The position numbers and the translations under genes are program-made. From Nitrospirae bacterium CG2_30_53_67 (GTDB lineage Bacteria > CG2-30-53-67), in NCBI GenBank assembly GCA_001873285.1, contig MNYV01000104.1, positions 1 through 44,024 on the forward strand: a stretch of DNA of 44,024 nucleotides, read 5' to 3'. Positions 1 to 44,024 of the stretch are shown here, piece after piece. The notes below the pieces were generated by a model, which had not been told where the DNA came from, did no database searches, and saw only the letters and a program-made list of their open reading frames with translations. Numbering within the stretch: position 1 is the first letter of the stretch; every line of letters starts with the position of its first letter.

Positions 1-872
1 AGAACATCGAAGTTCTCAAGGGACGCTTCAAGACCCTTATGACAGAACAAGCGTCTGCCTATCTCAAACTTTGCCAAGGATCTATTGACGACAAAGCCGT
101 CGAGCGAGCCATTGACGCTTTTGACGATAAGGATAAACGGGAAGCCTTCTTCAAATTCTTCAAGGAACTCGAAGTGCTTTATGAGATCATTTCGCCGGAT
201 GTTTTTCTCCGCGACTATCTGGACAACTACCGAAATCTTTCGATTCTCCACCAGATTGTTCGAAATGCTTTCGGCAAATATATTGTCCCTTGTGCGGATA
301 TTGCAAAAAAGACGGAGTCGCTGGTTCGTGAGAGCGTGACGGCCTATGGGCTTACAAACACGATGCCGCTGGTGAAGATCGATGAAAAAACGCTGGATGT
401 CTTGAAAAGCTCGAAATCGTCCACCTCCTCCAAGATCATCAATCTCGGAAAAGGCTTGATCCAGACGGTCATCGACCAGGGGGAGGAGCAACCCTTTTTA
501 GTTCCGATCGGGGAGCGCGCAGAGGCCATTCTGGAAGCCTACGACGACCGACAGATCGAAACCCAGGCTGCTCTCAGGCAGCTTGAATCGTTGCTGAACG
601 AATATTTGCAATCGCGAAGGGAATCTGAGAAGAGCGGTCTTGACATGAACACCTTCACGATTTTGTGGATATTAAAACAGGTGGGTGCAAAGCAACCTGA
701 GCAAGCGGCTCCCCTGATCGACGATGCCTTGAAGCGATTCCCATACCATGCCTATAATGCCGCAGACCGGCGTCGCCTGAAGGCAGAACTTTATAAGATT
801 CTCCTGCCGGCGGTCGGTAAGGAGCGGATGGTGGATTTGGCTGATCGAATCCTCAAACTTCCGAGGAAATGA
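1..872 (+). CDS. hsdR: Type I restriction endonuclease R subunit, C-terminal part (5' truncated by window)
   Basis: Frame is open from position 3. Helical C-terminal region resembles HsdR tails (FFKFFKELEVLYEIISPDVFLRDY). Overlaps an M48/YgjP gene, the usual hsdR neighbour. Helicase motifs are not in the window. Confidence 0.7.
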   Translation, partial: NIEVLKGRFKTLMTEQASAYLKLCQGSIDDKAVERAIDAFDDKDKREAFFKFFKELEVLYEIISPDVFLRDYLDNYRNLSILHQIVRNAFGKYIVPCADIAKKTESLVRESVTAYGLTNTMPLVKIDEKTLDVLKSSKSSTSSKIINLGKGLIQTVIDQGEEQPFLVPIGERAEAILEAYDDRQIETQAALRQLESLLNEYLQSRRESEKSGLDMNTFTILWILKQVGAKQPEQAAPLIDDALKRFPYHAYNAADRRRLKAELYKILLPAVGKERMVDLADRILKLPRK

Positions 873-1201
873 AGATGTCCAGAAAGACGAGTTTCAACAA
901 GGCTACGGCTTTGAAAGAGAATGTGGGGAAGTGGGCAACTCGAATCGGTGTGCATCCGAATCGTGTTCAAATCCAGCGTATGACAAAAAAGTGGGCTTCC
1001 TGCTCGACGGGTGGGCGGATCTGCTTCAGCACAGATCTATTGAAGGAAGATAGAGCTTTCCAGGAGGTTGTTATCGTCCATGAACTTCTTCATCTCCGTG
1101 TACCTAACCATGGAAAACTATTTAAGAGTATGATGAATGCGTATCTGCCCCACTGGGAAACAGCAGTAAATGGGCGTGTGGCTCGCATGTGCGGCTATTG
1201 A
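869..1201 (+). CDS. Short M48/YgjP (DUF45)-like metallopeptidase
   Basis: KWASCS motif and VHELLHLRVPNHGKLF (HExxH plus downstream His). ATGA overlap with hsdR stop. Confidence 0.85.
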   Translation: MKMSRKTSFNKATALKENVGKWATRIGVHPNRVQIQRMTKKWASCSTGGRICFSTDLLKEDRAFQEVVIVHELLHLRVPNHGKLFKSMMNAYLPHWETAVNGRVARMCGY

Positions 1202-1265
1202 ATCCTTTTATTGATTCGATAGAGTTTCGGGAATGAAGACAGCAAGCACAAAATCGGGCCGCACT

Positions 1266-2459
1266 TTATAACGCCCTGCAGACCAGGCCCTTGAGGTAGC
1301 TTCCTTCCGGGAAACTGAGCAGCGTGGGGTGGTCGGGAGCCTGGGTGAGCCTTTGGATAATCTGGGCCTCCCGCCCTGCGTCCAATGCCGCTCCGGCCAC
1401 AATCTTCTGGAACAGATCCGGCGCCAAGAGTCCTGAGCAGGAGAAGGTGAAGAGCACGCCGTTTGGTCTTAGCAGTTTGAATGCCAGCAGGTTGATGTCC
1501 TTGTATCCGCGGCCTGCGCGCTCGATCTGGCTTAGGGACTCGGCAAACTTCGGCGGGTCCAGGACGATGAGATCGAACTCACGGCGTGAATCGCGGTATT
1601 GCCGCAGGACCTGGAACACGTCCCCGGCTACATTCTCAACTTGAGCAGCATTCAGACCATTCAGCTCGACGTTTCTCATGGCCAATGTCAGGGCATCGGA
1701 GGAGGACTCGACATTGGTCACCCGGGCCGCGCCGCCCTTGAGTGCGCATACACCGAACCCTCCGGTATAGGCGAATCCGTTCAGGACCTCCCTGCCCCTG
1801 GCATATTCGGCTGCCAAGGCGCGGTTGTCACGCTGGTCAAGGTAAAAGCCTGTTTTATGGCCGTGCAGGATATCCACCAGGAAGCGGCACTCCCCCTCCT
1901 GAATCTCGATCAGGTCGGGCGGCGCATCCCCTGCGAGGACCCCTGTGGATCGAGGCAGACCTTCCTTCTCCCGGACATCGAGATCCGAACGCTCGTAGAT
2001 GCCTGCACAGGGGATCAGATCCTTGATCTGGGCAACGATCTCCTGCTTCCAGTATTCTGAGCCTGCGGCCATGAACTGGCAGACCAGGAAATTGCCGTAG
2101 CGGTCCACAATCAGCCCGGGCAGGCCGTCGGATTCCGAGTGGACCAGCCGGACCGCAGTCAGGTCTTTGGATTCTGTCAGGGTACGCCGGTAGGCGATGG
2201 CCCGCTTCAGCCGTTCACGGAAAAAAGCAGGCGTTATCTCTTCATCCGGATTAAACGTCCAGACGCGGACCGTGATCTGGGATCGGGGGGAATAGGCGCC
2301 CCGGGCAAGCCTGGTGCGTTCCTGAGCCAGGATTTCCACGGTTTCTCCGGATTTGGGCGAGCCTTCAACCGCTGCAATGGCGCCGGAGAAGATCCACGGA
2401 TGGCGGCGGCGCAGGGCTTTTTCACGCCCGGATTTAAGAATGACCGAAGCCATGCCCAT
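1266..2459 (-). CDS. rlmI: 23S rRNA m5C1962 methyltransferase (PUA + class I SAM MTase)
   Basis: RRHPWIFSGA, ESDGLPGLIVDRY, GHKTGFYLDQR, DPPKF and PEGSYLKG motifs. Confidence 0.93.
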   Translation of the reverse strand: MGMASVILKSGREKALRRRHPWIFSGAIAAVEGSPKSGETVEILAQERTRLARGAYSPRSQITVRVWTFNPDEEITPAFFRERLKRAIAYRRTLTESKDLTAVRLVHSESDGLPGLIVDRYGNFLVCQFMAAGSEYWKQEIVAQIKDLIPCAGIYERSDLDVREKEGLPRSTGVLAGDAPPDLIEIQEGECRFLVDILHGHKTGFYLDQRDNRALAAEYARGREVLNGFAYTGGFGVCALKGGAARVTNVESSSDALTLAMRNVELNGLNAAQVENVAGDVFQVLRQYRDSRREFDLIVLDPPKFAESLSQIERAGRGYKDINLLAFKLLRPNGVLFTFSCSGLLAPDLFQKIVAGAALDAGREAQIIQRLTQAPDHPTLLSFPEGSYLKGLVCRAL

Positions 2460-2507
2460 TCAGACACCCATTGAAAGATCCGATAGAAAAACCGTGACCT
2501 CCGGGAT

Positions 2508-2535
2508 ACTATAATAAGGGATGATTTGAAATCAA
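2508..2535 (-). promoter_or_regulatory. Putative sigma70 promoter for rlmI
   Basis: Minus strand TTGATT-16 bp-TATAGT upstream of rlmI. Confidence 0.45.
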
Positions 2536-2538
2536 GGG

Positions 2539-3714
2539 TTAAACGAATTGCCCTGCACAGTAGCCTGAGGACCAGGCCCACTGCAGGTTGAAACCCCCGA
2601 GGTCACCTGTGACATCGGTCACCTCTCCTATAAAATAGAGGCCTTTGACTTTTTTGGACTCCATGGTCTTAGAGGAGAGATCATGGGTATCGACGCCGCC
2701 CAGGGTGACTTCTGCGGTTTCATACCCTTCTGTGCCTTTGGGTTTGACCTCCCATCGATGCAGGATATTGGACAGATGCTTGAGTTCCTTGTCCGGAATC
2801 TGATTTATGGGCCGGTTTTTAATCCAGAGATCACAGATCCGCTGGGCAAGTCGGGCAGGGAGGCGTTCCGACAGGATTGTTTTGATAGTGGTCTTGGGCC
2901 TGAGGATCTTTTGTTCTCCGAGATGCTCATAGAGATCGAGGCCCGGAAGAAGGTCGATGACCAGGGTATCGCCTGATTTCCAGTAAGAGGATAGTTGCAG
3001 GATGGCCGGACCGCTCAACCCATGGTGTGTGAAGAGGAGGCTTTCCCGGGCCTCCCTTTTGTTGCATGTCACCATCACATCCATGGACAGGCCTGCGAAC
3101 CCTTTGAAGCGGTCCGCATCCTCACGGCTGAATATCAGCGGCGCCAGGCCGGGCCTCGGTTCTACCATATTTAACCCAAACTGTCTGGCGATCCTGTGCC
3201 CCAGGTCCGAGGCGCCCAGTCCGGGATAGGATAACCCTCCGGCGGCCACGACCAGGGATTCGCACTCGAAGTCTCCGAGGCTGGATCGGACCTGGAAGAA
3301 ACGGCCTTTTTTGATCCTTCGAATGCGGCATCCCAATCGGATGGTGACGCCGGCATCTTTGCATTCTTTCAGTAACATGGTCACAATCTCTCTTGCCGAT
3401 TTATCGCAGAAGAGCTGCCCGGATGTTTTTTCATGGTAGTGTATGCCGTGTCGTTGGACCAGTGCCATGAAGTCGTGCTGGGTATACCGCGCCAAGGCGG
3501 ACTTGCAGAAATGTTCGTTACCGGATAGATAGTGTTCCGCAGAGATGTTCAGGTTGGTAAAATTACAATGCCCGCCGCCGGAAATAAGGATTTTCTTCGC
3601 GGCCCTGTCTGCGTGGTCCAGACACAGGACATTTCGCCCCCGTTTGCCTGCTTCCATGGCGCACATGAGCCCTGCAGCGCCTGCGCCGATAATGATGACG
3701 TCAACATCTGTCAT
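2539..3714 (-). CDS. HI0933/YhiN (BaiN/RdsA) family NAD(P)/FAD-dependent oxidoreductase
   Basis: GAGAAG FAD motif, KILISGGGHCNFTN, LFTHHGLSGPAIL and GGFNLQWAWSSG. Start moved from 3783 to ATG 3714 (MTDVDVIII). Confidence 0.93.
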   Translation of the reverse strand: MTDVDVIIIGAGAAGLMCAMEAGKRGRNVLCLDHADRAAKKILISGGGHCNFTNLNISAEHYLSGNEHFCKSALARYTQHDFMALVQRHGIHYHEKTSGQLFCDKSAREIVTMLLKECKDAGVTIRLGCRIRRIKKGRFFQVRSSLGDFECESLVVAAGGLSYPGLGASDLGHRIARQFGLNMVEPRPGLAPLIFSREDADRFKGFAGLSMDVMVTCNKREARESLLFTHHGLSGPAILQLSSYWKSGDTLVIDLLPGLDLYEHLGEQKILRPKTTIKTILSERLPARLAQRICDLWIKNRPINQIPDKELKHLSNILHRWEVKPKGTEGYETAEVTLGGVDTHDLSSKTMESKKVKGLYFIGEVTDVTGDLGGFNLQWAWSSGYCAGQFV

Positions 3715-3788
3715 AGGATGACAGCAACTTATTAAGGTTCTCATCATAGAAACGACATCATATCGAATTCCACAAGCGTCCATGTTTC

Positions 3789-3844
3789 ACCTGTCTGCCA
3801 TAGCCTGTCTGCCGCGCTCGCGGCGCAGGCAGGCACAGGCAGGT
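3789..3844. repeat. Nested REP-like palindromes (CCTGTCTGCC...GCACAGGCAGG family)
   Basis: Outer ACCTGTCTGCCATA-GC...GC-ACAGGCAGGT contains an inner GCCTGTCTGCCGCGCTCGCGGCGCAGGCAGGC. Related copies at 17227-17252 and 39459-39483. Confidence 0.8.
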
Positions 3845-3893
3845 AGGTGACGCCGCCGCTCTTCTTGTTGTGACGACGCAGATCCATGTCGCC

Positions 3894-3922
3894 ATTATGC
3901 CAAGGTGTGCTCTCCGGTGCAA
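3894..3922 (-). promoter_or_regulatory. Putative sigma70 promoter for the HI0933-family gene
   Basis: Minus strand TTGCAC-17 bp-CATAAT with TG at -15/-14. Confidence 0.55.
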
Positions 3923-4000
3923 GGGGGTTTTCTGAACTAACTGGATTTAAAAAGCGGATCGTGTCTGCGACAAATTTATGGGTAAATATTTCTCTAAGAG

Positions 4001-4114
4001 CGTCATTCCCCGATCCCCCGATCAGGCCTGTCCTCCGATCCCCCGATCAAGCTTGCCCTCCGACTTGATCGGAGGGTCGGAAGGCAAGCTTGATCGGGGG
4101 ATCGGAGGACAGGC
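4001..4114. repeat. Long nested inverted repeat built from CCGATCCCCCGATCAAG units
   Basis: Perfect 32 bp arms at 4026-4057 and 4083-4114 enclose a smaller hairpin CCCTCCGACTTGATCGGAGGG. An extra half unit lies at 4001-4025. Confidence 0.9.
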
Positions 4115-4147
4115 ATTTTTGCCGCACACCCAGAGGATCTCTTGCCC

Positions 4148-4176
4148 TTGACATTGCCCGCCGATCCACCTAAGAT
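4148..4176 (+). promoter_or_regulatory. sigma70 promoter for mobB
   Basis: TTGACA-17 bp-TAAGAT, followed by RBS AAGGAG before ATG 4204. Confidence 0.7.
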
Positions 4177-4203
4177 ACCTTCCGCCCATCAAAAGGAGCT
4201 TCT

Positions 4204-4698
4204 ATGATCCCCGCTGTTTCCATCGTGGCCCGGAGCGGCACGGGCAAAACCACTTTCCTGGAAAAACTCATCCCGGTCCTCACGGGCCGCGGCTACCGCG
4301 TGGGTGTGGTCAAACATGCCCACCACCGCATCGATATTGATCAGTCCGGCAAGGATTCATTCCGCCTGCGGAAGGCCGGAGCGGACGTGGTGATCATCAA
4401 TGCCCCCAACCAGATGGCCCTGATCCGGCGACAAAGGCACGAACTCCCCCTCCGTGAGGTTCTCGATTATTTTCGTGACGTGGATTTGATATTGATTGAG
4501 GGGTATAAAGGAGAAGACCTTCCGAGAATCGAGATCTTCCGGACCGGGGCAGGGCGCCCCGAACCCTTCTTTATCAAGGGGATGTCTCCCTTTGCCCTGG
4601 TCACGGACGGATCGTTTCCCAAAACACCGTTCTCAGTCTTTACCATGGACAATGTCCAAGGGGTTGCCGACCTGATTGAAAAGGAATTTTTAATGTAA
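4204..4698 (+). CDS. mobB: Molybdopterin-guanine dinucleotide biosynthesis protein B
   Basis: SGTGKTT P-loop, VKHAHH..DID..GKDS and DLILIEGYK. Confidence 0.93.
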   Translation: MIPAVSIVARSGTGKTTFLEKLIPVLTGRGYRVGVVKHAHHRIDIDQSGKDSFRLRKAGADVVIINAPNQMALIRRQRHELPLREVLDYFRDVDLILIEGYKGEDLPRIEIFRTGAGRPEPFFIKGMSPFALVTDGSFPKTPFSVFTMDNVQGVADLIEKEFLM

Positions 4699-4769
4699 GT
4701 TCCTTGACAGAAGATCGTTTTTCTGTTTTCATACTTAACCATGAGAGACAAAACCGAGGGACATCTTCT

Positions 4770-5978
4770 ATGAGCGATTTTTATCAGACCGGAGCGGTTG
4801 CGACCTTCCACCGCCTCGGCAAAAGCGACTTGGTGAGCCTGGAGTCAAAGCTGCTGGAAGCTTCGACAACCAGAGGGGTGACCCTGGTTCTTCCTTCTCT
4901 TTTTTCCGAAATTAAAGGAGAGGCGCTCAAAGAAATTTTAAGTGAGCTCTCGAAAGTCGAATATATCAGGGAAATCGTGGTTACGCTCGGTCCTGCAACT
5001 CAAGATGAGTTCCGAGAAGCCCGAAATTTTTTTTCCGTACTCCCCCAGTCCACCCGGGTGATCTGGAACAACGGCCCGAACATCCAGGCCCTGTACGAGA
5101 CCATGCAGGGGTACGGCCTATTTCCCGGAGAGGACGGCAAAGGGAGAAGCGCATGGATGGCCTATGGGTATATCATCGCGGAGGGAGGAAGCAAGATCAT
5201 CGCCCTTCACGATTGCGACATCCTGACCTATTCCAGGGAACTCCTGGGACGGCTCATATTCCCGGTCCTCTCCCCCCATCTCGACTTCGAATTCTGCAAG
5301 GGATTCTACAGCCGTGTGTCCCATAAAATGAACGGCCGCGTCACGCGCCTATTTGTCACGCCTCTGATCCGTGCCCTGATCAAGACGGTCGGGAGGCTGG
5401 ACATCCTTCATTATTACGACAGTTTCCGTTATCCTCTCGCTGGAGAGTTCTCTATGCTGACGGATCTGGCCCGTATCAACCGGATCCCCGCCGACTGGGG
5501 TCTGGAGGTCGGGGTATTGGCCGAGATCTACCGTAACTGTTCAGTCAAGCGGATCTGTCAGGTCGAACTCTGCGAGAATTATGACCACAAACATCAGGGG
5601 CTTTCACCGGCCGACCCTGAAAAGGGCCTCAACAAGATGGCCATCGATATTGCGAAGAATATCTTCAGGACCCTCTCGGGCGAGGGAATTATTTTTACAC
5701 CGGGCTTCTTCAACACCCTGTGCGCGACCTATCTCCGTATCGCCCAGGATACCATTGCCCGATATCACGGAGACGCCATCATCAATGGGCTGGAGTACGA
5801 CCGGCACGAGGAGGGGACTGCCGTAGAGGTCTTTACTGAAGCCATCCGGAGGGCCGGCGAGATCATCACTCAGGACCCCCTGGGGCCGCCGCAGATCCCG
5901 GCCTGGAACAGGGTCTTTGCTGCTATTCCGGATTTTGCGGAACGAATTCTTGAAGCGGTAAGAACGGACAATCCATAA
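4770..5978 (+). CDS. gpgS: Glucosyl-3-phosphoglycerate synthase-type glycosyltransferase
   Basis: MSDFYQTG start, GKGRSAW, LHDCDI, GRVTRLFVTPL, FRYPLAGEF, DWGLEVG and YDHKHQ. Start moved from TTG 4704 to ATG 4770. Confidence 0.82.
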   Translation: MSDFYQTGAVATFHRLGKSDLVSLESKLLEASTTRGVTLVLPSLFSEIKGEALKEILSELSKVEYIREIVVTLGPATQDEFREARNFFSVLPQSTRVIWNNGPNIQALYETMQGYGLFPGEDGKGRSAWMAYGYIIAEGGSKIIALHDCDILTYSRELLGRLIFPVLSPHLDFEFCKGFYSRVSHKMNGRVTRLFVTPLIRALIKTVGRLDILHYYDSFRYPLAGEFSMLTDLARINRIPADWGLEVGVLAEIYRNCSVKRICQVELCENYDHKHQGLSPADPEKGLNKMAIDIAKNIFRTLSGEGIIFTPGFFNTLCATYLRIAQDTIARYHGDAIINGLEYDRHEEGTAVEVFTEAIRRAGEIITQDPLGPPQIPAWNRVFAAIPDFAERILEAVRTDNP

Positions 5979-6031
5979 GACCGGATCAAACAATCCGCCG
6001 GTTTTATACATAGAGTAATAAATAAATTCGC

Positions 6032-6156
6032 ATATAGGGCGATAGAACAAAGCAGACCGAGGCGCGACGAAGTCGAGGAGTGAGGCGTACTGATCGTACG
6101 CCGCAACGACGAGACGAGGAAGCAACAAAGGTATGCAAAGTTCTGTTGCTCTGTAT
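6032..6156 (+). repeat. Structured intergenic repeat / MITE-like hairpin element
   Basis: 17 bp closing helix (6032-6048 with 6140-6156) containing 4 G-U pairs on the + strand. Apical GGCGTAC-TGATC-GTACGCC hairpin at 6084-6102. Confidence 0.65.
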
Positions 6157-6197
6157 AACCGGCGTTCTGAAACCAAAGGTATAAACGGTATCAAGAA

Positions 6198-7475
6198 ATG
6201 AAGTTTGACACATCACTTCGGCCCTACACGGTCAAGCGGATCGAAGAGATCGACCGGGTTGACATTCTTGTGGGCATTCCCTGCTACAACAACGAAGCTA
6301 CCATCCAGCATGTAATCCGGATGGTCTCCCACGGCATACGGGACCATTACAGGGACAAAAGAGCCCTGATCATGATAGCCGACGGCGGGTCCACGGACGA
6401 TACCCGGGAGATGGCCAGGGAGTTCGAGATCCAGCCTTGGCAGGAAAAGATCGTCAGTGTATACCGGGGTCCTGCCGGGAAAGGGACGGCCCTGCGGTCC
6501 ATCTTCGAGGCCGCGGACCGGCTCGATGCCGCGTCCTGTATGGTGGTGGATTCGGACCTTAGAAGCATCACTGTGGAATGGGTAAAATCCCTCCTGGATC
6601 CGGTGCTGAACCACGGCTATGACTTCGTCACTCCCATTTATACACGCTACAAATATGACGGGACCATCACCAACAACATCACCTACAACCTGACCCGAGC
6701 CCTGTACGGAAAGCGGATCCGCCAGCCCATCGGCGGGGACTTTGCCTTTTCACCGTCTTGTTTCCGTTACCTGCTGGCCCAGGACGTATGGGATACGGAC
6801 GTGGCCCGGTTCGGGATCGATATCTGGATCACCACCAGCGCCGTCATCAATCCGTTCAAAATCTGCCAGGCACACCTCGGCGTAAAGATCCATGACGCCA
6901 AAGACCCTGCCTCACACCTTGCGGTCATGTTTCTCCAGGTCATCGGGACCCTCTTTTCCCTCATGGAGAAGAATGAACACTACTGGAAGCCAATCAAGGG
7001 TTCCACACCCACAGAGATCTTCGGCGCCCCCGGGAACGTCAAGCCCGAACCCATCCACGTGGACAAGGAACTTCTGGTCAGCCGTTTCAAGTCCGGATAC
7101 CGCAACTTCGGCGTGCTTTACGAAAAGATCTTCACACCCGAATGTTTCCAGATGATCCGCAAGGCTGCCCGTCTTTCACCCAACCGATTCATGTTTGGAA
7201 CCGACACCTGGGTCCGGACCCTTTATGAACTGGCTTCCACCTATCACAAGTGGGGCCACAACCGGCGCCGTCTCCTGGAACTGGCCATCCCTCTTTACTT
7301 CGGCCGCGTAGCCTCTTTTATCAACCGCACCTGGGAAATGGACTCTGAAGAAGCCGAACAGGTGGTCGAGGAGCAGGCCCTGCGGTTCGAGGAGTACAAG
7401 GGCTACCTGATCCAGCGATGGGAGGAACCCTTTGAAGAGGACGAGGCAGTCAACCACACGCTCCAAAAAATATAA
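6198..7475 (+). CDS. GT2-fold glycosyltransferase resembling single-step glucosylglycerate/mannosylglycerate synthases
   Basis: VGIPCYNNEATI, DGGSTDDT, GKGTAL, VDSDLRSI, YDGTITN, RQPIGGDF, FGIDIW and KIHDAKDP. Lies between gpgS and the phosphatase. Confidence 0.75.
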   Translation: MKFDTSLRPYTVKRIEEIDRVDILVGIPCYNNEATIQHVIRMVSHGIRDHYRDKRALIMIADGGSTDDTREMAREFEIQPWQEKIVSVYRGPAGKGTALRSIFEAADRLDAASCMVVDSDLRSITVEWVKSLLDPVLNHGYDFVTPIYTRYKYDGTITNNITYNLTRALYGKRIRQPIGGDFAFSPSCFRYLLAQDVWDTDVARFGIDIWITTSAVINPFKICQAHLGVKIHDAKDPASHLAVMFLQVIGTLFSLMEKNEHYWKPIKGSTPTEIFGAPGNVKPEPIHVDKELLVSRFKSGYRNFGVLYEKIFTPECFQMIRKAARLSPNRFMFGTDTWVRTLYELASTYHKWGHNRRRLLELAIPLYFGRVASFINRTWEMDSEEAEQVVEEQALRFEEYKGYLIQRWEEPFEEDEAVNHTLQKI

Positions 7476-8301
7476 ACCGGCCGGCCCCGGCCCTCGGATC
7501 GTGATCTTCACAGACCTGGACGGGACCCTCCTTTCCGCCGAAACCTATGAACCCGGCCCATCCCTGGAAGCGCTCCGGCAGTGCAGGAAACTTCAGATCC
7601 CCGTGATCTTTGTCTCCAGCAAGACCCGGGCTGAAATGGAACGGCTCCGCAAGGAATTAGACAACTCCGACCCCTTTGTCTCTGAAAACGGAGGGGGCGT
7701 TTTTCTACCCAGGGAGACATGGGAAAAACCGCAGGGATTTGTGGAGGGTGGGAACTACTGGAGTCTTTGGATCGGCGTTCCGCACGCGGCCATCTTGAAG
7801 GCCCTCGATGCCGCAGTTAAAAGGTGTTCCGCCCGGATCGAGCGATTCTCGTCCATGAGCATAGACCGGATCATGGAACGGACCGGCCTCTCTCCCGATG
7901 AGGCCCGTCTCGCCCGGATGCGGGAATTTGATGAGCCTTTCCTGATTCCCGATCAAAGCGACAAGATCATCACCGGCCTCGAACAGGAAATCCGGAAAGC
8001 CGGATTCAATTTAACCCGAGGCGGACGCTTTTATCACGTCATGGGAGGGTGCGACAAGGGGAAGGCCGTGCGCCGGATCATGGATCTCTACAGGGGCCTG
8101 AATCCCGACGTCTGCTTTGCTGCGGTCGGAGACGCGGAGAACGACCTTCCCATGCTGCTGGAAGCGGATCTTCCGTTTCTGGTCAGGAAACCCGACGGAG
8201 AATATGACAAGGCCGCGGTCTTGAACCGCGTGATTATAACGCAGGGGATCGGGCCGCAAGGCTTTTATGAGGCTGTGAGAAACATCATAACTAATTCTTA
8301 A
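7432..8301 (+). CDS. Mannosyl/glucosyl-3-phosphoglycerate phosphatase (HAD-IIB, MpgP/GpgP family)
   Basis: FTDLDGTLL, SSKTRAE, ENGG, REFDEPF, GGRFYH, DKGKAV and GDAENDLPML. Start uncertain (TTG 7432 or GTG 7501). Confidence 0.88.
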   Translation: MKRTRQSTTRSKKYKPAGPGPRIVIFTDLDGTLLSAETYEPGPSLEALRQCRKLQIPVIFVSSKTRAEMERLRKELDNSDPFVSENGGGVFLPRETWEKPQGFVEGGNYWSLWIGVPHAAILKALDAAVKRCSARIERFSSMSIDRIMERTGLSPDEARLARMREFDEPFLIPDQSDKIITGLEQEIRKAGFNLTRGGRFYHVMGGCDKGKAVRRIMDLYRGLNPDVCFAAVGDAENDLPMLLEADLPFLVRKPDGEYDKAAVLNRVIITQGIGPQGFYEAVRNIITNS

Positions 8302-8357
8302 GGATTTGCGGCGGCATGCATCTTGCGAACGCCGTGCAGTAGATCAAAAAATCAGAA

Positions 8358-8392
8358 GGGGAAAAGCCCGGGACTTCCCCGGACTTTTCCCC
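8358..8392. terminator. GC-rich hairpin, probable intrinsic terminator
   Basis: GGGGAAAAGCCCGGG-ACTTC-CCCGGACTTTTCCCC. A T-rich tail is present on the minus strand. Confidence 0.5.
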
Positions 8393-8660
8393 CCTCCCAA
8401 AAAGGCCTTCTCCCAGGGCTTCTCAGGGTTAGATCCTTCTCTAATTTCTGTTTAGAATTCGCTTTTATTCAAATTTCCCAATAAAAAATTCATTATTCAG
8501 GAATTCATCACCCATTAACATATTATCTTCTAATATCTTTCTTTTTCACTTGCGTAAAACACGGACAGATGATAATATGTCAAATAATAATGGTGATCAA
8601 GATTATAAAATTGTCAAATTATTTTGTTCTGTTTTTATGACGTTTTGAGGCTTGGATATC

Positions 8661-9005
8661 ATGAAGTTAAAAATCCTGACCTGTCTTATGATCCTATGCC
8701 TGTTCCTCTTCCCCTCATCCGGAAAGGGAACCGCTGATCTGGATGGAAGAACCGGTATTTTAAATGCTCGACATAGGCCTGAGGTCTCCCTTCAGGAAAC
8801 CGGTTTACAGCCTTTTAAAAATGATACCCATGTTTCCGATAGATCCAAGGAGTACATTCCTGGATCCGTCCATGAGATGTCAGAGTCCTTGAGACAGAAG
8901 GATGCCCAGCCCGGCCGGATCTATGAACCGGTCCTCCTCTTCTTTCTGGGGTTCGGTCTGATTATCATAGCCGGGTTCGGGCGCAGGAAGCCGCCCTCCG
9001 GGTAG
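8661..9005 (+). CDS. Small secreted protein with variant PEP-CTERM sorting signal
   Basis: Signal peptide MKLKILTCLMILCLFLFPSSG. C-terminus IYEP, then a hydrophobic helix, then GRRK. Upstream TTGCGT-17-TAATAT at 8550-8578. Confidence 0.65.
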   Translation: MKLKILTCLMILCLFLFPSSGKGTADLDGRTGILNARHRPEVSLQETGLQPFKNDTHVSDRSKEYIPGSVHEMSESLRQKDAQPGRIYEPVLLFFLGFGLIIIAGFGRRKPPSG

Positions 9006-9037
9006 ATTTTCAAAGCTCCCCTGGAAAATCCTTCCGG

Positions 9038-9844
9038 CTATTTCCCCTCTTTGTCGTAATCTCTGTAGTAGTAATAAGAATCCTGAAGGGACTCTGGTGC
9101 GGAAATCATGTTCAGGCAGATCCCAAGAAGCTTCTCCCTTTCTATCTGGGAGATGGCGCGCAGGACATACTCCCTGGGAGTGACCCCGTCCTGGACGACC
9201 ATCAGGACCCCCTCTACCAGAGGAATAAGGATAGACGCATCGGTAAAAACATTGATGGGAGAGGTATCCAGAATGATAAAACGATCCTCGTACCGGGATT
9301 TGATCTCACGGATCAACTGGGACATCCTCTCCGAGCTCAGGAGTTCCGAGGGATTCTCCGGCGGTTGACCGGATGGGAGGAGGATCAACTTGGGAATCTC
9401 CGTCTTCACAAGAAGCTCAGGGATCTCCGCCTCACCCCGTAGAAAATCCACAAGGCCCTTCTTGGCTTCAATGCCCAGATAGGTATGAACGCCAGGTTTG
9501 CGAAAGTCGGTATCCATCATCAAGACCGTCTCATTCATCCCCTGAGCCACAGAGACGGCCAGATTGAGCGCCGTCGTGGTCTTCCCCTCCCCTCGGGTGG
9601 CGCTGGTCACCATCAGGGTGTTCTCCATTCTGCTTCTCATCTTTTTCATGACCTGCGTTCGCAGCCGTTTAAACTGTTCCGCGGCCAGCGATTTTGAATC
9701 GAGAATGGTCACCAGGTATGCGCTCAGCTTGGAAAAATCCAGGGACTTGTCGTTCCATTCCTTCTGCAGTTTGAATAGATCCGGGCTGCTCCTGGATTCC
9801 CGCTCGCGGATGGCCTTTTCCAGCCCTTTTTCGATACTTCTCAT
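9038..9844 (-). CDS. CpsD/CapB family tyrosine-protein kinase (Wzc cytoplasmic half, EPS/PEP-CTERM associated)
   Basis: AEQFKRLRT, GEGKTT, DTDFRKP, NPSELL, ILDTSP and C-terminal YYYYRDY cluster. Confidence 0.92.
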   Translation of the reverse strand: MRSIEKGLEKAIRERESRSSPDLFKLQKEWNDKSLDFSKLSAYLVTILDSKSLAAEQFKRLRTQVMKKMRSRMENTLMVTSATRGEGKTTTALNLAVSVAQGMNETVLMMDTDFRKPGVHTYLGIEAKKGLVDFLRGEAEIPELLVKTEIPKLILLPSGQPPENPSELLSSERMSQLIREIKSRYEDRFIILDTSPINVFTDASILIPLVEGVLMVVQDGVTPREYVLRAISQIEREKLLGICLNMISAPESLQDSYYYYRDYDKEGK

Positions 9845-9856
9845 GGACTTCCCCTT

Positions 9857-11605
9857 TTAACTTTTACGGACGTTTTCCAGGTCCGAAATATTCAGGACCT
9901 CTTCATACGTGGTCACACCGCGGATCACTTTCCGAAGGGCATCCTGATAGAGCGATACCGTCCCTTTTCTTAAGATGGCATCCCGGATCTCTTTCCGTGA
10001 AGCCTTTTCCAGAATCAACTGCCTGACCTCTTCATTCAGAACGGAGAGTTCAAATATCCCGGAATGACCGTGGTACCCGGTGAATCCGCAGTCCTTGCAG
10101 CCGGTCCCCCGATGAAAGGTGATCTCCCCGGTATTCACAAGAGGCTGGATATCCTCCAGGATCTTCTTGGGAGGGATGAAGTCTCCGGAACAGTTTGGAC
10201 AAATCCTTTGAACAAGCCTCTGGCTTAGAATGGCGGTGATGGCCTGAGAGATCAAAAAAGGCGGAATCCCCATGTCCATCAGATGAAGAACGGCGCCGGC
10301 GGCATCATTGTAATTAAGCCTCCCGAATACCAGGGTCCTCGACAGAGAGGCCTGAAGCACGTATTCGATAGGTTTGGCATCATTCATATCTCCGAGCATC
10401 ACGACATCCGGGTCCTGCGCCAGGAGGGAACGCACACCGTCGGTCAATGTGAGACCGGCCTTCTCATTGGGCTGGCCTTGAAAAATTCCTTCGATCAGAT
10501 TCTTGATCGGATTTTCAAAGGTATAGATGCTCCTCTCCTTCGTATTCAAATCATTCAGGACCGCATACAGGGTCGATGTCTTCCCGCTGTTGTTCGGCCC
10601 CACCAGCAGGATAAAGCCTCGTTTTAGGCTGATCAGACTCTTGAACTCCTGTAAAACCTCGCTCTCCATGCCGAGGGAGTCCAGATTGACGGCCTCCTGG
10701 TATTGCTTGTGAAGACTCAGGACCGCGCTCTCCCCATACCGGGTGGGGAAGGTGGAGACCTTGACATCCACGAAACGGCCCTTGGAACGGACCTGGAAAT
10801 AGCTCTCCTGCGGAATATGATGTTTGGTGATATCCAGCGAACTGAGGATTTTCAGCCGGTTGATGATATTGACATGGTATTTCTTCGGAGGCGTAATCAA
10901 AGGAACCAAAATCCCGTCCGTCCTTAAGCGGATCTGCAGGCTCTCCATGAAGGGCTCGATATGCACATGAGAAGCCTGCTTGTCCAATGCGGTCAGAAGC
11001 ATGAGATTCACCAGCCGGACAATGGGGGTATCCTCCGAAGACGTGATCAGATCCTCTATGTCGGCGCTCTCTTCATCCTCACGCTTTAAAATTTCTATAT
11101 CCACTTCCTCCTCGGCTGCCAGTTCGGCCTCCCAATCCAGATCCTTTGCTTCCTCTTCCTCTTTCCGATAGTAAGTATCCAGGGCCCTCTGGATGGATAT
11201 CTCCGCTGTAACCACGGGCGCGATTTTCAACCCGGTGATGAAGGACATCTCATTGGCCACAACAATGTCATGCGGGTTGGCCATGGCCACCGTAAGGAGC
11301 TTGTCTTTGCGCTGGACGGCGATCACCTTGTGTTCTCTGCAATATTTTTCCGGGATCAGACGGACGATATTCAGATCCAGCCTGTACTGTTCCAGACTGA
11401 TGAAGGCGACATTATGCTGTCTGGCCAGAAGATAGTCCAGGTCCTCAGGGGTGAGAAAACCCATCTTGATCAGCACGGAACCCAGCCTCTCCTTGGTCCG
11501 CTTCTGCTCATCGAGGGCGAGACTCAACTGCTGGTCATCAACCACTTCGAGCTCTTTTAAAAGCTCCCCGATCTTCTGTCTTGAGGTTTCATCAACCAAA
11601 TCCAT
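9857..11605 (-). CDS. GspE/PilB-family ATPase homolog with N-terminal MshEN domain and degenerate catalytic motifs
   Basis: RLGSVLIKMGFLTPEDLDYLLARQ MshEN motif, ASHVHIEP, GPNNSGKTST, QDPDVVMLGDMND and CPNC/CKDC zinc motif. Confidence 0.88.
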   Translation of the reverse strand: MDLVDETSRQKIGELLKELEVVDDQQLSLALDEQKRTKERLGSVLIKMGFLTPEDLDYLLARQHNVAFISLEQYRLDLNIVRLIPEKYCREHKVIAVQRKDKLLTVAMANPHDIVVANEMSFITGLKIAPVVTAEISIQRALDTYYRKEEEEAKDLDWEAELAAEEEVDIEILKREDEESADIEDLITSSEDTPIVRLVNLMLLTALDKQASHVHIEPFMESLQIRLRTDGILVPLITPPKKYHVNIINRLKILSSLDITKHHIPQESYFQVRSKGRFVDVKVSTFPTRYGESAVLSLHKQYQEAVNLDSLGMESEVLQEFKSLISLKRGFILLVGPNNSGKTSTLYAVLNDLNTKERSIYTFENPIKNLIEGIFQGQPNEKAGLTLTDGVRSLLAQDPDVVMLGDMNDAKPIEYVLQASLSRTLVFGRLNYNDAAGAVLHLMDMGIPPFLISQAITAILSQRLVQRICPNCSGDFIPPKKILEDIQPLVNTGEITFHRGTGCKDCGFTGYHGHSGIFELSVLNEEVRQLILEKASRKEIRDAILRKGTVSLYQDALRKVIRGVTTYEEVLNISDLENVRKS

Positions 11606-11647
11606 TCCCCTGTTGCCAAAGAAACCCGCGCCTCACGGCGTGGAGTC

Positions 11648-13279
11648 TCAGTTTTTTTCTATGTCCATTTTCAGCGACATGACGATCAGGTTGGCCAGTG
11701 AGACCATCACCTGCATGTCGGGATCTCTCTCTTGGACTTGGGCGGTATCGGCATACCATAACGCCACAATCCTCCCCATGATCTCCACGGGATAAAGGAA
11801 ATGCCACGCGGGCCTTTTTTCGAGAAACCGGTTCAAAAACTTATTGTACTCGCGCTCTTCAGGCGGCGGGCCGGCAAATATCCCTTTCCCCTCTGTATAG
11901 AGACCTTTCAGCAAGGGGATCTGATCAAACTCCACGGAGACACGTTTGACCTTATCTGCAAAATCGGCGCGTAAGGATGACCTCCCGGCATACCCTTCCA
12001 GATATTTTTTCTTCCAGATAAAAAGGGCCGTATGGTCGTATCGTCCGGCCATAAAATCCAGAACTTCTTCAATGGCTCGGTCGACATTCCCCTCTTTCAC
12101 GAGCATGCTGCTGACTTCATAAAGAATTTTTTGAATCTGGGCATCTTCAATGACCTGCCCCCCGAGACGCATGATCTCTGTTTCTCTATGGTAGAGACCC
12201 TCGATCAGATCGTCCTCGACAAATTCGGCTCTCTCGATGAAATATTCCTGATAATATTGATGAATACTGATGTCGAGACAATAGACCAGTTCCGCAAGAA
12301 ACGACTGGAAGATCTGTTCAAAGTTTTGAGATGAAATTACGGAAAGGTCCGGCTTGACCAGACAGAAAATCCCGCCTGAAAAAAGAATCTTTCTTCGCAG
12401 GTTGGAAATCGGATACGAGGTGCAGACCAGGATGGGAACTTCGGGATGCTTTTTATGGAGACTCTCCATGAATGACAGGCCCTCCAGTTTCATGGAGGCC
12501 TGTTCATGGGGGAACCCGATATCCGTGACCACAATCGGGCTGTATCCCTTCTCAAGCAGCCGATCGATCTCAAACCGCGCCTTTTCGAGGCTGCTCGTCC
12601 CCTTCACCTGAAAATTTCTTTTGGCCAGATCGTCCTTGATCATCATCCTCCATTTTGCATCCCCCTCCACCAGCACGATCATCATCTTCGGTTCAAAGAC
12701 CTTGGCCCTTGAAAGGGTATGCTGAATCTCCTGATATAACCGGTGGTTGATCCTTGGATTCGGATGCGACTCAATCCTGTCCAGCGGGGTCTTGGCCGGC
12801 AACGATTTCAGTTCTTTAACCCGCTTTTTCTTCTCTTTCAGGATGGTGTTCGGCCGGATCAGCACCAGAGGCGGCCGTTTGGGGGGTATCCTTTCAAAAG
12901 TGAACCGCCCTTTTTCCCACATCATCAGATGAACGACCGCTTCCTCGATCTGCTGCTCTACCACTTGTCTCACCCGTTCCGGGGGGAGCAGATTTTTCTC
13001 AAAAAGGATTTCTCCCAGAGAACCATCATTTCCATTCTCCTGGTCGCGAAGAGCCTGCCAGAGATCCGAGGGATGAATAGCGCCTTCCTGAATCAGCCTC
13101 TGCCCGAGCCGTTCCCCGGCATAGGGATAGTCTGCAGAATAGATCAGACCGTTCTCGAATAAAACCTCTCCGATCCCCTGTTCGCTTTTCAGAAAAAGGG
13201 CCCCCGTCTGCTCTTCGGCCTCGGCCTGCTCCATGAGCGCATCCAAGGGGATATCCTGAATAAAACCTGCGATTTCCAT
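11648..13279 (-). CDS. DUF4388 (PatA_N-like) + MshEN-like repeat + receiver domain + GAF-like C-terminus
   Basis: GFIQDIPLDAL...TGALFL..GEVLFENG and WEKGRFTF; RLGQRLIQEG..LWQALRDQ; receiver motifs VLVEGD, VVTD, CTSY, KP. Confidence 0.75.
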   Translation of the reverse strand: MEIAGFIQDIPLDALMEQAEAEEQTGALFLKSEQGIGEVLFENGLIYSADYPYAGERLGQRLIQEGAIHPSDLWQALRDQENGNDGSLGEILFEKNLLPPERVRQVVEQQIEEAVVHLMMWEKGRFTFERIPPKRPPLVLIRPNTILKEKKKRVKELKSLPAKTPLDRIESHPNPRINHRLYQEIQHTLSRAKVFEPKMMIVLVEGDAKWRMMIKDDLAKRNFQVKGTSSLEKARFEIDRLLEKGYSPIVVTDIGFPHEQASMKLEGLSFMESLHKKHPEVPILVCTSYPISNLRRKILFSGGIFCLVKPDLSVISSQNFEQIFQSFLAELVYCLDISIHQYYQEYFIERAEFVEDDLIEGLYHRETEIMRLGGQVIEDAQIQKILYEVSSMLVKEGNVDRAIEEVLDFMAGRYDHTALFIWKKKYLEGYAGRSSLRADFADKVKRVSVEFDQIPLLKGLYTEGKGIFAGPPPEEREYNKFLNRFLEKRPAWHFLYPVEIMGRIVALWYADTAQVQERDPDMQVMVSLANLIVMSLKMDIEKN

Positions 13280-13382
13280 ACTGCCTCATGTCATCCGGCC
13301 GTTCCCCGTCAGCCGCTCATCCCTCATCCCTTGGAAACAGCCGGTTCCCGATGGGCCATGCCTGGAGAATTTCAAATTTCTT

Positions 13383-15443
13383 CTAAGATCCCTGCAAGAT
13401 CTTCCGTATGATCCTGTTGAATCGTCTCCCAAGAGCCTTGTTTTCTCGATGAGAGTCTTCTGATTCCTGACCCGATGATGCTCTCACCATCGCGTGGAAA
13501 AAAACGGGGCCTCGGTCCCCTCGAGTCAAGGGCGCGTCCTTCCCTCCAATTCTCAAGATCATGTTCCTCAGTTCGTCAAGCTTTTTTTCGAGAAGCCGTT
13601 CTTTTCCCAGCCATGCCCCTGTGCCCGAGTCTTCTGCCGCGGCCTGAACCTCGAACGCCCTGAAACTTTTCTTGGATGCTTCAATATTTTTAAGGAGCTT
13701 CTCTTCCTTTTTTTTGAGTTGGACGTAGTTCTTGTCGATCCGTTCCATTCCGGTCGGGAGATCAGCCTCTTCCGCTCGAATGGTCTCCATGATTTGCTTC
13801 TGAAAATCAAGGGAGTCCATATCCGATTTCAAACTGTCAATCTGAGAAATCAGATCCAAAAAGAGTTCCTCCTTCAAATCAAAAGAGGCCTGATCTCCTG
13901 GTCCTGAAATTCGAACGGCGCCGGCCGCCGGCCGAGGGGTCCCCTTCTCCAGAAGAAGGATCTTCTCCGTGAGTTCTTCCTCTTTTCTTCGCACGGATTG
14001 CTGCTGCTTTTCCAGTTCTTTCAGACGATCTTCTATGGATTTGTCCTGACCGATGGCCTCCAGCAGAACCTTTTTGTTCTCCAACTCCTGAATGATCCCT
14101 TTCAGGTCCTCCATCTTTCCATCCAGCTCTTCTTCCCTCTCTTTCAGCCTCGCCTGGACCTCCCCCGGTTCTTCTATTCTCTTCTTAAAGATCTCCTTAT
14201 CTTCAACACCCCCGCCGGCTGCTTCCGGTCTTCCGGAAGCGGGGTCCTCCTGTTCGCCGGATGGCGCGGGACGCAGCTCGGCCTGCTGTATTTTCTCCAG
14301 AACCTCGTTCCTCTTCTCCTCAATGCTCTCTTTCAGGGTATTGATTTCATCCAGCCGTTTGGAAACTTCGGATAATTTCTGGTGGATTTCGCTCTCCTTC
14401 CTGAAGAGCATCTGTTCACGATCCTGCAGGTTGAAGAGATTTCCCTTGGCCTGCATCTCCTCTTCCATATTCAGGAGCCGCTCGTAAATCAACTGATTTT
14501 CTTCCCCCTTCTGGATATAAACCTTCTGCATCTGATCGTACAGGGTCTGAAACTTCTTATTCAGCTCAATGACGTGCAGATCCAGAGGATCCGTCTCCGT
14601 GCTTTTACGGGGCAGGACCTGAGCGGCCGAGGGGCTGCCGATCTCCTGCAACTCTTGAATCACGCCGTCCATGATCTCACCGTCAACGATCTTTTTTTCT
14701 TCCACGTATCCGAGCCGGAGACCCGCATCGGATATCACATTGATCAACCGGGGGATCCCTTTTGAGTAGGCATAAATTTTCTTCAACGCCTCAGGCGTAA
14801 ATATCTCGGATGGGCGTCCGATAGCGACCGATAGACGATGGTTCACATACAGGGATGTCTCTTCTTCGCTCAGGGGCGTCATATGGAATTGCACCGTCAC
14901 CCTCTGCCTTAATTGTTCCAGATCCGGCAGATTCAGCTTGTACTTGAGCTGCGGTTGTCCCACCATCACGATCTGAACCAGTTTTTCCGTGCTGGTCTCC
15001 AGATTCGAGATCATTCGAAGCTCTTCCATGGCATCAATGCTCAGGTTCTGAGCCTCGTCTATGACCAGCAGGACCTCTCTCCGCTCCGAGTAGGCCTTGA
15101 GAAGAAGCTGCGTCAGCATGGAGATCATTTTGGGCTTGGTCTCGTCACGGGTTTCGATTCCGAACTCGTTGAGGATATGCTCGATCAATTCCTTGGCATT
15201 GAAATTCGTATTGATGATCCTGGCCACCAGACTGGTTCGAGGAAGGCCGTTCAAGAGGACGCGAAGAAGTAAAGTCTTCCCGGACCCCAGCTCGCCGGTG
15301 ATGACCACAAAACCATTCCGGTCTTCCAGTCCGTACTGCAGGTGCGAAATGGCTGCGCGGTGCACTTCACTCATGTAGAGAAAACGAGGATCGGGAACCA
15401 GCTTAAACGGTTTTTCCTTGAGACCATAAAATTTCGTATACAT
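13383..15443 (-). CDS. ExeA/GspA-family AAA ATPase (XrtA/PEP-CTERM-associated type) with long coiled-coil tail
   Basis: MYTKFYGLKEKPF..PDPRF, GELGSGKT, IDEAQNL, LRMISNLE, GQPQL and GIPRLIN, then ~400 aa E/K/L-rich helical region. Confidence 0.9.
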   Translation of the reverse strand: MYTKFYGLKEKPFKLVPDPRFLYMSEVHRAAISHLQYGLEDRNGFVVITGELGSGKTLLLRVLLNGLPRTSLVARIINTNFNAKELIEHILNEFGIETRDETKPKMISMLTQLLLKAYSERREVLLVIDEAQNLSIDAMEELRMISNLETSTEKLVQIVMVGQPQLKYKLNLPDLEQLRQRVTVQFHMTPLSEEETSLYVNHRLSVAIGRPSEIFTPEALKKIYAYSKGIPRLINVISDAGLRLGYVEEKKIVDGEIMDGVIQELQEIGSPSAAQVLPRKSTETDPLDLHVIELNKKFQTLYDQMQKVYIQKGEENQLIYERLLNMEEEMQAKGNLFNLQDREQMLFRKESEIHQKLSEVSKRLDEINTLKESIEEKRNEVLEKIQQAELRPAPSGEQEDPASGRPEAAGGGVEDKEIFKKRIEEPGEVQARLKEREEELDGKMEDLKGIIQELENKKVLLEAIGQDKSIEDRLKELEKQQQSVRRKEEELTEKILLLEKGTPRPAAGAVRISGPGDQASFDLKEELFLDLISQIDSLKSDMDSLDFQKQIMETIRAEEADLPTGMERIDKNYVQLKKKEEKLLKNIEASKKSFRAFEVQAAAEDSGTGAWLGKERLLEKKLDELRNMILRIGGKDAPLTRGDRGPVFFHAMVRASSGQESEDSHRENKALGRRFNRIIRKILQGS

Positions 15444-15471
15444 AATCGAGTTGACTCACTCCTACTGCTCT

Positions 15472-17001
15472 TCACCTCAGAAAAACAGCAACGACCGCCG
15501 CCCCGATCAATAAGATAAAAAAAAGAACGGACCCGAAGATCCATCGCTTACGATTCATTTTTCTGATCTCTATCTCCCTTTCAGCCGTGATCACCGGAAT
15601 CGCAGACAGCACCGGAACCTTGTAGATCTCTTCGGCCTCTCGCACGCCTCTTGTGGACGTGTCAAAATAGTCTTTTAAAAAAATCAAACCGATCCCTGCG
15701 GCACAACCTGAAGCAAGACCCGCGGCAAGAAAGTGAAGATAATTCGGTTTGATCGGCTTGAGAGGAACAATGGCCGGATCGATCACCTGAAAGCGCGTTC
15801 CCCCGCTGCTGAACTCAAGATACTTCGATATCCTCGCCTCTTCATACCGTCTCAGCAGCATGTCATAAATATTCTCGTTGACATTGTAGTCCCGCTGCAA
15901 GGCCGCCAGTTGCTGCTCCTGGCTGGGGATACTGACGACTTTCTGCCCGTACTCTGCGATCTTTTTTTCCAAAGCCCCTTTCTTGGCTTCAAGCGTGCCG
16001 ATCGTAATACTGATGTTGTTGTAGTCTTCCTTTAATTTCTGGTGCAGGGGATTGAGGGTCGTTAAATCCCCGGACTTCGGCGGCGCTGGATCAGAACCTT
16101 TGCTCTGTTTGGCATCGGCTTCCTTCCTGAGATGATCGAGTTCCGTCTTGATCCGGACGACGTCCGGGTGTTTCTCCGTGTAATTGGCCAGAAACTGGCT
16201 CAACTGAAATTCCAGGATCTTGATCTTGTCTCCGGTGGATGAGGCCTCCCCGGTTGACATCGAGACCACCATCGGACTTTCGCTTGACATCTGTTTCTCA
16301 ATAAAGCCTTTTCTCCCCATGGCCTCCTGAATGGCCATATTGGTCTCGGCCAGGGTATCCCTGAGCCGGTCCAATTGAACGAGATTGGTATTCTGCTGAC
16401 CAGGCATCTCCCCGATATGCTCCTGTTTAAACTTCCGGAGCGCATCCTCGCTTTCTTCCAGTTTCGCTTTGTATATATCCAATTGTTTCCGGATGAAATC
16501 CACAGACGAAAAGGCCTCCTCCCTCTTGAGAGAAAGGCTTTCATCAATGAAAAGGTTAACAATGGTATTGGTGATTTTCATGGCCCTCTCGGGATCGGAG
16601 TCCTGAAACGAGACGGTAAAAAGTTCCGCTCCCTTCTTCATGATGGAAACGCCATCCCGGATGGATTGGATCAGTTTTTCCATCTCCAGATTGCCCTCCA
16701 TCCCCTTGTCCAGATTCAGTTTCCGGATGGTCTCGATCAGATGGGGCCGGCTGAGGGCCATCTCCTGCAGGGTCTTGAGCTGCCCCTGAAGGTCTTCGTT
16801 GACCACTCTCCGGGTTTCAATAGGATTGGGCTGCGGTTTTTGAACCTTGATGACCGTGCTCGACTCATAGATCTTCGGGAAAAAAAGACTGCTCAATGAA
16901 ACGAGAGAGAACACCAAAATGAACGGGGCAAAAAAGAACCTCTTGTTTCTGAGAAAGAGCGAATAATATTCCATGAAATCCATATTATGATGCTCGATCA
17001 T
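15472..17001 (-). CDS. Polysaccharide chain-length determinant / co-polymerase (Wzz/GumC; XrtA-system type)
   Basis: N-terminal TM with PKIYES, periplasmic coiled coil, YTEKHPDV, FQVIDPAIVP..P.KPN and C-terminal TMs. Confidence 0.9.
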   Translation of the reverse strand: MIEHHNMDFMEYYSLFLRNKRFFFAPFILVFSLVSLSSLFFPKIYESSTVIKVQKPQPNPIETRRVVNEDLQGQLKTLQEMALSRPHLIETIRKLNLDKGMEGNLEMEKLIQSIRDGVSIMKKGAELFTVSFQDSDPERAMKITNTIVNLFIDESLSLKREEAFSSVDFIRKQLDIYKAKLEESEDALRKFKQEHIGEMPGQQNTNLVQLDRLRDTLAETNMAIQEAMGRKGFIEKQMSSESPMVVSMSTGEASSTGDKIKILEFQLSQFLANYTEKHPDVVRIKTELDHLRKEADAKQSKGSDPAPPKSGDLTTLNPLHQKLKEDYNNISITIGTLEAKKGALEKKIAEYGQKVVSIPSQEQQLAALQRDYNVNENIYDMLLRRYEEARISKYLEFSSGGTRFQVIDPAIVPLKPIKPNYLHFLAAGLASGCAAGIGLIFLKDYFDTSTRGVREAEEIYKVPVLSAIPVITAEREIEIRKMNRKRWIFGSVLFFILLIGAAVVAVFLR

Positions 17002-17078
17002 ATCCTATGCCTTATGTTTTGCAGTAGAGCTGCCGTCAGCCCGATCATCGGAACTTGAGATCCCGTGCGCTGATCCTA

Positions 17079-17285
17079 AGTGGTCCTGTTCGTAAATATG
17101 GTGACGTACCGAAAGGGTCGTAGGACGGGCTATCCGCGCGCGACTCAGCGCGTACCCCTCCGGTACACCGCAAGGAGCGGAACGCCGATGAGACCGCCCT
17201 CTTGTACTCGGTTTACCGGTAACGGCACCTGTCTGCCATGGCACAGGCAGGCTCGAATGCCACCGTATTTACGAATAGGGCCACT
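17079..17285. mobile_element. MITE-like element with ~27 bp terminal inverted repeats, containing a nested REP-like palindrome
   Basis: AGTGGTCCTGTTCGTAAATATGGTGAC (17079-17105) versus GCCACCGTATTTACGAATAGGGCCACT (17259-17285): 23/27 Watson-Crick, 3 G-U. No transposase. Confidence 0.7.
17227..17252. repeat. REP-like palindrome
   Basis: ACCTGTCTGCCATGGCACAGGCAGGC; same family as 3789 and 39459. Confidence 0.8.
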
Positions 17286-17335
17286 AAACCGGAGACAAGA
17301 TCAAACCCCCTGAAAATACTTAAAAAATCATTTTT

Positions 17336-17365
17336 ATTATATCTTGGAACCCTTTAGAAGTTCAA
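17336..17365 (-). promoter_or_regulatory. Putative sigma70 promoter for the wzz-exeA operon
   Basis: Minus strand TTGAAC-18 bp-TATAAT. Confidence 0.55.
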
Positions 17366-17366
17366 G

Positions 17367-19403
17367 TTAAATCTCATGACGGTATCTTCTCTGAGCTTTC
17401 CCGCCCTTCCGGTCAGCCGGTTCCACCTCCGGATTCCGGATCGGCAGGAAAAGGTTGACCCGGGCGCCTTTCCCCTTGGCGCTTTCGATTCCGACCTCCC
17501 CCCCGTGTTCTTTGATGACCTTGTCCACAAAGGAGAGCCCCAGACCGGTCCCTCCCCTACGCGTGGTGTAAAAGGGCTCGAAAATATGAACCATCGCCTC
17601 TTTGCCGATGCCCACGCCTGTATCGGAAAAAATGATCTCTATAAACCCCTTTCTCTTTCGCGCCGTTTTTGCGGAAATCTCAAGCTCGCCTCCTTTGGGC
17701 ATAGCCTGGATGGCATTCAAAATGATGTTGAGAAAAACCTGCTTCATCTGCTTATGGCTGACCGGAATATCGGGAATGGATTTGGAAAACTCCTTCCGGA
17801 TGATGACGTTCTTTTCTTTGGCCTGATAACGGATAAACCGGAGGACCTGATTGAGCAGGATCCGGATGTCGATCGGGGTGGTGACCAGATGGGGGACATT
17901 GCTGTATGAAAGAAATTCCGTGGTCATGTCCGAGAGACGTTCGATTTCCTGTCCCACCACATTCAGTTTCTCGGCAATCTTTTCTTTCTCGGGGGTCTCT
18001 TTTTCCAGCTCTTTTTTTAAGAGCTCAAGGTAGATCACGATGGCGTTCAAGGGATTCTTGATTTCATGGGCCACGCCGGCAGCCACGGTTCCCATGACGG
18101 AGAACCTCTCCATCTGCATCAGCCTGGTGTGAGCCTTGTGGAGCTGGCGGTTGGAATCCACCAGTTGGAAAATCTTCTCCTGCAGAACGGAGTAGAGCTT
18201 GGAATTGGAGATGGCCGTTGCGGCCTGATGCGAAAAGATACTCAGCATCTGCAGGGTGTCTTTTTCTATTTTCTTTCTGGAAAAGCGGTTATCGGCGATG
18301 ATCACGCCGATGAGGGTTTCATTCTCAATTAGGGGGATGGCGACGAAACTCGTTGTATTTCCCATGGTCTTTCTCAAATCCGGATGGACCCGGTTCTTCT
18401 GCTCCCCCCGGTTCGCGACCACAACCGGCCCTTTCTCAAAGAGGGCGGCTACCGGAAATTTTTTCTTTTCCCGGGTCGGAAAGGAAAAAGACCGGGTGAG
18501 TTCATCGAACGGGGAGTTTCCTGTCTCGATCGGGATCCCCTGTTTTCGGATCTTCTCAAAGAGGCTCCTTTCGTCTTTTGCCGGCCGCTTCTTCTTCGTC
18601 ATCAGGGCCTCTTCCTGCGTAGAAGGCCCCACTCCCATTTTCCCTTCCAGATGAGTCATGTTCTCGTTTAAAAGTAGGAGCATGGCCCGGCTGAACCCGA
18701 ATCCCTGCGGCGCCGTGAGAGAGGTCAGGATGACAAAGAGCTTTTCATCCAGAGAAAGGGGGCTTTGCAGAATTTGATTCAGGTCATAAAGTGTGATCAG
18801 CTTTTCATTCTGCCTCTTGATGTGCCTGGTTGCCTCATCAATCTGCTGAAGAGTCCGGAGGTTCTCCGCCGAGGTCTCCGCAATCAGCTTCGCCATGGCC
18901 ACCAGAAGCTCCATGGTCTTGCTGACCTCTTCTTTGGAAACCGTATGAATCCCTTCTATGATTTTCTGAGGGATCGCCAGATCTAAAATGGCCTGGCGGA
19001 ACTTTTTCTGAGGAAACGGACTTCCATCATCGAGAAGCTGGCTCGTACAGCCGTTGAGCACCGCCACAATCCGGCTTTCAACCCAGACCGGGGCCGTGAC
19101 CTTGACCATCCCGGCATGGCAGGAGAAGATGGAGGACTTCCCTTCCTCCATCACGCGCTTGTGCCCCTTGTACAGGCTTTCCCTGCACCGGAAACTCCCT
19201 TCCTTGTGGTCCAGGACATACTTGCAGAATGGAGGACGGTCCGGGGGAGGGGACGTAAGAAAATTCCCTTCGGTGTCGAGAAGAAACAGGGTCTGCCCCA
19301 GGCCTAAGGATGCTTTTTTCAGGATCCTCTCGAAAGAAAGAAGATCCAAATCGTAGATGCTCCACTCTTCATTGTGCTTTTTCTTTTTCATCAGGGATAC
19401 CAC
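17367..19403 (-). CDS. PocR-GAF sensor histidine kinase (cytoplasmic)
   Basis: PocR cysteine pattern PFCKY..RC..CHAG, GAF region, H-box AHEIKNPL, NAIQA, DTGVGI, FEPFYTT and GTGLGL. Start 19403 (GTG) or 19391. Confidence 0.9.
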   Translation of the reverse strand: MVSLMKKKKHNEEWSIYDLDLLSFERILKKASLGLGQTLFLLDTEGNFLTSPPPDRPPFCKYVLDHKEGSFRCRESLYKGHKRVMEEGKSSIFSCHAGMVKVTAPVWVESRIVAVLNGCTSQLLDDGSPFPQKKFRQAILDLAIPQKIIEGIHTVSKEEVSKTMELLVAMAKLIAETSAENLRTLQQIDEATRHIKRQNEKLITLYDLNQILQSPLSLDEKLFVILTSLTAPQGFGFSRAMLLLLNENMTHLEGKMGVGPSTQEEALMTKKKRPAKDERSLFEKIRKQGIPIETGNSPFDELTRSFSFPTREKKKFPVAALFEKGPVVVANRGEQKNRVHPDLRKTMGNTTSFVAIPLIENETLIGVIIADNRFSRKKIEKDTLQMLSIFSHQAATAISNSKLYSVLQEKIFQLVDSNRQLHKAHTRLMQMERFSVMGTVAAGVAHEIKNPLNAIVIYLELLKKELEKETPEKEKIAEKLNVVGQEIERLSDMTTEFLSYSNVPHLVTTPIDIRILLNQVLRFIRYQAKEKNVIIRKEFSKSIPDIPVSHKQMKQVFLNIILNAIQAMPKGGELEISAKTARKRKGFIEIIFSDTGVGIGKEAMVHIFEPFYTTRRGGTGLGLSFVDKVIKEHGGEVGIESAKGKGARVNLFLPIRNPEVEPADRKGGKAQRRYRHEI

Positions 19404-19576
19404 CCATTCAAACGCCTTGAACGCTTTGAACCTTTCCCCTTTATGGTTTTTCTCCCATTTAGTGAGTAAAAAGGGTTACGCTTCACGTGCACCGCTTTTC
19501 TCTATTTTTGTCGTTAGATCCCGGCATCTCCTTGAATCTATTCTTGCCGGGCCGGGACCGTCTGCGACGGATACTA

Positions 19577-19736
19577 CACTGAGGTATCTTGGGGTCGAGG
19601 ATTCAAGGGGTCAAGGGGTCAAGTGAAATACTGAAACGCAAGCAAAATCTCCAGAGAAAAACACTGGAACCCTTGAACCCTATGACCCTCGGCCCCTTAT
19701 GTTTTTAGCATTTCACTTGACCCCTGAAACCCTTAT
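19577..19736 (-). repeat. 160 bp octamer-based MITE-like repeat, copy 1
   Basis: Reverse complement of 35859-36018 with 9 mismatches by my count. Built from AGGGGTCA-type 8-mers with internal inverted repeat GGGGTCAAGTGAAAT...ATTTCACTTGACCCC. Confidence 0.9.
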
Positions 19737-19771
19737 GTTTTCACTCACTATTTTGGAGATGATCCTCTATA

Positions 19772-21145
19772 TTATCCCACTTCATCATAATAACGCACAC
19801 GGAAGCCGGCCTTCAACTCTTCAAGAGCGATTTTCCGGCATGCCGGGATATCCACATCGGGAAGAGCAACAACGGTTACGTTGACCTCCGCCCCCTTTCC
19901 GGCCTCCAGAATAAACGCTTTGACCGCCCTGTAGGCGCCCGGTCCGAAAACCGGTTTGCAGATCGCAAGATACTTTTCCTCATTTTCCGCATTCAGGCTT
20001 ACGGAATAGACGTCCACCAGACCATTGAGTTCAGGAAGGATGTTTCGTTTGTGAATCAGATTTCCCTGGCCGTTGGTGTTGATGCGCACCCGTCCGCCAT
20101 GCTCCTTGATCCAAAGAGCCACCTCCTTGACCAGGTCGAGCCTCAGGAGCGGCTCCCCATATCCGCAAAAGACGACCTCCCGGTATCTTTTCGGATCGCC
20201 GATCGCCCGGATGACCTCGGGAGCAGACGGCTCCGTAGCCATCCTAAGATTGTGCCCCTTGACAAAGTCGCTGTAGAACCGGACACAGAACCCGCAGGTG
20301 TTGGTGCACCGGTTGGTCACGTTGAGATACAGGGACTCCCGGATCTGATAGGCGATCTTTCCGGGAGTTTCCATGGAACCCAGGGACAAGATCTGCATGG
20401 CGTTGTGACTCGTAATCCGGCTGATATCCTCGAAGCTCAAACCCTTGACCTCGGCAAGGGTCTCGGCCACGAACCTGACATAGGACGGCTCATTGCGCTT
20501 TCCGCGGACCTGCTGGGGCGCGAGGTAGGGGGAATCAGTCTCAATCAGGATTCTCTCGATGGGGACGGCCCTTGCCGTCTCGCGCAGGGATGCGGCGTTT
20601 CTGAAGGTCAGAGAGCCGGAAAAGGAGATAAAGAATCCCAGGGAGATGGCCGTTCGGGCCGTCTCGATGCCTCCGGAAAAGCAGTGAATCACCCCTCTGA
20701 CTTCATCCGCTTTTTCCTCCCTCAGAATCTTGAGGATATCCTCATCCGCCTCCCTCCCGTGGACCATGATCGGGAGGCCCGCCTCCCGGGCAATCCGAAT
20801 CTGCCGGCGGAAGGCCTCCTGCTGTACTGGGACCGGTGAATGCTGGTAGTGATAATCCAGGCCGATCTCCCCGATGGCCGCCACCTTGGGATCATGGCTC
20901 AACTCCTGCAATGCCCTGGCAGATTCATCGGAAAAAGAAGAGGCCTCATGGGGATGAACGCCGATGGCAGCAGAGATGCCGTAGTCTTCGTGCCGTCTTA
21001 CGAACTCAATGACCGAAGGTCCTTCCTCCACGGCGCCCACGGTCAGGATATAACCGACTCCGGCCTCCCGGGCCCGATGGAGCACCTCTTCCCGGTCTTC
21101 GTCAAATTGCGGCATGGTCAGATGTGCATGAGAATCAATCAGCAT
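19772..21145 (-). CDS. tatD: TatD family hydrolase fused to TatD-associated radical SAM domain
   Basis: IDSHAHL, GVHPH, IGEIGLDY, HCFSG and ETDSPYL; C-terminal CTNTCGFC and FCGYGEP. Confidence 0.92.
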   Translation of the reverse strand: MLIDSHAHLTMPQFDEDREEVLHRAREAGVGYILTVGAVEEGPSVIEFVRRHEDYGISAAIGVHPHEASSFSDESARALQELSHDPKVAAIGEIGLDYHYQHSPVPVQQEAFRRQIRIAREAGLPIMVHGREADEDILKILREEKADEVRGVIHCFSGGIETARTAISLGFFISFSGSLTFRNAASLRETARAVPIERILIETDSPYLAPQQVRGKRNEPSYVRFVAETLAEVKGLSFEDISRITSHNAMQILSLGSMETPGKIAYQIRESLYLNVTNRCTNTCGFCVRFYSDFVKGHNLRMATEPSAPEVIRAIGDPKRYREVVFCGYGEPLLRLDLVKEVALWIKEHGGRVRINTNGQGNLIHKRNILPELNGLVDVYSVSLNAENEEKYLAICKPVFGPGAYRAVKAFILEAGKGAEVNVTVVALPDVDIPACRKIALEELKAGFRVRYYDEVG

Positions 21146-23064
21146 TACCTGATCCTCTTCCCCGGATCCACTTCGCCGTCAAAACCTAAAAGGACCAGTC
21201 CCTTTCCCCCTTCAACCGCCAGGACCATGCCGCAGGATTCGACCCCCATGAGCCGGGTCGGTTTCAGGTTGGCCAGCACAACCACCTTTTTGCCCAAGAG
21301 AACAGAAGGGGCGTAGGATTGGGCAATTCCGGCGACCACCTGCCGGGGCTCAGCCTCTCCGATATCCACCTGAAGCCTGATCAGGCGGTCTGACTTCGGA
21401 ACCGCCTCAGCCTGACGGATCACCCCGGCGCGGAGGTCAAGGCGGGCAAAGTCCTGGATCGTGATCTCCTCTCCGGCTTTCTGTTCCGCCTCAGCCTTGT
21501 GCGAAGATTCTTTCTTTTCCACCGAGGCCCTTTCCGGTTTTTTAACCTGAGACTTCTGTTCCATCCTTGGGAAGAGCGGTTCAGAAATTCCGATCCGGCG
21601 CCCTTTTGGGGTCTTGCCCCAAACCAGAAACTCCCGCCGGCGCCACCCTTGAGCAAGGCCCAGAATGGATGCGGCCTTTTCCCCGGTCTCAGGCATAAAG
21701 GGTGAGATCAGCAGGGTGACGATCCGGAGCGTCTCCACAAGATCGTACATGACATCCTGAAGCATCCCTGCCTGAGAGGGCTCCTTGGCCAGGGTCCACG
21801 GGGCCTTCCGGTCCACGAAGCGATTGGCGGCATTGATCAGCCCCCAGATCTCCTGCAGGACCCGGCTGAACGCCAGGTCTTCCATGTAACGGTCCACATC
21901 CTGAATCACGGCCTCGGCCTTGACTTTAAGTTCGCCGCCGCCGGTCGGCGCAGGGGTGATCCCGCCGCAGTATTTGGCAAGCATGGCGGTCACGCGGCTG
22001 AAGAGGTTTCCGAGATCATTGGCCAGATCGCTGTTGAAGCGGACCACCAGGGCGCTCTCGGAAAAATCCCCATCCTGGCCGAAGGGGACCTCACGGAGAA
22101 GAAAATACCGGAAGGGATCAGATCCATACCGGTCCGTCATGACCGAAGGATCCACGACATTCCCTTTGGACTTGGACATCTTTTCCCCGTCCATGGTCCA
22201 CCATCCGTGGCTGAAAACCCTTTTCGGAAGGGGAAGGTCTGCGGCCATGAGAAAGGCGGGCCAATAGACCGCGTGAAACCTCAGGATGTCCTTGCCGATG
22301 ATATGGATATCCGCCGGCCAGAAGGACCGGAAACGTTCCGAATCCTCCGGGTACCCCAGGGCGGAAAGATAATTGGTCAAAGCATCGAACCAGACATAGA
22401 CCACATGCCGGGGATTTCCGGGGACCGGAATGCCCCAGGAAAACGTCGTCCGGCTGATGCTGAGGTCCCGGAGCCCGCCCCGGACAAACTGAACAATTTC
22501 GTTTCTGCGGCTTGCCGGCTGGATGAAATCAGGATGCTCTTCAATATGTTTCAAGAGCCTATCCCCGTAGCGGGACATCCGGAAGAAATAGCTCTCCTCC
22601 TTGAGCCGTTCCGGGGCCCTGCCGCAGTCCGGGCACTTCCCGTTCATGAGCTGCATTTCGGTCAGGAAGGTCTCGCATGGGGTACAGTACCAGTCTTCAT
22701 ATTCTCCCAGGTAGATATCCCCTTTGTCCGCGACCGTGGTCCAAAGCGTCTGCACGGCCTTCTGATGGCGGGACTCGGTGGTTCGGATGAAATCCTGATT
22801 GGAGATGTGGAGCTTCTTCCAGAGATTCTGGAACCGGCCCACCACCCGGTCGGCCAGCTCGGAAGGTGTCATCCCTTGCGCCGCGGCGGTCTTCTCCACC
22901 TTCTGGCCGTGCTCATCGGTCCCTGTAAGAAAAAAGACCCGGTCTCCCATCATCCTCCGGTACCGGGCTTCTGCATCAGCCGCCACCGTGGTATACGCAT
23001 GCCCGATATGGGGAACATCATTGACATAATAGATCGGCGTGGTAATGTAAAAACTCTTGGTCAT
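21145..23064 (-). CDS. metG: Methionine--tRNA ligase with C-terminal tRNA-binding domain
   Basis: YITTPIYY, HIGH, KMSKS and OB-fold tail. Start ATG 23064 with GAGGAG RBS. Confidence 0.97.
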   Translation of the reverse strand: MTKSFYITTPIYYVNDVPHIGHAYTTVAADAEARYRRMMGDRVFFLTGTDEHGQKVEKTAAAQGMTPSELADRVVGRFQNLWKKLHISNQDFIRTTESRHQKAVQTLWTTVADKGDIYLGEYEDWYCTPCETFLTEMQLMNGKCPDCGRAPERLKEESYFFRMSRYGDRLLKHIEEHPDFIQPASRRNEIVQFVRGGLRDLSISRTTFSWGIPVPGNPRHVVYVWFDALTNYLSALGYPEDSERFRSFWPADIHIIGKDILRFHAVYWPAFLMAADLPLPKRVFSHGWWTMDGEKMSKSKGNVVDPSVMTDRYGSDPFRYFLLREVPFGQDGDFSESALVVRFNSDLANDLGNLFSRVTAMLAKYCGGITPAPTGGGELKVKAEAVIQDVDRYMEDLAFSRVLQEIWGLINAANRFVDRKAPWTLAKEPSQAGMLQDVMYDLVETLRIVTLLISPFMPETGEKAASILGLAQGWRRREFLVWGKTPKGRRIGISEPLFPRMEQKSQVKKPERASVEKKESSHKAEAEQKAGEEITIQDFARLDLRAGVIRQAEAVPKSDRLIRLQVDIGEAEPRQVVAGIAQSYAPSVLLGKKVVVLANLKPTRLMGVESCGMVLAVEGGKGLVLLGFDGEVDPGKRIR

Positions 23065-23102
23065 GGCCGATGACTCCTCATCCATGGATCAACGGTTTTA
23101 TC

Positions 23103-24272
23103 TTATTTGTTTTCGGAGCCGTTGGGTGATGAACCTGGGGTTTTACCCCTGGAATTCCCATGGCGCCTGCGCCTGCGCCTCCGTCTTCTCTCGGTTCCCT
23201 GCGGGCCCTGGGCCACACCGGCGATCTTTTTGATCTTGCTCAAAAGCCCTTCTTTCCGGACTTCCTGTCTCTCCTGCTCTCTGGGCGGCGAGGGCGGCGC
23301 GGCGAGAGGACGCTCTTTCTGCCTGGGGGAAAAGAGAGGTTCTCTCCGCATCCCCTTTGCATCCGCCGCATCCTGCGGCAAGGCCTGATCCGATGGTTCC
23401 GGCGCAGGCTTCTCCTCAAGCGGGAGCCCCTGCCTCAGCCGGGTCAGGTCCGGCTCAAAAATTTCAATCTGCTTTCCATCCTTCACCTGAACCGTAATCG
23501 AATCCTTCTGTAAATTGTGGGAATAAACCCTGCCCGGCCCCTCTCGGATCATGATGGTCTTCCCGATCTTGGGAAGACCTTTTCTGAAACGGCAATAGCC
23601 CGCGTTTTCATAACTCAGACAGCACATCAGACGTCCGCAGGCGCCGGAGATCTTGGCCGGGTTCAGGGTCAGATTCTGCTGTTTGGCCATCTTGATGGAA
23701 ACAGGATCGAACTCCCTCACAAAGGTCTTGCAGCAGAACTCCCTGCCGCAGGTCCCCAACCCTCCGATCATCTTGGCTTCATCGCGCACCCCGATCTGGC
23801 GCATTTCAATTCGTGTACGGACTCGGGATGCAAGGTCCTTGACCAGATCCCTGAAGTCCACCCGGCCGTCCGCGGTAAAGTAGAAGATCACCTTGGACCG
23901 GTCAAAAAGGTATTCCACGTCCACCAGCTTCATCTGCATGCCTCGGGACTCAATCCTCTCGTAACAGAATTTTTTGATTTCCTGTTCCAGGACGCGGTTT
24001 TTTCGCAAGGTTTCAAGATCCTCTTGGGTCACCGACCGAAGCACCTTTTTCAACGGCTCCTTGAGATAATCCAGGCTCACCTGCTGGCGGCTTCCGGCGA
24101 CCATGCCGCAGACCAGCCCGCTTGCGGTCTCGACAATCACCAGATCCCCAACCCGGAGATCCAGATCTCCCGGATCAAAGTTATAAAGCTTGCCTCCGCT
24201 TCTGAACCTGATCCCGATAAATTTCGCCATATACTCCTGAGAAGGCCCTGCCTGCGGCTGGTTCTCTTCCAT
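23103..24272 (-). CDS. ricT: PSP1/RicT (YaaT) family protein with low-complexity basic tail
   Basis: FTADGRVDFRDLVKDLA, RIEMRQIGVRDEA, CGREFCC and CGRLMCCL; holB-ricT-metG synteny. Confidence 0.9.
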   Translation of the reverse strand: MEENQPQAGPSQEYMAKFIGIRFRSGGKLYNFDPGDLDLRVGDLVIVETASGLVCGMVAGSRQQVSLDYLKEPLKKVLRSVTQEDLETLRKNRVLEQEIKKFCYERIESRGMQMKLVDVEYLFDRSKVIFYFTADGRVDFRDLVKDLASRVRTRIEMRQIGVRDEAKMIGGLGTCGREFCCKTFVREFDPVSIKMAKQQNLTLNPAKISGACGRLMCCLSYENAGYCRFRKGLPKIGKTIMIREGPGRVYSHNLQKDSITVQVKDGKQIEIFEPDLTRLRQGLPLEEKPAPEPSDQALPQDAADAKGMRREPLFSPRQKERPLAAPPSPPREQERQEVRKEGLLSKIKKIAGVAQGPQGTERRRRRRRRRHGNSRGKTPGSSPNGSENK

Positions 24273-24345
24273 GTCTTTATTCCTTATCAGATTTGTTCGA
24301 TGTTCCTTTATACTGAAGGAACATCGTATTTACGAACAGGACCAC

Positions 24346-25350
24346 TCAGCCCGCGGTCTCTTTGCCCATCCCGATCAGGGCCGCTTCCAGGGCGAACCTC
24401 TGGTTGACATTCATTCGGAGCCTCCGGATGGCCTCCTCCAGAATGTCCGCATGATTCAGGAGTGCAGCTATATCCTTGTGCCGGGATTCCTCGAGCAGCT
24501 CCGTTATCTTATCCGCATGGGTCAGCATCCCTTTTTCCCCTCTCAATTTTATGGAAATAAGATCCCGGTTCCACGATGCAAGGAACTCCAAAAATTCGAT
24601 GGAATCATCGGTGTTCTTTGAAAAACTCTCGGAAACCTCAAAGATAGACCCTATGTTCCCAAGGTCCCACTTTTGAATCCTCTCCATGAAACGGTCTCTT
24701 TGAGAAAGAAGGTCCTTCTCTGCGACGTTCAATACCCTCCCCAGGCTCCCCTGCGAAACCCTTGCCATGACCTTGGCCTTGTCTTTGGACAGGCCCATCT
24801 TCCGGATCAGGATCTCCTCCACGGAATCGGTGGACAAGGGTTTGAAGCGAACCGTTCTGCATCGGGATAGAACCGTGGAGGGAAGAAGGTCCGGAAATGA
24901 GGTGATCAGGATCAGGAACGAGTCCGGAGGAGGCTCTTCCAGGGTTTTCAGGAGGGCATTGGCCGCCTGGTCCACCATCCGGTCCGCATCATCTATCATA
25001 AAGACCTTCTTCTCCCCTTCCATGGGGCGCAGGGAGATCCCGGCCTGGAGGTCACGGATCTGATCAATATAAATTTTCTCTGTAGCCCCCTTGGTCCTGG
25101 CCTCAGGAACATAGAGCCGGACATCCGGGTGTACTCCGTGACTGATCTTCCGGCAGGAAAGACATTCACCGCAGGAGTCGCCGCGGACCCGGCCGCATTC
25201 AACCGCCATGGCGAAGGCAAGGGCCGTCTGTTTCTTGCCGATGCATCCCATGCCGCTGAAGAGATAGGCATGTGAGATCCGGCCATTCGACAGCTCTCGT
25301 CCTAAAATCTCCACCGCGCCTTCCTGACCGATGATATCTGAAAACGGCAT
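24346..25350 (-). CDS. holB: DNA polymerase III delta prime subunit
   Basis: SHAYLFSG, CGECLSC..HPDV, AANALLKTLEEPP and TVLSRC. Start ATG 25350. Confidence 0.94.
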   Translation of the reverse strand: MPFSDIIGQEGAVEILGRELSNGRISHAYLFSGMGCIGKKQTALAFAMAVECGRVRGDSCGECLSCRKISHGVHPDVRLYVPEARTKGATEKIYIDQIRDLQAGISLRPMEGEKKVFMIDDADRMVDQAANALLKTLEEPPPDSFLILITSFPDLLPSTVLSRCRTVRFKPLSTDSVEEILIRKMGLSKDKAKVMARVSQGSLGRVLNVAEKDLLSQRDRFMERIQKWDLGNIGSIFEVSESFSKNTDDSIEFLEFLASWNRDLISIKLRGEKGMLTHADKITELLEESRHKDIAALLNHADILEEAIRRLRMNVNQRFALEAALIGMGKETAG

Positions 25351-25407
25351 CTCCTGCTCCTTCAACCCATCTATTCAAAACAGATCGGCCGCTAAGACAC
25401 GAATAAA

Positions 25408-25463
25408 TTGAAAATTAAAGATCAAAGATAAAAAATCAAAATGGCAAATCAAAACATAAAAGA
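25408..25463. repeat. Degenerate A-rich heptamer tandem repeat
   Basis: TTGAAAA TTAAAGA TCAAAGA TAAAAAA TCAAAA... between tmk and holB. Confidence 0.5.
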
Positions 25464-25473
25464 TGATTCTCTC

Positions 25474-26124
25474 TTACAGAAGCGGCTCCATCAGGGAAAG
25501 GATCTGCCGGTGGGATGCCTCCGGACTCAGGCGCCCGTCAATCACCTTGAAGCGCTCCGGCTCCAGTTCGGCCAGATGCAGATAGCCCGTCCGGACACGG
25601 TTGTGAAAATCAACAGCCTCTTCTTCGAACCGCCCCTCTGAATGACCGATGCCCTGGTCCTTGTTTCTCTTCCTTGCCCTTTCAAGACCGATCTCGACAG
25701 GGATATCGATCAGGAGGGTCAGATCCGGCTTGAGCCCATCCGTCGCAATCTGATTCAGTCTTAGAATATGGGACCGATTGAGCCCCCTGCCATCCCCCTG
25801 ATAGGCAACCGTTGCATCCATAAACCGGTCGCAGACAACGAGAAGGCCTTGATTCAGGGCGGGAAGGATCCGGCGGGCAACGTGCTGGGCCCGGTCCGCA
25901 ATATACAGGAGAAGTTCCGCCATATCCGAAAGATCGGTATTTTGCGGGTCCATGAGGATCTTCCGGATCTGCTCGCCGATCCGGGTCCCTCCGGGCTCAC
26001 GGGTCCGGATGTATGCCTTTCCCCGGGAGTCCAGCTCATGACAGATCAGATTCATCTGAGTGGTCTTGCCGCACCCCTCGACCCCTTCAAACGTGATCAA
26101 CTTCCCTTTCATAGACCTTTTCAT
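25474..26124 (-). CDS. tmk: Thymidylate kinase
   Basis: ITFEGVEGCGKTTQ, TREPGGT, DRF..ATVAYQG and PDLT. Start 26124 (or 26112), not 26337. Confidence 0.95.
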   Translation of the reverse strand: MKRSMKGKLITFEGVEGCGKTTQMNLICHELDSRGKAYIRTREPGGTRIGEQIRKILMDPQNTDLSDMAELLLYIADRAQHVARRILPALNQGLLVVCDRFMDATVAYQGDGRGLNRSHILRLNQIATDGLKPDLTLLIDIPVEIGLERARKRNKDQGIGHSEGRFEEEAVDFHNRVRTGYLHLAELEPERFKVIDGRLSPEASHRQILSLMEPLL

Positions 26125-26142
26125 GTCCTGTCCCTCACGGGC

Positions 26143-26171
26143 AGTATAAGCAAAACACCGGGAAAATTCAA
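26143..26171 (-). promoter_or_regulatory. sigma70 promoter for tmk operon
   Basis: Minus strand TTGAAT-17 bp-TATACT. Confidence 0.65.
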
Positions 26172-26326
26172 GGGAAATGGTTCGATCGAAGGGGTCTGCG
26201 ACAAGACTGATGGTTCTTTGCCTGGGAAATCCAGATAATTTTTCTTGATACTTTATCCCTGCTGAGGTAGGATTGCTCATCCTTTCGTGGGCGGACGTGT
26301 GCATAAAGCGAACGCTGGACTTAGGT

Positions 26327-26509
26327 ATGAAATACATAAACGGACAGAAGGAATTTGTTGTTCTGTCTTGGGATGATTACATGAGGATTCAAGAAATGCT
26401 TGAGGATTATGAAGATTTGAAGGAGCTCAGAAGAGCGAAGGAAGAAGCCAAGGGACAAAAGTCCATCGCCTTTGAAAAGGCGGTCAAATCTCTGAAGCTA
26501 AAGAAATAG
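26327..26509 (+). CDS. Small type II antitoxin-like protein, orphan and possibly 5' truncated
   Basis: GQKEFVVLSWDDY..IQEMLEDYEDLKELRRAKEE pattern typical of Phd/RelB-like antitoxins. No toxin adjacent. Confidence 0.6.
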   Translation: MKYINGQKEFVVLSWDDYMRIQEMLEDYEDLKELRRAKEEAKGQKSIAFEKAVKSLKLKK

Positions 26510-26578
26510 GCTGAGCACCGCGCTGCACCTGCCCTGTGGGTTCGTTTTGCATCCCGCAGGGGAGCGATGACGTTGTGA
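26510..26578 (+). other. Degenerate integron attC-like site
   Basis: GCTGAGC-5 bp-GCTGCACC ... GGGGAGC-6 bp-GTTGTGA spacing with an extrahelical G, directly after the antitoxin stop. Confidence 0.5.
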
Positions 26579-26849
26579 TTGAAGAACAAGTGGAATATGG
26601 AAACTGCCCAGAGGGGGCTCATGAGAAAGAACGCGTGGAGAGAGAACAAGCGTAATTGGTATTTGAAGATGACCCTCGGAAGTTTCCTTGGACTTAAACT
26701 TTTTACTACCGACGGTCACTATCGGAACATACCCAAGATTATCGTCCACTGGTGCAACCCGTTAGAGCGCCCTCCGTGTCCCGTCTTCACTATGTTTCGA
26801 AGCACTCAAGTTCATCAAATGCAAACAAAATAGACCCTCGTCGGCTCCC

Positions 26850-26921
26850 CACATCGCCGTGCTGCGCGGTACCGACGTGAACCAGCCCAGGAACATGGCC
26901 AAGAGCGTGATCGTGGAGTGA
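26850..26921 (+). pseudogene. glmS: Isolated glmS 3'-end fragment (attTn7-like TnsD recognition region)
   Basis: Encodes [23 protein letters not shown], versus native [23 protein letters not shown] (37790-37861). 58/72 nt identical. Confidence 0.92.
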
Positions 26922-26943
26922 TTATTCCGCCTCAAAGATCTCA

Positions 26944-27026
26944 TGTTTCTGTAAAATAGAGTCGTATACTGGAAAATACTGACTACTATACCTGGTGAAT
27001 AACGTTGGAAACTCATCAGAAATCAG
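26944..27026 (+). mobile_element. Tn7 right-end-like sequence (relic)
   Basis: TGT terminus 22 nt after the glmS-fragment stop. 8 bp end followed by TAAAATAGAGTCGTATACTGGA, 16/22 matches to the Tn7R TnsB site as I recall it (GACAATAAAGTCTTAAACTGAA). Further similar sites near 26972 and 26995. Confidence 0.6.
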
Positions 27027-27040
27027 GATTCTCTTATCTT

Positions 27041-29032
27041 TTACTTCGTAGCACACCCTGGCCTGGTGCACATCGTGACCAGCTTACGGGCATCCAAGGC
27101 CGTAATCATGCCGTCCCCATCAAGATCTCTCGGGTCATTAGACCCATTTGCGGGCTGATTTCTTGCTGCAAGGATTATATTCAGGTCATTTCGGTCCACA
27201 TCGCCGTCTTTGTCCAGATCTCCTGGAAGCACCGTAACAGTTACGGATGCCGTGGCAATTGCTGACAAGCCGCCATTGTCTGTTACTCGCAACCCCACGG
27301 TTCCACTGAACTCCACGTGCCATGTGTGAGTTATTGTGTCTGATGTGGTACTCTCATCATAGGTTCCATCATGATCCCAATCCCATTCGTAGGAAACTAT
27401 CGCACCATCCGAATCATAGGAGCCACTGGCATTAAAGGTGATAGGTAAGCCAACGGTGCTATTGTATGGCCCGTTAGCGTCGGCAACAGGCGGCTGGCTC
27501 GCACCTTCAAAATCACGAAATAAATAGGGTTGTGTGGTATATACCGTGTTTGCAACCAACGACTTATTTCCTCTCCAGATTAACAGATTTCTCACATAAT
27601 AGGGGCCGTCAACAGCATTCATTCCTATCATCTTCCCGTCAAAAGTCATTGCAATTCTGTTATTCCCCACACTCATCAAGTTTGCTCCAGAGATAAATTC
27701 TATCTCTTTGCTGTTCTTATCTACCAACCGAGCGCTCCATTGATAAGTGCCTGCTTCAAGCATGGCGACTTCAATCGATACAACAAGAGTATCGAATTTA
27801 CCGTTGTTATCTGTATCGTAGGCTGCATCCGAATTGTTTCCGGTTAACGCTATCTGCATTTGCTCGAACTTGCTTAAGGAATAAGCCTGGGTTTGCCATT
27901 GATTCACTGTTTTATCCGCCAGATACCATTCATTATTTTCCAATAATTGAATCAGTGCTTTAGTAACGGTATAAGGCCCATCAACGCCGATTGCATAGAC
28001 ATCTTCTTTGAAAAAGTTGATCGGAATTAATTGATTGGCTCCTTGGGTCAAGTCCAGTATTGAGCTGACAGTTCTTGAAACGTTATTGCTTCCCTCCAAA
28101 GTGAGCGAGATTTTGTATTTCCCAGATGTATACACATCGATTCCCAAATTCAAAACAATGTATTCATAAAAGCCGTTTGCATTCGCATCGATTCCTTGAT
28201 CATTGAAAGAACCATTAAAATCGGCCAAAGGAGACCGCACACCGAAAGAAGAAAAGACGTCTCGACTAAACGGTGTGCCGCTCCCGGTTACTCCATTTAC
28301 TTCTGCCATAACTGCATAGTCGCCTGGGTTTGTTGGTATATAGCCTCCTGAATACATGCCATCTCCGGCCATGTGATCTGGACTGTTGCCGTCATCACTT
28401 AGAATGATCTTGTCTTCCCCACCAGATGTGAGGTTCTTCAGAGTGGCAAGGGCAGAGGCGCCAGTTATGGGACTAGAGCCATCGAAAACAGTTGCCATTA
28501 TTAGAACCGGGGCATTCACAATGTATTGAGTTTCATTAGTGAGCAGTCCAACCTTTAACCTGTTTTGAGCAATAATGTTTACCAACGCCACTTCTCCAGC
28601 AGCCGGAAGATTAATACCGTTAATTTTGACTTTCCAGCTCCCGGAAGGCGGAGTCTGGAAAGAATAGGTGTAATGATATCCCCCTAAGAAAAGGGGATTG
28701 CCCAACGAGAGTGCGGATGTCTGAAGTGTGTATGAATTATAGGCCCCGTTAAAGTTTCCAACATTGCTTGGGGTAATTGTCTGTCCATCAGGGGCAACGA
28801 GCGTAACAGAAAATAAGTCTGAAGGACTGGCGACATCAACCAACAGAGATGGGCTGACGTCAACCTCAAAGGGAATCTCGGCCGCAGGATTTCCCGGATC
28901 AAGAAAAATTGGAGTCACACGGTAAGAAGATAATGGAACTTTCTCCGCAACGGCTTTTGAATTGATCGTGATGACTGACAAAAATATTGCCAAATAAAAG
29001 ATCCTCCCCAATGCTCTCATATTGGTTAACAT
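27041..29032 (-). CDS. Secreted multi-Ig/beta-sandwich protein with choice-of-anchor X-like domain, PKD domain and C-terminal dockerin
   Basis: Signal peptide; LSDDGNSPDHMAGDGMYSG; two D.D.NG.(F/Y) repeats; PPVADANGPY...SYEWDWD..G PKD domain; GDLDKDGDVDRNDL and DLDGDGMITALDA dockerin calcium loops. Confidence 0.85.
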   Translation of the reverse strand: MLTNMRALGRIFYLAIFLSVITINSKAVAEKVPLSSYRVTPIFLDPGNPAAEIPFEVDVSPSLLVDVASPSDLFSVTLVAPDGQTITPSNVGNFNGAYNSYTLQTSALSLGNPLFLGGYHYTYSFQTPPSGSWKVKINGINLPAAGEVALVNIIAQNRLKVGLLTNETQYIVNAPVLIMATVFDGSSPITGASALATLKNLTSGGEDKIILSDDGNSPDHMAGDGMYSGGYIPTNPGDYAVMAEVNGVTGSGTPFSRDVFSSFGVRSPLADFNGSFNDQGIDANANGFYEYIVLNLGIDVYTSGKYKISLTLEGSNNVSRTVSSILDLTQGANQLIPINFFKEDVYAIGVDGPYTVTKALIQLLENNEWYLADKTVNQWQTQAYSLSKFEQMQIALTGNNSDAAYDTDNNGKFDTLVVSIEVAMLEAGTYQWSARLVDKNSKEIEFISGANLMSVGNNRIAMTFDGKMIGMNAVDGPYYVRNLLIWRGNKSLVANTVYTTQPYLFRDFEGASQPPVADANGPYNSTVGLPITFNASGSYDSDGAIVSYEWDWDHDGTYDESTTSDTITHTWHVEFSGTVGLRVTDNGGLSAIATASVTVTVLPGDLDKDGDVDRNDLNIILAARNQPANGSNDPRDLDGDGMITALDARKLVTMCTRPGCATK

Positions 29033-29050
29033 CGCGTCCCTCCAATCCGT

Positions 29051-29764
29051 TTAATAGTTGATAGTCATTAAAGATTTGTCGTATTCATTGGAAAATATCA
29101 TCAGTCTCCGATCTTCCAGCCAGAACAACAGCTGCGGCCAGTAGCCATTCGAAAATGAAAGTCTCTTGGTCAGAAACAATCGTTCCCTTGTCTTGAGGTT
29201 AAATATCTCAAAACAATTCATTCCCATTTTGCGGGTTGAACCAGCAATCCAGCCAATCCCTCGTCCTCTCTTGTAATAACCTGAAAGACTATAAACATAC
29301 ATGTGCTGGCCAGAGGGACTGATGGAGTATTCAAGAATATGTTTCCCGAAAGGCTTTATAATCTGCTTGGTGTAGATATTCTTGAGATCTCCATTATCTT
29401 CGAGAAAATCTCCTGTCTTATGGTATGTAGCCTCAACTGCCGTTTCATGCTGAGCCTTGTTCCAATCTTCTTCGGAAGCAGCGTTGACTTTCAGGTTCTG
29501 GATATCAAGCAAAAAGGGCTTATTCTCTCGGCCTCTTTTTAAATACAGTTTGTCAGGTGAACCCTTCATGCTTCTTAGATAATAGAAAGCATCAGACATG
29601 AGCTGCTCAGTATCGATCACCCCGTTCTTATATAGATTCTCTATTGAAACCTCTCTAATTTCAGCACCCGCTGTCAACGGTGCTCTCAATATAAAAGAAG
29701 TCAACGTTACTAACAAAACAGGGCCTGAAAAAACCAGAAAATCTGTTCTTTTTCTATTGAGCAT
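29051..29764 (-). CDS. Hypothetical exported protein (beta-rich)
   Basis: 237 aa ORF with N-terminal hydrophobic segment, overlapping the lipase stop by 11 bp and in operon orientation. Confidence 0.7.
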   Translation of the reverse strand: MLNRKRTDFLVFSGPVLLVTLTSFILRAPLTAGAEIREVSIENLYKNGVIDTEQLMSDAFYYLRSMKGSPDKLYLKRGRENKPFLLDIQNLKVNAASEEDWNKAQHETAVEATYHKTGDFLEDNGDLKNIYTKQIIKPFGKHILEYSISPSGQHMYVYSLSGYYKRGRGIGWIAGSTRKMGMNCFEIFNLKTRERLFLTKRLSFSNGYWPQLLFWLEDRRLMIFSNEYDKSLMTINY

Positions 29765-31310
29765 ATTTTAAAAACCTTATAACAGAGAGCGCCACTTCAC
29801 CATCCGCAACAGAAGCGTGGTTTTTGCTGAACTGTCCGATGAAGCTGAAGTTAAAGCTTGCACTGTTTATAGTGACCATCATGTCGTTTTCCTGAAAAAT
29901 TGATGTGGGTGTTTCAACGACCTCCCATATGGGAGTGTAAAACGGCCATCCACTGTCTTGACCCGTTGGCCTAACCGTAACTGAAGAGAAATTTCCTAAT
30001 GCCTGGTACATAGCGTTCATAGGTCCGTTCGCTATGCTATCCCAGAGATTCGGATGTCCGGCTTCATCCAGCATTTCCTGATATTCATTCCTTTCAAGTG
30101 TTCCATTGTCATTAATGTCAGCATCGGCACCAACAGAGTAATATTGAATGTTGCTGGGCAAATGATTGGTTACATTGAACCCTGCAGTCCACGTTGTTGT
30201 AAGGTTGAGATTCGCATTGAATTGATTCTGCGTGTAACTTCCGCTTAACCAGCTGGCCATTTTCGTTAGTGCATTTGGGTTATTCAGTCTGAAATTGCTA
30301 GTTAGCTCTACCGCTCTAATATAATCGGCACCTACGGAGCCTCGATGGGGAGTGCTTAAAGTTATAAAATTATTAACGCTTAGCATCTTGTTTTGCTCCA
30401 ACAAGGGGTAATGAGAGTCAAGAAATTCGCGAGTATCAAGCCCCCCTTTGCTGTGGGCTACGATCTGAATATTCTGGACACCGAATCTTCTGGCAGTCGC
30501 CATTAGTTCATTCGCAAGAGTCGCACCGTTGTTGGTTACTGTGTCTGTTGGAAGGTTAATACTATTATCGTACGGAATATGATGATTCATCAGTACCTGC
30601 GTGAATCCCCGTCTGTCCCAGAAACCTCCATCAGAGTTATTTCCATGAATTAAAACAAGGGGAGGCATTGCATCAAGAGAAAGCTCCGCCCAATCTACTG
30701 CTACAGCCCAAAATTCACTAGTCCCATATTTTGGAATGTAATTCCCAATATTGTCTTGATCAATATAAATCGTGATCCGATTCTTTGCCGGCACAGGAGT
30801 GCCCGTCGGGCTTGTAACTCTAGCAGGAAATTTTACATAATCAATGGGAATCGTAAATTCGTTCTGTTTCCATGTATTGTCGTCGCCTTGCAGGTAAAAT
30901 GGAGAAATATCGTAGCCATTAAAATAGATGCGGTCTCTTTCCGGCTTCACACCGTCTGCAATGAGTTGCGTTCTTCCAGATAGGTCATAATCTACGTCCC
31001 AGACAGGCATTCGTAATTTCGCCGTCCCGGAGACAACTCCATCTATAATCAGATCTCCAGAATTAATGAGATATCCTTCTGAGTCTACCTCTCCGACGTA
31101 ACGAGTGACTTCTATATCGAATTCAATTGGTCCACCGCTGCGAAACAGGTATGTGTCCAATTTTGCCGCGGTATCAATCACAAATGTGGTGTCTGATGCT
31201 TCGGGGGGATCAAACGGAGATGACCCATTATGAGCCGCAAACACAGATGAAGGAAATAAAAGTATTATTATGAGTGATAGACAAGACAAAACATGAGATT
31301 TCTTTCTCAT
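29754..31310 (-). CDS. Secreted alpha/beta-hydrolase (lipase/esterase) with N-terminal accessory domain
   Basis: Signal peptide; PLVLIHG, AHSKGG nucleophile elbow, ITLSTPHRGS, NDMMV Asp and terminal His (KNH). Confidence 0.85.
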   Translation of the reverse strand: MRKKSHVLSCLSLIIILLFPSSVFAAHNGSSPFDPPEASDTTFVIDTAAKLDTYLFRSGGPIEFDIEVTRYVGEVDSEGYLINSGDLIIDGVVSGTAKLRMPVWDVDYDLSGRTQLIADGVKPERDRIYFNGYDISPFYLQGDDNTWKQNEFTIPIDYVKFPARVTSPTGTPVPAKNRITIYIDQDNIGNYIPKYGTSEFWAVAVDWAELSLDAMPPLVLIHGNNSDGGFWDRRGFTQVLMNHHIPYDNSINLPTDTVTNNGATLANELMATARRFGVQNIQIVAHSKGGLDTREFLDSHYPLLEQNKMLSVNNFITLSTPHRGSVGADYIRAVELTSNFRLNNPNALTKMASWLSGSYTQNQFNANLNLTTTWTAGFNVTNHLPSNIQYYSVGADADINDNGTLERNEYQEMLDEAGHPNLWDSIANGPMNAMYQALGNFSSVTVRPTGQDSGWPFYTPIWEVVETPTSIFQENDMMVTINSASFNFSFIGQFSKNHASVADGEVALSVIRFLKYAQ

Positions 31311-31346
31311 TACAATCCCTCCTTTTTGTGCGGTACATTTCCCGGT

Positions 31347-31793
31347 CTATTTCAGCGTCTCGTTCAGAATTATTTCGTTTTGTCTCGTATTTCCTTGTTC
31401 GTCCACAAATTCAACATGCCATATAAAGCCAAAGGAATCCTTTTGGTTTTCTATAGGAACTGAAACAGTGAAAGAATCTAGACTTTGCTCAGTAGCATAG
31501 GGACCCATTGATTTGATTGTGACCTCTGAATCCATAATAGAAAGTTTATCAGAGGCAGATCTGATGAAGGCCCGGATGTTTGTAAGTGTTTCCCCGGTCT
31601 TGTTCTGGATAATTAATTGGATTGTGCGAGTAATTTGAGATGCACTGGTGTTTGTGGCTGTAGTTACATAGTCTGAAATAGATAGTTCCTTCATTGAAGA
31701 AAGCTCGAGTATCCGAGAAGATGCTCCAGAAGTGAGAGAGAGAAAGAAACAAAAGAAACTTAAGACAACCAATCTATTCTTGAGACTCTTCAT
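31347..31793 (-). CDS. Small secreted beta-sandwich hypothetical protein
   Basis: Signal peptide and strong RBS AAGGAGGGG; IQNKTGETLTNI Ig-like pattern. Confidence 0.7.
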   Translation of the reverse strand: MKSLKNRLVVLSFFCFFLSLTSGASSRILELSSMKELSISDYVTTATNTSASQITRTIQLIIQNKTGETLTNIRAFIRSASDKLSIMDSEVTIKSMGPYATEQSLDSFTVSVPIENQKDSFGFIWHVEFVDEQGNTRQNEIILNETLK

Positions 31794-32166
31794 AGTGATT
31801 CCCCTCCTTGTCCGGTAAACGTGCTGTAAGTCGTTAACCCTTAGTTCGTCTCTTTACAATGACCCAAGTGCTTGATACATGGATCAAACCTGGGTCCAAT
31901 AATTTTTCACCGCTCCTTCATGGTAAAACTTTAAGAAAACCGTAGCCATTATTCTTAAAACTCTCTCCTGGCAACAAGAAGCGAAATTATACGGAAGGCC
32001 CCTCGCTCCACTTGTGGTGCACTGACTGGCGGCCTAAATGATCTGTCCAGTTCTCGCTCCTATCATTTGTCCCCACGAGAAATGCAAAAGAAGTTCGTAG
32101 CGGGGTGGTTCTTAATCAAAAATTTGGAAAATTTGCCTAAGCTAATAAAGGCAGAACGCGAAACAA

Positions 32167-32194
32167 CAGGGGCGTAAGCAAAAACTACGCCCTG
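32167..32194 (-). terminator. Hairpin downstream of the cohesin PEP-CTERM gene
   Basis: Minus strand AGGGCGTAG-TTTTTG-CTTACGCCCCT followed by GTTGTTT. Confidence 0.45.
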
Positions 32195-32262
32195 CAAGCG
32201 TATACTTAAGTATTCTGTACTGATGAATAATCTCAGAGCGTGTAATCTTTACCCTCCGGAAA

Positions 32263-32853
32263 TTATTTCCTTTGGCGAAAATATCCCATTCCAGCCAAAC
32301 TGCTTATGGCGAGCAGTATGGCTGTAGAAGGCTCCGGAACCGGAGCGACACTGGCATTTTGGATGTTAGCACTCAGAGCGTTCCCGGCTGAATCTCCCAA
32401 GGCGTTGATGGTCAAACTAAGAGAACTCGTTCCTGTGGTGAGGGTATCAAAGGTCAAAGTAGCCAAAGTGAAGCTGTCCGCCTGAAACAGATCGAGATCC
32501 CCCGGCATATCAAGGGATAGTTCAAAGAGATTTAGAACTCCAGGAACAGAGTCATCAACACTTGTAATGCTACCGAGGCCAAAAAGATCCAATTGATCTC
32601 CCAATCCCGGATCGCCAAAGGTTGCGTTGTTGAAGTACAATATAGTTGAATCAAAGAGGATATTCAGATCAAATGTACCAAGAGACGGGGGTGTGCCATT
32701 ACCAAGACCTGAGACATATAGATCTACACTCACAGGATTTCCCACAGGCACTGTTTGAAATGATGGAGTTAAACCAACCGTAAAGGCGTGTAAATTCGAA
32801 TAAGGAAGTAATAGAAAAAACAACGCAATAACTACCATTACCAGTCTTCTCAT
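32263..32853 (-). CDS. Cohesin-domain PEP-CTERM surface protein
   Basis: Signal peptide; V.VG.PVSVDL.V...LGTFDL.I.FD...L and FTLATLTF....GTS.L.L cohesin-like pattern; VPEPSTAILL..GYFRQRK. Start ATG 32853 with GGAGG RBS. Confidence 0.88.
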   Translation of the reverse strand: MRRLVMVVIALFFLLLPYSNLHAFTVGLTPSFQTVPVGNPVSVDLYVSGLGNGTPPSLGTFDLNILFDSTILYFNNATFGDPGLGDQLDLFGLGSITSVDDSVPGVLNLFELSLDMPGDLDLFQADSFTLATLTFDTLTTGTSSLSLTINALGDSAGNALSANIQNASVAPVPEPSTAILLAISSLAGMGYFRQRK

Positions 32854-32971
32854 TGTCTCCCTCCATTTCAGCAATGTTTAAGCATTTATTGTTTGCTCGA
32901 AAAAAAATGTAATGAACTCAAATGGATATATTTCAAGGAGCATGACGCTTTTTTAATCTATAATTTCATCA

Positions 32972-32987
32972 AGCAATTATTATGCCA
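32972..32987 (-). promoter_or_regulatory. sigma54 (-24/-12) promoter
   Basis: Minus strand TGGCATAATAATTGCT (GG-N10-GC) upstream of the PEP-CTERM gene. Confidence 0.8.
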
Positions 32988-33016
32988 TAGCCTTATACTA
33001 ACCAGAACATTTGTTG

Positions 33017-33029
33017 TAACATATTGATT
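33017..33029 (-). promoter_or_regulatory. IHF-like binding site
   Basis: AATCAATATGTTA matches WATCAANNNNTTR; lies between the putative enhancer and the sigma54 promoter. Confidence 0.55.
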
Positions 33030-33097
33030 CTTAGTAAGATAAATATAGCTTTTAAACATAATATATCTTAGTGGCAAGAGAACTTTGTCTTCTATAG

Positions 33098-33270
33098 TGT
33101 AAAAAATCTCGACAGTATTATTCCCATCCCCACCCCTAAGTATTAAAAATATCAGTAAATTCGAACAGTTAGCCATATAAAGATTTTCGACACAAATTAT
33201 TCCCATTCCTACCCCTAAGATTAAAAATGTAATTAGATTCAAACAGTTAGTCATGTAAAGATTTTCGACG
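33098..33270. repeat. 78 bp tandem repeat (2.2 units) carrying three putative enhancer boxes
   Basis: TGTAAAAAATCTCGACA (33098), TATAAAGATTTTCGACA (33176) and TGTAAAGATTTTCGACG (33254), exactly 78 bp apart. Confidence 0.8.
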
Positions 33271-33395
33271 CCATTCAAAAATGCATTCCTTCAAATATGG
33301 GGCACATCCTCTTAAGACCTTGGTTCATTGCAAGAACCTATCAATCCGGAGGGATGGCCGCTTCAAATACAGGCAGAGGGTCAAAGCCTCCCGAT

Positions 33396-33736
33396 GTAGA
33401 GTAGAGAGTTGGTTGCTGCCGCTAGGCTGGGCCTATCTGTCGCCGCTCCTTTCGTCTCGTATAAGAGATCAGAACAATATTTTAATTCTCATGGGGGGAC
33501 GCCTCCGATAGACTTAGATAGGGTACAACCATATCCGAGAAAGGAGGCGCACCCCATGAGACTTAAAGATTATGCCAGAGACCAGAAGAAACGTAAAAAA
33601 TTCGTTCAGCAGCCGGAATTGCTGATGATCGGAGTCGATATGAGCAAAGCCAAGCACGGTGCATCAATAGCCTCGCCGTGGTCGCCTTGGCTAGCCCTTC
33701 CTCAACCATGCGTGAGGTTTTCCCCGCATGCGGTTC
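33396..33736 (-). mobile_element. Group II intron 3' relic (domain V and interrupted domain VI)
   Basis: DV-like GAACCGCATGCGGGGAAAACCTCACGCATGGTT (33736-33704). DVI start ...GGCTATTGATGCACCG; DVI end GACGAAAGGAGCGGCGACAGATAGGCC...CTACTCTAC (33456-33396). Confidence 0.8.
33457..33660 (+). pseudogene. IS110-family left end and transposase N-terminal fragment
   Basis: ATG 33556: MRLKDYARDQKKRKKFVQQPELLMIGVDMSKAKH (IGVD.SK..H RuvC-like first motif). RBS and start lie within an inverted repeat (33487-33506 with 33543-33561). Confidence 0.7.
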
Positions 33737-33748
33737 GTCAGAAAAACC

Positions 33749-33777
33749 TTGCAAATATCAGGCGCTCTCCCTATAAT
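33749..33777 (+). promoter_or_regulatory. sigma70 promoter for DUF502-glmU-glmS
   Basis: TTGCAA-17 bp-TATAAT. Confidence 0.75.
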
Positions 33778-33810
33778 TGATCTAAAAAATCATCGTGTTC
33801 AGGGCCTGAA

Positions 33811-34443
33811 ATGAAAAATAAAATTAAAAGCCTGCTCAAAACCTATTTTATCACCGGACTTTTGGTCCTACTCCCTCTGGCCCTGACCTTCTGGATATTG
33901 AATGCCCTTCTCAGGAACATGGAGGCCCTGATCGGAGATCCGATCCAGCAATATCTCGAGATCTACATCCCGGGCATGGGGATTATGCTCCTCATTTGTC
34001 TGATCCTGCTGGTCGGGATTTTTGCCAGAAACCTGATCGGGCGCAAACTCGGACACCTGGGCGAGATGATCCTGAACAAAATCCCTCTGGTCCGGAACAT
34101 CTACACCTCCATCAAGCAGCTGATCAACACCTTATTCCTCCAGGGAAAGGACAATTTCCGCGGCGTGGTCATGGTGGAGTACCCCCGCCTCGGCACCTAT
34201 TCTTTAGGATTCATCACCGGAGAGTCCCGGGGCGAGGTCCAGCGCATCACCAACGAGATCATAGTCAATGTCTTCATCCCGACCACACCCAACCCTACCT
34301 CCGGATTTTTGCTCCTCTTCCCTGAAAAAGATATCATACACCTGCATATGACCGTGGAAGAAGGGCTGAAAATGATCATATCCGGAGGCATGATCACGCC
34401 GCCGGACCGTGAAGTCGCTTTGCCACCCGGATCAAAACGGTGA
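33811..34443 (+). CDS. DUF502 membrane protein
   Basis: YFITGLLVLLP, IPLVRNIY, VEYPR, FIPTTPNPTSG and IISGG. Confidence 0.92.
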   Translation: MKNKIKSLLKTYFITGLLVLLPLALTFWILNALLRNMEALIGDPIQQYLEIYIPGMGIMLLICLILLVGIFARNLIGRKLGHLGEMILNKIPLVRNIYTSIKQLINTLFLQGKDNFRGVVMVEYPRLGTYSLGFITGESRGEVQRITNEIIVNVFIPTTPNPTSGFLLLFPEKDIIHLHMTVEEGLKMIISGGMITPPDREVALPPGSKR

Positions 34444-34446
34444 ATC

Positions 34447-35862
34447 GTGGAAGAGTCCCGTCAAGAAAAAAACCCCTGTTCGGTCATCATCCTGGCTGCC
34501 GGGCTGGGCACGAGGATGAAGTCGGAACGGGTGAAGGTTTTACATCCCCTCCTGGGAAGGCCCATGATTTTTTTTGCTGCGGACCTGTCCCTTAAGATCG
34601 GCGCCGAAAAAACCGTCCTGGTGGTGGGCCATCAGGCCGAAGAGGTGCAGAAGGCCTTGGCGGGGAAGCCCGTGGAGTTCGCCCTTCAGAAGGCGCAGAT
34701 GGGCACAGGCCACGCGGTCCAGCAGGCCATGCCTCATCTTCAGGAGAGCCGAGGGGCCGTCCTGGTCCTCTGCGGCGACGTCCCTATGCTGAGACCGGAA
34801 ACCCTCCATGACCTGATCAGACACCATGACGAAACCAGCGCCGCGGTGACGCTTCTCACCACCCATCTCCCTTCACCTGCCGGATACGGCCGTATCGTCC
34901 GATCCCACTCGGGGAACATCCTGAAGATCGTTGAGGAAAAGGACGCCACGGAGCAGCAAAAAGCCATCCGGGAGATCAACACGGGAATCTACTGCTTTGA
35001 CGCCGGGTTTCTCCGAACCTCCATCGCCTCTCTGACCAACCGCAACGTTCAGCACGAATACTACCTCACCGACTTGATCGAGATCGCCCAGTATGAACAC
35101 AAGCAGGTTTCGGGCCTGACATGCCCGGACCCCGACGAGGTCATGGGGATCAACTCCAGGGACCAGATGGCCGAGGCCGAGGCCATCCTGAGAAAACGGA
35201 TCAACCTCCGTCATATGAGGGACGGTGTCACCCTGCTCGATCCCTCCCGGACCTATATCGGGATGAACGTCGCCATCGGCCCTGACACCACCCTCTACCC
35301 CGGCTGCTATCTTGAAGGAAAAACCCGCATCGGATCCGGATGCGTGATCGGGCCCAATACCCGGATCGTCAACTGCGAGATCGGAAACCAGGTCGAGATC
35401 CGTGGGTTTTGCTTTTTGACCGGGTCCAGGGTGTGGGACCGGGCGGTCCTCGGTCCCTTCTCGCACCTCCGTCCCGGAACCGAGATCCATGAGGCGGCCC
35501 ACATCGGAAACTTTGTCGAGGTCAAGAACTCCGTCATCGGGGCCGGATCCAAGGTCAATCACCTCTCCTATATCGGGGACACGGAGATGGGAGAGGGAGT
35601 CAACATCGGGGCCGGGACCATCACCTGCAATTATGACGGCATCCACAAGCACAAGACCGTGATCGGGAATCAGGTTTTCGTGGGAAGCGATACCCAGTTC
35701 GTGGCCCCGGTCAGGATCGGGGACCGCTCCATGATCGGGGCCGGCTCCACCATCACCCGGGATGTGCCCGAAGACGCCCTGGGCTTAAGCCGAGTGGAAC
35801 AGAAAAACGTGGAGCAGGGGGCGAAGAAGCTCTTTGACCGCCTGCGAAACAAGAAAAAATAA
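34447..35862 (+). CDS. glmU: Bifunctional UDP-GlcNAc pyrophosphorylase / GlcN-1-P acetyltransferase
   Basis: LAAGLGTRMKS, EYYLTD, GNFVEVK, HLSYIGD and NIGAGTITCNYDG. Confidence 0.97.
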   Translation: MEESRQEKNPCSVIILAAGLGTRMKSERVKVLHPLLGRPMIFFAADLSLKIGAEKTVLVVGHQAEEVQKALAGKPVEFALQKAQMGTGHAVQQAMPHLQESRGAVLVLCGDVPMLRPETLHDLIRHHDETSAAVTLLTTHLPSPAGYGRIVRSHSGNILKIVEEKDATEQQKAIREINTGIYCFDAGFLRTSIASLTNRNVQHEYYLTDLIEIAQYEHKQVSGLTCPDPDEVMGINSRDQMAEAEAILRKRINLRHMRDGVTLLDPSRTYIGMNVAIGPDTTLYPGCYLEGKTRIGSGCVIGPNTRIVNCEIGNQVEIRGFCFLTGSRVWDRAVLGPFSHLRPGTEIHEAAHIGNFVEVKNSVIGAGSKVNHLSYIGDTEMGEGVNIGAGTITCNYDGIHKHKTVIGNQVFVGSDTQFVAPVRIGDRSMIGAGSTITRDVPEDALGLSRVEQKNVEQGAKKLFDRLRNKKK

Positions 35863-36018
35863 GGATTCAAGGGGTCAAGTGAAATGCTAAAAACATAAGG
35901 GATCGAGGGTCATAGGGTTCAAGGGTCCCAGTGTTTTTCTCTGGAGATTTTGCTTATGTTTCAGTATTTCACTTGACCCCTTGACCCCTTGAATCCTCGA
36001 CCCCAAGATTCCTCAGTG
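35859..36018 (+). repeat. 160 bp octamer-based MITE-like repeat, copy 2
   Basis: About 94% identical to 19577-19736 (inverted). Fills the glmU-glmS intergenic region and overlaps the glmU TAA. Confidence 0.9.
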
Positions 36019-36028
36019 GAGTTTAATT

Positions 36029-37861
36029 ATGTGCGGTATCATGGGATATATCGGAGAACAGGATGTGATTACGGTGATTGTGGACGGCCTGAAACGGCTT
36101 GAATACCGGGGTTACGATTCCGCCGGCATCGCCTATCTCAAGAACGGAGAGATCCAGGTCAGGCGCTCAGAGGGGAAGCTCCGCAACCTGGAATCCCTGC
36201 TCCGGGGCGAATCCACGGACAGCGGGATCGGTATCGGCCACACACGGTGGGCCACCCACGGGAGACCCTCGGAGGAGAACGCCCATCCCCACCGCTCGGG
36301 GGATACCGTCATCGTCCACAACGGGATCATCGAAAATTATCTCCCGCTCAAGAAGGCCCTGATTGAAGAAGGGGTCGCCTTTACGTCGGAAACCGACACC
36401 GAGGTCATGGCCCATCTGATCGAGAAGAGCCTGAAAGAGCAGGGCGGGGACCTGGTCAAGGCCGTCCGGTCCGCCCTGAAGAAAGTATCGGGGGCCTTTG
36501 CGCTCGGCATCATGAACAAAAATGATCCGGACAAGATCATCGCCGTGAAGATGGCGAGCCCCCTGGTCCTCGGACTGGGAAGCGGGGAGAATTTCCTGGC
36601 CTCGGACATCCCGGCCATCCTGAACCACACCCGGAAGGTCATCTTCCTCGATGACGGCGAGATGGCGGTCCTGACGCGGGAAGGCGTGACCGTCACCACT
36701 CTGGAAGGGAAACCTGTAGACAAGGAAATCCAGCATATCACCTGGAGCGCGGTCATGGCGGAAAAGGGGGGCTACAAGCACTTCATGCAGAAGGAGATCT
36801 TCGAACAGCCCCGGGCCATCCTCGACACCTTCCGAGGGAGGATCGGGAGGGAATCGGGAGAGGTTTTTTTCGAACAGTTTGATATCAGCCCGGAAGAGGC
36901 AAAGAAGATCCGGAAGATTGTGATGATCGCCTGCGGCACCTCCTACCATGCGGCCCTGGTCGGAAAATTCATGGTCGAAGAGATGGCGAGGATCCCCGTA
37001 GAGGTGGACATCGCCTCGGAATTCCGGTATCGTGACCCCCTGGTGGATGAAAAGACCCTGCTCGTCTGCATCTCCCAGTCCGGGGAGACCGCGGACACGC
37101 TTGCGGCCCTCCGGGAGGCCAAGGCCAAGGGGGCCAGGACCCTCGGGATCTGCAATGTCCTGGGGAGTTCCATCACCCGGGAGGCGGAATGGGTCCTGTA
37201 CACCCACGCAGGCCCGGAGATCGGCGTGGCCTCGACCAAGGCGTTTACCACACAGCTTGTGGCCCTCTACCTCTTCTCCCTATATCTCGCGAGAACCCTG
37301 GACAGAATCTCTGCCGCTGATTCGGTGTCTCTCATGGAGGATCTGACCCATCTTCCCCATCAGGTGGAAAAGGTCCTGGAAGCGGAGGATACGATCCGGA
37401 ACCTGGCCGGAATCTATGCGGACCGCACGGACTTCCTCTACCTGGGCCGTGGGATCCACTACCCCATCGCCCTGGAAGGGGCCTTGAAACTCAAGGAGAT
37501 CTCCTACATCCATGCCGAAGGCTACCCCGCAGGCGAGATGAAGCACGGGCCCATCGCCCTGATCGACGAGAAGATGCCGGTGGTCTGCCTCCTCCCCAGG
37601 GACAAGGTCTTTGAAAAGGCCCTCGGGAATATCGAGGAGGTCAAGGCAAGAAGCGGGATCGTCATCGCCCTGGTCACGGGAAAGGAGCCCGAAGTCCGGC
37701 AAAAGGCCGATCATGTCATCGAGGTCCCGAACTCCAACCATTACCTCACGCCGGTCCTCATGACCGTACCCTTACAGCTCCTCGCCTATCACATCGCCGT
37801 GCTCCGCGGCACGGATGTGGACCAGCCCAGAAATTTAGCCAAATCCGTGACCGTGGAATGA
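36029..37861 (+). CDS. glmS: Glutamine--fructose-6-phosphate transaminase (isomerizing)
   Basis: [32 protein letters not shown] and [11 protein letters not shown]. Confidence 0.98.
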
Positions 37862-37921
37862 TGCCGCACGTTTAAGGAGAGACTTGCCCGAGATTTCGGA
37901 AAAGCGGGCTCACCAAGAGCA

Positions 37922-38350
37922 TCAGGGATTCTGATTATTGATCCTGTTTTGCTCTCTGATGGCCCGGTTGGCCAAGGAGTCCGCCTCGGCATTCTTTTCC
38001 CTGGGAACGTGGAAAATCTCCACCTGTTCAAAACCGTGAATGAGTTGAAGGGCCTGATCGTAGAGTATTTTCAGGTGCGGTTTTTTTACCTGGTAGCGCC
38101 CGTTCATCTGGCGGACCAAAAGTTCGGAGTCCGATGCGATCCGGACCCTCAGCGCCCCCTGTTCCCGGGCTATTTCCAGCCCCTCGATCAAGGCTGTGTA
38201 TTCGGCCGTATTGTTTGTGGTCTCGCCGATATAGCGGAAGCGTTCAAAGAGCGTGGCGCCCCCCGGGTCCTTGCCGATCAGGCCGATGGCCGCCGGCCCG
38301 GGGTTCCCCTTGGCCGCCCCGTCGATATGAATCAGAATCTCTTTCGTCAA
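37922..38350 (-). CDS. rnhA: Ribonuclease HI
   Basis: DGAAKGNPG, TNNTAEY, DSEL and HVPREKNAEADSLAN. TTG start. Confidence 0.92.
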   Translation of the reverse strand: MTKEILIHIDGAAKGNPGPAAIGLIGKDPGGATLFERFRYIGETTNNTAEYTALIEGLEIAREQGALRVRIASDSELLVRQMNGRYQVKKPHLKILYDQALQLIHGFEQVEIFHVPREKNAEADSLANRAIREQNRINNQNP

Positions 38351-38354
38351 TGGG

Positions 38355-39065
38355 TTACTTCTCCGCGTAAAGGATCCGGCCGCAGAAGGAGCAAGTGATA
38401 ATGGATTTTGCCTTGCGAACGTCGTTGTAGAGCTGGGGAGGAAGGGTCACATGGCACCCCTGACAGTTCCCGTCTATGATACGGACCAGGGCGGGGGGGC
38501 CCTTATGCCTAAGAATCTTGTTATAATGATTGAGGTATTTCGGGTTGATCCCGCCTGCGATCCCCTCTCTTTTTAATTTCAGTTCCTTGTGCTCCGAATC
38601 AAAATGAATGTTCTGGTTTTCCATCTCCTGTTTTTTCCTGAGGAAGGTCTCCTCTTCCACGCGGCACTGAGACAAGACCTCATCCTTCTCCTTCTGCAGC
38701 TCATCGAGGGCGGCCATCTTGCCGAGAAGATCCTCCTCCAGTTTACTTTTCTCCTTCTGCATCGTTTCGATCTCTTTTTGAAGGGCAAAATATTCCTTCT
38801 GGGTGGTGATCAGGGGGAGTTTGTCCCTTGACTTCTGAGTTTTGTCGCCGTACTCCTGGATGGATTGTTCCAGGCGGAGCATTTCCTGCCGGAGTTCGGG
38901 GATCCTTACGAGCAAATCATCCTTCCTCTCTTCCAGTTGATTCAGGGGGGCCCTCATTTCCTGAACGGTCTTTTGAAGCTCTCCCATTTTTTCTTCCACT
39001 TCCTGCAGACGGCTGTCAACCCCCTGGAGGTGGATGAGTCCGCTGATATCTTGGTTGATGTTCAT
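38355..39065 (-). CDS. Coiled-coil protein with C4 zinc ribbon (DUF164 / CT398-HP0958-like)
   Basis: LQGVD start motif, long coiled coil and CQGCH...CSFCGRILY. Confidence 0.9.
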   Translation of the reverse strand: MNINQDISGLIHLQGVDSRLQEVEEKMGELQKTVQEMRAPLNQLEERKDDLLVRIPELRQEMLRLEQSIQEYGDKTQKSRDKLPLITTQKEYFALQKEIETMQKEKSKLEEDLLGKMAALDELQKEKDEVLSQCRVEEETFLRKKQEMENQNIHFDSEHKELKLKREGIAGGINPKYLNHYNKILRHKGPPALVRIIDGNCQGCHVTLPPQLYNDVRKAKSIITCSFCGRILYAEK

Positions 39066-39176
39066 GGCTTCACTCCAAAAAAAATGCACTTTAGATTGCT
39101 AAAGTGCATTGGACGTAACCCGGTAAAAACATGCTCTTGAAAAAGAAAATTAAACTCATCCTTTTATCTCTGTAAA

Positions 39177-39253
39177 TGGTGGGCCCACCAGGATTCGAAC
39201 CTGGGACCAACCGGTTATGAGCCGGTGGCTCTGACCAGCTGAGCTATAGGCCC
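39177..39253 (-). tRNA. tRNA-Ile2 (CAT anticodon, lysidine type)
   Basis: GGGCCTATAGCTCAGCTGGTCAGAGCCACCGGCTCATAACCGGTTGGTCCCAGGTTCGAATCCTGGTGGGCCCACCA: 77 nt, CCA encoded, Ile2-like acceptor stem, no fMet features. Confidence 0.93.
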
Positions 39254-39340
39254 CGTTGATTTTCCAATGGGATCTTCCGGCCCTATGTCATAAGCCTCTT
39301 TATTTACCGGCCGATAAGCCCTCTTCTATCGAAATGTAAT

Positions 39341-39369
39341 AATTTATAAAAAAATCATCATTATGTCAA
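39341..39369 (-). promoter_or_regulatory. sigma70 promoter for tRNA-Ile operon
   Basis: Minus strand TTGACA-17 bp-TAAATT with AT-rich upstream sequence. Confidence 0.7.
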
Positions 39370-39458
39370 GAATATTTTCTAATCCGTTTCCTCGTATGCA
39401 ATCCGCCTGTCCATGTTCAAGACCCGTTCCGAACCTCACGCTTTGCCATACGCGCAGC

Positions 39459-39483
39459 CCTGCCTGTGCTGCGGCAGACAGGT
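39459..39483. repeat. REP-like palindrome
   Basis: Reverse complement ACCTGTCTGCCGCAGCACAGGCAGG; same family as 3789 and 17227. Confidence 0.75.
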
Positions 39484-39516
39484 GAGAATGAAGACAAACT
39501 CCCGCTTTTTCAAACC

Positions 39517-39708
39517 CTATTCTTCAGGAGGCACGAGGAGGCGCTCCTCTGCAAGAGAATGAAGAGGCCGCTCCGAAGTGGTCTTGTACTTTTTAGGCGC
39601 CCGTTTACGCTCCAGGATGACCTCGGGTGTCAGCTCCCCCTTTTTAAGGTCGGTCTTCCGAAACGTTGTTTGAAGACTGCCGCTTCCTGTTTTTTTACGC
39701 GAGGACAT
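39517..39708 (-). CDS. Small basic hypothetical protein
   Basis: 63 aa ORF overlapping the ExeA stop, in operon orientation. No recognisable motif. Confidence 0.4.
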   Translation of the reverse strand: MSSRKKTGSGSLQTTFRKTDLKKGELTPEVILERKRAPKKYKTTSERPLHSLAEERLLVPPEE

Positions 39709-40642
39709 TTTTTATAAGCTCTTTGCCGATTCTCTTCTTCTTTTCCAGGAAGGCTTCCATCAAACTGTTATGGCAGATGCGGTTGATGTCTCTGCAGACA
39801 CCGCCGGTGCTTTTATAAATTTCCATGAAGGCCTCATCTTCAAATATAGGCTCCTTGCATCCGGCGCTTAAGAGCCTGAACTTGATATACTGCGATGTTT
39901 CATCAGGCCCCATGGGCAAAAGCTGAACCTTCAGATACATCCGGTTTCTTAAGGACTCGTAGGACGGGTGGGACAATCGTCTCAAAAAAAGGTCCTCTGC
40001 AAACAGGATGCAGGTGGAGAGCTTTTTCTGGGGGGTTTCAAGATTGCTGATGGTTCTAAGGATATGCAGGGACTCCGAACTCAGGAAATGCGCCTCGTCG
40101 ATCAGGATCACGAGTTTCCGGTTCTGGCTGTATAGGTCGATAATCCGGCTGTGCAGCAGGTCGATGAGCGCCTGCGTCTGCGAAGGAAGATTGTCGTTTT
40201 CCTCGATCAGTTCTCTTAAAATCTCCTTCAGGAGGGAGGTCTTGCTCATCCCGGGAGTGACGAGGACCATCACAGTCCGGTACTCAGCAGGATTGAGATG
40301 TTTTAAGAGCATCAAACTCATCAGGGTCTTGCCGGTCCCGCTGGCGCCGTGCACCAGACCCAGGGAAATATCCTCCTGAATCGTCATACTCATTTTCTTA
40401 AACGCCGTCTCATGAACCGAACTCCCATAAAAAAACTCCGGGTTCACGGAATCGGAAAAGGGATGGGTCTCAAAACCAAAATATTCGAGTTGATTCACGG
40501 ATGAGTTCTCCCGTGCGCCCTTTTCAGATTCCTGAGCTTTCAAATGGCTTTCCGATATTAATTCAGCGAGATCTTGAGAAGGGGGCGGGTCCTCAACCGG
40601 CTGGGCTGGAACCTCGTGCAAGGCATTGGACATTTCTGACAT
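39695..40642 (-). CDS. ExeA/GspA-family AAA ATPase (stand-alone)
   Basis: EYFGFETHPF..NPEFFY, GASGTGKT, IDEAHFL, ISNLETPQKKL and GGVCRDINRIC. Start ATG 40642 with AGGAG RBS. Confidence 0.88.
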   Translation of the reverse strand: MSEMSNALHEVPAQPVEDPPPSQDLAELISESHLKAQESEKGARENSSVNQLEYFGFETHPFSDSVNPEFFYGSSVHETAFKKMSMTIQEDISLGLVHGASGTGKTLMSLMLLKHLNPAEYRTVMVLVTPGMSKTSLLKEILRELIEENDNLPSQTQALIDLLHSRIIDLYSQNRKLVILIDEAHFLSSESLHILRTISNLETPQKKLSTCILFAEDLFLRRLSHPSYESLRNRMYLKVQLLPMGPDETSQYIKFRLLSAGCKEPIFEDEAFMEIYKSTGGVCRDINRICHNSLMEAFLEKKKRIGKELIKNVLA

Positions 40643-40692
40643 GGTATCTTCTCCTTTTCTTAAGTTGACCGGTCTGGTATAAAATCGATTGA

Positions 40693-41754
40693 TCATAGAA
40701 AGGACGCCTCCAAGGGCACAAACAGTTCGAACAATTCGGTTTTCTTCCCTCCTTTCCATACCTTTTTTTTCTGAAGCAGTCTCTGTACGATCTCTTCAAT
40801 GCAGAGGACGGCAGGGGAATCCGGACAGAGATTCACCAGGGGCGACCGGGACTGGATGGCCTTCTCCACATTGGAATCTTCAAAGATATATCCTCCTCTC
40901 TCCACATTTTTTCCCAGAAAGTCGTCCGCGCAGCCGATGACCTTGTTAAAAACCTGGTCCGCCTGAGATCTGCTTCGGACCCGGTTCACGATCAGGTTCA
41001 TGTTTCCGGCTATTTGCTGCTGCACGGCAATCCGGATCAGTCCGAAGGCATCCAGGGTCGAGGCGATATTGGGCGTCGCAACCGTCAGGATTTCATCCGC
41101 AAGGCTGATGAATCGAAGGACATTCCTGGAGACTCCCGCGGAGGTATCGATCACCAGGACATCGGTCATTTTCCCGAGCCTGGTGATCTCATCAATGATG
41201 TGGTTCCGCTGCGATTCCTTAAGCTCGGCAAGCTGGAAAAGCCCGGACCCGCCCGGTATCAGTTTCATGCCGCAGGGGCCCTCCGTGAGGATTTCCTCAA
41301 TGCTTGCACGCCGATTGAGAAGGTCGAGAATGGTATATTTTGGATTGACGCCGAGAAAGAGGTGGGCATTGGCAAGGCCGAGGTCCCCGTCAAAAAGCAC
41401 GGTCCGGACCCCGTGCCTGGCGAGCATGACGGCCAGATTCACAGAAATGGAAGTCTTTCCCACCCCGCCTTTCCCGCTGGTGACGGCAATGACCCAGACC
41501 CCTTTGCCTCGCTCCAGGCAGAGACGCTGAAACTCTGATTTGATTTGGAAGATACTGAGGTCGGGACGATTGAGGAGTTGGTTGATCTTCTTTAAGATAT
41601 TGATTTGTTTCCGAGTATAAAGCGTCGGGAAAGGAGATAGCCTCGGAAAACCGAAAAAGGCGCCGAACTCCCGTTCGATGAAACGTATCCGGCTTTTCTC
41701 CAAAACCAGGAAATGACAAACATCATCAAGAGTATAAAACTCTTTCTCTTCCAT
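40693..41754 (-). CDS. MerR-type HTH fused to MinD/FlhG (FleN)-like ATPase
   Basis: FYTLDDVCHFL..EKSRIRFIEREF HTH; IAVTSGKGGVGKT, DGDLGLAN, IPGGSG, IDTSAG and VNRV. Start ATG 41754. Confidence 0.85.
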   Translation of the reverse strand: MEEKEFYTLDDVCHFLVLEKSRIRFIEREFGAFFGFPRLSPFPTLYTRKQINILKKINQLLNRPDLSIFQIKSEFQRLCLERGKGVWVIAVTSGKGGVGKTSISVNLAVMLARHGVRTVLFDGDLGLANAHLFLGVNPKYTILDLLNRRASIEEILTEGPCGMKLIPGGSGLFQLAELKESQRNHIIDEITRLGKMTDVLVIDTSAGVSRNVLRFISLADEILTVATPNIASTLDAFGLIRIAVQQQIAGNMNLIVNRVRSRSQADQVFNKVIGCADDFLGKNVERGGYIFEDSNVEKAIQSRSPLVNLCPDSPAVLCIEEIVQRLLQKKKVWKGGKKTELFELFVPLEASFL

Positions 41755-41822
41755 TGTATCCTGAATAGAGCCCGTGGTGCGATATGAAGTTAGAGGAACT
41801 CTTTCTTTAGGCTTGGATGATG

Positions 41823-41851
41823 ATAGTACTAAATAAAAAAACATGATGCAA
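41823..41851 (-). promoter_or_regulatory. Putative sigma70 promoter for the MerR-FlhG operon
   Basis: Minus strand TTGCAT-17 bp-TACTAT. Confidence 0.45.
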
Positions 41852-41942
41852 GAAAAAAATAAGCAGTCAAGAATATTTTTAGATGACATAATGCTATCGA
41901 ATCCATGTTGTTTTCTTTATCCGCCTTTGCTAAAATCCGGAC

Positions 41943-44024
41943 ATGACGCGGCAGACAGAGGTTACAGAGGCGGGCATTGCAGAGGTCGTGGCGCCCGGTA
42001 TTGACAGGATCTTTCATTACACGATCCCTGAAAAATTCAAGGTTCTCGCGGTTCCTGGAATCCGGGTGAGGGTCTCCCTGGGCCGCCGGACCGTGACCGG
42101 GTATCTCGTGGGAACAAAAGAAGAGAGCGATTATCCGAAGCTCAAACCCCTGAGCGATCTGCTGGATTCCGAACCTCTTTTACCTCCGCAAATGCTCAAA
42201 CTGACCCGGTGGATATCCGAATATTACCTTGCCCCCTGGGGCTCGGTGATCCGGGCCGTCCTCCCCTCGGGAATGGATGAGGTCCGGACCGTTCGGGTCT
42301 CCCTAACCCAGGAAGGGAAGGCCTGCGTCCAGGCGGATCCCCTCTTCGATAAGATCCGAACCTCCCTTTCCGGCCATACGCTGACCACCAAACAGCTTGA
42401 AACAAAGACCGGCAAACGGAATATAAAAGCCCATCTCAATCAATATTGCAAACAAGGTCTTCTTCTCCTCCGGAAGGAGATCCGCAAACCGGTTCGGAGC
42501 AAGTCCGAGACGATCTACAGGCTCGCTGTAGATCCTCTCTTCCTGGAACAGAACCTTGCCGAGATTCAGAAACGCTCTCCTTCCCAGGCACGGATTCTTC
42601 AGGCCCTGCAAGGGAGACCGGGTCCATGGAGCGCCTCGGAAATCCGGGAGCAAACCGGCGCAAAATCCGGCGTGATCCGGACCCTCGTTGAGAAAAGCCT
42701 TCTGATCCGAGAAAGCCGGGACGTCTTTCGTGATCCTTTCCCCGGAGAGAAAATCGTCATGGCCGATCCCCCGGATCTTTCCCCCGAACAGGAAGCCGCC
42801 GTGGAGCCGGTTGCGGCCTCCCTGAAACATGGGCGTTTTGAGACCTTTCTCCTCTACGGCGTGACCGGCAGCGGAAAGACCGAGATCTATCTTCGTGCCA
42901 TTGAAATTGCCCTCTCTCAACAAAAGGAGGCCATCGTCATCGTTCCGGAGATCGCCCTGACCCCGCAATTGATTCGCATATTCCACTCCCGATTCGGCAA
43001 AGAGATTGCCGTCCTGCACAGCGGGCTCTCGGACGGAGAGCGGTATGACCAGTGGAACCGGATCAGAAAAGGGGAGGTGTCCATAGCCGTGGGCGCCCGC
43101 TCAGCGATCTTTGCGCCCTTCACGCATCTCGGCCTCATCGTCGTAGATGAAGAGCACGATGCAACCTACAAGCAGGAAGAAGTGCCGAGATACCATGCCA
43201 GGGACCTTGCCGTAGTCCGGGGGAAGATGTCCGGCGCAACGGTGATTCTCGGAAGCGCAACCCCCTCTGTGGAGAGTTTCTACCATGCCCATGCAGGAAA
43301 GTACCAAATGCTCACCATGGAAAAGCGCATCGAGGATCGCCCCATGCCCGAGATCTGCCTGATCGACATGAAACAAGAAAGAGGCGCGGGACTTCTCTCC
43401 CCGAAACTGGCCGAAGCGGTCAAACAGGGGCTTGAGCGGCATGAACAGGTCCTCCTCTTCCTGAACCGGCGAGGTTATGCCCCCTTCCTTCTGTGCTCGA
43501 AATGCGGATATGTCCACCGCTGTCCCAACTGCAGCGTGAGCCTGACCTACCACATGAAAGAGCAGGAAGTCTGCTGTCATCACTGCGGATATACAACCAC
43601 GCTGACGAACATCTGCCCTGAATGCAAGGCCGAATCATTGGAGTTGAAGGGATCAGGCACGGAACGGATCGAGAAGGAGGTGCAGGATACCTTTGAGGGA
43701 TCATCGCTCCTCCGCCTGGACCGGGACACCACCAGAACCAAAGGTGCGGCGCAAAAGATCCTGGACCAGTTCCGGTCCGGCCAAGGAAACATCCTGATCG
43801 GCACCCAGATGGTGGCCAAAGGGCATCACCTCCCCGGGATCTCCACTGTCGGTGTGCTGAACGCCGACACCTCCCTTAATTTTCCTGACTTCAGGTCCGG
43901 GGAGAGGACCTTTCAGATCCTGACCCAGGTGGCGGGCAGGTCCGGAAGAGGAGCGTCCATGGGGAAAGTTTACTTGCAGAGCTATACCCCGGAGCACTAC
44001 TCTATCCAGGCGGCCAGGAACCAT
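41943..44024 (+). CDS. priA: Primosomal protein N' (replication restart helicase), 3' truncated by window
   Basis: Absent from the ORF track because it has no stop in the window. In frame from ATG 41943: FHYTIP, GVTGSGKT (42858), VPEIALTPQ, DEEHD (43146), LNRRG, CxxC pairs and GTQMVAKG. Confidence 0.96.
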   Translation, partial: MTRQTEVTEAGIAEVVAPGIDRIFHYTIPEKFKVLAVPGIRVRVSLGRRTVTGYLVGTKEESDYPKLKPLSDLLDSEPLLPPQMLKLTRWISEYYLAPWGSVIRAVLPSGMDEVRTVRVSLTQEGKACVQADPLFDKIRTSLSGHTLTTKQLETKTGKRNIKAHLNQYCKQGLLLLRKEIRKPVRSKSETIYRLAVDPLFLEQNLAEIQKRSPSQARILQALQGRPGPWSASEIREQTGAKSGVIRTLVEKSLLIRESRDVFRDPFPGEKIVMADPPDLSPEQEAAVEPVAASLKHGRFETFLLYGVTGSGKTEIYLRAIEIALSQQKEAIVIVPEIALTPQLIRIFHSRFGKEIAVLHSGLSDGERYDQWNRIRKGEVSIAVGARSAIFAPFTHLGLIVVDEEHDATYKQEEVPRYHARDLAVVRGKMSGATVILGSATPSVESFYHAHAGKYQMLTMEKRIEDRPMPEICLIDMKQERGAGLLSPKLAEAVKQGLERHEQVLLFLNRRGYAPFLLCSKCGYVHRCPNCSVSLTYHMKEQEVCCHHCGYTTTLTNICPECKAESLELKGSGTERIEKEVQDTFEGSSLLRLDRDTTRTKGAAQKILDQFRSGQGNILIGTQMVAKGHHLPGISTVGVLNADTSLNFPDFRSGERTFQILTQVAGRSGRGASMGKVYLQSYTPEHYSIQAARNH

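Follow-up and report, generated by a model that had tools for sequence, protein, structure and literature searches.

The terminus of Tn7-like elements is 8 bp long and in most cases ends in TGT, and the end proximal to their attachment site carries closely packed 22-bp TnsB sites, as set out in PMC11406308. In Acinetobacter baumannii, 54 of 203 closed genomes are reported to hold a Tn7-like insertion downstream of glmS but only 21 of the 203 one that is predicted to be functional, so that decayed Tn7-like remains are common (PMC11014353). As a reference we used contig C23 of genome G236, which holds a genuine glmS-inserted Tn7-like element with TnsA, TniQ and tnsA–tnsB–tnsC-like open frames in a row. 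The TGT of this element lies 26 nt past the glmS stop and is followed by two repeats of ~17 nt that stand ~21 nt apart, and its tnsA starts 113 nt past the same stop. Here we analyse a locus in which a detached glmS 3′ end is followed by a TGT and three direct repeats, and which an earlier note had read either as a fossil attTn7 junction or as a retained decoy for Tn7-like elements.

Genomic context and the 7.2-kb insertion

The window, meaning the whole stretch of DNA that was analysed, is the complete contig C144 of 44,024 bases, which belongs to a 183-contig, 2.37-Mb metagenome-assembled genome that is 95% complete. The features that frame the locus are the following.

26528–33721: 7.2-kb insertion between tmk and DUF502–glmU–glmS, delimited by alignment with the sister species G001
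27041–31310, minus strand: cargo cassette of three genes, assigned by Pfam matches
27041–29032, minus strand: PKD-domain protein (Pfam)
29051–29764, minus strand: 237-aa protein, a member of the cassette
29754–31310, minus strand: DUF676/DUF7379 esterase-like protein (Pfam)
36029–37861, plus strand: native full-length glmS, 610 aa by translation
37862–37921: unoccupied position 3′ of the native glmS, 60 nt up to the end of a convergent RNase H gene (37922–38350)

The native glmS is preceded by DUF502 and then glmU (Pfam), encodes the canonical C-terminal end and shares 92% DNA identity with glmS of the sister species. The earlier description of the native attTn7 as empty holds, in that the stop of the RNase H gene is reached 60 nt past the glmS stop with nothing inserted between the two.

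Across the family, metG–PSP1–holB–tmk faces DUF502–glmU–glmS (genomes G003, G005 and G007), and the spacer between tmk and DUF502 measures 82 bp in G003, ~1.4 kb in G005 and ~300 bp in G007. The alignment with the sister species breaks off at 26527 and starts again at 33722, and between the two points G001 has 786 bp of unrelated sequence. The tmk–DUF502 spacer is therefore variable, and 26528–33721 is an insertion specific to this species. Most of it is set apart by base composition, with a drop in GC from about 0.57 to about 0.42 at the insertion and values of 0.38–0.46 from ~27,000 to 33,500 as against 0.53–0.60 in the flanks. In addition to the cassette, the island encodes a 148-aa protein and a PEP-CTERM protein, both on the minus strand, and the Pfam scan found no integrase gene in it. 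A remnant of an IS110-type transposase at 33556–33780, suggested by eye, was dropped after Pfam, genome and protein database searches had given no confirmation.

Relatives of the island are few. A first scan of genome contigs returned none, and a profile scan returned only distant relatives of the PKD protein, at 24–36% identity. Beyond four contigs from the same population, the metagenome protein search returned a single relative (L065), 63% identical, which has 71% DNA identity to 27489–31325 and carries the same three genes in the same order. There the cassette adjoins IS630- and IS4-type transposases together with housekeeping genes, and neither glmS nor Tn7 genes are present. Because the cassette travels with such transposases in L065, we regard the island as a mosaic and not simply as the cargo of one old transposon.

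An assembly of 183 contigs and a sharp change of GC at the site could suggest that the junction is a chimera of the metagenome-assembled genome, a reading to which we give next to no weight. Four other metagenome contigs (L061–L064) span the junctions in the same arrangement with at least 99.9% identity; three of them (L062–L064) carry 26528–27040 letter for letter, and the remaining one (L061) begins at 26606 and shows no difference from that point on. An assembly artefact is excluded by this shared arrangement. Comparison of L063 with the window gave 16 differing sites in 21,989, 14 of which fall inside the native glmS at 37408–37630, a clustering which indicates that foreign glmS DNA recombines into this population.

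Orphan glmS tail

The second glmS sequence and the DNA that follows it lie at the left edge of the insertion and comprise these features.

26850–26921, plus strand: orphan glmS 3′ end of 23 codons and a TGA stop (26919–26921), foreign to the genus and decaying
26886–26921, plus strand: 36-nt equivalent of the TnsD site, numbered with the help of E. coli glmS (NZ_CP018948.1) and Table 1 of PMC2918618
26922–26943, plus strand: 22-nt spacer from the stop to the TGT, read directly
26944–27003, plus strand: candidate relic of a Tn7-like right end, which starts with TGT and holds three direct 10-nt cores

A repeat finder reported 26850–26922 and 37790–37862 as a direct repeat on the same strand with 81% identity. 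Over the coding part, 58 of 72 bases are shared with the native tail (37790–37861), and the 14 differences consist of nine at third positions, two that make up a synonymous switch of a serine codon (AGC/TCC) and three that change residues (D>N, L>M and T>I). The 72-nt tail, the 58 matches, the predominance of synonymous differences and the three amino-acid changes are thus all present in the sequence, as the earlier note had claimed. When native GlmS was compared by tblastn with the whole 2.37-Mb assembly, only the full gene and a 25-residue piece (26844–26918, E 4e-6) were found, and there was no glmS body upstream of the orphan tail. A functional glmS would have an open frame of ~610 aa with the invariant C-terminus; the orphan encodes 23–25 residues, and three invariant ones are altered.

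We aligned the orphan with nine real GlmS tails, the native one and those of eight other genomes. The same C-terminal residues are encoded by all nine, and each of the three residue changes in the orphan lies at a position that is invariant among them. The serine codon separates the sequences differently: AGC is found in the orphan, in G003, G005 and G007 and in more distant genomes, as against TCC in the native glmS and TCT in the sister species, the two codons of this genus. The orphan therefore did not split from the glmS of this genus after the serine switch. Together with the mostly synonymous differences, this bears out the claim that the tail derives from a different, once-functional glmS, and a foreign, once-working gene is a supported origin for it. 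Changes at about 9 of 24 third positions against three non-synonymous ones indicate that the orphan spent most of its divergence time in a working glmS and has since acquired a small number of changes incompatible with a working gene, a pattern that looks like neutral decay.

The earlier note had proposed to find the donor by a search with the fragment. Run over 400 other genomes, the 72-nt query gave best matches of 82–84% in the same family (G003, G001 and G005) and in unrelated families (G092, G072 and G389) alike, and these matches name no donor. Searches for RNA families and terminators around the tail returned nothing relevant.

To place the tail on the attTn7 numbering, the end of E. 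coli glmS was taken from NZ_CP018948.1 and anchored on four base identities given in Table 1 of PMC2918618. Two offsets fit these bases, and we chose the sole one that puts all tested positions on non-wobble bases, in keeping with PMC2918618. With this offset, the stop codon falls at +23 to +25, the TnsD site (+23 to +58) corresponds to the stop and 11 codons, and the E. coli Tn7 end begins 25 nt past the glmS stop. The 36-bp equivalent in the orphan carries two substitutions, those behind T>I at +33 and L>M at +49. Position +33 is one of seven at which substitution reduced TnsD binding at least five-fold in E. coli (PMC2918618); the substitutions in that work were transversions and the change in the orphan is a transition, so that the size of its effect on TnsD binding is judged here by extension.

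Sequence after the stop codon

The similarity between the orphan and the native gene ends at the stop codon, and the 22-nt spacer resembles neither the DNA after the native glmS nor that after glmS of the relatives. The TGT follows at 26944–26946, 22 nt past the stop, and behind it the 10-nt cores CTGTAAAATA, CTGGAAAATA and CTGGTGAATA start at 26949, 26969 and 26992, at spacings of 20 and 23 nt. Both the TGT at this distance and the spaced repeats had been claimed before and are found as described. The distance is 3–4 nt shorter than in both references (25 nt in the E. coli numbering and 26 nt in G236). If this were a Tn7-type insertion, the last five nucleotides of the spacer (26939–26943) would be one copy of the target duplication.

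The repeats were assessed with a score for triple repeats at 18–26 nt spacing, compared with 1000 shuffles and 1000 random windows of the island; the score was devised post hoc, with the motif already seen. In this post hoc test a triple as good as the observed one occurred in none of 1000 shuffles and none of 1000 island windows at k=10, and in 3 of 1000 and 5 of 1000, respectively, at k=12. The score of 24 also compares with 14–23 in 55 distinct glmS-downstream regions of other genomes, so that the array exceeds all 2055 controls, again post hoc. The one true end among the controls, that of G236, scored only 21 and tied for second place among the 55 regions, and the statistic is therefore of modest power. 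Similarly, a TGT at 19–27 nt past the stop is present in 7 of the 55 regions, one of which is the true element, which makes the position of the TGT weak evidence when taken alone. A TGT at 19–27 nt combined with a score of at least 21 was found, among the 55 regions, in the true Tn7-like element only. The motif has 41 single matches in the genome and forms a cluster only once, after the orphan tail. As the test was post hoc and the true control reached 21, the repeats give moderate support for a right end and do not prove one. We infer that they were TnsB-binding sites.

The proposal that this sequence resembles a Tn7 end stood in part: TGT, spacing and packed repeats all agree with it, and the end sequence itself turned up no relative. 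The 119 nt after the stop returned only short matches at chance level in 400 other genomes, the best of them in G073, inside an open frame read as a sigma factor, and the cores resemble neither the G236 end nor anything in the 400 genomes.

Searches for the rest of an element

A fuzzy search that allowed up to four mismatches found no inverted 12-, 16- or 20-nt terminus in the window or the island region, and the 2.37-Mb assembly holds no second cluster of the motif. In the Pfam scan of the 38 open frames of the window there was no tnsA, tnsB, tnsC, tniQ or tnsD, and neither TniQ (PF06527) nor the Mu-transposase C domain (PF09299) had a match in the 95%-complete genome. Decayed tns genes were sought by tblastn with seven open frames of the G236 element, which gave nothing in the window (all E >0.9) or in the genome. 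The earlier statement that no tns genes or matching left end were found agrees with the profile, tblastn and inverted-terminus searches alike. TnsA-N (PF08722) had one weak match in the genome (27 bits), at the C-terminus of an open frame at the start of contig C109; we set it aside as an unrelated open frame, which adjoins a sulfate adenylyltransferase-like gene by our by-eye reading and, by the same kind of reading, may be nuclease-like. PF05621 (TniB) was useless as a marker, as it matches 13 of 14 control genomes.

Beyond this genome, no tns genes were found behind glmS of G001, G003 and G005. TnsA-N and TniQ were found in none of the 14 species genomes of the phylum that were searched, which are 84–100% complete, so that absence is not proven; the TniQ search recovered all three of three genomes that carry TnsA. 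The locus is thus no transposon, and it is consistent with the relic of one end.

Other orphan glmS tails

A survey of isolated glmS tails near a native glmS, which the earlier note had suggested as a check on the decoy idea, was made with the last 39 GlmS residues as query in 400 other genomes. At least two matches were present in 21 of the 400, and one of these genomes, G332, has a verified orphan; the other multi-match genomes owed their matches to full-length paralogues, other SIS-domain proteins and genes cut by contig ends. The survey therefore yielded a single case, without signs of Tn7. In G332 the orphan tail shares the strand of that genome's own glmS, lies 1.46 kb downstream of it and borders a PemK/MazF cassette. 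There the duplicated stretch continues beyond the stop codon, and the orphan has no transposon end next to it.

Discussion

The reading towards which we lean, with limited confidence, takes the feature as the fossil of a right-end junction between glmS and a Tn7-like element, situated at the edge of a mosaic island. A Tn7-like element would have inserted, right end first, ~22 bp downstream of a working glmS in another organism or lineage. The junction would then have been severed from the glmS body on one side and would have lost the interior of the transposon, with its tns genes and left end, on the other. What remained would be the last 23 glmS codons, the 22-nt spacer and ~60 nt of transposon end, which would now form the left part of the mosaic, low-GC 7.2-kb insertion in the spacer between tmk and DUF502–glmU–glmS. 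Such a relic would have no function of its own today and would be in neutral decay. In favour of this first proposal of the earlier note are the geometry and the packed repeats; left end, tns genes and relatives of the end are missing, which leaves it the best-supported reading and an unproven one. The same missing parts speak for an origin of the tail in an event unrelated to Tn7, which we regard as unlikely but well short of far-fetched. The tail would then be a scrap of foreign glmS brought in by illegitimate recombination, or one half of an att-type duplication at the glmS 3′ end, and the TGT and three repeats would be a coincidence or binding sites of another kind. G332 shows that an orphan glmS tail can occur without any sign of Tn7, a TGT at such a distance is present in 7 of the 55 control regions, and recombination of foreign glmS DNA into the population is indicated by L063, with 14 of its 16 differences in the native glmS. 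That origin has to contend, however, with an island that has no integrase, with a tail that lies upstream of the native glmS where an att duplication would leave its copy downstream, with a similarity that stops at the stop codon, unlike that in G332, and with a triple repeat which, behind a TGT at the canonical distance, beat all 2055 controls.

The decoy proposal fares worse. It holds that the cassette is kept as a protein-free device, in which the tail draws TnsD-type proteins and the TnsB sites immunise the native site 11 kb away, and we consider it very improbable. That ends resident in the target confer immunity, even when they are immobile and have mutated termini, is described as established in PMC11014353 and PMC11406308, and the native glmS site is empty, as such a device would have it. 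However, all three residue changes hit bases that coding constraint holds fixed in genuine glmS tails, and one of them is the equivalent of +33, where substitution costs TnsD at least five-fold in binding. The cassette is absent from the sister species, a second glmS tail occurs in none of the 13 other genomes of the phylum (by a protein query that had no match whatsoever in 2 of the 13), and the only orphan among the 400 other genomes stands without a transposon end. Nor is there an attacker, with TnsA and TniQ found in none of the 14 phylum genomes, and the native sites of G001, G003 and G005 are likewise without tns genes although no decoy is present there. Changed invariant positions, an altered +33, the lack of recurrence and the lack of TnsA and TniQ in the phylum thus all went against a retained decoy. 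The relic would probably discourage a cognate element through target immunity, and nothing suggests that it was selected for this. It is improbable, though a little less so, that the relic is an accidental and unselected decoy: the foreign tail would have arrived first, acted as an ectopic attachment site and taken up, instead of the native glmS 11 kb away, a Tn7-like element 22 bp downstream of itself, and what is left of the right end could still make the native site immune to cognate elements.

For the fossil junction, two routes to the present spot can be envisaged: import as a finished junction, or insertion of a Tn7-like element beside a glmS tail that was already here. Placed at random in 2.37 Mb, it would fall within 11 kb of the native glmS with a chance of ~1%, by a rough estimate, so its closeness to that gene calls for some link. 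Either the tmk–DUF502 spacer is a hot spot whose position next to glmUS is fortuitous, or the glmS region took part in the event. In the latter case one may speculate that a circular or tandem donor piece with the order glmS tail–island–DUF502–glmU–glmS recombined with the native glmUS region, and that subsequent deletion of the duplicated gene copy gave the observed order and orientation.

If the fossil reading is true, a glmS::Tn7-like junction has outlived both its partners in a small and little-sampled phylum, and this lineage has received either such elements or the DNA of hosts in which they resided. It would also mean that an attachment-site junction can come to lie away from its gene, which matters for the automated annotation of attachment sites and islands. 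No new mechanism is opened by the locus, the decoy idea being unsupported by conservation, recurrence or the presence of an attacker.

Comparison with known systems

The closest described arrangement is Tn7 at attTn7, with which the locus shares the last glmS codons that form the TnsD site, a fixed short spacer, the TGT and packed direct repeats, as well as, in the candidate relic, an att-proximal end that points to glmS. Unlike Tn7 at that site, it lacks a glmS body, tnsABCD(E), a left end and a verifiable 5-bp duplication, its repeat cores measure only 10 nt, and the junction lies away from the glmS of the host. Target immunity of Tn7, in which TnsB sites near a target discourage new insertions (as described in PMC11014353 and PMC11406308), is what a decoy would require; it needs TnsB and TnsC of an incoming cognate element, and none is known for the array described here.

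G332, an example of a 3′-end target-site duplication, is similar in having an orphan glmS tail near the native glmS on the same strand. Its orphan, however, lies downstream, with a duplication that extends past the stop and an insert that is a toxin–antitoxin cassette of 1.46 kb, whereas here the orphan lies upstream, the similarity ends at the stop and an array of a TGT and repeats follows. Searches of the literature, on incomplete or isolated pieces of glmS and a second attTn7 and on decayed Tn7-like remains and immunity, gave no description of such an orphan junction. The decayed insertions of A. baumannii, as reported in PMC11014353, correspond to our preferred reading in being non-functional remains of glmS-targeted elements, but they sit behind the working glmS of their host, whereas the junction here is detached, has a foreign tail and is found 9 kb upstream of the native gene. 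Decayed remains of Tn7-like elements behind glmS are therefore already known, and what is unusual here is the detachment from a working glmS and the phylum of the host.

DNA directly downstream of glmS

The sequence immediately 3′ of glmS was different in each of four family genomes (the window from 37862, compared with loci L012, L016 and L017). In these four genomes, the point at which synteny breaks behind glmS is the exact insertion position of Tn7-type elements. The following genes occupy this side of glmS:

Window, 37862 onward: RNase H gene
G001 (sister species): 120-aa open frame and Usp gene
G003 (same family): SocA/Panacea antitoxin gene
G005 (same family): NIR_SIR genes

The contig of a further same-family genome, G007, stops 180 nt past the glmS stop (G007:C39:1-180, locus L109); these 180 nt contain two copies of GGGCTATTGT, and a TGT lies 26 nt downstream of the stop. 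A search of the G007 genome found neither TnsA nor TniQ.

Variation inside the native glmS

Comparison of the window with L063, a metagenome contig of the same population, revealed 16 differences in 21,989 bases, the two being otherwise near-identical. Fourteen of these fall in 223 bp of the native glmS (37408-37630), a cluster that looks as if a divergent allele had been recombined into this tract.

Borders of the island and repeats

Two features lie at the left border of the island:

26273-26509, + strand: small open frame (78 aa) with weak RelB/Phd-type antitoxin matches
26653-26680: short motif (25–28 nt), 96–100% identical to two places in G001 (L103 and L104)

The small open frame is conserved in G001 and ends 18 nt before the island starts; it overlaps the tmk open frame in the latter's long 5′ extension. 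Its antitoxin-type matches (E values of 1.8e-4 and 2.8e-3) both fall short of Pfam's cut-offs, and there is no obvious gene for a partner toxin. The two G001 copies of the motif match each other over 43 nt. At one place the motif sits ~25 nt upstream of the ATG of an open frame, and so a role as promoter or leader element is possible.

Repeats were present both in the AT-rich, seemingly non-coding right portion of the island and outside it:

33117-33191 and 33196-33269: two direct copies of a ~75–79-nt unit, 87% identical to each other
35853-36022: palindromic repeat (~144–170 nt), between glmU and glmS
19573-19742: inverted copy of the palindromic repeat, between a histidine kinase gene and tatD

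The direct units bear no likeness to the repeats beside the orphan glmS tail. The two palindromic copies are 93.5% identical in opposite orientation, and BLAST against the window's own genome returned 226 segments of this family across many contigs; on this sequence evidence, the repeat is therefore a high-copy MITE- or REP-like element. It matched no Rfam family, the sole match being a chance one to mir-335 (E = 0.033).

A second orphan glmS tail

One of the 400 other genomes surveyed, G332, also carries an orphan tail:

G332:C50:3450-3527 (locus L166), same strand as the native glmS: orphan glmS tail

This tail lies 1.46 kb downstream of that genome's native glmS, with a PemK/MazF toxin–antitoxin cassette between the two tail copies, and the duplication continues ~25 nt beyond the stop. 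Judged by sequence, the G332 copies look like an att-type duplication rather than a Tn7 insertion.
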